Source of the DNA: Obrimoposthia wandeli
Lineage: Eukaryota
Direction: 5' to 3'
Assembly (NCBI GenBank): GCA_977020255.1
Contig: CDROCS010004529.1
Coordinates: forward strand, 124,001-188,000
DNA length: 64,000 bases
Shown here piece by piece: positions 1-64,000 of this stretch (position 1 is its first letter; each line of letters begins with the position of its first letter). The position numbers and the translations under genes are program-made. Under the pieces are notes generated by a model. That model did not search any database. It saw only the letters and a list, made by a program, of their open reading frames with translations, and was not told the origin of the DNA.

Positions 1-901
1 AAACATCGCCAGTGGTACGCCCAGGCGCTGCAATGTTAAGTCCTGCCTCTGTTGATTGATAAACAGCATCGTAAGCGGCAACACTTTGCGCTGTGGTGTT
101 TGAAAATGCGTAATTGCGATCATAATCACTGAAATAGCCATCAAAACAAGCGCCGGTATCAATAATGAGAATATCGCCTTCGCTCAGCACTCTATCAGTT
201 GGGCCCATAATGATATTATCGTAGCCACCTTGCCCTGATGCAGAAATAAGATAAGGACAGCTATCTGCACCTAAACGCAGCATTTCAATATGCATTAATT
301 TGCACGCTTCGCGCTCTGTCATACCTATGCGTAAATGATCTTTTAAATACTCAAATCCAGCCGCCGTCACTTCACAACTAAAGCGCGTTTTAGCAATTTC
401 GGCTGCAGATTTAACACTGCGTATCAACCGCATATCTAAAGAGATATCAACCGTTTCACAACCTTTAAGCATTGTGCACAACTGTTGATAATTATTAGCA
501 GGCATACGCAAATGTGTTTCAGGCCCAAGCATTGCGCCAATGCGTTTATGCTTAACACTACATTCATTCAAGGTTTGCGCTAACTGAGAAATACCGTCAT
601 CTTCGGGTCTAGGTGATGGCCAGCTGCGCACATCTTCAATCCAAGTTTCATCAAAGCCTGCTACCCCAATTTCTGGCACTACTGCAATAGGTACACCGCT
701 ACTTGGAACAACTAAAAACCAAGGCCTTGTGGGACTTTCCCAAAATTGTGATTTAAAACCGCTGAAATAACGAAACTCAGGTTCCGTACAAAAAAACACG
801 GCATCTATGTTTTTTTCCAGCATCGCGCGCTGTAACTTCTCAGTGCGCTGTGCAAACTCTTCATGATCAAAGCCACGGCTCGGTGCAACAAGGTTGGACA
901 T
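1..901 (-). CDS. M24 (Xaa-Pro aminopeptidase/creatinase-like) family hydrolase, 3' end off the window
   Basis: Hand translation from ATG at 901 (AGGA upstream): MSNLVAPSRGFDHEEF...FRYFSGF..FWESPTRPWF...IDTGACFDGYFSDYDRN, open to position 1; the D-x-G...GYxSD motif is typical of M24. Absent from the ORF track because it is truncated. Confidence 0.85.
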   Translation of the reverse strand, partial: MSNLVAPSRGFDHEEFAQRTEKLQRAMLEKNIDAVFFCTEPEFRYFSGFKSQFWESPTRPWFLVVPSSGVPIAVVPEIGVAGFDETWIEDVRSWPSPRPEDDGISQLAQTLNECSVKHKRIGAMLGPETHLRMPANNYQQLCTMLKGCETVDISLDMRLIRSVKSAAEIAKTRFSCEVTAAGFEYLKDHLRIGMTEREACKLMHIEMLRLGADSCPYLISASGQGGYDNIIMGPTDRVLSEGDILIIDTGACFDGYFSDYDRNYAFSNTTAQSVAAYDAVYQSTEAGLNIAAPGRTTGDV

Positions 902-926
902 AACAAATCCTCTGATATTAGGCGGG

Positions 927-2105
927 TTATTCGCTTAAAATATTTTGTGTTAGCTGCACCCAGTACTGAGCACCTGATGTTAAAATTTCGTCGTTAAAAT
1001 CATATTTTGGATTATGCAAAGCACAGCCACCTACTGAATCAACACCATTACCCAGCAAACCATAACAACCTGGTTTTACTCTTAACATACTGGAAAAATC
1101 TTCAGAGATAGTAAAAGGCTCGCAACTTGCATTTACATTTTCAACGCCCAACACCTGCTGTGCAGCTTTTACAACATGTACTGTTTCATCAACTGAATTC
1201 ACCAGTGGATAAAATGCATGGCCAAAGGTGAATTTATGTTCAGCACCCGCAGCTTGGCAAACACCAGCCACTATCTGTGACATACGTAATTCAAGCTTCG
1301 CTAACGCCTGCTCACTAAAGCAGCGACAATCTCCTTTAATCACAACTTGCGACGGAATTACATTTATCGTGCCATCCGTAATAAACTCAGTAGCAGAAAT
1401 GACCGACGTTTCACTGATCGCGCTCATATTCCTCGAAGTAATAGTTTGCAACGCCAGTATAATTTGTGAGCCAACCACGATAGGGTCAACTCCCATGTGA
1501 GGCATCGCAGCGTGACCACCAATACCGTTTACTTCAATTTCAAAACTACTTTCGCTCGCCATTAATGAGCCAGGTCTTACCGCAAAAGTACCGGCTGCTA
1601 GTCCCGGAAGATTATGTAGCCCGTAAACACTGTCCATCGGAAAACGCTCGAACAAGCCGTCATCTATCATCGCCTGTGCACCTTCACCGTGCTCTTCATC
1701 TGGCTGAAAAATAAAATGCACAGTGCCATTGAAGTTTTTACTCTGTGCTAGGTAAGCGGCAGCACCTAACAACATACTGCTGTGGCCATCATGGCCGCAT
1801 GCGTGCATTTTTCCACTATTTTTAGAGCTATGCGAAAACTCATTTTGCTCTTGTATATGCAAAGCATCCATATCGGCGCGCAAACCGATACTTGCGCTGC
1901 CTGTGCCATTTTTCAAAATGCCAACTAAACCTGTTTGGCCAATATTGCGTACCACTTCAACGCCAAAGCTGGTTAGCTTATCTGCAATAAAATCAGCGGT
2001 ATGATCAACGTTAAAACCACATTCTGGATACTGATGTAAATGCTGACGCCATTCTTGCATTTGCAGGCTTAATTGCTGAGATATTTCAATACTTTGGTTT
2101 TCCAA
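927..2105 (-). CDS. M20D amidohydrolase (hippurate hydrolase-like)
   Basis: LRADMDAL, MHACGHDGH, FQPDEE, GGHAAMPH, SEDF and LHNP motifs. Confidence 0.9.
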   Translation of the reverse strand: MENQSIEISQQLSLQMQEWRQHLHQYPECGFNVDHTADFIADKLTSFGVEVVRNIGQTGLVGILKNGTGSASIGLRADMDALHIQEQNEFSHSSKNSGKMHACGHDGHSSMLLGAAAYLAQSKNFNGTVHFIFQPDEEHGEGAQAMIDDGLFERFPMDSVYGLHNLPGLAAGTFAVRPGSLMASESSFEIEVNGIGGHAAMPHMGVDPIVVGSQIILALQTITSRNMSAISETSVISATEFITDGTINVIPSQVVIKGDCRCFSEQALAKLELRMSQIVAGVCQAAGAEHKFTFGHAFYPLVNSVDETVHVVKAAQQVLGVENVNASCEPFTISEDFSSMLRVKPGCYGLLGNGVDSVGGCALHNPKYDFNDEILTSGAQYWVQLTQNILSE

Positions 2106-2242
2106 CTTGTTCCCCTTAATTCTCTATTGCACGATAAGCTGGCTAATAAAGCAGCTCAAAGACTTATTTTCTATTTTATCTACCCTTACAAAACTTTATG
2201 AGTAAACCCTTATCCAAAATGCGGTTTTTGCACTTAGCTTTA

Positions 2243-3007
2243 CTAACTTCTATACTGATTCAATAACTGACCAAAACCGCTGATAGGCTGCTGATAATTC
2301 ACCAGCGCCAAGCTGTGCCAAGCCAATACTTGGTTACTACTAAAAACGGGGATCGATAATTCTTGTTCTAATTGCTCGATAACACCGCTAGCGCGCAAGG
2401 CTGTACAAGATAAAAATAGCCCATCCACATCACTCGCACATATTGTCTTCGCGGCTTGTGCAATATCTTTTGCACTAATAAAGCTCATGGCGGTGTCATC
2501 TTTAAAGCCAAAACCAGCAATATTCACCACTTCAATACCTGATTTAGCAAACGTGGCTGCCACTTCTGCATTAACACTGCTGTCATAGGGTGTTAACACC
2601 GATATACGTTTAATATTACGCGCTTTAAATGCTGCTAATGCGGCGCTAAAAGGATTAGTGACAGGTACATCAGGGCAGCTTTGATGAATTAGCCTTGCGA
2701 CTTGCTCAACCCCAATCGCCACAGCGCCAGATGTACAACCAAAAATCACTGCATCTAATTTGGTACCCGGCAATATGGTATCGGCTGTTTGCGCGATAGT
2801 CTCGCGCATGCGCCTTAAATTATCGATACTCAGCGGGTTATAGTTACGTATCCTGCTAGTAAATATTTCAACACCTTCTGGAAGCATTCTACGTAAATCT
2901 TGCTCAATATTGATGTCAGTGCTCAATGCAATAACACCAATACGCCCAAGAGGTGCCACTTGCTGTAAAGCAAATTGATGCTCTAGTGTCTCAATTTTCA
3001 TAGTCAT
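2243..3007 (-). CDS. Asp/Glu racemase / maleate cis-trans isomerase family (EutA-like)
   Basis: FGCTSG, LTPY and LSCTAL motifs with two catalytic Cys. Confidence 0.85.
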   Translation of the reverse strand: MTMKIETLEHQFALQQVAPLGRIGVIALSTDINIEQDLRRMLPEGVEIFTSRIRNYNPLSIDNLRRMRETIAQTADTILPGTKLDAVIFGCTSGAVAIGVEQVARLIHQSCPDVPVTNPFSAALAAFKARNIKRISVLTPYDSSVNAEVAATFAKSGIEVVNIAGFGFKDDTAMSFISAKDIAQAAKTICASDVDGLFLSCTALRASGVIEQLEQELSIPVFSSNQVLAWHSLALVNYQQPISGFGQLLNQYRS

Positions 3008-3046
3008 TCACTGCCTTTAACATTTGAGTCGATGTGTAGTAACGCT

Positions 3047-3197
3047 CATTTTTGTCCAGTTTATTTTTATTATTCTCTAACTCATTGATTTCATGGCAAC
3101 GACAAGCATCATTTCACTGATAAATATTGATTTAACCATTACATAAAACCAGAAACCAATCAGCTAAGGAGCTTGCATTTTTAACCAAACAGCCATG
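3047..3197. mobile_element. MITE family 1, degenerate copy (151 bp)
   Basis: Ends CATTTTTGTCCAGTT ... TTAACCAAACAGCCATG, colinear with the 3448 and 24958 copies; flanks match only 5/9. Confidence 0.7.
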
Positions 3198-3447
3198 AAT
3201 ACAGCGGCTTTTTAACTGCAACTTAACTAGTTTCAATAGCATATTTTACCAATACCCTAATTTTTATAAATGGCATGATAAGCTTTTAACAAGCAGTAAT
3301 TACGCGTAATCACTTAAATTAGTGAAGGTATTCCGCATTTAGCACCCGCTTTTAACATAAATCTAGTAGCTATAGGTGCGCTATAAATGCGACTGTCATT
3401 CTTGCCACACTTAAGGCCTCATTTATCTTCACCCCAATCAACAGGAA

Positions 3448-3598
3448 CATATATGTCCGGTTTATTTTTTGTTGTTCTTTAACTCATTGATTTTACGTTA
3501 ACCACAAGTGTTATTTTACTGAATAAATCCAATTAACTATGCTAGAAAACCACAATTCAATGGGTTATAGAGCTTACACTTTTAACCGGACAGCAATG
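3448..3598. mobile_element. MITE family 1 (151 bp)
   Basis: CATATATGTCCGGTT ... AACCGGACAGCAATG; reverse complement of the 24958 copy; 9-bp flanks CAACAGGAA/TAACCGGAA (7/9). Confidence 0.85.
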
Positions 3599-3764
3599 TA
3601 ACCGGAATAACTAATGCCACACTCATAAGAGATACGATCCACTTCAACTTTCTTCAAATTCACTCATTACATCTAAAGTAAAAATAGCTCTCTTTTTACT
3701 GCTATTTGACTATAATACTGCAGTCAAAATACGCTAGTATTGCATATTTTTTTGAGGAAGCTCG

Positions 3765-4325
3765 ATGTCGGAACTCAGCAAAATGCGTGCAGGTGTTGCC
3801 TATAATTGCCTTGATGCAAAGCTGCAGAATATGCGCGATTTAACCTTTGCTAACTACCAGCGCTTTAATACCGAGCCATCTCGAGAAAAGCGCCAGCAAA
3901 TACTCACTGAAATGGGCGTGACATTAGCTGATAACTGCATGATAAATCCGCCATTAGAAATCACTTATGGCTGTCATTTAAGTTTAGGCGAGAAAAGCTT
4001 TATCAACAGTGGCGCCATGATATTAGATAACGGTAAAGTCACTATCGGCAAGCAAGTAATGCTGGGGCCACGTGTACAAATTTATACCGCCGCGCACTCT
4101 TTAGATATTGAACTAAGAGCCGCGGGTGAAGAAACAGCTAAGCCAGTGGTTATTGCTGACAAGGTATGGATAGGCGGCGGCGCAATTATACTGCCGGGCG
4201 TCACTATCGGTGAAGGTGCTGTTGTAGGAGCTGGCTCAGTTGTCACTAAAGATGTTAAGCCAGCAGATAGAGTCGCTGGCAATCCTGCAAAATCTATCCT
4301 TAACATAACAATAAAAGGTTTTTAA
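3765..4325 (+). CDS. Sugar O-acetyltransferase (maltose O-acetyltransferase family)
   Basis: Hexapeptide repeats, VWIGGGAIILPGVTIG, GAGSVVTKDV. Confidence 0.9.
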   Translation: MSELSKMRAGVAYNCLDAKLQNMRDLTFANYQRFNTEPSREKRQQILTEMGVTLADNCMINPPLEITYGCHLSLGEKSFINSGAMILDNGKVTIGKQVMLGPRVQIYTAAHSLDIELRAAGEETAKPVVIADKVWIGGGAIILPGVTIGEGAVVGAGSVVTKDVKPADRVAGNPAKSILNITIKGF

Positions 4326-5050
4326 TGACAAATCGTCAATCGAACATAATTTTTTATAGCATCATATTTTCTATTATTAGCGCCATGCTAATAAACTTTT
4401 ACCAGCCAGAATTTTTCACCAACTTCACCAAGAGCAAAGAAGAGTTCTTAGTAAAAGAAGCGATGAAAAATGGCGAGTATAATAAAGCACTAGCCAATTA
4501 TAAAACCCTGCTAGAAAGAGACCTCAAAGCCAACAGTGACAGCGGTGATGGCGACACTATCGAAACAGCTATTATGTATGAAGATATTGCCAACATTTAC
4601 TTTTTATTAGGCAACACCACAAAAGAGACTGATTATTACTTAAAAGCTTTAAATACCCAAAAACAGCTCAAAAGGGTTAGCGTGCATAGTATTGCAAACA
4701 CTTACCATAAATTAGGATCGTTGGCCCAAGAAAAGAAACAATACCAGCAAGCACAAGCGTATTTTGAAAGCTCATTACAAGCAAGATTACAAGATACGCA
4801 AGAAGTTAGCGAAGAAGACGAAAGCATGTTTATAGGCATGCAGCAAACAAGGCTCAGACACTTAAGATTAAATCATGCAGGCACCATCGCCACCTTTAAA
4901 AGCTTAGGATCCATACATAGCATTCAAAAAGAATACGCCATCGCAAAAGATTATTATGAAAGAGCCTTAGCCAGTAGCAAAATAACTTTTGGGGAAGAAG
5001 ATGCTAAGACATTACAAATCATGAACTTAATAAAACAGCTAGCGTTGTAA
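4325..5050 (+). CDS. Membrane-anchored tetratricopeptide-repeat protein
   Basis: N-terminal hydrophobic helix; TPR-like repeats (A..YHKLG.L...KQYQQA..YFE.SL); TAATG overlap with the upstream gene. Confidence 0.75.
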   Translation: MTNRQSNIIFYSIIFSIISAMLINFYQPEFFTNFTKSKEEFLVKEAMKNGEYNKALANYKTLLERDLKANSDSGDGDTIETAIMYEDIANIYFLLGNTTKETDYYLKALNTQKQLKRVSVHSIANTYHKLGSLAQEKKQYQQAQAYFESSLQARLQDTQEVSEEDESMFIGMQQTRLRHLRLNHAGTIATFKSLGSIHSIQKEYAIAKDYYERALASSKITFGEEDAKTLQIMNLIKQLAL

Positions 5051-5108
5051 AAAGAGTTCACTTTCCTAGTGGTTTAAACTAAATAGCACATAGCTAAGCG
5101 GAGCATAA

Positions 5109-5804
5109 CTAATTGTTCACACATAGCCCAGTAATTTCTGCATTAGTTAAACTGCGCCATTGGCCTTCAGCTATATCCAATTCTAAGTTACCAATTTGCT
5201 GGCGATGTAACGACTTAACTCTATTTCCAATGGCCGCAAACATACGCTTTACCTGATGAAAACGACCTTCGGTTAACGTTAATAAAACGTTATGCGGATC
5301 AACAATATCTAGCTTTGCCGGCAACGTTATTTTTGATTCGCCTTGCAGATAAATCCCTTCTAAAAAGCGCTGTGTAGCATCCGCTGAAATAGCGCGTGAT
5401 AACACTACTTTGTATACCTTTTCACATTTTTTCTGAGGAGAAGTAAGGTTAAAAGACCAATGTCCGTCATCGGTAATTAATACCATACCTGTAGTATCAG
5501 CATCCAAACGCCCCGCAATGTGCAGTTCGCTCACTCTATCGATATCAAGCAAATTAAATACTGATGGATATTGATCATCAACGTTAGAACAAACCATATC
5601 GACAGGTTTGTGTAGCAGTAGGTACCGAAAATTTCTGAGTGTTAATATTTGACCATTAAGCGCCACAACATTGTTTTTATGTACCTGATGGGTGGCAAGC
5701 GTCGTAATAACACCATTAACCGCAATACTACTGTTTTCAATTAACGCAGTTGCATCGGCCAAAGCATATTCGGTACTTTTACATATATATTTATCTAAAC
5801 GCAT
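5109..5804 (-). CDS. rsuA: 16S rRNA pseudouridine synthase, RsuA family
   Basis: MRLDKY S4 start (ATG at 5804 preferred over TTG at 5822), GRLDADTTG, EGRFHQVKRMF. Confidence 0.85.
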   Translation of the reverse strand: MRLDKYICKSTEYALADATALIENSSIAVNGVITTLATHQVHKNNVVALNGQILTLRNFRYLLLHKPVDMVCSNVDDQYPSVFNLLDIDRVSELHIAGRLDADTTGMVLITDDGHWSFNLTSPQKKCEKVYKVVLSRAISADATQRFLEGIYLQGESKITLPAKLDIVDPHNVLLTLTEGRFHQVKRMFAAIGNRVKSLHRQQIGNLELDIAEGQWRSLTNAEITGLCVNN

Positions 5805-5984
5805 ATCATCAGTTAATAGCAAGGAAAGTAGCGTGATTTTACGCTAATTACTTTATGTTCTACTAACTTTTTAAGCACTTCAACACAGCAAAGTTTGTGT
5901 GCTGACATGCCATTAGGGAACATGCTCAAAGCCGTTATAAAAACAGCTTCTAGCGCTTAGTTCTTAACCCTTAATTCTTAACCC

Positions 5985-8054
5985 TTATACAGCAACCACT
6001 TCTACTTTTCGCTGTTTATACTGCAAGATAACCATCGGCGTTATCAGCACTAAACCAATAGCCATTGTGACAAGCCCTGGCGCGATAAACAAGAAAGAGA
6101 CTAAGGCAAAATACCAGCGTTCTAGTTTACTCATCGGCGCAAATAAGAAGCCTGCAAATGCAGTGCCTAAGCTGGCGATACCTAACATGGCGCCAATTAA
6201 AGTGATGAAAAAAGCACTCCAAGTAAAACCTTCTGTTACCAGCAATAAGGCAGGCGAATAAACAAACACGAAAGGCACTAGCGCCTTTGCGATGCCTAAA
6301 CGAAAAGCGGTATTACCTGTTTGAAATGGGTTGGCTCCTGCAATACCTGCAGCAGCATATGCCGCCAATGCAACCGGTGGTGTAATATCAGCTAATACTC
6401 CGTAGTAAAAAACAAAGAAGTGCGAGACTAAAGGCTCAACTTGTAGTTGGGCTAAAGCAGGTGCTGCTACTGCCACTAATATGATGTAGGTAGCTGTCGT
6501 TGGAATCCCCGCTCCCATTATGATGCAGGCTAATGCTATCAACACTAGTGATATAAAGAGTGTCCATTGCTCAATGCTGAAGTAGTTTAATGGCCAAATG
6601 CCATCTAACATGCCACCGAAATCAGACGCTGTTTGTACAACCACATAACCCAGTCTAAATCCAACACCAGTTAAAGTAACTACTCCTACGACAACACCTA
6701 CTGTTGCGGCGGCCGCCCCGACCGCCAAGGTGTTTTTAGCACCTATAGACAGTGAGTGCCATAAATCGGCAACGGATAGGCGATTCACCGGGTTTAAAAA
6801 ACCCACTACAACACAGGCAATGATGCCATAAACGGCTGCGAAATCAGGGGTTTTACCCGATAGTATAAAGTACACCAATATAATTAACGGTATAACAGAT
6901 AACCAGTGCTGTTTAAGCACCAATGATGCTTTAGGCATTTCCTCGGCAGTCAAGCCACGCAGCCCTAGCTTCTTGGCCTCTAAATGCACCATTATGAATA
7001 TACCAAAATAGTGAAGTAATGCCGGAAATAACGCCGCTGCTAAAATATCTTTCAACGGGATTTCAAGATACTCCACCATGATGAAAGCTGCTGCACCTAG
7101 AATAGGTGGAGTAATCTGCCCCCCTGTTGAAGATGTTGCCTCAACCGCGCCTGCAAAATGCGCAGGGTAGCCTACTTTTTTCATCGCAGGAATCGTCAAC
7201 GCACCGGTCGTTACTGTATTGGCGATGGAAGACCCTGAAATAGTCCCCATAAAAGCCGATGAAAATATAGCAACTTTAGCGGGCCCGCCTGCGTATCTAC
7301 CGGCAATAACCATCGCTAAATCAATGAATAATTGACCTAAACCAATACGGGTAGCTAATACACCAAATAAGATAAACAAGAAGACATACTGCGCCATTAC
7401 ACCAATCGCCACACCATAGATGCCTTGGTTGGTCATATACAGATGGTTAATAAGCCCTAACCAACTAGTGCCACCGTGCTTTAAAGCGCCCGGTGCGTAG
7501 GGGCCAAATAATGCAAATGCTATAAACACTAGCGCTATGATAGGCAGTGTAGGCCCTACTGAGCGCCTAGCGGCTTCTAATGTTAGCAACAGTAAGATAC
7601 TTCCCATTAATACATCAAACTGGGAAGGGTTTCCTACGCGCTCTGCGACTAATTCAGGAGGTAATAAAGGCAAATACAAAGCAGCTGCAACCGCCATTAC
7701 ACTGAACAGTAAATCTGGAAGTGTAACGCCACTTATGCGGTACCAACTGTTTTTCGCAACACTAAGGCTAGTCGCACGCTTATAAGAAAACAGCAAAAAC
7801 ACCAGACCTAAAACAAAAGAGAGATGTAAACCACGGTGTAATAACTCGCGTACTAAACCAAACCCTGAGGCATAGAAATGATAAGCCGACATCGCCACCA
7901 GTACACTGCTGATGATGATTGTGAATAATTTACCTGTCGGTCTAAAAGATAATTCAGGATCATACTTTCGTTCAATCTCTGCTAATTCCTCAGCTGATAA
8001 CTCTTTACCTAATACCTTATCACCTGATAAGGATGTTTTTGATTCTTGAGACAT
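5985..8054 (-). CDS. TRAP transporter fused permease (4TM/12TM, TAXI-associated)
   Basis: GGPAKVAI.SS..GTISGS..AN, GGQITPPILGAAAF, ITPPVALAAY; ATG at 8054 likely start (track ORF starts at 8099). Confidence 0.92.
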   Translation of the reverse strand: MSQESKTSLSGDKVLGKELSAEELAEIERKYDPELSFRPTGKLFTIIISSVLVAMSAYHFYASGFGLVRELLHRGLHLSFVLGLVFLLFSYKRATSLSVAKNSWYRISGVTLPDLLFSVMAVAAALYLPLLPPELVAERVGNPSQFDVLMGSILLLLTLEAARRSVGPTLPIIALVFIAFALFGPYAPGALKHGGTSWLGLINHLYMTNQGIYGVAIGVMAQYVFLFILFGVLATRIGLGQLFIDLAMVIAGRYAGGPAKVAIFSSAFMGTISGSSIANTVTTGALTIPAMKKVGYPAHFAGAVEATSSTGGQITPPILGAAAFIMVEYLEIPLKDILAAALFPALLHYFGIFIMVHLEAKKLGLRGLTAEEMPKASLVLKQHWLSVIPLIILVYFILSGKTPDFAAVYGIIACVVVGFLNPVNRLSVADLWHSLSIGAKNTLAVGAAAATVGVVVGVVTLTGVGFRLGYVVVQTASDFGGMLDGIWPLNYFSIEQWTLFISLVLIALACIIMGAGIPTTATYIILVAVAAPALAQLQVEPLVSHFFVFYYGVLADITPPVALAAYAAAGIAGANPFQTGNTAFRLGIAKALVPFVFVYSPALLLVTEGFTWSAFFITLIGAMLGIASLGTAFAGFLFAPMSKLERWYFALVSFLFIAPGLVTMAIGLVLITPMVILQYKQRKVEVVAV

Positions 8055-8408
8055 ATAAACTCCAAGCTTACTGAAACAAGCCTTACTTAAATTAACCACC
8101 TGCTAGCTCGCCTTTTACCGTGTCGCTTATAACTTGTAGCGGTTTCCCAACTAGTATAGCTTTAGACATAAAACGATATATTGAGAAACCAACTGATAAA
8201 AATCCAAGCAACTTGAGTTACTTTAAAAGCGAAGAAAGATACCAACAACTCCTTAATTTCAAAGGTTTGTAGGTATTTAACCTAGCTAGTTCAAATCAAA
8301 AAAAATGCGTTTGAAACAAAAAAGATACGTCAACCAAACCAAGCATTACGAGGCAGTTGCGTATCTTTTTTAACAAGCTAATTTTTTAAATAAATTTATT
8401 AATAAAAA

Positions 8409-9422
8409 CTACTTCAATAAACCCATTTCTTTATAGAAACGTGCTGCACCTGCATGTAAAGGTACACCTACTCCTTTAAGTGCTGTTTCAACAGTAATCG
8501 TTTTTCCTTTTGCGTGCCCTACATCTAACAACTTGCGTGTTTTTTCATTCCAAAGCGCTTTAGTAATATTATAAATCAGCGTTTCATCTTGCTCGGCACT
8601 TGTGTACCACTGTGCACCGACGGCAACCGTTGACGTATTAGCTACCCCCTCATAAGTCCCTTCCGGAATAGCACTTTGAGCAAAGAAACCGTACTTATCT
8701 GTCAACGCTTTTGCACCTGCACCATCAATAGGTACTAGCTTAATTTTTTCAGCAGATGCCAACTCAACCAAACTACCCGTTGGGTAACCAGCAACAGTGA
8801 AGAAAGCATCAATTTTACCGTTACGAAGTGCTTCAGATGCAGCGTTTCCTTTGAGAGCTTCAGCTTCGATATCGTCTTTATTTAGGCCGTTAGCACCTAA
8901 AATCAAATTAGCATCAACATAAGTTCCCGATCCCGGCTCATCAAGCGATACTCGCTTACCTTTTAAATCGGCGACAGAGTTAATACCGCTACCGGCAAGA
9001 GCAACCAAGTGAATGTGTTCTTCAAATAAAGCGGCAATAGTACGTAAGTTTTTAGCAGGTTTTTTACCTTCCATCGTACCGGTGCCTGTGTAGGCCCAAT
9101 AAGCCACATCTGATTGAGCAAAACCAGAGTTTCTAAGTCCTGAGAGCACTGCATTGATATTATCAACAGAACCGCGTGATGAAACAGCTGATGCGATTAA
9201 GCCATCAACACCACAACTACCTCCCTCAGTACAAGACCTAGATCCTGGTGGCTTAGAAATGGCATTAGCAATAACGCCGCCTACCGGATAATAAGTATAG
9301 GCTGTTCCACCGGTACCAATTGTGAAAAATTGCAAATCGGCCGCTTGTGCAGTTGCATTAAACCCTGCCAGTAATGTTGCACTAATGACTGCTGATTTTA
9401 GTATTGTTTTAAAAGAACTCAT
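8409..9422 (-). CDS. TAXI-family TRAP solute-binding protein
   Basis: Signal peptide, IGTGGTAYTYYPVG, GSVDNI, PGSGT, PLHAGA. Confidence 0.92.
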   Translation of the reverse strand: MSSFKTILKSAVISATLLAGFNATAQAADLQFFTIGTGGTAYTYYPVGGVIANAISKPPGSRSCTEGGSCGVDGLIASAVSSRGSVDNINAVLSGLRNSGFAQSDVAYWAYTGTGTMEGKKPAKNLRTIAALFEEHIHLVALAGSGINSVADLKGKRVSLDEPGSGTYVDANLILGANGLNKDDIEAEALKGNAASEALRNGKIDAFFTVAGYPTGSLVELASAEKIKLVPIDGAGAKALTDKYGFFAQSAIPEGTYEGVANTSTVAVGAQWYTSAEQDETLIYNITKALWNEKTRKLLDVGHAKGKTITVETALKGVGVPLHAGAARFYKEMGLLK

Positions 9423-9837
9423 GTACCACTCCTAATTTTATTTTATTTTTTATATTATGCTAATGATTAAGCAAGTTTAAGTCTTTCAGGTTTAATTTAT
9501 AATAAGTTAGTTACTCTTCTATGAGTAACCATTTCATTAAAAGTAAAATATTTTATTCTTAAAATACAGTATTAAATTGATTCTAATCTAACATAGCTTT
9601 ATCCGAATAAATAGAGCGCCCCAAAAGGCATAAATCACTAAAATTATTCAATGAACTACATAGCACAACAAATTTTAGTGTATAACAATACTTACCGTTT
9701 TATTATATTTTCTCTAGGCAGTCAGTATACAGAGCTACTTCAAGTTATCAATATCTCGTTACTTTTATATAAATAGTGAGTTAAATTCACACTATTTTTT
9801 TCACTAAAACAAATAACCTAGAAGCACATTTTTCAGC

Positions 9838-12162
9838 TCAAGGAATTAAGATTTTCATTTCAAGAGAAGCAGTTGTATGTGCAATTAAACTGACACTGAT
9901 AGCTTTAGAAGTTGGAGTAAAACTGCGTTCCCCATAACTATTTAAAGGGACTAAAGGATTCGTTTCTGGATAGTATGCAGCTAAGTTTCCGCGTGGAATA
10001 TCGTAGGGAACTAAGATAAACCCGCACACATTACGCTCTTTTTTATCATGCCAATGAGAGCGAATATCCACCTTCTGTTCTGCAATAAACCCAAGTTGTT
10101 CAATATCCAGCGGATTAATAAACAACACATTACGCAAGCCTTTAATGCCACGATATCTATCGTTGTAGCCGTAAACCGTGGTGTTGTATTGATCGTGTGA
10201 ACGCAAGCTTTGTAAGGTGAAGACTTGTGTTTCAGTTTGCGCCTGCAATACAGGATCAATTTCATTACTGCCCAGTGGCTTAACAGAAAAATTTGCCTTT
10301 TTACTGGGCGTATTCCAAATACGCTGTCCCGCAGTGTTTGGTAAATAAAAACCACCGGGTTGTTCTATCTTTTGATTAAAATCACTAAAGCCGGAAACAC
10401 AGCGCGCAATGTAATCGCGAATCTTGCTGTTATCTTTAGCCACTTCTAACCAATCGATAGGCTTTTTATCCAGAGTATAATGGGCAATAGAGGCGATAAT
10501 TTGCACCTCTGATTTTAGCTGCTGTGAGCTTGGAGGCAAAACACCCGCTGAGCTGTGCACCATACACATCGAATCTTCAACAGTGATGCGCTGTTCTCCC
10601 GCTTCAGTCATATCAACTTCAGTGCGACCTAGGCAAGGGAGAATCAAGGACTCTTTACCCGGTGTTATATGACTGCGGTTAAGCTTTGTACTGATATTAA
10701 CCACCAAATCGCACTGCGCCAATGCAGCGCGCGTCACTTTTGTATCAGACATTGCAGCGGCAAAATTACCACCAAGGGCGATAAACACTTTACTAGCACC
10801 ACTTCGCATGGCTTCAACCGCTTGAACTGCGTTATGGCCGCACTCGCGAGGGATCTTTATAGAAAACTCTTTTTCCAACGCATCCATCAAAGCGGCTGGG
10901 GCTTTTTCATTAATCCCCATCGTTCTATCGCCTTGCACATTACTGTGGCCCCGCACCGGACAAGCACCCGCTCCGGGCTTTCCTATATTGCCGCGCAGTA
11001 ATAATAAATTGATAATTTCTTGGATAATAGCAACGGAGTGAGTATGTTGAGTAAGCCCCATCGCCCAGCTACAAATCACCCTTTCTGATGAGACGTAAAT
11101 TTGTGCAACTTGTTGCATCTCTTCGCGAGTTATACCGCTGTGCTGCTCCAATTCAGACCAATGGCTAACGTTGACTAACTCAAGATAATTTTGAATATCG
11201 ACACAGTGATCGTCAATAAACGACCAATCAAAAATAGAATCATGGTTATTTTGTAGCGCTTGCGCATCTATCTCTATCAGTGCTTTAACAACCCCACGAA
11301 CCAGTGCCATATCACCGCCCAACTTAGGGCAATAATAGTGCTTACTAATCTCTGTATAACCGTTACTTAGCATCTCTAATGGTTCTTGAGGATTGGTGAA
11401 GCGCTCAAGACCACGTTCACGCAAATTATTAAAACTAACCACTGTTGCACCACGCTTTGTAGCCTGGCGCAGCGTATCTAGCATGCGCGGATGATTGGTT
11501 CCAGGATTTTGACCGAAGACAAATATAGCATCCGCTAGTGCAAAATCATCCATTGTCACAGTGCCTTTACCCACACCGATACTATCGTTCATGGCGATAG
11601 CACTTGCTTCATGGCACATGTTAGAGCAATCGGGAAAGTTGTTAGTACCAAAGCTGCGAACAAACAGCTGATAGAGAAAAGCCGCCTCGTTACTAGCGCG
11701 CCCCGAGGTATAAAACTCAGCTTGGTTAGGGTTATCTAGCGCGTTGAGCTTCTCAGCTATTAATTGAAACGCTTCATCCCAACTGACCGGCTCGTAGTGG
11801 TCGGTATCTGGGTTATAGCGCATGGGCTCTGTTAAGCGCCCTTGAAACTCTAGATAATAATCACTTTCACTATCTAAATGACTCACACTATTTTTCGCAA
11901 AAAAAGCGCGACTGACTTTTTTCGCTGTCGCTTCCCAATTAACGGCTTTGGCACCATTTTCACAAAAGCTCACTTTGTGACCTGTTTTTTGATCACCCCA
12001 AGCGCAACCTGGACAATCAAAACCAGAATGCTGATTAGTTTTGAGCAAACTGCGAATATTTTTAACCGGATTCTTGCTTTTAAGTAAATGTTTTGAAGTG
12101 CTGGCAAGTGCACCCCATCCCCCTGCAGAGCCGCGATAAGTAGATATTTTTTCTCTAGACAT
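9838..12162 (-). CDS. FdhF/YdeP-family molybdopterin oxidoreductase
   Basis: GFDCPGCAW, FCENGAKA, NFPDCSNMCHE, RGHSNVQG, RSHDQYNTT. Confidence 0.92.
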   Translation of the reverse strand: MSREKISTYRGSAGGWGALASTSKHLLKSKNPVKNIRSLLKTNQHSGFDCPGCAWGDQKTGHKVSFCENGAKAVNWEATAKKVSRAFFAKNSVSHLDSESDYYLEFQGRLTEPMRYNPDTDHYEPVSWDEAFQLIAEKLNALDNPNQAEFYTSGRASNEAAFLYQLFVRSFGTNNFPDCSNMCHEASAIAMNDSIGVGKGTVTMDDFALADAIFVFGQNPGTNHPRMLDTLRQATKRGATVVSFNNLRERGLERFTNPQEPLEMLSNGYTEISKHYYCPKLGGDMALVRGVVKALIEIDAQALQNNHDSIFDWSFIDDHCVDIQNYLELVNVSHWSELEQHSGITREEMQQVAQIYVSSERVICSWAMGLTQHTHSVAIIQEIINLLLLRGNIGKPGAGACPVRGHSNVQGDRTMGINEKAPAALMDALEKEFSIKIPRECGHNAVQAVEAMRSGASKVFIALGGNFAAAMSDTKVTRAALAQCDLVVNISTKLNRSHITPGKESLILPCLGRTEVDMTEAGEQRITVEDSMCMVHSSAGVLPPSSQQLKSEVQIIASIAHYTLDKKPIDWLEVAKDNSKIRDYIARCVSGFSDFNQKIEQPGGFYLPNTAGQRIWNTPSKKANFSVKPLGSNEIDPVLQAQTETQVFTLQSLRSHDQYNTTVYGYNDRYRGIKGLRNVLFINPLDIEQLGFIAEQKVDIRSHWHDKKERNVCGFILVPYDIPRGNLAAYYPETNPLVPLNSYGERSFTPTSKAISVSLIAHTTASLEMKILIP

Positions 12163-12289
12163 GTGAATTTAAATCTTATGTGAATTTTTCCGCACAATAA
12201 CACAAAAATAGAAACGAACGATAATGATTTGCATTAATATTTACATAAAATTATTACTTACGAACGCCACGTATTACTTTGAATAACGT

Positions 12290-12542
12290 ACCATTAAGCC
12301 TAGAAAATATTAATGAGCTCGATTAGTGCTACTGTTTTTTGATGAAACCATAAGCCAAAGTTTTAATCCATTTATGCCATCTGTAGAGTAGCACTGTCGT
12401 TGCTGAAGCAATTGAAACACTGGCCAAAGCCATTTTTTAGCAAAAAATAAACAGCGATTTTCAACAAGGCTTTTTTATTGCTGAATCGATGCCTTTCAAC
12501 GAACTAAAATTCTGGTTAGAACAACATCGAAGTAACAGGTAA
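12290..12542 (+). pseudogene. EAL (c-di-GMP phosphodiesterase) domain C-terminal remnant
   Basis: One frame reads ..STVVAEAIETLAKAIF*QKINSDFQQGFFIAESMPFNELKFWL.., matching the VVAEGVET...QGYxxAxPMP pattern, with in-frame stops. Confidence 0.7.
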
Positions 12543-12608
12543 ACATTTTTTACGCTCAATGAAACAGATAAATTAATTTGAGCCCCTAAAGTACACAAAA
12601 TTGTAAAG

Positions 12609-13511
12609 CTAAGTACATTTTTGCCTGAGCTGCTCTGTAAAGATAATCTTTAGTAAGTCTAATTCTTTAGTTCGTACATAGTTTGGCCTAATGATAAAGG
12701 ATATCGTTCTGTGAGGCCCAGGCTCATTTAAGTGGACAGCGGCGAGTTCTGATTCGTTGTAAATTAACTGATCAAGCGCCATTTGTGGCACTAAGGTTGT
12801 GCCAAGTTTGCCTGCCACCATTTGCACTAAAGTATGCAAACTTGCCGAATCAAAATCTGATTCCTGCTTTTGATCTTGTAGCTTACAAGCCGACAGTGCG
12901 TGTTCTTTAAGGCAGTGGCCGTCTTTTAGCAGCATTAACTTTTCTATTTCTAGCTCTTCACTGGTGATCTCACGCGCTTTGTTTGAGTAATCATCCTTGT
13001 GGCAAACCCAGTAAAAATCCTCTTGCCAAAAATCAAAATTCATCAAACCTGGTATTGGATAAGGCAGCGCTAGTATTGCTGCATCTATCTCCCCCGTTCT
13101 AACTTTATCCACTAACACATGTGACTGCTCTTCAATGATGCGCAATTTAAAGTTGGGGTATTGCAGCCTTACCTCTGGTAATACTTTGGGTAAAAGGTAG
13201 GGGCCAATGGTTGGAATGACGCCGATAGTCATAGAGTTGGTGAATGGCGCTTTACTCACTTGCGTCAGCTGCATCAACTCATCTAATTCTATTTTGACTC
13301 TTTTTGCTTTATCCAGAATCAGCTGCCCATCTTTAGTGACTAGCACTTGTTTGTTGTTGCGCTCGAACACCGTCGTGCCTAGCTGTTTTTCAAACTCGTG
13401 TATAGCGGTACTCAATGCTGATTGCGATACATTACAAGCCAGTGCAGCTTTTTTGAAATGTAAGGTTTTTTCAATCGCTAAGGCATAGTGCAGCTGTTTA
13501 AGTGAGATCAT
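12609..13511 (-). CDS. oxyR: Hydrogen-peroxide-sensing LysR regulator OxyR
   Basis: LysR HTH; DGHCLKEHALSAC two-Cys motif; divergent from ahpCF. Confidence 0.88.
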   Translation of the reverse strand: MISLKQLHYALAIEKTLHFKKAALACNVSQSALSTAIHEFEKQLGTTVFERNNKQVLVTKDGQLILDKAKRVKIELDELMQLTQVSKAPFTNSMTIGVIPTIGPYLLPKVLPEVRLQYPNFKLRIIEEQSHVLVDKVRTGEIDAAILALPYPIPGLMNFDFWQEDFYWVCHKDDYSNKAREITSEELEIEKLMLLKDGHCLKEHALSACKLQDQKQESDFDSASLHTLVQMVAGKLGTTLVPQMALDQLIYNESELAAVHLNEPGPHRTISFIIRPNYVRTKELDLLKIIFTEQLRQKCT

Positions 13512-13680
13512 ATTTTGTAATCGATTTTATTGAATGAAAGTTAAAGTTTAATAGAAAAAATGAAATTAGTCATCTCCAGCAATAGCTGTGCAACCTTCGT
13601 TATATCCTCCTTAAACCTTCCTTTAACCTTTCTTATACTTTCTAAGCTCTATCTGTTACTGATTAGTACGCCAGCTTATG

Positions 13681-13724
13681 TTCGGTTTTTTAGAACATAA
13701 ATATAGATTTAATCAAATTTACCT
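13681..13724 (+). promoter_or_regulatory. Possible OxyR binding region upstream of ahpC
   Basis: Periodic tetramers TTCG-N7-AGAA-N7-ATAG-N7-CAAA..CTAT only partly match the ATAG-N7-CTAT pattern; called mainly from context. Confidence 0.3.
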
Positions 13725-13822
13725 ATCATCAAAGCTTCCCTAATATACGTCCTATCGAAAGCAAACAAGCTTTTAGAGACAAGTGCAATATTGCACTTCA
13801 TCTTAATAATGAGGAAATACAA

Positions 13823-14386
13823 ATGGCTCAAATAGGTAAGTTAATCCCAGAGTTTAGCGCACAAGCATTCCATAACGGCGAGTTTGTTGAAGTGACTTCA
13901 GACAGTGTGAAAGGTAAGTGGTCAATCTTTTTATTCTACCCTGCTGATTTTACATTTGTATGCCCAACTGAATTAGAAGATATGGCTAAACAGTACGAGC
14001 AGTTACAAGAGCTAGGCGTTGAAGTTTACTCAGTATCAACAGATACACATTTTTCACACAAAGCATGGCACGATTCTTCAGATGCGATTGGCCAAATCAA
14101 GTATCCAATGATTGGTGATCAAACCGGTGTTATTACACGCGGCTTTGACGTAATGATCGAAGAAGATCATATGGCACATCGCGGTACTTTCTTAGTAGAC
14201 CCTGATGGCGTAATTCAAGTTGCTCAGATTCATGCAGGTGGCATTGGCCGCAGTGCTAAAGACATGATTCGTAATGTAAAAGCAGCCCAATATGTACGTG
14301 AACATGATGGCGAAGTATGCCCAGCAGCATGGGAAAAAGGTGAGGCAACACTGACACCTAGCTTAGATCTAGTCGGTAAAATTTAA
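13823..14386 (+). CDS. ahpC: Alkyl hydroperoxide reductase subunit C
   Basis: [22 protein letters not shown]. Confidence 0.97.
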
Positions 14387-14475
14387 GCATTTAGTACGGA
14401 CAAGCGCAGCGTTTATAAACCTGCGCTTTTATTCACCCGTTTAGCTTTAGCCATTCGCAGTAAGAAGGTAGCATT

Positions 14476-16044
14476 ATGTTAAATAACGATATTTTAAAAG
14501 CATTAACAACTTATACCCAAAATATGACAAATAAGGTTTCACTAGTGCTGCAAACTGGTGAACACGATAAACGCACTGAATTAGTAGAGTTTTTAACCCA
14601 GCTATGTTCAGTATCACAAAACCTAACATTGATAGAGCGCGATGCAAATTTACGCAGCCCAGTTACCTTCTTTTTAGAAGTGGCAAATGAAGATGATACG
14701 CAAAGTGTTAATAGCGGCATTTACTTTTCGGGTATTCCCAGCGGGCATGAATTTAATTCATTAGTGTTAGCGATATTACAATCATCAGGTACTGCGCTGA
14801 AGCTCGATGCTGGTCTGGCGAAAATGGTCGGTAAAATCAGTGAGGAACTGCACTTTGAAGTGTTTATTTCACTTAGCTGTCATAACTGCCCTGATGTTGT
14901 GCAATCACTCAATCAATTCGCAATATTGAACGCCAATATTAGCTCAGAAATGATTGATGGCGGCCTGTACCCTGAATTAATAAGCCGGCGTAATATTCAA
15001 GGTGTACCTAGCGTTTACTTAAATGGTGAGTTATTTGCTAACGGCAAAATTGATACCTCGCAATTGGTTGATAAACTGATTGAGCGCTTTCCTCATATTA
15101 TGAGTATTGATCAGGCAGAGCAGCTACCACTGCAAGATGTCACTGTTATTGGAGCGGGCCCAGCAGGAATTGCAGCTGCAATCTATGCGGCAAGAAAAGG
15201 CTTAAATGTCACGATGATTGCTGATCGTATCGGCGGGCAAGTAAAAGATACTGTCGGTATTGAAAATTTAATATCCGTACCCAAAACAACAGGCACAGAG
15301 CTAACGGGTAATTTACAAGCGCATTTAAGTGACTATGAAATTACTATCAAAGAGTTCTTGCGGGTCGATAAAATAGAACAAGGAAAAATTAAAAAACTGC
15401 ACTTATCTAGTGGTGAAGTAATTGAGAGTAAAACCATCATCATCGCAACAGGTGCAAAATGGCGTGAGCTAGGCGTGCCAGGTGAGAAAGAGAATGTCGG
15501 CTCAGGCGTTGCTTATTGCCCGCACTGTGATGGCCCTTTCTTTAAAGGAAAAGAAGTAGCGGTAGTCGGCGGTGGTAATTCAGGTATTGAAGCAGCCCTT
15601 GATTTAGCGTCAATGGTTAAGCATGTGACCGTGTTTGAATTTTTAGCAGATCTTAAAGCCGATAGAGTATTAGTTGATAAAGCCTTAGCGCATGACAAAA
15701 TTACCATCATCAAAAATGCCGCCACTAAAGAAGTGATTGCTAAAGATGGCAAAGTAGTTGCTCTAGCCTATCAAGATAGAATTAGCGGCGAGCTAAAGCA
15801 ACAGCCTTTATCAGGCATCTTTGTACAGATAGGCCTGTTACCTAACAGTGATTTTTTAAGCGGCTTGGTTGAGCGCACGGTACATGGCGAGGTGGTTATT
15901 GATGAAAAGTGTCGGACAACGCAGCCAGGCATTTTTGCCGCAGGCGATGTTTCAACTGTGCCTTATAAGCAAATAGTGATCGCTATGGGGGAAGGAGCCA
16001 AGGCTTCACTTGCAGCTTTTGATTACCTGCTGAAAGATTTCTAG
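14476..16044 (+). CDS. ahpF: Alkyl hydroperoxide reductase subunit F
   Basis: [27 protein letters not shown]. Confidence 0.97.
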
Positions 16045-16065
16045 TTAATTAACATATCAATTACT

Positions 16066-16096
16066 AAGCGAGTTCTAGGGCTCGCTTTTCTTTTTT
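16066..16096 (+). terminator. Intrinsic terminator after ahpF
   Basis: AAGCGAG-TTCTAGGG-CTCGCTT followed by a T-rich tract. Confidence 0.75.
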
Positions 16097-16526
16097 AGTA
16101 TTTTTCCTAAATCATTAAGTTATTGGTTGATAAATGCGACTGGGCAGAAGAGACTGACATGAATGAGCTTGTAACAGCAGAATTTATTCAACAAAACCAC
16201 AATAAACATCCCCGGGGCAAGCCCTCCCACTTCGTTCGACTTCACTGTGTGAAGCGGGGTATCGTTGTTACTAATATTCGCCCCAAGGGGCTGGGAATTA
16301 ACCCTCTGATGATTTAGGCCCCGCCTAATTCATTTCTATTAAATCGATTGTAGTTGTGATGATAAATACATTGTCAAATGACATGAACAAGGTTAGTAAC
16401 CCCAAGCTAGTCCTGAATTATTAGCAATGCTTTAACGGCTAAAATTCAATGCTCTAGAAAATACACACTACTGTCGGTAGCCAGTAGTAAAAGCAGCCTC
16501 GACAAACATAATAAGGGAAAAGCGAG

Positions 16527-17420
16527 ATGAGCTTTATTAGCACACAACGCAAACTGAAATACAACCGTGTCTCTTATAAAGACCAAGGGTTCGTTATTCA
16601 TATGCTGACATCTAGCGAGCATACTTTTTTTACGAATGCTTACATTATAGAAACCAAGAATTCGTTGGTTGTTGTCGACACTATGATGATTAATTCCGAT
16701 GCTGCTTTGTTGCGCCAACACGCTAACGATATCGGTAAGCCAATTATTTGCATTATTATTACTCACGGCCATCCTGATCACTATAACGGCACCGGTGTTG
16801 TTATTGATGGTTTGGGGGCAATCCCCATTATTAGTACTATCGGAGTCAGAGATTGCATCAAAAATACGGTTGACGCGAAGGAGGTTAAATGGAAACCTTA
16901 TTTTGGTAGTGAATGGCCCGAGAATAAATTACTGCCTGATCAACTCGTTTATGATGGCGACGTGCTTAGTTTAGATGGACTCGAGTATCAATTTAGAGAC
17001 CTGGGCGCGGCTGAGTCTAGCAGTGATCTGTATTTCACTTTAGGGAAAAATAGGTCGGCTGTTTTCGTAGGTGATGTCGTTTTTAACGATATGCATGGGT
17101 TTATGAATGATGGTAATAGCCTACAATGGTTACAGGTATTAAAGCTATTGCAAACCGAAATATCTGATGTCGCACTGCTATTTACTGGTCATGGCTTAGC
17201 AGGTAACACTGCTGAGTTAATTCAGCAACAAATTGACTATATTATTCGCTATAGAGCTAATCTATCTAGCATAGTTAACACTAATAATTTGTTAAGTGAC
17301 GAGCAAAAGCAATCGTTCGAACAAATGATGATAGCCAGTTATCCCGATTATCAATTGAGCGCTTTTATCAAGGCAGGTAGCGAGGCTGTTTTTCAAGAGC
17401 TCAATTTAGAAAAGTGCTAG
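16527..17420 (+). CDS. MBL-fold metallo-hydrolase
   Basis: THGHPDHYNG, FVGD, TGHG. Confidence 0.88.
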   Translation: MSFISTQRKLKYNRVSYKDQGFVIHMLTSSEHTFFTNAYIIETKNSLVVVDTMMINSDAALLRQHANDIGKPIICIIITHGHPDHYNGTGVVIDGLGAIPIISTIGVRDCIKNTVDAKEVKWKPYFGSEWPENKLLPDQLVYDGDVLSLDGLEYQFRDLGAAESSSDLYFTLGKNRSAVFVGDVVFNDMHGFMNDGNSLQWLQVLKLLQTEISDVALLFTGHGLAGNTAELIQQQIDYIIRYRANLSSIVNTNNLLSDEQKQSFEQMMIASYPDYQLSAFIKAGSEAVFQELNLEKC

Positions 17421-17572
17421 GGCCATTGAGAAGCGTTGGCACCCGCTTCAGCTGGCCCGTAGGGTTTCAATCAAAGCCAGCGAAATAACGCAATCAGTGT
17501 ACCCTGTTTATGGGTATTACTGATGTAAAAGAGCAATCAGTGTGGCCCACCACATGGGCATTGAGCCGGTTT

Positions 17573-18532
17573 TTAACCCCTCGTATTATTTTTTTCTGCT
17601 ATTAAAGCATTGTGTCTAAAATGCTGCGGATTACGCCGTACCTTTCCGGCACTCACAGCAAAGCTTTTAAGAAAAACCCTTGAAAAAGCAGATTCTGATT
17701 GATACCCCACTTCTTCTGCCACATTAGCAACACTGTGTCCATCTATAAGCGCATTCCAAGCTAGCTGCATCCGCCACCAAGTAAGATATTGCATTACACT
17801 CCAGCCGCTAACTTCTTTGAATTGAGTACTAAAAGTGGTGCGTGATTGGCTGGCTGTTTGTGCAAGTAACGCCAGTGTCCATGGCTTTTGTGGATCTTTG
17901 TGCACTGCTTCAATTGCCTTACTCAAACGAGGATGATGATAGAGCGCTAGAAAACTGCCATTACCTAGGTTCTCATCCTGTTTTCGATGAGCAAAATGAT
18001 GTTGCAAAGCATAAACAAATAGCAGTTGTGATACATTATTTAAAATCACACTAGATGCCGCACTGGGGTGATAATTTTCATACATTATCAGCTCTAGTAA
18101 CGCTTTTAACCACACCACACTATCGGCAATTTCTATAATGAATACAGCGGGTAATTCATTTAAAACCTGCTGGGCAGCAGGGTGTGTAAATTTCACTTCG
18201 CCACATAACATTCCAGTGCCTTGCCTATCTTTAGCGAGTACAAATTCTAAATGCTGCTGCTCCCCTTGTGCTTCATCAATAACAGACATTGTATGCGCTA
18301 ATTCGCGGGGGAAAATAATTAAATCCCCGCAATTTAAAACACACTCTAAATGCCCAGGCACCTGCAGTTTACAGCGCCCTTCTGTCACTATATGAAAGCA
18401 AGTAGCATTTAAACTGTGCTCGCTAATCAGCCACTGACCGCATACTTTTGCATTATGATAAATATCAACCCGCATACCTAGAGTTGTCAAAACATCGGAA
18501 AATGCTCGCATCACGTTCCCTCTTTTCTTCAC
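17573..18532 (-). CDS. AraC regulator with cupin_6 domain (RclR-like)
   Basis: VCGQW, CFHIVTEGRC, GDLIIFPR, MLCG; C-terminal double HTH (GYQSESAFSRVF). Confidence 0.85.
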   Translation of the reverse strand: MKKRGNVMRAFSDVLTTLGMRVDIYHNAKVCGQWLISEHSLNATCFHIVTEGRCKLQVPGHLECVLNCGDLIIFPRELAHTMSVIDEAQGEQQHLEFVLAKDRQGTGMLCGEVKFTHPAAQQVLNELPAVFIIEIADSVVWLKALLELIMYENYHPSAASSVILNNVSQLLFVYALQHHFAHRKQDENLGNGSFLALYHHPRLSKAIEAVHKDPQKPWTLALLAQTASQSRTTFSTQFKEVSGWSVMQYLTWWRMQLAWNALIDGHSVANVAEEVGYQSESAFSRVFLKSFAVSAGKVRRNPQHFRHNALIAEKNNTRG

Positions 18533-18674
18533 TCGCCCATCTTAAAAAACCTAACATATCCATCGCTAATAATATAAACCTTACTATTTTTTGAACGATT
18601 AAGCATTAAATATGTACTTTAGAGCATTCATTGCACAAATTATTTAACTTAAGATAGCCCCACTCATTACTAAC

Positions 18675-18837
18675 TAGTGTCCATCCAGAAACGGATGTCT
18701 ACTGCGAACGCCTCACTAACTCAATCTACTCACTACTAGATCTGGTTGTTTGGAATAACCAAACGCCCATATCTAGTAGTACGTATCTTGAATCATTGAG
18801 ACGCTCTCGCGACGACCCCGTTTCAGGATGGGCACTA
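18675..18837. other. About 163-nt nested inverted-repeat element (structured RNA or MITE)
   Basis: TAGTGTCCATCCAGAAACGG / CCGTTTCAGGATGGGCACTA (18/20), ACTACTAGAT / ATCTAGTAGT (10/10), GTTTGG / CCAAAC. Confidence 0.7.
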
Positions 18838-18868
18838 ACTAACTGAACACTATTTTAAGGATCACAAC

Positions 18869-19408
18869 ATGAGCAACTTTACTTTCCACACTACTGAAAA
18901 CACCACTGGCGAGCGCCAAGAAATATTAGCAGGCGTAAAGAAGGGCTACGGATTTGTGCCTAACTTATTTGGCTATATGGCTGAAGCCCCTATCGCAGTT
19001 AAAGCCTATCTTCAGCTCAATGAACTACTAGCACAAAGCAGCTTACCCGCCGCTCAACTGCAAGTTGCTTTACTAACCAGCAGTGTTGTTAACGGCTGTG
19101 ATTTTTGTACGACTGCGCATCGCGCTATTGGCAAAAAATCAGGCGCCAATCAACAAAGTTTAGATGCATTAAATAGTGGTGGTGAAATTGAAGATGCTGA
19201 TGATAGGGCAGTTGCAAAAATCACTAAGCTATTGATTGATAATCGCGGTTGGGTAGAAAAAGCTGATATTAATGAATTTATAGCAGCGGGCTTTACTCAA
19301 CAAAACTATATGGAATTAATCGTAGTCGTTACCATTAAAACACTGTCTAATTACACTAACCATGTCACCAAGCCTGAAGCTAACCCTGAATTGTTAGCGA
19401 TGCTTTAA
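18869..19408 (+). CDS. Carboxymuconolactone decarboxylase / AhpD-like peroxidase
   Basis: GFVPNLF, SVVNGCDFCTTAH (CxxC..H), TLSNYTNH. Confidence 0.88.
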   Translation: MSNFTFHTTENTTGERQEILAGVKKGYGFVPNLFGYMAEAPIAVKAYLQLNELLAQSSLPAAQLQVALLTSSVVNGCDFCTTAHRAIGKKSGANQQSLDALNSGGEIEDADDRAVAKITKLLIDNRGWVEKADINEFIAAGFTQQNYMELIVVVTIKTLSNYTNHVTKPEANPELLAML

Positions 19409-19667
19409 CGACTAAGTAAATATAAACTACATGAACGGTATTCGTTAGACTTAGCGAATATCGGTATCTATTTACCTTTCCTTAAATGCTAGTTCTGCAA
19501 TACGCACTTCTTCAAAATTTACTCCTCCAATGCCTGTTCCTTCAACTCTTGTTACTCTAGTAGCGTTTTTTCAATACAGTTTATGAAAAGTAGCAGGTGG
19601 GTTATTTGTAAAAGTAATACGCAGCCCCCATTAACACTTAACACTTGCTTGAATTAACTTATAGGAA

Positions 19668-20285
19668 TTGTTTATGCTAACAATACATCATTTAAATCAG
19701 TCTCGCTCAAAGCGCGTTATTTGGTTACTAGAAGAGTTAGGCCATACATATAAAATTGAACATCATCAACGCGACCCTATTACCCATTTGGCACCTAGTA
19801 GCTTAAAAGCCATTCATCCGTTAGCCAAAGCACCTGTTATGGTCGATGGCGATATCACTTTATGTGAATCGGGCGCGATAATGGAATATATATTAAATAC
19901 CTATAGCAACGACAAGCCATTACGCCCTGCTATTGATAGTGCGCAATACTACGCATACCTTGAATGGCTACACTTTGCTGAAGGATCGCTAGGCCTTCCT
20001 GTGATCACTAAGTTATTCATGAATATGGAGTCAAGAGAGAACGCTCAACCAATGGACGGCTACATCGCCAAAGAGCTTGAGTTAGATTTTAATTATATTG
20101 AGTCAACACTAGCCCAACGCCCTTACTTTGCAGGCGAGCAATTTAGTGCAGCGGATATAATGATGACGATTACACTTGAAATCGCCAACAATATAAATCT
20201 GCTTGAAGGAAAAACCCACACTCAAGCATATTTGCGTTCCGTGCAAAGCCGCCCTGCTTATATAAGCGCTTTAGAAAAAGGTTAG
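19668..20285 (+). CDS. Glutathione S-transferase
   Basis: SRSKRVIWLLEEL, HPLAKAP, ESGAI, FSAADI. Confidence 0.92.
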   Translation: MFMLTIHHLNQSRSKRVIWLLEELGHTYKIEHHQRDPITHLAPSSLKAIHPLAKAPVMVDGDITLCESGAIMEYILNTYSNDKPLRPAIDSAQYYAYLEWLHFAEGSLGLPVITKLFMNMESRENAQPMDGYIAKELELDFNYIESTLAQRPYFAGEQFSAADIMMTITLEIANNINLLEGKTHTQAYLRSVQSRPAYISALEKG

Positions 20286-20341
20286 TTTTGTGCCCGTAGT
20301 GCAGGCTTAAGTGGTGCGCTTCGATAAATGACATACACACT

Positions 20342-20480
20342 GAGACCTTTGCACAAAGTAGCGAGCGACAGTGAGACAAGGCAAAAACAAGCGAAAAACC
20401 GGAGTTTATGTCTATAAATGAGGATTTTGAGCTTGTTTTTAACGCCGTATCACTGAGTGCAGTAATTGTGCAAAGGTCTC
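20342..20480. mobile_element. MITE family 2 (139 bp), 5-bp TSD ACACT
   Basis: TIR GAGACCTTTGCACAA / TTGTGCAAAGGTCTC; ACACT at 20337-20341 and 20481-20485. Confidence 0.9.
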
Positions 20481-20795
20481 ACACTAATTTCTGCTTTGGT
20501 GTGTATAGTTTTAGCCGCTAATTCTTCAAACCACAAAACATAATACGGCAGCACAATGACCGTAAAGGATGTTCGCAATACTATTGCAGCTCTATGGGCG
20601 GATTCATACAACCGACTCTTGCTCAGAGCTGCTTAACTTGACTGTGCATTAAAAGCAGCGCATTTTATTAGACTTCTTTAACAATAGCACTTTCTGGCTA
20701 CTGGCATTTTTAATGCATTTCGCAATCTATCACCTTAAAAAATAACAACTTTATAATTATAAAAATTATAAATTGGTTTTATTTTAAATCTAAAT

Positions 20796-20814
20796 GATTT
20801 ATATTCTCATTATC
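20796..20814 (+). promoter_or_regulatory. Putative Fur-type box upstream of the Mn/Fe ABC operon
   Basis: GATTTATATTCTCATTATC, 13/19 match to GATAATGATAATCATTATC. Confidence 0.4.
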
Positions 20815-20839
20815 AATTAATGAATATGAATTTACGCTT

Positions 20840-21769
20840 ATGACTTACAAAAAACTCTTCTGTGCAGCTACCACAGTTTTAACCATACTAATTTACTTGT
20901 TTACAAGCTTCGCTAGTGCTTCAAATGCTCAGTCAGTAATAGCTAAGCCATTGAAAGTTGTCACCACTTTTACAATATTTGCCGACATTGCCCAGCAAAT
21001 TGCAGGTAATAAAGCTAACGTTGTATCAATCACCAAAGCGGGCGCAGAAATTCATAACTACCAACCTACTCCTAAAGATATTGTCAAAGCAAAAGGTGCC
21101 GATTTGATTCTATGGCACGGCATGAATCTAGAGCTTTGGTTCGAAAAATTTTACCATAATATAAATGACACTCCCAAAGCGGTGCTAACTAAAGGGATTA
21201 TCCCTATGAGCATTAATGGGGGTGAGTATCAGGGTAAACCTAACCCTCACGCTTGGATGTCTGCTAAAAATGCGCTGATCTATATTGATAATATTCGCGC
21301 TGCACTTGCTAAAATAGACCCTATTAATGCGGATTTCTATCGAACCAATGCCGATCTGTACGGAAAAAAAATCACTCGCTTAACAGCCCCTTTCAAAGCA
21401 CAACTCAACTCCCTGCCTGCCAATAAGCGTTTTCTAGTCACGAGTGAAGGAGCCTTTAGTTATCTCGCTAGGGATTTAGGATTGAAAGAAGTGTTTATTT
21501 GGCCTATTAATGCCGATGCACAAGGCTCCCCACTGCAAATGCGCAATGTGATTGATAAAGTAAAACAGCATAAAATTAACGCCGTATTTAGTGAAAGTAC
21601 TGTCTCTGATAAACCTGCTAAACAAATCGCTAGAGAAACAACAGCAAATTACGCAGGTGTACTTTATGTTGATTCTTTGAGTAACCAAAATGGTCCTGTG
21701 CCCAGTTATATCCACCTATTAACCGTCACTATGCAAACTATTGTGCAAGGTTTAACAGCGCAACCTTAA
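20840..21769 (+). CDS. sitA: Mn/Fe ABC transporter substrate-binding protein (SitA/YfeA-like)
   Basis: EIHNYQPTPKD, NPHAWMS, TSEGAFSYL, VFSESTVS, LYVDSL. Confidence 0.9.
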   Translation: MTYKKLFCAATTVLTILIYLFTSFASASNAQSVIAKPLKVVTTFTIFADIAQQIAGNKANVVSITKAGAEIHNYQPTPKDIVKAKGADLILWHGMNLELWFEKFYHNINDTPKAVLTKGIIPMSINGGEYQGKPNPHAWMSAKNALIYIDNIRAALAKIDPINADFYRTNADLYGKKITRLTAPFKAQLNSLPANKRFLVTSEGAFSYLARDLGLKEVFIWPINADAQGSPLQMRNVIDKVKQHKINAVFSESTVSDKPAKQIARETTANYAGVLYVDSLSNQNGPVPSYIHLLTVTMQTIVQGLTAQP

Positions 21770-21792
21770 GCGCACATTAGTGTTAAATATCC

Positions 21793-21871
21793 CATTGCTG
21801 TCCGGCTAAAAAATGTAAGTCCTCTAACTCAATGAGTTAGAGAGCAACAAAAATCAAACCGGACACTAATG
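21793..21871. mobile_element. MITE family 1, internally deleted copy (79 bp), perfect 9-bp TSD TAAATATCC
   Basis: CATTGCTGTCCGG ... CCGGACACTAATG; TAAATATCC at 21784-21792 and 21872-21880. Confidence 0.92.
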
Positions 21872-21910
21872 TAAATATCCAGTAAAAAATGGTAAGAAGG
21901 GAGTTAATTA

Positions 21911-22807
21911 ATGGGTACATCCACACATTCAGCAACTGAGGATAGCCAAAAACATGCTGCTATTTGCATTGAAAACGTCAGTGTTATTTACAACAATGGA
22001 CACAGTGCTATTCAAGAAGTTAGCTTTGATGTCTCTAAAGGCTCAATCACCGCATTAGTAGGCATCAATGGTAGTGGTAAATCGACTCTTTTCAACGCGA
22101 TTATGGGCTTTATTCCCTGCCATCAAGGGCAAGTAAGCATTGTTGGGTTACCCGTTAGCAAAGCATTAAAACAAAACCAAATTGCTTATGTTCCACAAAA
22201 TGAAGATATTGATTGGAACTTCCCGGTGCTTGTTGAAGATGTGGTGATGATGGGCCGCTTTGGACACATGAACATGCTTCGCATCCCCAAAGCTATTGAC
22301 CATCAATGGGTAGATAAAGCCCTGACTAGAGTCAATATGCAAGATTTCAAAAAGCGCCAAATAGGGGAACTTTCTGGTGGTCAACGCAAACGAGTGTTTT
22401 TAGCACGGGCCCTCGCCCAAGAAAGTAGCATTATTTTGTTAGATGAGCCTTTCACTGGAGTAGATGTCACCACTGAAGAGCAAATAATTCACCTATTAAA
22501 GGAATTAGCTGCTCAGGGAAAAACGATTCTAGTATCTACCCATAATTTAGGTAGTGTGCCAGCGTTCTGTGATCATGCTGTCTTGATCAATAAAGTATTA
22601 CTCGCTTGTGGAAAAACGAAAGATGTTTTTACTGCTCAAAACTTACAAAAAGCTTTTGGCGGTGTTCTACGCCGTTTTGTACTGAGTGCTGAAAGCTTAC
22701 ATCTAGATCAAGATAGGCGTGAAGTTACCGTTATCACAGACGATGAGCGACCTGTCGTTCTTTACGGCGAAAAGGGCTCAGAGCAAATAGCCAATGCCGA
22801 TAAGTGA
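21911..22807 (+). CDS. sitB: Mn/Fe ABC transporter ATPase (SitB/YfeB-like)
   Basis: [34 protein letters not shown]. Confidence 0.9.
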
Positions 22808-22956
22808 TTAGTTTACATCCTGATACAAATGCCTTTTGACATCTCATGGGATTAAACTGCACCCCATTAGATACTGTTATTTACAGTAGCTAAACGCCTA
22901 TAGATAGCATAAACCCTGTTGTTAAATTAAGCGGCGCCAAAATCGTTGGAGAAAAA

Positions 22957-23877
22957 GTGAGCTACTTATTAGAACCTTTTAGTTATCAATATATGATAAA
23001 TGCACTACTGTTGAGCACTTTAATTTGTGCGGTTTGCGCTTTCTTATCAGCATTTCTAATTTTACGCGGTTGGTCTTTAATTGCCGATGCGCTTTCTCAT
23101 GCTACTGTACCCGGTGTGGCGCTCGCTTATATGTTAGGACTGCCGTTCTCTGTCGGAGCTTTCGTATCAGGTGGGTTGGCAGCTATCGCAATCCTGTTTA
23201 TAAAAGAGCGCAGCATTTTAAAAGAAGATGTGGCCATTGGTTTAATTTTCACCAGTTTTTTTGCTGCCGGATTATTTTTATTGTCTATAAACCCTAGTTC
23301 TATCGATTTACAACAAGTGTTAATGGGTAATTTATTAGCTATTGCACCATGGGATAGCCTGCAAATGCTTATTATCAGCATCATAACATTAACTTTTTTA
23401 AGCCTGTACTGGAAAGATATACTACTAGTTTTCTTTGATGAACAACAAGCTTGGGTTACTGGGATTAATCCGCGCATAATCAAAGTGCTATTTTTTGCAG
23501 CGTTAAGCGCTACCACACTTGCTGCTATGCAAACAGTAGGTGCTTTATTAGTCATTGCAGTGGTGGTGACGCCAGGTGCTACAGCTTATTTGCTCAGCGT
23601 TAATTTCAAACATATTATTTACATCAGCGTCAGCATTGGCATGGGCAGCGCACTGCTTGGTACTTATGTCAGCTATTTTATCGATGGTACCACAGGGGCT
23701 TTGATTGTGAGTTTACAAACATTGTGTTTTATTACCGCATTCTTTCTCTCGCCTAGCCAAGGCTTTCTTTTTCGTCGAAAACGCCACCAATCAAATATAA
23801 AAAACACCCAAGTAAAGTTATTAAAAACACCGCCTGTCATCGCTGAAACATTAACCTCAGGAGAGCGCTATGTTTGA
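22957..23877 (+). CDS. sitC: Mn/Fe ABC permease (SitC-like)
   Basis: GWSLIADALSHATVPG; multiple TM helices. Confidence 0.87.
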   Translation: MSYLLEPFSYQYMINALLLSTLICAVCAFLSAFLILRGWSLIADALSHATVPGVALAYMLGLPFSVGAFVSGGLAAIAILFIKERSILKEDVAIGLIFTSFFAAGLFLLSINPSSIDLQQVLMGNLLAIAPWDSLQMLIISIITLTFLSLYWKDILLVFFDEQQAWVTGINPRIIKVLFFAALSATTLAAMQTVGALLVIAVVVTPGATAYLLSVNFKHIIYISVSIGMGSALLGTYVSYFIDGTTGALIVSLQTLCFITAFFLSPSQGFLFRRKRHQSNIKNTQVKLLKTPPVIAETLTSGERYV

Positions 23878-24748
23878 TATTCATACCCTTTTTGATCCAT
23901 TTCTAGATAGTGCAGTGCTAGACAGCTTACTGCTACCTTTTGAATTTGAATTCATGCAGCTAGCGTTTCTTGCAGTAACCATTATTAGTTTTCCGATGGC
24001 TATTTTATCTTGTTACATTGTACTTAAAGGCTGGTCTTTAATGGGAGATGCGATTGCGCATGCAGTATTACCTGGTATTGTTCTCGCTTATTTTTTGGCT
24101 ATCCCGCTATCGATAGGCGCTTTCTTTGCAGGGCTGTGCTGTGCGATTTCAACCCGCTTTGTTAAACAGCATAGTAAATTACGTGAAGATACAATTATGG
24201 GTATCGTTTTTTCCGGTATGTTTGCGCTAGGGATTATCATGTTCCACAAAACTGAAACGGATTTACATTTAAGCCATTTATTATTTGGTGACGTGTTAGG
24301 TATAACAATGGCCAGTTTAATAGAAACAACGCTCATCACCTTAGTGATTCTTAGCGTATTCTGCATCAAAGGCAGAGATTTACTGTTGTTAATATTCGAT
24401 CAAAAACAGGCTCAAGCGACCGGTATTAACATACGCTTTTGGCATTACGCCATTCAAGTAATGTTAGCATTGGGCATCGTTGCTGCTTTACAAGCAGTGG
24501 GTATGATTTTATCTATTGCCTTGCTTATTACTCCAGGCGCTTGTGCTGTGCTGGTGACAAAACGCTTTAGCAGTATGATAAAAACGGCCGTTACTATCGC
24601 GTTAGGCTCTTCGTTAATAGGCACTTATAGTAGCTTCTATTTTGATAGCTCCCCCGCGGCAACTATTGTTTTATTTATGTCGGCAACTTTTGTATTATGC
24701 TTCCTTTATAAGCAAGGTTACTACCGCTATTTAAAAACAAGATACTAG
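23870..24748 (+). CDS. sitD: Mn/Fe ABC permease (SitD-like)
   Basis: GWSLMGDAIAHAVLPG; overlaps sitC by 8 nt. Confidence 0.87.
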   Translation: MFDIHTLFDPFLDSAVLDSLLLPFEFEFMQLAFLAVTIISFPMAILSCYIVLKGWSLMGDAIAHAVLPGIVLAYFLAIPLSIGAFFAGLCCAISTRFVKQHSKLREDTIMGIVFSGMFALGIIMFHKTETDLHLSHLLFGDVLGITMASLIETTLITLVILSVFCIKGRDLLLLIFDQKQAQATGINIRFWHYAIQVMLALGIVAALQAVGMILSIALLITPGACAVLVTKRFSSMIKTAVTIALGSSLIGTYSSFYFDSSPAATIVLFMSATFVLCFLYKQGYYRYLKTRY

Positions 24749-24750
24749 TA

Positions 24751-24911
24751 GAGACCTTTGCACAATTACTGCGCTCAGTGATACGGCGTTAAAAACAAGC
24801 TCAAAATCCTCATTTATAGGCATAACACCCAAAACAGGGGCACGCTGACTCCGGTTTTTCGCTTGTTTTTGCCTTGTCTCACTGTCGCTCGCTACTTTGT
24901 GCAAAGGTCCC
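24751..24911. mobile_element. MITE family 2 (161 bp, inverted relative to the 20342 copy), 5-bp TSD TAGTA
   Basis: GAGACCTTTGCACAA ... TTGTGCAAAGGTCCC; TAGTA at 24746-24750 (includes the sitD stop) and 24912-24916. Confidence 0.9.
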
Positions 24912-24957
24912 TAGTAATAAATATCACTTTTTTTGAAGTTTATTTAACATAGTCTCT

Positions 24958-25110
24958 CATTGCTGTCCGGTTAAAAAGTGCAAGCCCTCTAACTCATTGA
25001 TTTGTGGTTTTATATCATGGAAAAATAGATATCTTTTAGCTAAGGGGTATTTTTCGTTAACGTAAAATCAATGAGTTAGAGAACAACAAAAATTAAACCG
25101 GACACTAATG
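24958..25110. mobile_element. MITE family 1 (153 bp), 9-bp TSD ATAGT(C/A)TCT
   Basis: CATTGCTGTCCGGTT ... AACCGGACACTAATG; internal IR CTCTAACTCATTGAT / ATCAATGAGTTAGAG; flanks match 8/9. Confidence 0.92.
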
Positions 25111-25262
25111 ATAGTATCTTAATCTTTTATCGCTTTTTATTGCTTTATCCGGCCTCAAATTAATTGACCACTCCACTTTAGCACTGTAAATTTTGATCAA
25201 TCTGCACAGAGCACCTCTGATCGAAAAACTTCAAAAAGAGGATATGGTTAACTAAAACTCAT

Positions 25263-25826
25263 TCAGTACTCTGATAACACCGTCACCAGCCAGTTTGAGT
25301 CATTTTTGTGATCGGGCTCTAAACGCAATAGCATGCAATTAGTGATTGATACTTTAGGCGTGATATTGATAACTTCTTCTAAAGCACCGTACACTCCACC
25401 ATGTGAAATAATTAACGGCACCCTTGCATTACCTAGTGCTTTGTTTAAACCTACCACCACCCTAGAGCGGAAATCTGCTCTTGTTTCGGCACCGGGAATC
25501 ACCAATTCTCCGGCTTTCCATTTCACATACCATTCGCCTCTAGGGTGGCCTTCACGCTCACCAATAGTGACTTCTTTTATCTCATCCATGATTTCAACTA
25601 ACAAGCCCGCGCTTGAATTAACTAACTTAGCAGTATCATGGGCGCGACTTAAGTGACTGGCGTAAATCATGCCTAAGTCCAACTGTGCTATTTGCTCATT
25701 TAACGCAGCAGCTTGCGCTCTACCGTTATCGTTCAAAGGGATATCGGTTTGCCCTTGAAATCGCCCAGCGACATTCCAATCTGTTTGACCGTGACGAAGA
25801 AAGTAGAAAGGTTTTCTGTGTAACAT
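25263..25826 (-). CDS. Histidine phosphatase (phosphoglycerate mutase-like) family
   Basis: LRHGQT, SHLSRA, ISHGG. Confidence 0.9.
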   Translation of the reverse strand: MLHRKPFYFLRHGQTDWNVAGRFQGQTDIPLNDNGRAQAAALNEQIAQLDLGMIYASHLSRAHDTAKLVNSSAGLLVEIMDEIKEVTIGEREGHPRGEWYVKWKAGELVIPGAETRADFRSRVVVGLNKALGNARVPLIISHGGVYGALEEVINITPKVSITNCMLLRLEPDHKNDSNWLVTVLSEY

Positions 25827-25924
25827 GTTATTTCCCTTATTTTACAAATAACTCAGCGATACCTAGTGCCACCCACAATATAGTTTTCACCTATATAGCG
25901 ATATTGAGCTACAACAATATCGAG

Positions 25925-27202
25925 CTATAATAATCTATTCACATCATAACAAGAAATATCTATTTCTGAAGGGCGCTGGGCAATCAAATTGCTGACGATA
26001 TTAGCAGTCATAGGTGCGCAAGTTAACCCTAGATGCTGATGTCCAAACGCGTAGATCACGCGCTCATCATTTGGCGCTGGGCCAATCACAGGTACACTAT
26101 CACTAAAGGTAGGTCTGAAACCCATCCATGAGGTAGCATTTTCGGTATTGACTCCAGGTAACATTAGTTTGGCGCTGCGCTCTAGTACTTTAACACGTTT
26201 CTCTTGTAACGGGTGGTCCAAACCTGCTAGTTCCACCAGCCCTGCAAATCGATGCCCCATGTTCATTGGGCTGACGAAGAATTTCAAGTCTCCATCCATT
26301 ACTGGCCGGCTCACTTGTACTTGTGGATCTGGGCAAGTGATATGGTAGCCACGCTCAGTTTCTATTGGGATATTAACGCCCGTACTTTTTAATATTCTGC
26401 CAGAAAATGCTCCCGCCGCTACCACTAATTTATCGCTGCTAATCGTTTGCCCTGCAGTCACTACCTCGCACTTTTCACCGAGGCTGATATCATTCACCGC
26501 CTCTTCTACAAAGATGCCACCTTGCTGCAAAAACGCCTTGTGAATCGCCAGCACTAAAGCATAGGGATCATTAACGAAAGCATGATCGGTCAAGTGATGT
26601 GCAAACATATATTCTTTAGATAAATTTGGCTCTAACGCCTGTAATTGGGCGGCATCTAAATTCTTAATCGCAAAACCCAAACGACGCCTAGCATTCATAT
26701 CGCCCTCGCCTTTTTCAAAACCAGCACGGCTGCGGTAAACTTGTAGGTAGTCTGTTTCAACGATAAGATCATCACAACCTAATTCGCCGGCAAGCGCTTT
26801 ATACATTTGCACTGACTGATCAGTTAACTGATGAATATCTTCTCCGCGCTTGACTAAATCAGCGCGAAACCCCGCTTTAATATAATTAAAAAGCCATGGG
26901 ATTATTTTAGGTAAGTAGCTCCAGTTAACACACAAAGGGCCATCAGGTTTTAGCAGCCAGCTAGGGGCTTGCATCAAAGTACTAGGGCTAGATAAAGGAA
27001 CGAAAGATGAACGGGCTAAAATGCCGGCATTTCCAAATGAGCAACCATTACCAGGTGGTTCTTTATCAATCAAAGTCACTTGGTGCCCTTCACGCTGTAA
27101 CTTTAATGCGCAAAGCACACCGATAATACCAGCACCTATGACACTGATAGTTAACTGATCTGTTTTAGCAGTGCTATTTAAATGCACCTTCTCATCACTC
27201 AT
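25925..27202 (-). CDS. FAD-dependent oxidoreductase, D-amino-acid dehydrogenase (DadA/DAO) family
   Basis: VIGAGIIG, CSFGNAG, ERGYH, WMGFRP, FGHQHLGLT. Confidence 0.88.
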   Translation of the reverse strand: MSDEKVHLNSTAKTDQLTISVIGAGIIGVLCALKLQREGHQVTLIDKEPPGNGCSFGNAGILARSSFVPLSSPSTLMQAPSWLLKPDGPLCVNWSYLPKIIPWLFNYIKAGFRADLVKRGEDIHQLTDQSVQMYKALAGELGCDDLIVETDYLQVYRSRAGFEKGEGDMNARRRLGFAIKNLDAAQLQALEPNLSKEYMFAHHLTDHAFVNDPYALVLAIHKAFLQQGGIFVEEAVNDISLGEKCEVVTAGQTISSDKLVVAAGAFSGRILKSTGVNIPIETERGYHITCPDPQVQVSRPVMDGDLKFFVSPMNMGHRFAGLVELAGLDHPLQEKRVKVLERSAKLMLPGVNTENATSWMGFRPTFSDSVPVIGPAPNDERVIYAFGHQHLGLTCAPMTANIVSNLIAQRPSEIDISCYDVNRLL

Positions 27203-27343
27203 AAACGCTCGCCTTGTGCACTACTTTCGCTGTTGTGTATTTAAAAAGATCTAAGCATCACTGCTTTTTTTGTGAATGCTAACACTGAATTTCAACAACT
27301 GCTAAGTATTTATCAACGCCTTTTTCTGTTTAATAAAAAGGCA

Positions 27344-28444
27344 TCAACCTATTAATGCGATACCTTGTGAGGCAATGTTTACATACACACTACTGCCAGC
27401 CGATATTGCTTGTTGTGCCTGGTGATCAACGGCAAATAAACTACCTAGTGCCGTTTCTAGTTCATACTCTACATGTCCTCCCAAATAGACTGATTTTGTC
27501 ACTGTGCCCTTAATGGTTTGGCCGCCTTTAATAGCTTGTCCATCATTATTCGTGTTTGGTTGTGTCGTTACATAAATGCTATTTGGCCTTATGGCAATAT
27601 CTAACGAGCCTTGTAAATCGTTGATATTACGATGAGGCAAATCTACTTCGATGTTATCTAACTGTACTTTTACCTGCTTCTCATCATGGCTTATATAGCT
27701 ACCTTTTACTAAGGTTGCATCGCCAATAAAATCCGCGATAAAAGTATTTTGCGGCTGTTCATAAAGCTGATGAGGGGTGCCGTGTTGTGAAATAACAGAT
27801 TCATTCATCACGATGATTTTATCAGAGACAGCCATTGCCTCTTCTTGATCGTGGGTAACATATACAGATGTTAGCCCTAAAGTTTGCTGCAACTCACGAA
27901 TTTCTTCGCGCACTTTGCGGCGCAACTTAGCATCCAAGTTTGAAAGTGGTTCATCAAATAACAATACTTTAGGTTTTAAAACTAACGCACGCGCCACCGC
28001 TACTCGCTGTTGTTGCCCACCTGAAAGCTGGTTAGGCATACGATCACCAAACCCTGTTAGGCCAACCATCGCCATGCCTTCTTCAGCTTGCGAATAGGCT
28101 TGATCCTTTTTTAAACCTTGTTCGCGCAAGCCATAAGCGACGTTTTCTAAAACACTCATATGCGGGAATAACGCGTATGATTGGAACACCATACTGACAT
28201 CACGCATCATTACCGATGCATTAGTAACATCTTGATCGCCAATAAATATTTGCCCAGTACTTGCTTGTTCAAGCCCTGCTATCATACGCAGCGTGGTTGT
28301 TTTACCGCAGCCACTAGGCCCTAGTAATGTCACTAACGTGCCGGCTTCTACCGTGAAAGAAACATCTTTTATCGCCTTAACTTGGCCATAATTTTTACAT
28401 ACGTTGCGAAACTCAACCGAAGCCGCTGTCGACTTTATACTCAT
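27344..28444 (-). CDS. ABC transporter ATPase (AfuC/FbpC/PotA class)
   Basis: GPSGCGKTT, LSGGQQQR, FDEPLSNLD, C-terminal TOBE-like region. Confidence 0.92.
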   Translation of the reverse strand: MSIKSTAASVEFRNVCKNYGQVKAIKDVSFTVEAGTLVTLLGPSGCGKTTTLRMIAGLEQASTGQIFIGDQDVTNASVMMRDVSMVFQSYALFPHMSVLENVAYGLREQGLKKDQAYSQAEEGMAMVGLTGFGDRMPNQLSGGQQQRVAVARALVLKPKVLLFDEPLSNLDAKLRRKVREEIRELQQTLGLTSVYVTHDQEEAMAVSDKIIVMNESVISQHGTPHQLYEQPQNTFIADFIGDATLVKGSYISHDEKQVKVQLDNIEVDLPHRNINDLQGSLDIAIRPNSIYVTTQPNTNNDGQAIKGGQTIKGTVTKSVYLGGHVEYELETALGSLFAVDHQAQQAISAGSSVYVNIASQGIALIG

Positions 28445-28462
28445 TTAATTAAACCTCTGTAA

Positions 28463-30640
28463 TCACGCTTGCTCTTGGCGATGAAGCTTTCTATTACCGA
28501 TTAAGACCTGCATTAACAAAATCATAATCAACATAATAACGATAAGTACTGATGAATAAGCAATCGCTATTCCATAATCACCGTGCTCGACACGCCCTAT
28601 AATATAAGATGTCGCCATATCATAATCAGCACTGACTAAGAAAATAACCGCGCTAATGGAAGTAATTGCCCGTACAAAACCGTAAGTTATTGATGAAAAA
28701 ATAGCGGGTTTGAGCAAGGGCAGAATCACTCTTCTGAGTGTTGTAAAACTATTAGCCCCTAGCATGAGCGACGCCTCATCTAAACTTTTATCTAACTGGC
28801 TCATTGCCGCAATACCGCCACGCACACCTACAGGCATATTACGAAAGATGAAACACAACACTAACACCACACCAGTACCTGTTAGTTCAAGAGGCGGTAC
28901 GTTAAATGCCAATACATAGCTCACCCCTATTACAGTGCCGGGAATTGCAAAGCTGAGCATCGTGCCAAATTCAAAGGATTGCTTGCCTATAAAATCTTGG
29001 CGCACTAGTAAATAAGCCACCAGCAAACCGATTGCTGCGGTTAATGGCGCTGAGATCATCGCGATGGAAATAGTGGTAGAAAATGAATTCCAAGCGGCAC
29101 CGCTAAATACTAAACCGTGATCGCCTTGGGTGATAGAAAACGCTTCTATATAGTGCTTTAAGGTAAAGCTGTGATCTAGCCCCCAGGTTTCAACAAAGCC
29201 GCCGAACATTACCATCGTATAAATAACAATCGTGAAAGCAGTCCACGGAAGTACGATAGAAAGCGCGGTGTATTTCACTCTGTTTGGCAAAATAGAGTGA
29301 TTACCTGAATCTCCTTTACCTGTGACAGTGGTGTAAGATTTTTTACCTAACCACTTACGTTGTAAGAAGAACGCGCTGAGCGTAAACATTAATAGCACAA
29401 TCGCTAAAATAGCCGCAGCTGATTGATCACTTTGCGCACCTACGATGGCAAAAAATATCTTGGTGGAAATAACTTCGAAATTACCGCCAAGCACTAAAGG
29501 ATTGCCAAAATCAGCCATACTTTCGATAAATGCGAGTAAAAACGCAGCCGCTAAACCAGGTCGCATCAACGGTAATGTGACTGTGACAAAGGTGCGCCAG
29601 CGTGATGCACGCAGTGTTTGTGATGCCTCTTCCATTGAAGGGCTAATGCCATCAACCACACCAATCATCACCATAAAAGTAATTGGCGTAAAGGCTAATA
29701 CTTGCGCAAATAATACGCCGGGTAAGCCATACAACCAGCGGCTCGGCTCAATGCCAAAAGCACTATCAAGAAACTGCGTCACTACGCCTGCACGGCCAAA
29801 CAATAAAATGAGCGCTAAGCCAATCACAAAGGGCGGGGTAATAATGGGTAACATGCTTAAAGCGCGAATCGGCTTTTTAGCAATAAAATGAGTACGCGCT
29901 GCGACTAAGGCAAACGCTAAACCAAATAAAGTTGAAAGGGTTGCCGCCGATACAGAAAGCACTAATGAATTAACAGCCACACCACAAGCGCCTGCGCCCG
30001 CTATGCAACCCACGCCCCAAATATCTTCTGCAAACAGCCTGTTGAAAAAACTACTAATCGCCAGTGCTCCGTTTTCATCGACAAAAGCGCTGATTAAAAT
30101 ACCTAATACGGGGAAAAACACGAAAACAACGACTGTTGCGATAACAAACCCTATCGCACCTACTACAAAAATATCGCCTTTCATCACCCCTTTTGCGGCA
30201 AGGCCAGTGGTGAATTGAAACAAAAAACAACTCAGCACTAATAAAGCGCCAGAGCCTAAACCATACTGGCTCACAGCAATTGGGCCAAACCAGTTTTCTA
30301 AAAACTGCCACTCCCAGCCCGATATTCCCACACTAAAACCTTGGCCAAAAACGAACAACAATCCTGCTGCCCCTGAGTAGATAAGAGTATTATAAAAAGC
30401 GGGGCTATTTAACGGCTGCTTAAGAGCAAATAGAGGTGCTAAAAGTAATAGCCCGATAGGCCACAACCAATTCTTTTCACTGACAAAATTTTGCACTAAA
30501 GCTGATGCATAATCAGTATCTAATAAAGACTCTTCAAACAGCCATTCAAAATTCCATAAACCATCTTCTAGAACATACCAAGGCAATGCTACAAAGCCAA
30601 AAATACCTACTATTAGCCAAGACAACACTACCTTGCGCAT
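28463..30640 (-). CDS. ABC permease with two BPD_transp modules (AfuB/FbpB class)
   Basis: ITPPFVIGL, SMEEASQTL, LDEASLML EAA loops. Confidence 0.9.
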   Translation of the reverse strand: MRKVVLSWLIVGIFGFVALPWYVLEDGLWNFEWLFEESLLDTDYASALVQNFVSEKNWLWPIGLLLLAPLFALKQPLNSPAFYNTLIYSGAAGLLFVFGQGFSVGISGWEWQFLENWFGPIAVSQYGLGSGALLVLSCFLFQFTTGLAAKGVMKGDIFVVGAIGFVIATVVVFVFFPVLGILISAFVDENGALAISSFFNRLFAEDIWGVGCIAGAGACGVAVNSLVLSVSAATLSTLFGLAFALVAARTHFIAKKPIRALSMLPIITPPFVIGLALILLFGRAGVVTQFLDSAFGIEPSRWLYGLPGVLFAQVLAFTPITFMVMIGVVDGISPSMEEASQTLRASRWRTFVTVTLPLMRPGLAAAFLLAFIESMADFGNPLVLGGNFEVISTKIFFAIVGAQSDQSAAAILAIVLLMFTLSAFFLQRKWLGKKSYTTVTGKGDSGNHSILPNRVKYTALSIVLPWTAFTIVIYTMVMFGGFVETWGLDHSFTLKHYIEAFSITQGDHGLVFSGAAWNSFSTTISIAMISAPLTAAIGLLVAYLLVRQDFIGKQSFEFGTMLSFAIPGTVIGVSYVLAFNVPPLELTGTGVVLVLCFIFRNMPVGVRGGIAAMSQLDKSLDEASLMLGANSFTTLRRVILPLLKPAIFSSITYGFVRAITSISAVIFLVSADYDMATSYIIGRVEHGDYGIAIAYSSVLIVIMLIMILLMQVLIGNRKLHRQEQA

Positions 30641-30764
30641 AATAAAAATCCTTGCAGAGCACTTAGTTAAATAACACTATTTAGCTATTTGTTTATTAAC
30701 TATGTACTTATCTAAGAGAATTAATAACCACTGATATTCAAGTGGTTATTATCAACAACTAAGA

Positions 30765-31808
30765 TTAACGTGGTAAAACTTTAACTTCTTTATCCCACTT
30801 AGCCAGTAAACGCTTACGTGTTTTAGATGATCCGTAAGTTTTGAAATCGTAATCGATTAGTTTGATGTCTTCTAAACGAGGCGCTTCTTTTGGCGCTGTA
30901 GCCGTTTTGTTAGAAGGCACTTGGTAAGCTTTAACAGTGGCGGCTCTAGTTTGAATATCTGCACGTAGCGCAAACTCATACCATTTTTTAGCATTATCAA
31001 GGTTTCTAGCCCCTTTAATAATACTCATAGAACCCACTTCGTAACCCGTTCCCTCACTAGGAGACGCGGTACCGATAGGAAAGCCTTTCACAGTTTGCTT
31101 AACCGCATCGTGCATGAAAACGATACCAATGGTATTTTCACCACGCGCTGCCGCTTTCACCGGTGCTGAACCAGATTTAGTATATTGGTTGATGTTTTTG
31201 TGCAGCTTCTTCATGTACTCGAAGCCTTCTTCTTCACCAAAAACTTGTACGATAGTGGCAAGCGTTGTGTAAGCGGTTCCAGATGAATTAGGGTTAGCCA
31301 TTTGTACTTCACCTTTGTAGATAGGCTTGGTTAAGTCCATCCAGCTTTTTGGCTCAGGCAATCCTTTCTTTTTCAAAATATCAACGTTGTAGCCGAAACC
31401 CAACCCCCCTGCATAAATACCCACTGTTTTATAGCCTGATTGCTCAGCTTGGCGTACAGCCCAATCTTGTAGCTGGCCCAAATTCTCTGATTTATACTCA
31501 TAGCTCAAACCTTCTTCAGCGGCTTGTAAATGTGGATCGCCCGTACCGCCCCACCAGATATCTACTTTAGGATTGCGTTTCTCCGCACGAATTTGCGCCA
31601 GTGTTTCACCTGAGCTCTTACGTGCCATTTTAACTGAAACGCCTGTCTCTTTTTCAAAGTCGGTCACCATCAACTGGCACCAATCGATGTTAGCACTGCA
31701 GATAACGTTTAGTTTTTCAGCTGCATATAACGAAGTAGCCGACAGCGTTAACGCACTAACTGCGACACTGAGCCCTAAAATTTTCTTAATCTTCATATTT
31801 TTCTCCAA
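30765..31808 (-). CDS. ABC substrate-binding protein, AfuA-like (sugar-phosphate / Fe class)
   Basis: Signal peptide; RKSSGETLAQI.AEK.NP..D.WWGGT.DP, NPNSSGTAYT, YTKSG, GYEVG. Confidence 0.82.
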   Translation of the reverse strand: MEKNMKIKKILGLSVAVSALTLSATSLYAAEKLNVICSANIDWCQLMVTDFEKETGVSVKMARKSSGETLAQIRAEKRNPKVDIWWGGTGDPHLQAAEEGLSYEYKSENLGQLQDWAVRQAEQSGYKTVGIYAGGLGFGYNVDILKKKGLPEPKSWMDLTKPIYKGEVQMANPNSSGTAYTTLATIVQVFGEEEGFEYMKKLHKNINQYTKSGSAPVKAAARGENTIGIVFMHDAVKQTVKGFPIGTASPSEGTGYEVGSMSIIKGARNLDNAKKWYEFALRADIQTRAATVKAYQVPSNKTATAPKEAPRLEDIKLIDYDFKTYGSSKTRKRLLAKWDKEVKVLPR

Positions 31809-31913
31809 TCGATATTATTTTTAGTATTGGACAAGCCACTGATGAAAACGCTTTCCCAGTGTATAAATTATGTGCATTAAATAAGATGCCAGCTAGCGCT
31901 TGTTAAACTATTA

Positions 31914-31959
31914 GATACCTTTGCACCATGACAGTATTCGCTACTTCGCACAAAGGCTC
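31914..31959. mobile_element. MITE family 2, decayed 46-bp copy, TSD TATTA
   Basis: GATACCTTTGCAC ... TCGCTACTTCGCACAAAGGCTC; TATTA at 31909-31913 and 31960-31964. Confidence 0.7.
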
Positions 31960-32395
31960 TATTAATTGAAGCTCACACAAAAAGCGGCTAAGCATTCGAT
32001 GTGCGGTATTTTCAACTTAGCTAGATGATATTTAAACGCTATTGACCTCATCCATGTATTGGCCACTACAAACATTCTATGACTCAATGAAGATAGAATA
32101 TATATTCTAAATACTCAAGTAATATACTCTTTTATTTCAGATTTATGACAATCACTTTTAGGCGAACAACCTGATACTTAATGCCTAGAACCCATCGTAA
32201 AGAAACTGGGGTTTATCAAATAAAACTTATCAGACATCTGTGCTTTATTCCCATGTTTTATAACCAAAAGATACTTCACTTCTATAGCCATCACCTGAGT
32301 CGCTATTAAACTAATGATTGACCTCTATTTTAAAAACTCGTTAAACTTCATGCCGTATCGAATATAACTTAAAATGCAGATATTTAAAGGAGCCT

Positions 32396-33202
32396 ATGGG
32401 AAGCCTGCTAAGCACTATTAAAAACACACTCAACCAAAAGCGTGAGTTGCCATTTTCGGTATACACCTCTATCAAAGAGCAAAAATTATTAAATGTTCCC
32501 ATTGCCAAACCTTTATTAATTGTGGTGCTTAACGGTGATAAAGAGCTCGGTAAAAATAACGAACTAACTTGCCATCGTGGTGATTTCATCTTCCTATCTG
32601 ACAGCCCCGCGATCAACATGCGCAATATCCCCCAAGACAAAGAATACTTCGCCTTATTAATAGAATTTGATTTTCAAGACTTCAATGGTCTTCAAATGAG
32701 CACTTCCAATTGCAAAGATTATTTTATTGGCAAAGCCACACCGGTATTAGAAAAATGCTTACAGCAGTTTGTTGAAAGCGCTTTGTGGGCACCACCGCAA
32801 GTTTGGTCTTTACGAAAAAGAGAAATAATCGAGCTATTGTGTAGCATGGGCCATAGAGAAATTTTATCTCTAATAGGTAATCATAAATTAAAAGATCAAC
32901 TTCATGATATGTACATTAAACAGGGCTTTCATGAACTAACCACACAGGCTATGTGTAAGCATCTCGCTATGAGCGAATCTACACTGCGCCGAAAGCTAAA
33001 ATTAGAAGGTACAAGCGTACAAGACATTAAAGATCAAGCAAGACTGGGTCTAGGTTTGCATCTGTTACAAACAACACGCCTTTCGATTGGCCTTATTGCC
33101 GATAAGTGTGGCTACCAATCCCAATCACGATTTACTGATCGTTTTAAAGGGCGTTTTGGCTTAACACCATCTGAGCTACGTAAAACTAAAATGACGGATT
33201 AA
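32396..33202 (+). CDS. AraC-family transcriptional regulator
   Basis: MSESTLRRKL, CGYQSQSRFTDRFK.RFGLTPS. Confidence 0.88.
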   Translation: MGSLLSTIKNTLNQKRELPFSVYTSIKEQKLLNVPIAKPLLIVVLNGDKELGKNNELTCHRGDFIFLSDSPAINMRNIPQDKEYFALLIEFDFQDFNGLQMSTSNCKDYFIGKATPVLEKCLQQFVESALWAPPQVWSLRKREIIELLCSMGHREILSLIGNHKLKDQLHDMYIKQGFHELTTQAMCKHLAMSESTLRRKLKLEGTSVQDIKDQARLGLGLHLLQTTRLSIGLIADKCGYQSQSRFTDRFKGRFGLTPSELRKTKMTD

Positions 33203-33291
33203 GGCGAAAGTGTGATGGTTTTGCTGCTAAATATCCCAACACCAAGTGATTAATATAAACACTCAATTACTTACAGCTCATAGGGATTAAA

Positions 33292-33849
33292 ATGCACTCT
33301 AACTTCAAACTTTTATCAATTTTATTACTTAGCGTTTCCAGCACTGTTTTCGCCAGCTCTTTTACCTTAACGAGTAAGGATATTGCTCAAGGTGAATTGA
33401 TGCCTAAAGCACAAGAGTTCAATGGCTTTGGTTGCTCTGGTGGAGATTTGTCGCCACATTTAAAATGGGCAAATGCACCTGAAGGTACCAACAGTTTTGC
33501 AATTACTGCCTATGACCCTGATGCCCCAACAGGTAGCGGTTGGTGGCACTGGCAGCTTGTGAATATTCCTAAAAATGTGATGGAGATAGCAACGGGAGCT
33601 GGCAGTACAACACAAAACCTAACGCCACAGGCTAGCATGCAAATAAACAATGATTACGGTAGCCGCGGCTTTGGCGGCGCTTGCCCCCCTACAGGGCACG
33701 GTGTACACCGCTACCAATTTACGATACATGCATTATCAGTTGAAAAACTGGAATTGCCAGCAGGTGCTTCAGGAGCATTAACGGGCTACATGATCAATGC
33801 AAACACCATTGAATCTAAGACAATTGAGTCTTTGTACAAACGAGATTAA
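33292..33849 (+). CDS. YbhB/YbcL family (Raf-kinase-inhibitor-like, PEBP) periplasmic protein
   Basis: Signal peptide; YDPDAPTGSGWWHW, GGACPP..HGVHRY. Confidence 0.92.
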   Translation: MHSNFKLLSILLLSVSSTVFASSFTLTSKDIAQGELMPKAQEFNGFGCSGGDLSPHLKWANAPEGTNSFAITAYDPDAPTGSGWWHWQLVNIPKNVMEIATGAGSTTQNLTPQASMQINNDYGSRGFGGACPPTGHGVHRYQFTIHALSVEKLELPAGASGALTGYMINANTIESKTIESLYKRD

Positions 33850-34191
33850 CTGACAATAATTTAAATAGGGTAAATGGTTGAGCATTTTTCTTTTTTTGAG
33901 TGTGTGTGGGAGGGGAAGGAAGCTGTTTTAATCTTTAGCAGATTAGGCCTGAGTTTCAGGAGCGGATGCATAAACATCAATACCAAAACAGCGCTAAACC
34001 AGTGAGCCTATCGAACATTTACTGTCTTCAGTGTTCGTAGTCTTAAAGGCTGTTTTTTCATGATGCTCTAGCAATAGTTCGTAAATCACATAGCATTGTT
34101 GCGTTAATTAACAGCCTGTTCGCCAGTCCTTTTGGGGGAGTTTTAGCACTCCCTTTTATTTACAACCCTCTTTATTTACAACCCTTTATAT

Positions 34192-34836
34192 TTACAGCCT
34201 TTTCAATACTTCTATTACTTCGCTAGGTTCTTGTCTTAAAATGTAATCAGCTTCAACGAAAGCACTGGCTATTATACCATCCTGTGCAATAACAAATGTT
34301 GCAGCTAATGGTAAATCAAATTGACCTTCACCATTATGTTCTTCTACTGCAATCCCGAACGATAAATAAATAGATCTTAGCTCTTCAGGTAAAGAAAACA
34401 CTAAGCCCAGCTTTTTAGCATAATCAGCATTAATATCAGAAAGCACTTCAAAGTCTAATGCATTTTTTTCAGTCGTCGAAAGTGACGCATCCGGCAGTTC
34501 AGGAGTAATGGCGACTAAAGTTGCATTGAGCGATTTAATTTCTTCAAGGGATTTTTGGTATTCACGTAATTCCAAATTGCAGTATGGGCACCAACCACCA
34601 CGATAAAACGTAATAACCACAGGGCCTTTTTCTAACAAGCTAGATAATGAAACATTATTGCCTTGTGGGTTTGGCAATGAAAACTCAGGTAGCTTATCAC
34701 CACTTTTAGGCGCTTTTAGTGCGATACCTGAATTGGCAAGATTTTGAGTTGCTTGTTGCATTAACTCTTGTATATTTTGCGGAACCTTCTCTTTAAAGGC
34801 TTGTTTGTGCTCATTTAATTTCTCAATTAACGCCAT
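34192..34836 (-). CDS. Peroxiredoxin-like (AhpC/TSA) family protein
   Basis: FYRGGWCPYCNLEL; ATG at 34836 preferred because the track's TTG at 34875 lies inside the operator palindrome. Confidence 0.87.
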   Translation of the reverse strand: MALIEKLNEHKQAFKEKVPQNIQELMQQATQNLANSGIALKAPKSGDKLPEFSLPNPQGNNVSLSSLLEKGPVVITFYRGGWCPYCNLELREYQKSLEEIKSLNATLVAITPELPDASLSTTEKNALDFEVLSDINADYAKKLGLVFSLPEELRSIYLSFGIAVEEHNGEGQFDLPLAATFVIAQDGIIASAFVEADYILRQEPSEVIEVLKRL

Positions 34837-34859
34837 GTCAGTTTCTCGTATCATTATAG

Positions 34860-34898
34860 TTGAATGATCATTCAACCACTACTTGAATGATCATTCAA
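34860..34898. promoter_or_regulatory. Tandem perfect 16-bp palindromes, likely TetR operators
   Basis: TTGAATGATCATTCAA at 34860-34875 and 34883-34898, between divergent genes. Confidence 0.8.
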
Positions 34899-34970
34899 GA
34901 TGTTTTGAATAAATCTCCAAAATAATGTAATATGCGTTGAATCATATATACCCTCGAGTCAGTGTAATTA

Positions 34971-35543
34971 ATGTCCAAAGCACAGTTTGATCAACAAGAT
35001 GTACTGAATAAAGCGACCTCTCTTTTTTGGCGAGTTGGCTATAATGCAACATCGATGCAGGCTTTATTTAAAACGACAGGCTTAAAACCGGGCAGTTTGT
35101 ACTTAGCATTTGGCAGTAAAGAAGGATTATTTAAAGAGTCTATTCACTTTTACGCTCAACATTCCATTGATCGATTACATAAAAATTTTCAACAGGAACA
35201 ATCAGTTGAACAAGTTATTTGTAAGGTATTACTTTCTTTTGTAGAGGAAGCAACACAGGCTGAATATTGTGGTTGTTTTTTAGTAAAAAGCCAGCTTGAG
35301 TTAGATGACAAGCCAGAGATTAAGCAAGCTATTTCTGAGTATTTGACGACGATTGAAAGTATATATGCGGATCAATTGGCGACTATTTATACAGTTGAAG
35401 AAGCTAAACAAAAAGCTGCAAGTATTATGCTACATATTTTTGGGCTTCGTATTTATGGTTACCATTTAAATAGTAAACAGCAAATGTTGTCGAGTTTACA
35501 GTTAGGTTTACATTGGTTACCTTGGTCTCGTTTTAGCGATTAG
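34971..35543 (+). CDS. TetR/AcrR-family regulator (NemR-like)
   Basis: FWRVGYNATSM..L...TGLKPGSLYLAFGSKEGLF; GCFLV. Confidence 0.9.
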   Translation: MSKAQFDQQDVLNKATSLFWRVGYNATSMQALFKTTGLKPGSLYLAFGSKEGLFKESIHFYAQHSIDRLHKNFQQEQSVEQVICKVLLSFVEEATQAEYCGCFLVKSQLELDDKPEIKQAISEYLTTIESIYADQLATIYTVEEAKQKAASIMLHIFGLRIYGYHLNSKQQMLSSLQLGLHWLPWSRFSD

Positions 35544-36436
35544 CTATTGGCAAATATTGTTCGACTTATATAAGTGTAATAGCAGAAAACCGATCGGCTT
35601 TAGCAGCATTACTCGGTACTGGCAGAAAAACCTGTGAAGTCCAAACCGCATTATTAACTATGCCCATACGTTTGCAAACAGTAACAATATTGCAAAGTTT
35701 GCAGCATAAGGTAAAGCTTACCTATTGAAACCTGCCTAACAACTTGGCTAGAACAATAGCGCCCTACCCTCAAAGCATCCACATACACTGATTACGATAA
35801 GATTGTGAATAACACCTTGATCCCTGTATTTGGTGACATCATCGAATCAAACCCTTTATATGGCTGGAAACACAAGCAAGAGGATTTGATTGAGAGCTTG
35901 TTATTTTGGTTCACACAATAGTAAAAAACACCCCGATTTCGTGAGAAAACGAGGTTTTATGTGAATAGCACAGATAAATGAGCCATTTTTAACAACCAAA
36001 AATGAGCAAAAAAAACTGACTAAACTTTACACACTTTAACTATTTTGTGGAAAGTGCAACAAACTAGGCCCCGAATAACAGTTAAGACACGTGTGTCATG
36101 TACAAACACCAAAGACTATGATGTGTAAAATACAAAATAGAAGCCACGCATTTCTATTCAAAAACATGTGCTTCTTAATAAATAGAAATATCTCCTTTGA
36201 CACAGGCTGTATGAAAACTCACAAAATTAAGTAAATCAATTCTTTCTTATGTGTTTTTAAAAATATATTATTATTAAAATCAACATCTTAGATTCTGTTT
36301 ATTATCTTAGAAACGGAAAATCAACAGTTTGATTCCTACTGATAATAGCCACGAGTCCTATATACTTCCCGCCATTCATCAGCAAATATCATTTTCTTGG
36401 CCCATCCATATTTACCCCGTAGCTCAACAGTAATAC

Positions 36437-36736
36437 TCAGTTCTCACATTTAGTCTTTCTAGGCCAGTATTTAAATTGTTGGCGAGCTGGAAGCTTACTA
36501 CAAAGCCAATCTTTATCGTGTTTAAATAGCCCTGAATAGCTAGCCCTTTCTTTTCTTTGAAGCGCACAGCGAGTCTTTGCTACTTGAGTTTTAATAGCTC
36601 GAATCAACCGAGCTCTATGAGATGAGCGTCTATCAATAAAACGTTTCTTTTTTCTAATTGCTAATAGTTCAGGATGTTGCGCTAAAATTTGTTCCACTGC
36701 TCCTTTAACCCTTTAATGCTCCTAAACCAACATCAC
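36437..36736 (-). pseudogene. C-terminal remnant of a TnsD/TniQ-family Tn7-like target-selection protein
   Basis: GAVEQILAQHPELLAIRK...ASYSGLFKHDKDWL..LP resembles the TnsD C-terminal VEQxI..P.L...RK / WLYxHDxxWL pattern; stops in the upstream frame; 5' side cut by IS1595. Confidence 0.7.
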
Positions 36737-37760
36737 GGCTATGTTTGGGAAGTTTGTTGAAACGCAGTGCATAACATATCCTTCATAAAGCTTGCTGACG
36801 ATATTTCGACCTGTTTGTTAAGCTCAAACCAACGAAACCACCCTATATATTTATGCAAATTTTTCGTTGCAACGCCATAAAAACGCTTCAACCATCGCTT
36901 TAATCTCATATGATATGCATTGACGGTTTGAATATGAAAAACTTTGTCTTTTACGCGTTCACCAAGGCTTTGATTTAATACCACGTGATTGATTTTTTCC
37001 TGTTTCGCTAGGTATTCATAATTGATATGACCATCTGTACAGAGGACAAGATCATCAGCCAGCTTAGGTAAAAAGTCAGCTTTCAGTTGAGACAGGGTAA
37101 AGCTAACGACAACCTGATCTACAACGTGCCCACTTCGATCGATACCAATCACAGCCTTTACCTTAGAAGCCTTGTCACTACCACGTTTACGCGGCTTTTC
37201 GGCGGTTAAATGACGACTGCCTTTTTCAGAATATTTGAACCATGTTTCATCTATTTCGACAATGCCTTCAAGCTGCTTACTCATGAGTAAATCAGCCAAT
37301 TTTAGAAATTTATGACGCCACACGAAAGCAGTAGTGAGATTAATTTCACACTCTTTTGCAGCGACGCGTAGTGTTTTTGAGTCCACCATCGTTTGGCAAT
37401 ATTGCTCCCACCGTTCAGGTTTATGTAGCCCACTCAATTGCGAACCAGTAAGCGCATTATAGGTTTTTGAACATGACTTACAACGATACCGTTGACGCCC
37501 TTTAGATGTGCCCCATTTATAGGAATAATTATGCTGGCAATAAGGGCATCCACTTAACGCTTTTTCAAGTAATTTAAGCACTTCAGGTTTGGATTCTGGA
37601 TTTAGCAAGTGCTTTTCTAAATCATTCTTCTGTCTAGGAGAGAGTTCACTAATCGTTTGTTTTAACTTGTTAAAATCAAATATTTTCATGATACGAAATC
37701 CTGTATATGCAATCATTACTGATATTATATACAGTTTCAACAATTCTCTCAAACATAGCC
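36737..37760 (-). mobile_element. IS1595-family insertion sequence (1024 bp)
   Basis: TIRs GGCTATGTTTGGGAAG / GGCTATGTTTGAGAGA; 8-bp flanks AACATCAC / AACATTAT (6/8). Confidence 0.9.
36739..37689 (-). CDS. IS1595-family DDE transposase with N-terminal Zn ribbon
   Basis: CPYC..CKSC, VEIDETW, LCTDG, FHIQTVNAYH; stop TAG inside the TIR; ATG at 37689 likely start. Confidence 0.92.
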   Translation of the reverse strand: MKIFDFNKLKQTISELSPRQKNDLEKHLLNPESKPEVLKLLEKALSGCPYCQHNYSYKWGTSKGRQRYRCKSCSKTYNALTGSQLSGLHKPERWEQYCQTMVDSKTLRVAAKECEINLTTAFVWRHKFLKLADLLMSKQLEGIVEIDETWFKYSEKGSRHLTAEKPRKRGSDKASKVKAVIGIDRSGHVVDQVVVSFTLSQLKADFLPKLADDLVLCTDGHINYEYLAKQEKINHVVLNQSLGERVKDKVFHIQTVNAYHMRLKRWLKRFYGVATKNLHKYIGWFRWFELNKQVEISSASFMKDMLCTAFQQTSQT

Positions 37761-37926
37761 AACATTATAGTATAGAAAATCTCTCGTTTTCACACGATTC
37801 AGGCTGTGAACGTTATCTCTAAAGATGAAATTTCTTCATTTATTCATACAGCCGATGATTTATCTATTAAAGGCTTAGCCTATAAACTGAATATGGGTTT
37901 GATTACATAAAGGTAGTAGTTTCAAA

Positions 37927-37955
37927 AAAAGCGAACCATCTCTGGTTCGCCTTTT
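37927..37955 (-). terminator. Terminator-like hairpin inside transposon end C
   Basis: AAAAGCGAACCA-TCTC-TGGTTCGCCTTTT. Confidence 0.75.
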
Positions 37956-37971
37956 GCTACTTACTTGAGGT

Positions 37972-38019
37972 GTTAACCATCTTCATTAAATCGTCAACCA
38001 ACTTAATTAAAGACCCTCA
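37972..38019. mobile_element. Tn7-like right end C (same family as element A)
   Basis: Sites GTTAACCATCTTCATTAAA and GTCAACCAACTTAATTAAA, then GACCCTCA. Confidence 0.75.
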
Positions 38020-38024
38020 ACAAA

Positions 38025-38054
38025 AAAGGGCGAATCATTGCTGACTCACCCTTT
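38025..38054 (-). terminator. Terminator-like hairpin inside transposon end B
   Basis: AAAGGGCGAATCA-TTGC-TGACTCACCCTTT (imperfect). Confidence 0.65.
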
Positions 38055-38105
38055 AAGCTATTTCATCAAAAGCTCATTACCTAAAAATGATTATGACCCT
38101 CTTGA

Positions 38106-38170
38106 GTCACAATCTTAATTACGGTCACAAACTTCATTAAAACAGTCACAATCTTTATTAACAATCACCA
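38106..38170. mobile_element. Tn7-like right end B (distinct binding-site variant)
   Basis: Three adjacent sites GTCACAA(T/A)CTT(A/C/T)ATTA at 38106, 38124 and 38145, then CAATCACCA, then ATGATT. Confidence 0.78.
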
Positions 38171-38299
38171 ATGATTTGAAGGTATTTAATTAAGTTGGTT
38201 AACATAAGACATTCATTTAATAATACGCTACCGTATTTATTAATGAAGATGGTTAACGCATTTAGGCTATTGAGCGCGTACTCTACCAAGTTTATAAAC

Positions 38300-38795
38300 G
38301 CTAAAAAACAACAAGTAAAAGGCAAATCAAGCGCTACCCCTTATCCAGCAACTCTATCGTATTAAAAAAGAAGCGAGCACTTTGTGGTTGATCAGCGCTA
38401 CGCAATAAGGCGAAACCAATCCAAAGAGATACTGAGTCAACTGCCCAAATAGCTCGATAAACCGATTGATAAAGCAGTACAGTATTTACAGAATTAACGG
38501 CTCCGATTAACGGACCCCGTTGAGGATGGAGGCTATTAGATTGATATTAATCGAGCCGAAAACTGTATACGTCCATTCGTGACTGATCGTAAAAACTAGA
38601 AGTTCAGTGCCAGTCAAAAAGGTGCTATAAGCACTGAGAGTTTATATAGTATCTTAGAAAATACAAAAGCCAACGGGTTAGAACCGTATCATTATCTAAG
38701 ACAACTGCTTACTCAATTACCTTTAGCTGAACGATTGAAGATATCGATACTTTACTGCCTTGAAATTTTAAGGGTGTAGTTGCTTAGCCGTTTAC
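38300..38795 (+). pseudogene. Decayed IS66 transposase (TnpC) C-terminus and right end
   Basis: Fragments IQQLYRI, IDINRAENCIRPF...RKN, ANGLEPYHYL...LLP with stops and frameshifts; ends in GCCGTTTAC. Confidence 0.8.
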
Positions 38796-38860
38796 CATCT
38801 AACTGTTAAAAAATTTAGGTACCCTTGTTTCAGCTTGGGTAATACCTCCGAACAAAACGG

Positions 38861-40066
38861 TCACCTGCAACACTTGAGTGCTTTCTCTACATTAATTCCA
38901 AAGGTGATGACGCCTATGTCACTATTTTTATGCGCTATAGAAAAACTAATTTGACTTTGATATACCCGAGTTGATTCGTCATATAAGATATCTCCTATAA
39001 AATACTTTTTTTTGCTAAAAGTGTTCAAATATTTAGGTTCATCGCCTTGGTATATATCAGTAGTTAATTTGCTTACCGCAACATTTAATCCAGTGCTATC
39101 CATAAGTATTATCTCAGAAACAATACCATCTGATTTAGCTTGAACTTTCTTCAGTAAAGCAGACAATTCTGAATGGAAGATAGCTCCGTATAAATCACCT
39201 TTTTTATCTAACACTTGCTTTCGCCATTTAGCTTCTAGTAGTAGTATATCTAGCGGATTATGTTCTATATTTTTTTTAATTAGTCTAGGTTTTGTGAGTG
39301 GATGTGCCTGTACAAAATTATTTAATGGTGTAATTATTTTTTTTAAATGTTCTTTTTCCGAAAGGCTTAAAGTTAGTGACCTAGGCTTACAATCGCTAAT
39401 CTTTTGATTGAATTTTTTTATGAAATTTGGTTTTTTATCAATATATTCATTGGATAAAACCATCACTTTAGGAACATATTTTATAAACTGTTTTTTTACC
39501 GTCGTGTCAGCATTAATCTGATCGTAACCTTCGTAATAAGATAATACAACTTCATCAACAATTAATGCTTCGATTCTTTTTAATTTAAACATTTGAATTA
39601 ACTGATCAAATGTACTGACCAAAGTTGTTATTTCAATATTGTTGTTAAGCATCCATTGATGAGCGGAACTTCCGTTAATTGCTGCGACCCTAGATTGCTT
39701 TTCCCCTTCATCACTAACCACCTTACTATCGCGTTTAAGCCAGTACCATTTCTCTAAAGAAATAGGTGCTGATTTTACACCGGATATCTCTTCATACAGA
39801 TCAATAGAAAAGAGACCGTCTAATCGATTCTGTGCGAACGTATTTCTAGCTCTTTTCTGGGGATAAATATCAATAGAATGAAGTGTATTTAATTTATTAA
39901 ATATGCACTTAACTGTCTGTACTGCTTCATTTGCAATTTTATTGTTAATAACTATGTAGTTGGACAAGTTGTAGGTAGCTAGTTTTGTTTGGCTATTTGC
40001 ACTTTCACAAAAAACGAGCCCCAGAATTAATAATTTGATGCGAAACTTCATAGGATTAATTTCCAA
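38861..40066 (-). CDS. Periplasmic protein: family-3 solute-binding domain fused to a PDC/Cache-like domain
   Basis: N-terminal half has YPQKRA...DGLFS, AAINGS, LKRIEALI; C-terminal half has SEIILMD.TGLNVA...DIYQGDE.KY...YDEST..YQSQIS...IGVITFGINVE; likely ATG near 40051. Confidence 0.65.
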   Translation of the reverse strand: MEINPMKFRIKLLILGLVFCESANSQTKLATYNLSNYIVINNKIANEAVQTVKCIFNKLNTLHSIDIYPQKRARNTFAQNRLDGLFSIDLYEEISGVKSAPISLEKWYWLKRDSKVVSDEGEKQSRVAAINGSSAHQWMLNNNIEITTLVSTFDQLIQMFKLKRIEALIVDEVVLSYYEGYDQINADTTVKKQFIKYVPKVMVLSNEYIDKKPNFIKKFNQKISDCKPRSLTLSLSEKEHLKKIITPLNNFVQAHPLTKPRLIKKNIEHNPLDILLLEAKWRKQVLDKKGDLYGAIFHSELSALLKKVQAKSDGIVSEIILMDSTGLNVAVSKLTTDIYQGDEPKYLNTFSKKKYFIGDILYDESTRVYQSQISFSIAHKNSDIGVITFGINVEKALKCCR

Positions 40067-40147
40067 GACAGGTTAATATTTAGCATTGATTTTATTGAAA
40101 TGTTTTTGGTAAAATTCAATTTTCCGAGTTATGTGAAATTTCAATAA

Positions 40148-41770
40148 CTAACTTACTTTGAATCGATTAACTTCACTACCAAGATCCTCAACCATAGTGG
40201 TAACGGTCGTTGAAACACTTAAATTCTTTTGCGACAAGTTGTGATTATCTTGGTTTTGACTATTCAAATGTGACAAATTATCACTAATATCTTTGGTTAC
40301 TTGAGATTGTTCTTCTGCCGCTGCTGCTATCTGAGTAGCCATATCATTGACTTTAGTTGCTGAGCTCTCAATATCACTTAATAATGATTGCGTACTTTTG
40401 ATCATCGATACTGAAGATACAACTTTGTCACTCGCTTCACTTACAGACTGAACAGCTAATTCAGCACCATTACGTAACCGCTCTATCATCTCATCAATTT
40501 CTTGAGTTGATTGTTGTGTTTTTGTTGCCAAATTCCTTACTTCATCAGCGACAACTGAAAACCCGCGACCGTGATCACCGGCTCTAGCCGCTTCTATCGC
40601 AGCATTAAGCGCTAACAAATTGGTTTGTTCAGCAATTCCTCTTATAACACCTAATACAGATTCTATATTTTTTGACTCTGTTGAAAAGAGTGAAACTGAA
40701 TCACCTACATTCTTCACCGTCTCCTCCAATATCATCATTTGGGATACTGAATTATCTATGATTTCCACTCCTTCTTTAGTGATTTTAACAGTACTATTGG
40801 TCTCCTTTGCAGTATCTTGCACGTTGCTAGTTACTTCAGTTGTTGAAATATTAAATTCTTGAACCGATGACGCGATTACAGCAAATGCTTCGCTTTGCTG
40901 TTCAGAAATTGATTGGCTTTGCAATGCAGATTCTTTTAACACTTGGGAGTTATCCGTTAACAAGATCGTTTTGCTTTGCACACTAGCAATAAGCTGCTCT
41001 AACTTCCCAATCAAGTTATCAAAAGAGTTTGCTAACAAGCCAAGCTCATCATTACGCGGTGAATGAATGCGTAATCTTAAATCTCCATCCCCTTCACTTA
41101 TTTCGTTAATTCTATCAGTAAGCTGAGTAATGCTGTTAACCAGTAGTTTAGGCATAAAATAAGTAAGCACTAGAGATATAGTGATCACTAAAGCCAAAAA
41201 AATAGCCGCTCCTAAAATAAACCTATCGGACTTTCTTTTTAAAGTAATCGCAGTCAAAGCTGACTGTTTTGACAATTCCTCACCTGCTAGATTATATAGA
41301 TCTCTCAAGCTATTAAACGTTTCTAAGCTGGTACCTGAACTCAATTTCATCGCCGTTTCTCTTTCCCCACTTTGCACTAAGGAAAAAACTTTCGAAGATT
41401 GAAGTTTCCATTGATCAAATGATGCTTCAAATCCAGTCAACTGTTTATTGATATACGTATATTTAGACATCAATTCTTGATAGCTCTGCATCCTATCAAA
41501 TGCCTGCTGCGCGTTCTCTTCATAGTCTGCAAATGCTTTATCTGCCTCTCCACCTAACAGAATCGACTGTTCAGCTACCCGTGCCTGATACAAGTCTCTA
41601 TCAGCATTCAAAATTGATGAGCTTGCCACCAAATATTTCTCACCAAAAACACTGATTCCCTCTTGTAGTTGGTTGACTATATAATTTCCTACTATGGCAG
41701 TAGTTATGAGAGAAATAACTAGCAGTACCATCCCTGCTGATAGTTTTAATCTAATACTTCCTGAAAACAT
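40148..41770 (-). CDS. Methyl-accepting chemotaxis protein (four-helix-bundle sensor, HAMP)
   Basis: Two TM helices, GDGDL...NDELG, IAEQTNLLALNAAIEAARAG..GRGFSVVADEVR.LA. Confidence 0.95.
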   Translation of the reverse strand: MFSGSIRLKLSAGMVLLVISLITTAIVGNYIVNQLQEGISVFGEKYLVASSSILNADRDLYQARVAEQSILLGGEADKAFADYEENAQQAFDRMQSYQELMSKYTYINKQLTGFEASFDQWKLQSSKVFSLVQSGERETAMKLSSGTSLETFNSLRDLYNLAGEELSKQSALTAITLKRKSDRFILGAAIFLALVITISLVLTYFMPKLLVNSITQLTDRINEISEGDGDLRLRIHSPRNDELGLLANSFDNLIGKLEQLIASVQSKTILLTDNSQVLKESALQSQSISEQQSEAFAVIASSVQEFNISTTEVTSNVQDTAKETNSTVKITKEGVEIIDNSVSQMMILEETVKNVGDSVSLFSTESKNIESVLGVIRGIAEQTNLLALNAAIEAARAGDHGRGFSVVADEVRNLATKTQQSTQEIDEMIERLRNGAELAVQSVSEASDKVVSSVSMIKSTQSLLSDIESSATKVNDMATQIAAAAEEQSQVTKDISDNLSHLNSQNQDNHNLSQKNLSVSTTVTTMVEDLGSEVNRFKVS

Positions 41771-42289
41771 ATTTTCACCTCATAGTTAAAGATATATTGC
41801 TAAAATCTTAGTCTTTTAACCATAGCTCTGTAACACGACAATAACAAACACTAATATAGTTGTTTTGTATATAGTTTAAATTTCTATTTAAAATCAAACA
41901 TGCTCCAGTTCAAATAATCACTGTATTTAGCAGATACTTTCTTTTTAATATGTGAAAAGTAAACAGTATGGGATTAAAGGATTAATCTTATTTTTTTTGT
42001 CAAAAATTTAGTTTTAATTTCTAATGCTTACATTCTAGATAATCTACAAAACCTTTATTGTGATGAAAGTAGTTGTCATCGATAATAAGTGTTTTGCAGC
42101 ATTGATGATGTATTTCCTTGCGCTGATCGATCCCCCACAATCCTAGCTTTTATATATTTGGTTTGATGTGGCTTAAAGCCACATTGAATTTAGAAGTCTT
42201 TTTACTACAAAGCAAGTGCCCCTTCTGTCAGGGCTGATAATTGGGCTCCCCATCCCCAGGAAGAGACCCTAGATGGCCGGTTAACCGCT

Positions 42290-42697
42290 TCACTGAGTCG
42301 ACCGAGTGTGAGTAATGATAACCCTTATTCTGAAGCACTTTTTAGGACGCTAAAATACCGTCCAGACTGGCCTAGCAAAGGCTTTAAAAACTTGGTGGAA
42401 ACTCGTGAATGGGTAGATAAATTTGTTACTTGGTATAACGAGGAACATAAGCATAGTAAGCTAAATTTTGTGTCTCCAAGCGAGCGGCATAGAATGCAAG
42501 ATGGAGGTGTTTTATCTCATCGCAAAGCAGTAATTGAAGCTGCACAAGAGAAAAACCCAATACGTTGGCCTAACGGAATAAGAAATTGTGACCCAATCGG
42601 TGCCGTAATGCTGAACCCAGATAAAGAACCCGATCAAATGACACGAGTGACAGCGTAAAATTTAAGAAAAGAGTGCCAACTACCTTGAAAAACAACG
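42290..42697 (+). pseudogene. IS3-family transposase C-terminal fragment with right-end sequence
   Basis: SRPSVSNDNPYSEALFRTLKY...WYNEEHKHSKL..VSP; no N-terminus; end-like sequence CCAACTACCTTGAAAAAC. Confidence 0.82.
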
Positions 42698-42919
42698 GAT
42701 GATCCCGTTCAATCAATGGATAGCATCAATGTACTTGGCGTTATAGACTTACTAAGAAGCTTAAATGTAAATTTAGGAAAGCAAATAATTATTTCGACAC
42801 ATGATGATAATTTTCATGCTTTACTAAAGCAGAAGTTACCAGAGCATTTATTTAAATCAAAATTTTTAGAGCTTGAATCGTTCGGTAAAGTAGCGGTGCA
42901 CGCAAGGCACAATAAATAG
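42698..42919 (+). pseudogene. C-terminal remnant of an SbcC/SMC-like ABC ATPase
   Basis: Begins at the Walker B / D-loop DDPVQSMD directly after the IS3 end; has the QIIISTHD H-loop. Confidence 0.78.
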
Positions 42920-42955
42920 ACAATATGATAATCGTTGTTTGGCGATTAGCATGAC

Positions 42956-42987
42956 AAAAGGCGAATCATTTCTGATTCGCCTTTTTT
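42956..42987. terminator. Bidirectional terminator inside the element A right end, also positioned to terminate gcvP
   Basis: AAAAGGCGAATCA-TTTC-TGATTCGCCTTTTTT. Confidence 0.8.
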
Positions 42988-43071
42988 TATTTCTGTGGGC
43001 TGTTAACCAACTTCATTAAATTAACCATCTTAATTAAAACGTTAACCAACTTAATTAAATACCCTCAATGA

Positions 43072-45957
43072 TTAAGCATCTTCTCTATAGCTATCAATAC
43101 TAGGACAGCTACAAATAAAGTTACGATCACCAAAGACGTTATCTACACGGTTAGCTGCTGGCCAAAACTTAGAAGCTTTAGTGGCGGCTGTTGGGAAGAA
43201 TGCTTCTTCACACGTGTATGGATGGCTCCAGTTAGAAACCATATTCTTTTGCGTATGAGGTGCGTTAACTAATGGATTATCATCCACTGGCCATTCGCCT
43301 GACTCAACTTTGGCGATTTCAGCGCGGATCTTAACCATCGCTTCAACTAAACGATCAATCTCTGCTTGAGATTCAGATTCAGTCGGCTCAATCATCAATG
43401 TACCCGCAACTGGGAATGACATCGTAGGTGCGTGCAATCCGTAATCCATTAAGCGCTTAGCGATATCTTCTTCTGAAATCCCTGACACTTCTTTCAATGG
43501 GCGAATATCAACGATACATTCGTGTGCTACTTTATCATTGCGACCACGATAAAGAATTGGGTAATGTACCGCCAATTTCTCAGTCATGTAATTCGCGCCA
43601 AGAATGGCATTTTGTGTAGAGTGCTTAAGGCCGTCTTTGCCTAATGTGCGGATGTACATCCACGTGATAGGTAAAATGCTTGCTGAACCAAAAGGCGTTG
43701 CTGCAACAGCACCGTTAGTCGCGCTAACGGCACCACCTTGAATAACTTTATGTCCAGGAAGGTACGGTGCCAAATGGCTCTTAACACCGATAGGGCCAAC
43801 ACCTGGTCCACCGCCGCCATGCGGGATAGCAAAGGTCTTGTGTAAGTTAAGGTGTGATACGTCTGATCCGATAGCACCCGGCTTAGAGATACCGACTTGC
43901 GCGTTCATGTTCGCACCGTCCATGTAAACCTGACCACCACATTCGTGAATTACTTCACAAATCTCAACGATTTCTTCTTCGTAGATACCGTGTGTTGATG
44001 GGTACGTGATCATGATGCAAGATAGGTTATCAGCATGTTCTTTAGCTTTCGCTTTCAGATCATTAACATCAACGTTACCTTTGTCATCACATTCAACGAT
44101 AACAACTTTAAGACTCATCATTGCAGCAGATGCTGGGTTAGTACCGTGTGCTGATGATGGAATCAAGCAAACATCACGATGACCTTGGCCATTCGCTTCT
44201 TGGTATTTGCGAATAGCAAGTAGACCAGCGTATTCACCTTGTGCACCAGAGTTTGGCTGCAGTGATACGTTATCGTAACCGGTAATTTCTACTAGCATCG
44301 CTTCCAGTTGAGTAATCATTGTCTGATAACCAACGGTTTGATCTAGTGGAGCATAGGGATGCACATTACTAAATTCGTTCCAAGTCACAGGAATCATTTG
44401 TGACGTAGAGTTTAGCTTCATAGTACAAGATCCTAGTGGGATCATGCCGTGAGCTAATGAGTAATCTTTGTTCTCTAAACGCTTAAGGTAGCGCAGCATT
44501 TCAGTCTCTGACTGGTAGCTGTTGAACGTTGGATGCGTAAGTACTGCATCGGTACGGCGCATATCATCGCTGATACCCGTTGCAGCACCAGCAACAATCG
44601 CTGCATCTAATGCGTCAGTGTCTAAACCGTGTCCTGCACCTAAGATAATGTCAAACAATTGAGCAACATCAGTCGCTTGAGTGGTTTCATCAAGGGAGAT
44701 ACCGTATTGACCGTTACCTGCTTGACGAAAGTTACAACCAGCATCTAAAGCGCGCTGATAAAGAGCATCATCGCCAGAGATAGTGATGGTATCAAAGTAA
44801 GTGTCACTAACCGCGACGCCTTTGCTGCCTAGACCATTCGCAAGAATAGCCGTTAAGCGATGCGTGCGTTCAGCAATACGCTTTAAGCCAGCAGGGCCGT
44901 GGAAAACAGCATAGAAGCTAGCCATGTTGGCAAGTAGCGCTTGTGCTGTACAAATGTTTGAAGTGGCTTTTTCACGTCTGATATGTTGCTCACGCGTTTG
45001 CATGGCCATACGTAGCGCTGGGTTACCTTCTGAATCAACAGAAACACCGATAATTCTACCAGGTACTTGACGCTTAAGTTTTTCACTTGCTGCAAAGAAT
45101 GCTGCATGTGGACCACCGAAACCCATAGGTACGCCAAAACGCTGTGAAGTACCTAGTACAACATCAGCACCTAGCTCGCCAGGTGATTTAAGTAGCATAA
45201 GTGCTAATAAATCAGATGCAACAGCAACCATCGCTTTTTGTGCTTTTGCCGCCGCAATGTGTGTGGCTAAATCCGTTACGCTACCGTTCGTTGAAGGGTA
45301 TTGTAGCTGTGCACCAAACACATCGTAATCGCCTAGCTTATCAGCGCTATCAACAACGACATCGTAGCCGAAGTATTCTGCACGTGTTTTGATAACATCT
45401 AGTGTCTGTGGGTGAACATCCGTTGAAACAAAATAAGTGTTGGTTTTTTTGCGATTGGCGCGCTTACATAAAGTCATTGCTTCAGCTGCAGCGGTGGCTT
45501 CATCTAGTAAAGAAGCATTGGCCAATGGCATACCCGTGATATCCATTACCATTTGTTGGTAATTTAATAACGCTTCAAGACGTCCCTGGGCAATTTCAGG
45601 CTGATAAGGCGTGTAAGCTGTGTACCAACCTGGGTTTTCCATGACGTTGCGTAAAATGACAAATGGAACTTTAGTATTGTGATAACCCATACCAATATAA
45701 GATTTGTTCACCTTATTTTGGTCAGCCAGCGCACGTAATTCTGCTAGTGCATCTGTCTCACTAATGCCTTTATCCATGTTTAGCGCATCGTCTAAGCGGA
45801 TAGAGTCAGGTACCGTTTTTTCGATAAGCTGATCGAGTGAATCAAAACCTAAGCTAGATAGCATGTTTTGCTGTTCGCTAGCACTAGGACCAACGTGGCG
45901 TTGGGTAAACTCTGAATGGTTTTCTAAATCATTCAAGGTAGACGTTTCATTTGTCAT
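43072..45957 (-). CDS. gcvP: Glycine dehydrogenase (decarboxylating), P protein
   Basis: [44 protein letters not shown]. Confidence 0.98.
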
Positions 45958-46164
45958 CTTTTTGTAACCTTTAAAAAGTAACGGTTGTGTTACTGGTAAA
46001 TAAAACCGCTAAAAAATTAATACAACCGATAATAATCCTAGTAGTACTACTAGTGATCACCTCTGAATTGGCGGCATAAAACTGATCTCAATCCACAGCA
46101 TGTAATGCTTATTTCAAACAAGCTTAAACATAGATAAAGAGATCAGCTTAATGTAGACAGCTAA

Positions 46165-46557
46165 CTAGTCTTCATCTGCTACTTTAGCTTCATAAGCTGC
46201 TGCATCTAGCAATTTATCAAGTTGCGAAGCATCAGAAAGCTTAACTTTAGCAATCCAAGCACCTTCAAACGCATCTTCGTTGATCATTTCAGGTGAATCT
46301 TCAAGTGCTTCGTTAACGGCTACCACTTCACCGCTAACAGGTGCATAGATGTCTGATGCTGCTTTAACTGATTCAACGAGTGAAAACTCAGTACCCGCTT
46401 CAATTTCAGAACCTACTTCAGGTAGTTCAACAAAAACCACATCGCCAAGTAATTCTTGAGCGTGATCAGAAATGCCTATTGTAACGGTGCCGTCACCATT
46501 ATCTAACACCCATTCGTGGGATTCAGCGTATTTACGATTCGTTGGTACGTTGCTCAT
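46165..46557 (-). CDS. gcvH: Glycine cleavage H protein
   Basis: [24 protein letters not shown] (lipoyl-Lys). Confidence 0.98.
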
Positions 46558-46700
46558 GTCGTGCCTCTTTGTTTTATTTAACAGTCATAATAATAAGCGC
46601 AACTAAGAAAATCTAAGTCTAGTTACGCAGTATTTAAGAGAATAAATCTCTTATAGTAAATTTTTTATCACTAATACAAGAATAGTAAACGCGTTGTTAC

Positions 46701-47978
46701 TTATCTGTAAAGTGGAAAACGTGCGCAGAGTGCTTTTACTTGCACTGCTGCTTTTTGTTCTGCTGCACTGTTATCTTCTGGATTACTCGCTAGACCGTCT
46801 AAAATATCACCAATCAGGTTGCCGATTAGGCGAAATTCTTCTTCGCCAAAGCCACGTGTTGTTCCAGCAGGTGTGCCTAAACGGATACCAGATGTAACCA
46901 TTGGTTTTTCAGGATCAAAGGGAATGCCGTTTTTATTACAAGTAATGCCCGCACGTTCAAGTGCTTCTTCAGTCACATTCCCTTTTAAGCCTTTAGGGCG
47001 TAAGTCGACTAACATTAAATGAGTATCAGTACCGCCTGATACAATATCAACACCGCGTTCTACTAGCGTTTGTGCTAATACTTGTGCATTAGTGATTACT
47101 TGCTTAATGTAAGTGGTAAATTCAGGCTCTAGCGCTTCGCCAAATGCTACGGCTTTAGCTGCAATAACGTGCATTAACGGACCACCTTGTAGGCCTGGGA
47201 ATACAGCTGAATTAATTTTCTTACCGATATCAGCATCATTACTTAACACCATGCCACCGCGTGGGCCACGTAGTGTTTTATGTGTCGTTGTGGTCACAAT
47301 GTGTGCATGCGGTAACGGACTAGGGTGCTGCCCTGTCGCGATTAAACCGGCGATATGTGCCATATCAACCATCAGGAAAGCACCGACTTTATCGGCAATT
47401 GCTCTAAAACGTGGGAAATCGATTTCACGGGGAATAGCAGATCCGCCAGCAATAATTAGCTTAGGCTTACATTCAATAGCGATGGCTTCAACGGCATCGT
47501 AATCAATACGTTGTGTGTTTTTATCAACACCGTATTGCACAGCATTAAACCATTTTCCCGATTGTGCAGGACGTGCACCGTGAGTTAAATGGCCACCAGC
47601 ATCCAAAGACATACCTAGAATAGTATCGCCTGGCTTTAAAAGCGCCATGAAAACTGCACCATTTGCCTGTGCGCCAGAGTGTGGCTGTACATTGACATAT
47701 TCACAGTTAAACAATTTTTTAGCGCGTTCAATGGCCAGCACTTCAACTTCATCAGCAAACTCACAACCACCGTAATAACGACGACCAGCATAACCTTCAG
47801 CATATTTGTTAGTTAGCACTGTGCCCTGCGCTTGCATCACCGCTTTTGATACGATGTTTTCAGAAGCGATTAATTCAATCTGCTCTTCTTGACGGTTTAA
47901 TTCACGATTAACCGATGCGTCAATAGCCGCGTCAGCAGTGGCTAGGTCTTGGCCAAAAAAGTTATCAAGGTTGCTCAT
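46701..47978 (-). CDS. glyA: Serine hydroxymethyltransferase
   Basis: [34 protein letters not shown]. Confidence 0.98.
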
Positions 47979-48149
47979 TTTCTAATCCCTAAATATTTCA
48001 CATCAAAATAGCTTTGATGTATTAGTATGATCCCCAATTTTTGATTCAGCAATAAAGCTGGATCTTCAATACTGGAAACAATCGTTTAGTAATGCCTTTA
48101 AAGGCATCAAAGGTTTTTTTCTTCTCAATTGCTAGCTTTTAACACCTGA

Positions 48150-49532
48150 CTAACAAGCAACCGCATTCACTGCTAGGCCACCCATTGATGTTTCTTTGTA
48201 TTTTGACTGCATATCTACCCCTGTCTGACGCATGGTTTCTATGACTGCGTCCAGTGATACATGATGTTCGCCATCCCCTCTAAGGGCAAGGCGTGAGGCA
48301 TTGATTGCTTTCATAGAGCCCATGGTATTGCGTTCAATACAAGGCACTTGCACTAACCCACCAATTGGATCGCAAGTGAGACCTAAATTATGTTCCATAC
48401 CTATTTCGGCTGCGTTTTCGATTTGTAGATTATTACCGCCCATCACTGCACACAACGCACCTGACGCCATAGAGCAAGCCACGCCAATTTCACCTTGGCA
48501 ACCCACTTCAGCGGCTGAAATGGATGCATTCTTTTTGTACAGCATACCAATGGCCGCAGCCGTGGCCAAGAAAGTAATAATACCCTCTTCATCAGCATCG
48601 GGAACAAATTTCACATAATAGGCCAGTACTGCGGGTATCACACCGGCGGCACCATTGGTGGGTGCAGTAACTACACGTCCACCGGCGGCATTTTCTTCAT
48701 TCACCGCCATTGCGTATAAATTTACCCAATCCATTATGGTCAGCGGGTCTTGAGCTGAGCGTTCAGGGTTATCGACTAAATCGCTTTTTAATTTATTGGC
48801 ACGGCGACGAATCTTCAAACCACCTGGCAAAAATCCTGTTTCAGCACAACCTCGCGCAATGCAGTTATCCATCACTTGCCATATATACAGGATACGCTCA
48901 CGCAGTGTATCAGCATGTGGTCTTACTGCTTCGTTGGCTAATACTAGCTCGGCAATGGTTAAACCGTTACCATCTGCAATCTTTAATAGCTCTAACGCAG
49001 TATCAAATGGGTAAGGCTCTACAAAGCCTAGATCTGCACGCTCACCTTTAGCTGATATTTCATCTAAACTCAGTACAAAACCACCGCCGACAGAAAAATA
49101 GGTTTCATTTAAGACGATAATACCTGCAGCATCATATGCAGTTAAACGCATACCATTAGGGTGTTCATCTAATGATTCTCCGAAATTCATTACTAATTCA
49201 TGTTCGGGATCGAACTGTACAAACTTTTCGCCATTTAAATGTAATTGCTTTTCTTGGCTAATTTTGGCTATGTAGCCCGCAACAAGATCAGGATTGACTG
49301 TATCTACTCGCTCTCCAAGTAAACCCAGCATTACCGCTATGTCGGTTGAGTGCCCTTTTCCGGTCATGGCTAAAGAGCCGTATAAATTTGCTTTAACACG
49401 CACAGTATCTTCAAAGCGTCGCTGCTGCTTAAGACTTTCAATGAATCTATTTGCCGCTATTACAGGACCTACTGTATGTGAACTAGACGGGCCTATACCT
49501 ACTTTAAACAGGTCAAATATACTTAATGACAT
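48150..49532 (-). CDS. sdaA: L-serine ammonia-lyase (Fe-S)
   Basis: [42 protein letters not shown]. Confidence 0.96.
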
Positions 49533-49878
49533 AAGCGGAATCTCTTGGCTTAATTGCTTTGTTGATGATTTATTAATAAATGCACGTTAAATTCATAAAC
49601 TCAATCTCATCTATATAATGACACTAGACTTCATTGTTCTATTTAGAATGAGCTTGCGGGTATATAATTTTTAGTGATACCGATGAATCTCGAGTAATTA
49701 CTGGCCACTTTTAAGCCATGTTCTATTACTAACATAACAGCTTACAATTTTGTACCTATTACCAGCAGCCTTCTTTACATCTTTTATCGTTCACTGATCA
49801 CCAGAATAAGAATACACCCATACATTCTTATTATCTAAGTGCGAGAGTCAGATTAGCAACAGCTGAAAAAAAACTCAA

Positions 49879-49906
49879 GCAAAAGTTTCCTATAGGAAAC
49901 TTTTGC
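49879..49906. promoter_or_regulatory. 28-bp perfect palindrome, putative operator; related site at 50144-50159
   Basis: GCAAAAGTTTCCTATAGGAAACTTTTGC; second site ATTTCCAATAGGAAAT; both in the divergent sdaA/symporter intergenic region. Confidence 0.7.
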
Positions 49907-50297
49907 CATGATGTTTACTTTCTATTCGCGCTTAACATGAATTATTTTCTAGAAGAAAAGCAAATACCTTCTATTTTATGCAACTCTAGCACTTTCAGCG
50001 CTTACATGATTTTTATCTAAAAAATCTAAATTTCAACGACATTCAATCGACAAAACAGATAGTTACTATTTAGTAGCTCTACGTCTAGACAGCTAATTTA
50101 ATATTTAGCCGTAATGCGGATATTTCTATCGAAACATGAATATATTTCCAATAGGAAATTTATTCTCCAAATTTAAAAATTATACTGTTAGTATATAGGC
50201 GCTTTGCGAAGCAGAATAAAAATTTTGCGAACCCTCAATACGAAATTGAGATAAAAGCAAAATAACTATAATAAATTAACGCAACTAAGGTGTAATA

Positions 50298-51650
50298 ATG
50301 GAATCAATAACTGCTATTTTTAAAGCTGTCAACGGGGTCGTTTGGGGCCCAATGATGCTTGTGTTGATACTCGGAGTTGGTTTATTCCTAATGATAGGAT
50401 TAAAACTAATGCCGATATTAAAACTGGGCACTGGCTTTAAACTGCTGTGGGGCGGTCGTACTTCCCCAGATACAACTACTGGAGAAATACCTCCTTTTCA
50501 AGCGCTTATGACTGCTTTATCAGCAACAGTAGGTACTGGTAACATTGCTGGTGTTGCTACTGCTGTATTCCTAGGCGGCCCCGGCGCGCTGTTCTGGATG
50601 TGGTGTACTGCTCTTGTGGGCATGGCTACAAAATATGCTGAAGCGGTATTAGCCGTTAAGTACCGCGAACAAGATAGTAAAGGTAATCACGTTGGTGGCC
50701 CAATGTATTACATTAAAAACGGTTTAGGCAAAAACTGGGCTTGGTTAGGTACTACCTTCGCAGTGTTTGGTGCTATCGCAGCCTTCGGCATCGGTAACAC
50801 TGTACAGTCTAACTCTGTTGCAGATGTACTAAACCGCGATATGGGTATCCCACATTGGATTACTGGTATTGTGTTAATGGTATTAGTAGGTGCTGTACTT
50901 TTAGGTGGTATCAAACGTATCGGTTCTGTTGCAGGCGCACTTGTTCCTTTAATGGCTATTGCTTATTTAACAGCCGGCTTAGTGGTTCTAGCAATTAACG
51001 TTGATGCAATTCCAGCGGCTTTAAACTTAATCTTTACGCAAGCATTTACTTCAACAGCTGCTGAAGGTGGTTTTGCAGGTGCTGCTGTGTGGATGGCAAT
51101 TCGCTTTGGTGTGGCTCGTGGTATCTTCTCTAACGAAGCCGGCTTAGGATCAGCTCCTATCGCTCACGCTGCTGCGCAAACAACTAGCCCTGTAAGACAA
51201 GGCATGATTGCGATGCTGGGTACGTTTATTGACACTATCATCATTTGTTCTATCACCGGTTTAGTTATTATAACCTCTGGTGCATGGACGAGCGGTGCGA
51301 CAGGTGCAGCATTAACTTCTGCCGCGTTTGATCTAGCCCTTCCTGGTATCGGTGGTCATCTAGTGGCAATATCATTAGCGATCTTTGCTTTCACTACAAT
51401 CATTGGTTGGTCTTTCTACGGTGAGCGCTGTATCCAATACTTGTTCGGTGAAAAATCTGTATTGCCTTATCGTGTATTATGGATCGGTGCTGTTGCACTA
51501 GGCGCCAATGTCGGTTTAGAATTCATTTGGTTAGTGGCTGATACACTTAATGCTGCGATGGCTATCCCTAACTTAATTGCAATACTACTATTAAGCCCAG
51601 TGGTATTTAAGTTGACCAAAGAGTATTTTGAAAATCAAAAGCATAGCTAG
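50298..51650 (+). CDS. Na+:alanine/glycine symporter (AGCS family)
   Basis: ATVGTGNIAGVA, GGPGALFWMW, GGPMYY, SNEAGLGS. Confidence 0.95.
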   Translation: MESITAIFKAVNGVVWGPMMLVLILGVGLFLMIGLKLMPILKLGTGFKLLWGGRTSPDTTTGEIPPFQALMTALSATVGTGNIAGVATAVFLGGPGALFWMWCTALVGMATKYAEAVLAVKYREQDSKGNHVGGPMYYIKNGLGKNWAWLGTTFAVFGAIAAFGIGNTVQSNSVADVLNRDMGIPHWITGIVLMVLVGAVLLGGIKRIGSVAGALVPLMAIAYLTAGLVVLAINVDAIPAALNLIFTQAFTSTAAEGGFAGAAVWMAIRFGVARGIFSNEAGLGSAPIAHAAAQTTSPVRQGMIAMLGTFIDTIIICSITGLVIITSGAWTSGATGAALTSAAFDLALPGIGGHLVAISLAIFAFTTIIGWSFYGERCIQYLFGEKSVLPYRVLWIGAVALGANVGLEFIWLVADTLNAAMAIPNLIAILLLSPVVFKLTKEYFENQKHS

Positions 51651-51674
51651 TTGAATAAATTCGACAGCTTATTT

Positions 51675-51705
51675 AAAGTACTCTCGAGTAACTCGAGAGT
51701 ACTTT
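51675..51705. terminator. 15-bp perfect inverted repeat between symporter and gcvT
   Basis: AAAGTACTCTCGAGT-A-ACTCGAGAGTACTTT. Confidence 0.65.
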
Positions 51706-51783
51706 ACTAACAACAAAAACCACACAGCCAAGTCGTTAAATGGCCTTGTTAATTAAACTTTAAAGAGAACGGAGAGACCTTGT

Positions 51784-52902
51784 ATGTCTGATAATCTTTT
51801 ACGCACACCCCTCTATGATTTACACGTTGCACTAGGCGGAAAGATGGTTCCTTTCGCTGGCTATGATATGCCTGTTCAGTATCCTTTAGGCGTAAAGAAA
51901 GAGCATCTACACACACGCGAAGCTTCTGGTCTTTTTGATGTATCACACATGGGCCAAGTTAAATTAGTAGGTAAAAATGCCGCTAAAGCACTTGAGAAGT
52001 TAGTTCCTGTAGACATCATGGATTTGCCCGTCGGCAAACAAAAATACGCTTTCTTCACTAATGAAAAAGGCGGCATTATGGATGACTTAATGGTTGCCAA
52101 TTATGGTGACTATTTATACGTTGTTGTGAACGCGGCTTGTAAAGAGCAAGACATCGCTCACATGCGCGCTAACTTAGGCGAAGACGTAGTCGTTGAAGTA
52201 CTAGAAGAGCGTGCTTTAATCGCGATTCAAGGTCCTAAAACAGCCGAGGCACTAGGCCGTATTCAGCCAAAATTACAAGAAATGGTCTTCATGGACACTC
52301 AGCTAATCGATATCGATGGTGCTGAATGTTTCGTGTCACGTTCTGGCTATACCGGCGAAGATGGTTATGAAATCTCTATCCCTACGTCTGAAACAGTCCG
52401 TTTAGTAGAGCTATTTTTAGCGCAACCTGAAATCGAAGCAATTGGCCTTGGTGCTCGTGATTCACTTCGTTTAGAATCTGGTCTTTGCCTATATGGGCAC
52501 GACATTGATACTGAAACAACGCCTTTAGAAGCGAGCCTGATTTGGGCAATTAGCAAAAACCGTCGCGCTGATGGTGAACGCGCAGGTGGCTTCCCAGGTT
52601 CTGATATCATCCTTGCACAAATCGCTAACAAAGACTGGACACGCAAGCGTGTTGGTTTATTAGGCGAAGGTCGCGCTCCTATTCGTGAAGGTGCTGAGTT
52701 ATTCAACGAAGCGGGCGATAGAATTGGTAGTGTCACTTCTGGCAGCTACGGCCCGACTATCGGCATGCCTGTTGCAATGGGTTATGTTGAAACAGCTTAC
52801 AGCACTTTAGAAACTAAAGTATTTGCTGAAGTGCGTGGCAAGAAATTGGCGATGACCGTTTCTCGAGCACCCTTCATCGAGCAACGTTACTTCCGCGGAT
52901 AA
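51784..52902 (+). CDS. gcvT: Glycine cleavage T protein (aminomethyltransferase)
   Basis: FAGYDMPVQY, FDVSHMGQ, RSGYTGEDGYE, GLGARDSLRLE. Confidence 0.97.
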   Translation: MSDNLLRTPLYDLHVALGGKMVPFAGYDMPVQYPLGVKKEHLHTREASGLFDVSHMGQVKLVGKNAAKALEKLVPVDIMDLPVGKQKYAFFTNEKGGIMDDLMVANYGDYLYVVVNAACKEQDIAHMRANLGEDVVVEVLEERALIAIQGPKTAEALGRIQPKLQEMVFMDTQLIDIDGAECFVSRSGYTGEDGYEISIPTSETVRLVELFLAQPEIEAIGLGARDSLRLESGLCLYGHDIDTETTPLEASLIWAISKNRRADGERAGGFPGSDIILAQIANKDWTRKRVGLLGEGRAPIREGAELFNEAGDRIGSVTSGSYGPTIGMPVAMGYVETAYSTLETKVFAEVRGKKLAMTVSRAPFIEQRYFRG

Positions 52903-52925
52903 TTAAGTACATTAATTTGAAGCGA

Positions 52926-52953
52926 TTGCACTAAGGTAATCACCTTAGTGCAA
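52926..52953 (+). terminator. Hairpin after gcvT
   Basis: TTGCACTAAGGT-AATC-ACCTTAGTGCAA. Confidence 0.65.
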
Positions 52954-53006
52954 ATCTATTTTTACTACTTTTGCTATTTTTACGAGCACATTACTAGGTT
53001 GTCACT

Positions 53007-53990
53007 ATGGAACTTATCCCCTTAAAAGACTTGAAAGGCGAATCTAAAATGGCGCGTTTAAGCGTCAAACCAGATCCAACACGAGAGCGCTTGCGCAAAC
53101 CAAAGTGGATTCGTATCAACGCAAAAAGTACCTCAATGGTAAATAAAGTTAAAAAACAGATGCGCGAACTTAAATTGCACACTGTTTGTGAAGAAGCTTC
53201 CTGCCCTAACCTTGCTGAATGCTTTAGTAAAGGCACTGCAACTTTCATGATCATGGGTGGTATCTGTACACGTCGCTGCCCTTTTTGCGATGTTGCACAC
53301 GGCAGGCCTGGCAGCTTAGATGAAAACGAGCCTGTGCACGTTGCACAAAGTATTAAAAAATTAGCATTGAAATACGTCGTAATCACTTCAGTTGATAGAG
53401 ACGATCTACGCGATGGTGGTGCTGCACACTTTAGTGAATGTATACGCGAAGCACGCGCCCTAAACCCAGCACTTAAAGTTGAAGTATTAGTGCCTGATTT
53501 TCGTAATAAAGTAGAGCGAGCACTCACTGCTTTAGCCACTGATTTACCTGATGTGCTTAACCACAATATGGAAACCGTTGCACGTTTGTATAAAGCGGTA
53601 CGTCCAGGTGCCAACTATCAATGGTCACTTGATTTATTAAGGCGTTTTAAAGAAAACCATCCTCATGTCACCACTAAATCTGGAATCATGGTGGGTGTTG
53701 GTGAAACAAAAGAAGAAGTACTTGAAGTGATGCGTGACCTTAGAGCCAATAATGTCGATATGTTAACCATTGGCCAATATTTGCAACCCAGCAAACACCA
53801 TCTAGCAGTTGAACGCTATGTACATCCCGATGAGTTTGCTCAATATGAAACAGCAGGTTATGAAATGGGTTTTAGTAATGTAGCCAGTGGGCCTATGGTA
53901 CGCTCTTCTTACCATGCCGATATTCAGGCAAGCGGAGATAACCCGTCACACCTAGCTGATCAGCTAGCCACTAACGCAGCTGTGAAATAA
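53007..53990 (+). CDS. lipA: Lipoyl synthase
   Basis: [28 protein letters not shown]. Confidence 0.97.
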
Positions 53991-54030
53991 TTTAATCACC
54001 CTCTTTTAAAAACCGAGTTCGAGTAAGTTT

Positions 54031-54078
54031 AGCCTCTTCTTATATTGCTTTTGCACCTGATAAGAAGAGGCTTTTTTT
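54031..54078. terminator. Terminator between convergent lipA and serB
   Basis: AGCCTCTTCTTAT ... ATAAGAAGAGGCT followed by a T run. Confidence 0.75.
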
Positions 54079-54111
54079 CACGAAAAGTCTGCTTTCCCTC
54101 CTTTAGCTACG

Positions 54112-55011
54112 TCAAATCAAATACAACAAAGCATCCAACCCCAGCGTAGAAATACTATGTTCCGCTTTTTCTTTAACCATTGGCTTTGCGTGAAAAGCAA
54201 CACCTAGCCCAGCCGCTGCTAACATCCCCAAATCATTAGCGCCATCCCCAACAGCTATCGTATCACTTAAGCTTATTTGCTCTTTGTTCGCTATGAACTG
54301 CAATAACTCAACTTTTCGCTCGCCATTGACTATTTCACCTACCACTACGCCTGTCACTTTAGCATCGACAATTTGCAGGTTATTCGAGTACACATAGTCA
54401 AAACCGTACTTTGTTTGTAAATGCTCGGCAAAATAACTAAACCCACCAGAGAGAATCGCCGTTTTATAACCTTGTTGCTGCAAAGCATTAATCAACTGCT
54501 CCATGCCTTCCATTATGGGTAATTGTGCCGCTATATCCTCTAGCACCGCCTCACTTAAACCGGCTAACAGCCCTAAACGCTGGGTAAAACTTTGGTCAAA
54601 ATCCAGCTCTCCACGCATCGCTGCACTAGTGATAGCGATCACTTGCTCACCCACACCTGCTCGCTTAGCAAGCTCATCGATGACTTCAACTTTAATCAAA
54701 GTCGAATCCATATCAAACACTGCTAACTTGCGCTTTTTATTCACTTCATTTTGCGCCATTAACACTAAATCTAATTGCAGTGTCTGCGCTAGTGATTTTA
54801 GTTTTTCCCGCAAATCTAACACTTGTTCTACTTTAACTAATAGCTGCATATCAGCGCATTCAGCTGTAAGCGTAGTGATAGAACGCGTAATTTTAATCGC
54901 TGCTTGTTGACTGCAAAAATCCTCTATTATTTGAATAGGCAAACTCGTCAACGCAGGTGCCATAATAAATAACGTAAAGGCGCTGTGGGTATCTTTTACT
55001 GGGTGGCTCAA
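54112..55011 (-). CDS. serB: Phosphoserine phosphatase
   Basis: FDMDSTLI, AMRGELDF, SGGF, GDGANDL. Confidence 0.93.
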   Translation of the reverse strand: MSHPVKDTHSAFTLFIMAPALTSLPIQIIEDFCSQQAAIKITRSITTLTAECADMQLLVKVEQVLDLREKLKSLAQTLQLDLVLMAQNEVNKKRKLAVFDMDSTLIKVEVIDELAKRAGVGEQVIAITSAAMRGELDFDQSFTQRLGLLAGLSEAVLEDIAAQLPIMEGMEQLINALQQQGYKTAILSGGFSYFAEHLQTKYGFDYVYSNNLQIVDAKVTGVVVGEIVNGERKVELLQFIANKEQISLSDTIAVGDGANDLGMLAAAGLGVAFHAKPMVKEKAEHSISTLGLDALLYLI

Positions 55012-55301
55012 AATTTACTCCAAAATCAATAACTGTATTATTAAATCAAATTGCAAAACTTTGTTTCTGCTTAATTAACAACGTAACATTATAGTTTATT
55101 AGCTGAAACAAAAAACTATAGCGCTGTATTATCTTTTAGATTGTTTTTCTACCCTCCGCAATCCCCGCAGAACTGCTACATCACAGCTCTAGTGCCTTAA
55201 CTGCTTAATATCTAGTTAATTTTAACATTGTTCGTTAGCCGTTTGATTAGGTACAATAGCCCAATACAGAGCATCCTTACTAATCATTGAATGGAATCTA
55301 A

Positions 55302-56213
55302 ATGCATAATATTAAAATTAAGAAAGCTGTTATCCCTGTTGCGGGGTTGGGTACCAGAATGCTTCCTGCGACTAAAGCGATCCCTAAAGAAATGCTGCCG
55401 ATTGTGGATAAGCCTTTAATTCAATACATCATCAATGAGTGTGTCGCAGCTGGAATTACTGAAATTGTGTTAGTAACACACTCTTCAAAAAATGCTATTG
55501 AAAATCATTTTGATAAATCTTTCGAGCTTGAAACGACGTTACTTAATCGCGTCAAACGTCAACTACTTGACGAGTTACGCAGTATCACTCCTAAGGGCGT
55601 GACCATTATGCACGTGCGCCAAGGAGAAGCTAAAGGCTTAGGCCATGCTGTACTCAAAGCACGCCCTATCATTGGTGAAGAACCTTTTGTGGTAGTGTTA
55701 CCTGACGTCATTTTAGATGAAAGCTATTCTAACTTAAACACAGATAACCTAGCGCAGATGATAGAGCGCTATAGCACTACAGAATATAGTCAAATTATGG
55801 TTGAGCCAGTCGCTGAAGATCAAGTCAGTAATTACGGCATTGCCGATTGCGAAGGCAGCCAATTAGCACCCGGTGACTCTAGCAAGATGACAGCTGTGGT
55901 CGAAAAACCTAGCCAAGCAGAAGCACCTTCTAACCTAGCGGTTGTAGGCAGATATGTACTGAGTGAAAAAATTTGGGATTTACTAGAGCGCACCTTACCT
56001 GGTGCCGGTGATGAAATACAACTTACTGATGCTATCGCTAGCTTGATGAGCAACGAAACGGTTGAAGCTTATTGCATGAAAGGGAAAGCCCATGATTGCG
56101 GTAACAAATTGGGTTATATGAATGCTTTTGCTGAATACGCACTGCGTGATCCAATTAATGGCGCGGCGTTTAGGGAAAACTTGAACACGCTGCTTAATAA
56201 AAACAGCGATTAA
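55302..56213 (+). CDS. galU: UTP-glucose-1-phosphate uridylyltransferase
   Basis: [38 protein letters not shown]. Confidence 0.96.
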
Positions 56214-56237
56214 AAATACCCTCTGCTATTTAGCAAT

Positions 56238-56280
56238 CATCTTTGCCTATAATTTTAAATATCAATGATAGGCAAAGATG
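56238..56280. terminator. Hairpin between convergent galU and rnr
   Basis: CATCTTTGCCTAT ... ATAGGCAAAGATG. Confidence 0.65.
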
Positions 56281-56294
56281 GAAGCGTCATGCTG

Positions 56295-58949
56295 CTAGCT
56301 CTGTTGGCGTTTTACCGATTTTTTCAGTACTTTTTTCGCTTTGCGTTTTTTAGCACGATTAGAGATACCTTTACTGCCGGTATTTAATTTAGCTATTTCC
56401 TTTTCCGCCGCAGAAAGAAAAAGCTTATCTTTTTCTGCGCCTTTACCCTTATCTGTTTTAGGAGCGTTTCTCCTTCCTTTTTGCTGAGATTTGGGATTAT
56501 GTACATCACCCGGTGCATTGTCCACATTTAAACTAGCGCCTGCTGACCTTTGCTTTTGTGCTTCACGTTTGTCATTTAAGTACTTAGCTTTTTTGTCATG
56601 TACTTTAGTGACATACTGCGCAACTTTATCAACACCATCCTGCTTTTTCTCACGCTTTTTATCAGCAGATTTCGCAGCACTCATTGCTTTTTTCGTTTTA
56701 ACTTTTTTGGCACTGGCAATAGTTGAGACTAGTTCAAAATCAATTTTTCGATCATCCAAATTGACAGCAACTACTTTTACATTCAGTACATCGCCTAGTC
56801 GGAATACTTGACGTGTGCGCTCACCAACCATGCGCTGCTTAGCCGCTTCAAAATGGTAGTAATCTTTAGGCAGTGCAGTGATATGAACTAAGCCTTCAAT
56901 GTATACATCTTTTAATTCTACAAATAAGCCAAACCCAGTAACAGCCGTCACTATACCCTCGAAATCGCTACCGACTTCTGATTGCATGTATTCACACTTC
57001 AGCCAAGCCATCACATCGCGCGTTGCATCGTCAGCGCGGCGTTCCGTCATGGAACAGTGTTCACCTAACTGTAATACCTGCTCAATGCTATATTGATATT
57101 TATAGCGCTGATCTAATACAAAATCATCGGCACGCATTATGTTGCTCTGCGCAGTTTCTGAATGTATCAAAGAGCGAATGGCACGATGCACTAACAAATC
57201 AGGGTAACGGCGTATTGGAGAAGTAAAGTGCGTGTAAGCCGGGTATGCTAGACCAAAATGCCCATCTTCTGCAGGGCTATAAACGGCTTGCGACATAGAG
57301 CGCAACATCATTACTTGAATGACTTGTCTATCTGCCCTATCACTAATAGAGGCTGCAAGCTTTTGATAATCACTTGGTTGTGGGTCATCTTGGCCAGTAA
57401 GCTCTAAACCTAATTCAGACAAGTAACTACGTAAGCTTTGTAAACGTTCTGTTTTAGGCGCTTCATGTACCCGGTACAAAACCGGAATTTTAGCACTGGC
57501 TAAAAAGCGCGCCGTTGCTACATTGGCACATAACATGCATTCTTCAATTAACTTGTGAGCATCATTACGCTTGATAGGGACTATTTTTTCAATTTTGCGA
57601 TCTTCGGCAAATATTACCCGCGTTTCAACCGTATCAAAATCCATAGCGCCGCGTTTTTCCCGTGCAGCGCGCAGCGCAGTATACAAATTTTCTAAGTTGT
57701 ATAAATGCGGTAATACGTTTTTGTATTGCGCTCTTAATTCATCCCCTGCTGCATCTTTTTCCAACATTGCTCCCACTTTATTATAAGTGAGACGCGCGTG
57801 TGAATTAATCACGGCTTCATAAAACTTATAACCCGATAAGCGCCCAACACTGCTCACTGTCATTTCACAAACCATAGCAAGCCTATCGACTTCAGGTTTA
57901 AGTGAGCAAAGCCCATTTGAAAGTAATTCAGGTAACATTGGCACCACAAAATCAGGAAAATAAACTGAGTTTCCCCGTTTGTGCGCTTCTATATCAAGCT
58001 CTGTATTTGGTGCCACGTAATGCGAAACATCTGCAATAGCTACCCATAAACGCCAGCCCCCTGATTTCTTACTTTCGCAATATACTGCATCATCAAAATC
58101 ACGTGCATCTTCACCATCAATAGTAACCAGTGGTAAATGGCGCAAATCAACCCGCCCTTTTTTTGATGCCTCTGTGACTTGTGGTGCTAAATCAGCAATT
58201 TGTTCAAGTACGGCTTCTGGCCACTCTTCAGGAATATCATAGTTATGGATAGCCACCTGTATTTCCATACCGGGTGCCATATGATCACCTAATACTTCTA
58301 TAACCTTAGCCTGTGCTAAATTGCGCTTACTAGGCTGTTGCGTTACTTCAACAACCACTAACTGGTCATCATCATATTTCAGTGGTGAATCGGCATCGCC
58401 AATAACAATAATTTCTTGAGTGATACGCTGGTTTTCTGAGCGCAGATGGCCAAAACCATTTTCACCTCTAAAGCGGCCGACTAATTTAGTCGTATTGTGC
58501 TCGATTACTTCAACTATTTTTCCTTCACGGCGCCCACGCGAATCTTTACCTAATGGCTGAATTAACACTTTATCGCCATCAAATACTTGGCGCATTTGCC
58601 GTGCACTTAAAAAAAGATCACTGCCTGTTTCAGGGCTAGCAAAACCAAATCCGTCTCTGTGGCCTATAATCCTGCAAGTGATGATATCCATTTGCTTTAA
58701 GATACCGAACTCGTTTTTACGGTTGCTTAGCAGCTGACCATCGCGGCACATTGCTTTTAAGCGGTACATCACGGCGTTATACGAATCTTCATCTTGTACT
58801 TGCATCTGCGTACATAAATCATGATGGGAGATAGGTGCACCGTGAGTGGCCATAAATTCTAGAATGAATTCGCGGCTCGGTACTGGGTTATCATACTTTT
58901 CTGCTTCAGCTTTTGCTGAAGGGTCTTTCTTTGTCCAATCTTGGCTCAT
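56295..58949 (-). CDS. rnr: Ribonuclease R
   Basis: TIDGEDARDFDDAV, HFTSPIRRYPDL, S1 domain, Lys-rich tail; ATG at 58949 likely start (track 58994). Confidence 0.96.
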   Translation of the reverse strand: MSQDWTKKDPSAKAEAEKYDNPVPSREFILEFMATHGAPISHHDLCTQMQVQDEDSYNAVMYRLKAMCRDGQLLSNRKNEFGILKQMDIITCRIIGHRDGFGFASPETGSDLFLSARQMRQVFDGDKVLIQPLGKDSRGRREGKIVEVIEHNTTKLVGRFRGENGFGHLRSENQRITQEIIVIGDADSPLKYDDDQLVVVEVTQQPSKRNLAQAKVIEVLGDHMAPGMEIQVAIHNYDIPEEWPEAVLEQIADLAPQVTEASKKGRVDLRHLPLVTIDGEDARDFDDAVYCESKKSGGWRLWVAIADVSHYVAPNTELDIEAHKRGNSVYFPDFVVPMLPELLSNGLCSLKPEVDRLAMVCEMTVSSVGRLSGYKFYEAVINSHARLTYNKVGAMLEKDAAGDELRAQYKNVLPHLYNLENLYTALRAAREKRGAMDFDTVETRVIFAEDRKIEKIVPIKRNDAHKLIEECMLCANVATARFLASAKIPVLYRVHEAPKTERLQSLRSYLSELGLELTGQDDPQPSDYQKLAASISDRADRQVIQVMMLRSMSQAVYSPAEDGHFGLAYPAYTHFTSPIRRYPDLLVHRAIRSLIHSETAQSNIMRADDFVLDQRYKYQYSIEQVLQLGEHCSMTERRADDATRDVMAWLKCEYMQSEVGSDFEGIVTAVTGFGLFVELKDVYIEGLVHITALPKDYYHFEAAKQRMVGERTRQVFRLGDVLNVKVVAVNLDDRKIDFELVSTIASAKKVKTKKAMSAAKSADKKREKKQDGVDKVAQYVTKVHDKKAKYLNDKREAQKQRSAGASLNVDNAPGDVHNPKSQQKGRRNAPKTDKGKGAEKDKLFLSAAEKEIAKLNTGSKGISNRAKKRKAKKVLKKSVKRQQS

Positions 58950-59158
58950 TATTTCCATTGTCCTTGGTTTGTTTAACCCAACAGGGTTGAACATTTAATA
59001 GCTTGTAGCTAATAGTTAAGGAACATGCGAACTGACTCAGCTTTTATGCTGCGCTTTCACCACGAATAAGTTCGCATATTCCCTTAGTATATTTTTGGTT
59101 AACCGTTTATCTGGTTAGCCGTTTATTTAAGTGACTGCTTATTTAAGCCACTTTCCAC

Positions 59159-59222
59159 TTCAGTAACTATTTATTTCAGTAACTTTCTAATTTAGTAACT
59201 GTATATTTCAGTAACTGGGTAT
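59159..59222. repeat. Four tandem 16-bp units with core TT(C/T)AGTAACT
   Basis: TTCAGTAACTATTTAT / TTCAGTAACTTTCTAA / TTTAGTAACTGTATAT / TTCAGTAACTGGGTAT. Confidence 0.8.
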
Positions 59223-59283
59223 GTAATTTTTTTGATTAACACATCTCTATCGTTAACTGACAAGTGTAATCTTTAAAACCAGA

Positions 59284-59307
59284 AAAGCCGAGTAAATACT
59301 CGGCTTT
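59284..59307 (-). terminator. Terminator after secF
   Basis: AAAGCCGAGT-AAAT-ACTCGGCTTT. Confidence 0.8.
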
Positions 59308-59340
59308 AAAGGTTAGTCTAGAAAGTGATTAATGATAATG

Positions 59341-60321
59341 TTAAGGTTTAGCCTTCACATCTTCTTCCTCTTCACCCTCATAGCCTTCTGTTTCGAAACC
59401 TTCCCCTTCCACAAACGTATGCTCTTGCTTAGGTGGGATAATCAAATCTTCTTTGCTCACGTTCATCAATAGCAATGCATTAGCGGCGACATAAATAGAA
59501 GAGTAAGTACCCACTACCACTCCAACGAGTAAGGCAACCGCAAACCCAAAGATCATTTGCCCGCCAAAAATCGCTAATATAACCAACACTAGCAAAGTAG
59601 TTAACGAGGTAACAATAGTACGGCTAAGCGTTTGAGTTAATGAAATATTCATTATTTCAACAGCTGTTTCCTTACGTAGCTTCCTAAAGTTTTCACGAAT
59701 TCGATCCGAGACAACAATAGTATCGTTAAGCGAATAGCCTATAACCGCAAGTATAGCCGCAAGCACTGTAAGGTCGAACTCTAACTGAAATATCGCAAAG
59801 AAGCCCAATACAATGATGACATCATGGACTAATGCTACAACTGCGCCCACTGAAAATTTCAACTGGAAGCGAAAGGTTACATAAACCATAATCATGAACA
59901 ATGCCAACAGCATGCCTAGACCACCTTGTTCACGTAACTCATCACCCACTTGCGCACCAACAAACTCGTTGCGGCGCAATTCAATGTCCTGATCAGCTGA
60001 TGATTTAAGCACTGCTAATACTTTATTGCCTAACTTTGGATCATGATCCTCTTGCAAGCGAATCAAAATGTCATTAGCTGATCCAAACGTTTGTACTATG
60101 ACATTTTTAAAGCCAGCAGCTTCTAAATCTGTGCGAATTTGAGTACTGTTCGCATCTTTCTCATAGTGAACTTCAACTAGTGATCCACCGGTAAAATCCA
60201 ATCCGAGCTTTAAGCCATTAACAGCCATCGCACCAATAGCAATAATCAGTAGTAGCGCCGAGAAAGCGAGGGCAATTTTACGTGCCCCCATAAAATTTAT
60301 TACTTTATTATCTACAGTCAT
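59341..60321 (-). CDS. secF: Protein translocase subunit SecF
   Basis: GLDFTGG, FVGAQVG, GYSLNDTIVV.DRIREN. Confidence 0.97.
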   Translation of the reverse strand: MTVDNKVINFMGARKIALAFSALLLIIAIGAMAVNGLKLGLDFTGGSLVEVHYEKDANSTQIRTDLEAAGFKNVIVQTFGSANDILIRLQEDHDPKLGNKVLAVLKSSADQDIELRRNEFVGAQVGDELREQGGLGMLLALFMIMVYVTFRFQLKFSVGAVVALVHDVIIVLGFFAIFQLEFDLTVLAAILAVIGYSLNDTIVVSDRIRENFRKLRKETAVEIMNISLTQTLSRTIVTSLTTLLVLVILAIFGGQMIFGFAVALLVGVVVGTYSSIYVAANALLLMNVSKEDLIIPPKQEHTFVEGEGFETEGYEGEEEEDVKAKP

Positions 60322-60332
60322 GTGTATGCCTT

Positions 60333-62258
60333 TTATATCGACAGTTTTTTAAGCTGGCGTCCGCCATAACTTAAATTAACCAATGCACGTGTCACCATAA
60401 TTGCCGTGAACATCGAAGTTATAATGCCGACTGATAAAGTAATCGCAAAGCCTTTAACCGGCCCTGTCCCCATTGAGAATAAGATTACAGCCGCGATTAA
60501 CGTCGTAATGTTAGCATCAAAAATGGTGGTGAACGCACGGTCAAAACCAGCACTAATAGCAGATTGCGGTGGCAAACCATTGGCTAGTTCTTCTTTAATA
60601 CGCGCAAATATCAACACGTTAGCATCAACGGCCATACCCACTGTTAATACAATACCTGCAATACCCGGTAGTGTCAGCGTTGCAGATAATAGCGACATAA
60701 CTGCAGTTAACAACATCAAGTTTACGAGAAGTGCAATATTTGCAAGCAAACCAAATACGCGATAGTAAACAAACATGAACAACAATACTAAAGCAAAACC
60801 AATTTGCACTGACGTCATACCTTGCGCGATGTTTTCAGCACCTAAACTTGGCCCTACGGTACGTTCTTCAACAAAGTAGATAGGCGCCGCTAGTGCACCT
60901 GCGCGCAGTAACAAGGCCAGTTCAGTTGATTCACCTTGGCCATCTAAGCCTGTGATTCTAAAAGAATTACCTAATACTGATTGAATGGTTGCCAGTGAAA
61001 TAATTTTCTTTTCTACGTAAGGAATACGCTTGGCAACTTTAACACCGTCAACTGTTTGATAAGTCGTGCGTGCTTTGTGTTCAATAAATAGCACTGCCAT
61101 ACGACGCTGAATCGCATCACTGGTAGTACGTGACATTAGCTGACCACCTTTTGAATCTAAGGTGATATTTACTTGTGGCGAGCCGTTTTCATCAAAAGAC
61201 GCTTGTGCGTTAGATACATTAGCACCTGTCACTATAATGTCTTTTTCAATCGTCGCGCTTCTACCAGGCTCAGATCTAAAGTTAAATACTTCAGTGGTTG
61301 CCCGCGTTGCACTGGGTGTTGCTTCTAAACGAAACTGTAAGTTAGCCGTTTTACCTATAATACGTTTTGCTTCTGACGCATCTTGAATACCCGGTAGCTG
61401 TACAACAATACGATTACGTCCTTGGCGCTGCACTAATGGCTCAGCTACACCTAATTCGTTTACGCGATTACGTAGCGTGGTTAAGTTCTGCTTAATCGCA
61501 TAATCTTCAATATCTTTTACCGCACTAGGCTTTAAAGTGACAACAACGTAAAAGCTCTCGGCACGATCTTCAGCAGTCACTAAAAACTCTGGGTATTCGT
61601 TGCGAATAAAGCTCTGCGCGGTATCCCGTACATCTTGTTTAGCAAATTTAACCGCTAAAGCACCATCTTTAGTACGTTCTACCGCACGGTATCTAAGTAC
61701 TTCAGCGCGTAATTTAGTTTTTATTTCCGAAATATAAACTTCAAGACGCTGCCCGACTGCCAGGCTCATGTCTACTTCTAGCAAAAAGTGCACACCGCCG
61801 CGCAAATCTAAGCCCAGTTTCATAGGGCCTGCACCAATATCGGTTAACCACTTCGGTGTAGTAGGCGCTAAGTTCAATGCAACCACATAATCATCACCTA
61901 ATAGCTCAGAGATAACTTGTTTTGCTTTTAATTGAACTTCACCATCTGAAAAACGAATTAAACCGCCTTTGGCTTTTAATTCACTTCCCTTAAATTCTAT
62001 ATTTTCGCGTTTTAAGTTTTTTTCGATACGCGCAATTAATGCATCATCAGTTTTGTAGATAGCACGCGTGCCTGAAACTTGAATAGCATAATCATCTGGA
62101 TAAAGATTGGGTACTGAATAAACAACGCCTAGTACTATCACAAGTAAGATCAGCAGGTTTTTCCACAGAGGATAACGGTTGAGCATAGTGCTCGCTTCCT
62201 TATAAGTACTTAAATTTAGATGCAAAAACGCCATTAAACAATGGCGTTTGAGCAGCAC
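60333..62258 (-). CDS. secD: Protein translocase subunit SecD
   Basis: LGLDLRGG, NELGVAEP, TVGPSLG, GMAVDANVLIF; true start probably MLNRYP near 62186. Confidence 0.97.
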   Translation of the reverse strand: MLLKRHCLMAFLHLNLSTYKEASTMLNRYPLWKNLLILLVIVLGVVYSVPNLYPDDYAIQVSGTRAIYKTDDALIARIEKNLKRENIEFKGSELKAKGGLIRFSDGEVQLKAKQVISELLGDDYVVALNLAPTTPKWLTDIGAGPMKLGLDLRGGVHFLLEVDMSLAVGQRLEVYISEIKTKLRAEVLRYRAVERTKDGALAVKFAKQDVRDTAQSFIRNEYPEFLVTAEDRAESFYVVVTLKPSAVKDIEDYAIKQNLTTLRNRVNELGVAEPLVQRQGRNRIVVQLPGIQDASEAKRIIGKTANLQFRLEATPSATRATTEVFNFRSEPGRSATIEKDIIVTGANVSNAQASFDENGSPQVNITLDSKGGQLMSRTTSDAIQRRMAVLFIEHKARTTYQTVDGVKVAKRIPYVEKKIISLATIQSVLGNSFRITGLDGQGESTELALLLRAGALAAPIYFVEERTVGPSLGAENIAQGMTSVQIGFALVLLFMFVYYRVFGLLANIALLVNLMLLTAVMSLLSATLTLPGIAGIVLTVGMAVDANVLIFARIKEELANGLPPQSAISAGFDRAFTTIFDANITTLIAAVILFSMGTGPVKGFAITLSVGIITSMFTAIMVTRALVNLSYGGRQLKKLSI

Positions 62259-62311
62259 CTTTTAAGCTGCGATCATCAACATAAATCGCTGCGTTAAAAA
62301 GCGCTTAACGA

Positions 62312-62680
62312 TTAAATATTTTTCATTGTGCCTTTTGGCAGTGCCGCAGAAATATGCACTTTTTGAAAGCTAAGCTGTGTGCCTTCACTTACTTCTAAAG
62401 TGACATAGTCATCGTTAGATTTGATCACTTTACCGATGATGCCGCCTGAAGTCATAACTTCATCGCCTTTACCGATACTCGCCACTAGGTTTTTATGATC
62501 TTTTGCACGCTTGGCTTGAGGGCGCCACATGAAAAAGTAAAAGATCAAACCAAAACCAACTAAAAAGATAATGTTAAAAATGCCGCCGTCAGGTCCTGCT
62601 AGTCCAGTACCTTCAGCATATGCTGGAGAAATAAAGAAGCTCATTGCTACTCCTAAAAAGTTATTATAAAAAAATGCCAA
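62312..62680 (-). CDS. yajC: Preprotein translocase subunit YajC
   Basis: YFFMWRPQAKR, GDEVMTSGGI; true start probably MSFF near 62644. Confidence 0.95.
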   Translation of the reverse strand: MAFFYNNFLGVAMSFFISPAYAEGTGLAGPDGGIFNIIFLVGFGLIFYFFMWRPQAKRAKDHKNLVASIGKGDEVMTSGGIIGKVIKSNDDYVTLEVSEGTQLSFQKVHISAALPKGTMKNI

Positions 62681-62738
62681 TATTTATTGGCTTTAATGGT
62701 GCTATCACCACCCGCTAATTCGGGCGATTATAATGGTT

Positions 62739-63890
<1,152 letters not shown>

Positions 63891-63953
63891 TTATCGGCGA
63901 AACAGGCCAACTATCTCTGCTGTTAGCAGCTAATTTTAATCTGGTTTAATTCT

Positions 63954-64000
63954 TTAATCTTTTTGGCGAAGTGTTGGCGTAATAAACATTGCATCACCGT
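63954..64000 (-). CDS. queA: QueA, 3' end only
   Basis: Translates (Y)GDAMFITPTLRQKD*; YGDAM is the QueA C-terminal motif, and the queA-tgt-yajC-secDF order fits. Confidence 0.85.
   Translation of the reverse strand, partial: GDAMFITPTLRQKD

Follow-up and report, generated by a model that had tools for sequence, protein, structure and literature searches.

The 3' end of gcvP as a very probable attachment site of Tn7-like transposons, with three elements piled up beside one copy

A family of Tn7-like transposons very probably uses the 3' end of gcvP as its chromosomal attachment site, as judged from sequence comparison, and the window, the whole stretch of 64,000 nucleotides analysed here, would then hold a pile-up of three elements with the newest beside the gene. 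The family makeup in this reading comprises TnsA, TnsB, TnsC, a TniQ of 316 aa and a TnsD-like protein of 475-481 aa. Asymmetric ends, a right end facing the host gene and serial stacking are the behaviour of TnsD/TniQ-targeted Tn7-like elements at glmS. To our knowledge, the described Tn7-like sites are few, namely glmS, comM, parE, nrdB, yhiN and tRNA genes, and guaC, yciA, rsmJ and ffs for CASTs. No paper naming gcvP as such a site was found in the searchable Tn7 literature, in line with the original prediction, which did not know gcvP as a described site.

The host gene and the element next to it consist of the following features:
43072-45957, minus strand: gcvP, the host gene, encoding a glycine dehydrogenase P protein of 961 aa (Pfam GDC-P, E 2.9e-193; GcvP2_C, E 2.4e-57)
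43102-43149, minus strand: candidate recognition region in gcvP codons, ending 34 nt before the terminus of element A
43068-43073, no strand: ATGATT, the copy of the direct repeat around A that lies on the gcvP side, overlapping the stop codon
38177-43067, minus strand: element A, complete non-autonomous Tn7-like element of 4,891 bp, right end towards gcvP, with 28-nt inverted termini; absent from the L098 allele
42956-43067, minus strand: right end of A, 8-bp terminus TGAGGGTA (read inward) and three contiguous 19-bp sites at 43041, 43020 and 43002
42956-42985: terminator hairpin in the right end of A, a 13-pair stem followed by a T run
42716-42919, plus strand: 67-aa remnant from the C-terminus of an AAA/SMC-type ATPase gene, adjoining the right end of A (weak Pfam AAA_13, E 0.032)
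42308-42658, plus strand: IS3-type transposase remnant, C-terminal part with integrase core (Pfam rve_3, E 5.2e-9)
40148-41770, minus strand: cargo of A, methyl-accepting chemotaxis protein of 540 aa (Pfam MCPsignal, E 9.7e-44; HAMP; 4HB_MCP_1)
38861-40066, minus strand: cargo of A, 401-aa ORF without a family match
38600-38776, plus strand: IS66-family transposase C-terminus remnant, a pseudogene piece (Pfam DDE_Tnp_IS66_C, E 8.2e-8)
38177-38257, plus strand: left end of A, terminus TGAAGGTA and two spaced sites at 38185-38203 and 38239-38257
38171-38176, no strand: ATGATT, the other copy of this direct repeat, separating the left end of A from the terminus of stub B

It is the 3' end of gcvP that defines the attachment site. 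The stop codon reads TTA on the plus strand (43072-43074), and gcvH, glyA and sdaA lie upstream of the gene, as they do in the relatives. Element A lies 4 nt past this stop codon, and its 28-nt inverted repeats are 96% complementary. A scan with the 19-bp motif GTTAACCAACTTAATTAAA, allowing up to three mismatches, gave seven matches compared to 0.09 expected from shuffles. They lie at 38185 and 38239 on the minus strand and at 43002, 43020, 43041, 37972 and 37993 on the plus strand, which bears out the described layout of spaced sites on the left and three contiguous sites on the right of A. Together with the TG..CA termini, this layout makes the ends of A Tn7-like. The two ATGATT copies were also present as described, one of them overlapping the gcvP stop. 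The repeat can be read as 6 bp with TG..CA termini or as 4 bp with TTG..CAA termini. Neither length is the 5 bp cleanly duplicated in the complete relatives, and this speaks against the main reading. A further ATGATT at 38087-38092 is ordinary interior of stub B, where L098 has AATCGT.

Searches with Pfam and tblastn found no tns genes within element A. Without genes for TnsA, TnsB, TnsC or a selector of the TniQ family, A is a derivative that is not autonomous and, with its intact ends, could be mobile only with proteins supplied from elsewhere. For the 401-aa ORF nothing was found in Pfam or PADLOC, and the similarity of the 67-aa ATPase remnant to the Ppl-like gene of L094 was not significant. 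The frames around the IS66 remnant are interrupted by stops. At the IS3-type remnant, the contig depth is above that of the surroundings.

Behind element A lie the remains of two older elements:
38020-38170, minus strand: stub B, 151 bp, the right end left by an older element, with terminus TGGTGATTG, three sites, a spacer and a degenerate terminator
38025-38054: degenerate terminator of stub B
37917-38019, minus strand: right end C, A-type, terminus TGAGGGTC and two sites at 37993 and 37972, without a third site
37926-37955: terminator of right end C
36722-37775, minus strand: IS1595-family insertion sequence interrupting element C, transposase at 36739-37752 (Pfam DDE_Tnp_IS1595, E 5e-13)
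36473-36703, minus strand: remnant of a tnsD-like gene, last 77 codons, in gcvP direction, starting beside the IS1595 end (tblastn, E 4.6e-15)

The tandem stack that had been proposed is real and A is complete, but B is only a right-end stub, and the third right end C and the tnsD remnant had been missed. Stub B has three sites of the sequence GTCACAAnCTTnATTA, at 38106, 38124 and 38145, and this site type is that of the right ends of the autonomous elements. Right end C lies 151 bp further from gcvP, directly behind the terminator of B. It is 94% identical to ends in L082, L084, L086 and L087, and the homology of the region to L095 stops exactly at its terminus. Element C is a formerly autonomous element of which the right end and the last 77 tnsD codons survive. 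The rest from tnsA to tnsD has been lost, and the IS1595 copy with its 42-nt inverted repeats now occupies that place. The tnsD remnant is 48% identical to residues 398-474 of the TnsD-like protein of Alteromonas oceani (BLASTP, E 1e-19). No left ends of B or C were found within the window.

Presence and absence of insertions at gcvP can be seen directly in relatives. L098 has gcvP and stub B without element A and otherwise equals the locus in the window, and L090 and L091 have no TnsB-type sites at all between the gcvP stop and the terminator. Thus, uninterrupted relatives lack the repeats, as the original prediction implied; no empty allele was found among the contigs of the source sample aligned to the region. 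L093, the occupied counterpart of L090, carries a complete relative of 4,220 bp with a 5-bp duplication (AGTCG). In Alteromonas oceani (L107/L104), a complete autonomous element of 21,103 bp with the gene order tnsA-tnsB-tnsC-tniQ-tnsD is flanked by GAGAT on both sides. The end layout of A, with spaced left and contiguous right sites, recurs in L093, L104 and L109. The expected enrichment of these ends at gcvP was also observed, as the A-type terminus abuts gcvP in four of nine metagenome loci. In one of the other five, a left end is stacked on a different right end; the remaining four represent one other locus in four samples. The C-type end also occurs at one non-gcvP locus (L082, L084, L086 and L087), and this, in conjunction with the 151-bp displacement of right end C, indicates that not all insertions of the family are at the canonical point.

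The position of the insertions agrees with targeting. In all ten occupied junctions, covering four end types, the right end points towards gcvP. Measured from the CSCP codons, the terminus is always at 33-36 nt, whereas its distance from the stop ranges between 4 and 12 nt. Such a constant offset despite a moving stop is what recognition of the coding sequence by a TnsD-type protein predicts. The flanking pentamers differ at every junction, so that a single orientation and a constant spacing to a conserved housekeeping-gene sequence are kept independently of the sequence at the insertion point. An alignment of 11 gcvP 3' ends, taken from Oceanospirillaceae, Alteromonas and Colwellia, shows the block at 43102-43149 to be almost invariant except at codon third positions, and this block is a candidate for the TnsD-type binding site. 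In L111 and L112, a gcvP 3' fragment of about 75 nt is found in a different context, with the same right end 34 nt from its CSCL codons. This natural fragment suggests that targeting may require no more than about 75 nt of the gene's 3' end.

Alternatively, the shared position could reflect common ancestry, with one ancient insertion next to gcvP that was inherited vertically and diversified by recombination without any targeting. Chimeric right ends such as that of L095, in which the first site is A-type and the second and third are B-type, fit this scenario, as do the variable sequence downstream of gcvP in every relative and the resemblance of the terminator behind several right ends to that of the empty site. 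Nevertheless, it is highly improbable, since the pentamers differ per junction with two verified duplications, alleles are polymorphic for presence and absence (L098 compared to the window, L090 compared to L093), and the site is occupied in Alteromonas, Colwellia and Oceanospirillaceae. Furthermore, stub B and the sequence adjoining gcvP in L095 and L100 share 90% identity over 141 bp, compared to only 78% for gcvP itself.

Repeated targeting of gcvP is further supported by elements that still encode the machinery. As had been expected, elements of this end family that encode tns genes do occur at gcvP. In four genomes from three families (L092/L094, L105, L106 and Alteromonas oceani), a B-type right end is followed by tnsA-tnsB-tnsC-tniQ-tnsD. 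The carriers besides Alteromonas oceani are an Oceanospirillaceae MAG, a Colwellia MAG and the metagenome contig L105. For the L092 element, a stretch of 19 kb did not reveal the left end. The relatives found included no autonomous element that is intact and has A-type ends. Because the autonomous relatives have B-type ends, the assignment of these proteins to the movement of A is derived from end homology, with A- and B-type right ends aligning at 74-77%, and from the tnsD remnant in the window.

TnsA and TniQ were assigned to PF08722 and PF06527, respectively, and the TnsD-like protein to PF06527 and PF15978 (E 1.1e-25) with additional HTH matches; its N-terminus matches Tn7 TnsD (8glu, E 1e-14). 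For TnsB, Pfam gave no match at E 0.01 or better, and the similarity to Tn7 TnsB is confined to the core (7pik, E 1.7e-37). In every autonomous relative, the two TniQ-family proteins are encoded side by side and a small conserved ORF of 113-133 aa precedes tnsA, and four of five element types have an ORF of 59-62 aa after tnsD. These features would also suit selection of gcvP by the short TniQ, either on its own or aided by the TnsD-like protein or an accessory factor, with the TnsD-like protein serving another pathway; a system to compare is Tn6022, which requires TniQ and an extra protein. We consider this unlikely, because the C-terminal DNA-binding region of TnsD (PF15978 and HTH matches) is present only in the long protein, and because the long TniQ (about 486 aa) is the att-site selector in parE-targeting elements with two TniQ proteins (PMC11014353).

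Insertion guided by a dedicated CRISPR RNA matching the 3' coding sequence of gcvP would likewise agree with the distance of the conserved block, which also fits Cascade-directed insertion. However, no Cas-family Pfam genes were found, either in the complete element of Alteromonas oceani (21.1 kb) or in the 7.6-10 kb scanned downstream of tnsD in L094, L105, L106 and L111 (about 10 kb in three of these four loci). By this annotation, the five autonomous loci lack the cas genes of a CRISPR-associated transposon, and a TnsD-type protein is encoded in every autonomous case, which leaves guide RNA targeting with a very low probability.

By analogy with Tn7 at glmS, the TnsD-like protein would bind the conserved coding sequence for GDRN(F/L)(I/M)CSCP, recruit TnsC and the TnsAB transposase, and thereby direct insertion in a single orientation, with the right end towards gcvP, about 34 nt downstream. 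As this point is just past the stop codon, gcvP is left intact. The layout of terminus, sites and terminator is common to all right ends of the family, and the terminator after the three TnsB sites would presumably end gcvP transcription when the native terminator is displaced. The slot between the right end and tnsA is usually filled by defence genes, including Ppl, SIR2-HerA, Gabija and others. It is likely that gcvP is a previously undescribed site with a TnsD-type selector clade of its own in marine Gammaproteobacteria, which would read GDRN(F/L)(I/M)CSCP, place the element at this distance and possibly need only the short 3' end, and that the built-in terminator and the defence slot are unusual fixed features.

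Each Tn7-like attachment site provides a natural 'safe harbour' and the protein that finds it. As Alteromonas oceani is a cultured host and its 21-kb element is complete, the gcvP site offers a directly testable pair of selector and target. Targeting of gcvP would also account for the variable island downstream of the gene in Oceanospirillaceae, Alteromonas and Colwellia, and the family shows defence systems travelling in one fixed slot. The proposed mechanism is as expected from Tn7.

The gcvP family shares with Tn7 at glmS the heteromeric TnsA and TnsB transposase, TnsC, a TniQ/TnsD selector, TG..CA termini with spaced left and contiguous right sites, a right end towards the host gene from which the tns genes read inward, insertion directly behind the stop codon with a constant spacing to a conserved coding block, and, in complete relatives, a 5-bp duplication. 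For comparison, Tn7 TnsD binds attTn7 from +23 to +58, and insertion occurs about 25 bp downstream (PMC2918618). Unlike Tn7, the family targets gcvP instead of glmS, has a TnsB with only the core match described above, encodes two TniQ-family proteins and no TnsE, and has a cargo slot between the right end and tnsA as well as a terminator built into the right end. In parE-targeting Tn7-like elements (Tn7017 and those of Acinetobacter), a long TniQ of about 480 aa is the presumed selector of a housekeeping-gene 3' end (PMC11014353, PMC11406308). The gcvP family resembles them in having long and short TniQ-family proteins and differs in its att gene and in lacking a CRISPR-Cas module. Among the selectors, about 50 representatives were found at 28-35% identity.

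The pile-up in the window also resembles the decayed stacks at glmS, nrdB, ffs and guaC, with serial insertion, the newer element nearest to the gene, and decay that leaves end remnants and cargo. For A. baumannii, predictions class fewer than half of the insertions at glmS as functional (PMC11014353). The stacking of end types, the chimeric right ends and the IS-linked loss of tns genes at gcvP illustrate how such islands grow and decay. In contrast to the stacks at these other genes, the gcvP site is shared across genera by no fewer than three or four end types (A/C, B, D and chimeras).

At the 3' end of gcvP, Tn7-like transposon ends are arranged in series, which bears out the tandem stacking proposed in the original prediction. 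Following the direction of gcvP, the stack runs as gcvP, 4 nt, element A (right to left end), AATCAT, stub B and right end C; behind these come a 34-codon gene remnant, an IS1595 copy and the final 77 codons of a gene resembling tnsD. The right end always faces gcvP, and the element nearest to the gene is the newest in the stack. The ATGATT repeat noted on both sides of A is present at the left junction (38162-38184: ...CAATCACCA ATGATT TGAAGGTA...) and at the gcvP-side junction (43060-43077: ...TACCCTCA ATGATT AAGC). A search for the 19-bp motif GTTAACCAACTTAATTAAA with up to three mismatches returned seven matches in 64 kb compared to 0.09 expected, with the spaced left-end and contiguous right-end sites that had been described. 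A second site type, GTCACAAnCTTnATTA, occurs in three copies at 38106-38160. The Oceanospirillaceae contig carrying this stack appears to sit in the assembly of a eukaryote, as a symbiont or contaminant.

Features of the gcvP locus and the transposon stack
43072-45957, minus strand: gcvP (Pfam GDC-P, E 2.9e-193)
upstream of gcvP: gcvH, glyA, sdaA
43002, 43020, 43041, plus strand: 19-bp motif GTTAACCAACTTAATTAAA
38185, 38239, minus strand: 19-bp motif GTTAACCAACTTAATTAAA
37972, 37993, plus strand: 19-bp motif GTTAACCAACTTAATTAAA
within A: IS66 transposase remnant (PF13817, E 8e-8)
38861-40066, within A: 401-aa ORF adjoining the chemotaxis receptor, no match in Pfam or PADLOC
within A: chemotaxis receptor
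within A: IS3-type integrase remnant
within A: 67-aa ATPase remnant
38170 down to 38020: stub B, with terminus TGGTGATTG, three sites, spacer and degenerate terminator
38019 down to 37917: right end C, with TGAGGGTC, two sites and terminator
36722-37775: IS1595 copy
36703 down to 36473: tnsD-like remnant, last 77 codons (tblastn E 4.6e-15, BLASTP E 1e-19)

Element A (38177-43067, 4,891 bp) is bounded by termini forming a 28-nt inverted repeat that is 96% complementary. No full tns gene was detected with Pfam between 25 and 50 kb of the window; the minus-strand ORFs at 25-32 kb, considered as tns candidates, were assigned to an ABC transporter, a DAO oxidoreductase and a phosphatase. Two further candidate relationships were discarded: the AAA remnant of A has no similarity to the Ppl-like gene of the relative L094, and the TetR gene of the window is not orthologous to that of L103. 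The direct repeat around A measures 6 bp rather than the 5 bp duplicated in complete relatives, a difference that could reflect a single-base slip in the run of A residues beside the left terminus. Among the contigs from the source sample covering 38000-43200, a type of assembly that drops rare variants, none skips A. These contigs resolve two haplotypes across the cargo genes, and their depth is higher over the IS3 remnant. Several have an A-type end or terminator in common but diverge beyond it, with loose contig ends at 38192, at 38204 and, in four contigs, at 42956. These loose ends represent further A-type ends with other interiors in the source sample. A was probably mobilised in trans by an autonomous element with A-type ends.

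The distribution of these ends in other bacteria agrees with the predicted concentration at gcvP. A metagenome scan with the A-type terminus yielded nine loci, four of which (L083, L085, L088, L089) place the right end 11-12 nt past the stop codon of a gcvP with about 80% nucleotide identity. At a fifth, L081, an A-type left end abuts a different right end, a stack like that of the window, and the other four (L082, L084, L086, L087) represent a single non-gcvP locus recovered from four samples. The terminus had no match in viral contigs, and the end motif was present in none of the matches listed in a scan of genomes with the gcvP C-terminus, all with at most 75% identity. The closest GcvP proteins, with 88-92% identity, belong to Oceanospirillaceae, and all states of the site are represented among the contigs that encode them. 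Alleles lacking A, as anticipated, were found among them: L090 and L091 have no sites between the gcvP stop codon and the terminator, and in L098 gcvP is followed directly by stub B, so that A is a discrete insertion into an L098-like allele. L103 carries an A-type right end, and L093 contains a complete non-autonomous element of 4,220 bp with end type D and a clean 5-bp duplication (AGTCG), with a terminator after its left end. A chimeric right end, with an A-type first site and B-type second and third sites, occurs in L095, L096, L100 and L101. Beside an identical GcvP protein, two versions of a 78-bp stub exist: one entirely B-type, the other combining an A-type first site with a different terminus (L095:12890-12960, also in L096, L100 and L101, versus L098:4014-4090). 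Judged from these sequences, this suggests recombination between the right ends of stacked elements.

The older layers of the stack are less complete. Stub B (38020-38160, non-coding) is 90% identical to L095 and L100, whereas identity drops to 78% in the neighbouring gcvP coding sequence, so the stub is younger than the divergence of the hosts; the comparison suggests that it spread horizontally. Right end C lies directly after the terminator of B, away from the canonical insertion point, and homology to L095 stops exactly at its terminus. C therefore looks like an insertion into B, the remainder of which is absent from the window. Searching the entire window with relaxed motifs revealed no left end for either B or C. 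The tnsD remnant behind C, which shares 48% identity with residues 398-474 of the TnsD-like protein of Alteromonas oceani, indicates that C was formerly autonomous. C has lost the region from tnsA to tnsD, and the IS1595 copy adjoins the remnant. The non-gcvP locus of the metagenome scan also carries a C-type right end with its terminator (e.g. L087:9461-9560), which shares 94% identity with window 37923-38022. It is situated some 240 bp upstream of a DctP-family gene, and ADH, LysR and LysE genes come next. A second targeting pathway may have placed this end here, or it may have arrived by rearrangement.

Autonomous relatives with tns loci at gcvP, another expectation of the original prediction, were identified in several hosts. 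In L092/L094, a B-type right end is followed by a Ppl-like defence gene, a 133-aa ORF, tnsA, tnsB, tnsC, tniQ and a TnsD-like gene, all reading away from gcvP; no left end was found within 19 kb. TnsB matches Tn7 TnsB (7pik, E 1.7e-37), and the N-terminus of the TnsD-like protein matches Tn7 TnsD (8glu, E 1e-14). Homologues about 50% identical to the L092/L094 TnsD-like protein led to five further contexts. More broadly, the TnsD clade comprises 117 representatives at E 1e-30 or better, with sister clades at 28-35% identity. The metagenomic L105 has gcvP, a right end, PDC-S19 and SIR2 genes and a full tns set, and the Colwellia MAG L106 has the gcvP end, a right end, SIR2 and HerA genes and a tns set. 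In Alteromonas oceani (L107 and L104), the right end lies 6 nt past gcvP, and the complete element of 21,103 bp (67812-88914 of JBHUEB010000010.1) is flanked by GAGAT on both sides. Behind its left end, a B-type right-end remnant is followed by D-type sites and an L093-like terminator (L104:21106-21280); in this genome, too, the gcvP site has been used at least three times. L111 and L112 carry a gcvP 3' fragment of about 75 nt (..IDVYGDSNLICSCLPVD..) downstream of an unrelated ORF (L111:407-545, L112:382-520), and a full tns element starts 34 nt after its CSCL codons. Either the fragment is a minimal attachment site occurring naturally, or a piece of gcvP was carried along. The Paraglaciecola hydrolytica contig (L109) has three spaced left-end sites and begins at tnsA, with the insertion site out of view. 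A TnsB search of PLSDB plasmids gave only matches of at most about 31% identity, with no sign of the gcvP-site family on known plasmids.

The position of insertion was compared across ten junctions, which include four end types and hosts belonging to three families. Measured from the end of the CSCP proline codon, the transposon terminus is 33-36 nt away; measured from the stop codon it is 4-12 nt away, a distance that varies because the C-terminal tails of GcvP differ in length. The five bases beside the terminus differ at every junction, while the aligned target codons, R(V/I)D(N/D)V(F/Y)GDRN(F/L)(I/M)CSCP, are near-invariant except at wobble positions. The same geometry is found in Tn7, whose TnsD binds attTn7 from +23 to +58 within glmS and directs insertion about 25 bp downstream (PMC2918618). 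No Cas-family Pfam annotation was found for the genes called in the autonomous relatives, including the complete Alteromonas element. Given this and the Tn7-like geometry, protein-guided targeting is the best reading. A TnsD-like protein would bind the block at 43102-43149 and recruit TnsC and TnsAB, directing insertion about 34 nt downstream. The autonomous members carry a TnsD-family gene, and the window retains a remnant of one. Comparative evidence supports the proposed TnsD-targeted gcvP site.

Attachment sites in reviews and surveys comprise glmS, yhiN, comM, parE, nrdB, tRNA genes, guaC, yciA, rsmJ, ffs, plasmid res sites and CRISPR repeats. In the searchable literature, including the Benler 2021 and Faure 2023 supplements and with subscription-only papers outside its scope, gcvP, glycine dehydrogenase or glycine cleavage was not tied to a Tn7-like element. 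A gcvP 'island' in Pseudomonas aeruginosa is IS6100-flanked, inside the gene and unrelated. The elements constitute a new family defined by its attachment site, of a kind that is itself well understood.

A terminator follows the three right-end sites in all 11 right ends compared, with differing sequences. That the right ends are solo scars before the native gcvP terminator was rejected as a general reading because a different terminator occupies the same place in the elements of Alteromonas and Colwellia and because the C-type end retains its terminator at the non-gcvP locus. A terminator belonging to the element would end gcvP transcription once the native one is displaced, and would likewise stop the convergent cargo gene. 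The empty-site terminator (L090/L093) resembles the one inside Oceanospirillaceae right ends, which points to capture of this terminator by the elements or, alternatively, to 'empty' sites that are old remnants themselves.

The family has a variable slot with defence genes, located behind the right end and ahead of the small ORF that precedes tnsA.

Contents of the slot in relatives
L094:2516-5302: Ppl (E 4.9e-122)
L105:1684-3800: PDC-S19 and SIR2
L106:333-3230: SIR2 and HerA
L088:834-4537: GajA and GajB
L107:4001-6982: helicase with DEAD/ResIII and SWI2_SNF2 Pfam domains

In prototypic Tn7, tnsA lies immediately behind the right end, whereas in the gcvP-site family this cargo slot lies in between.
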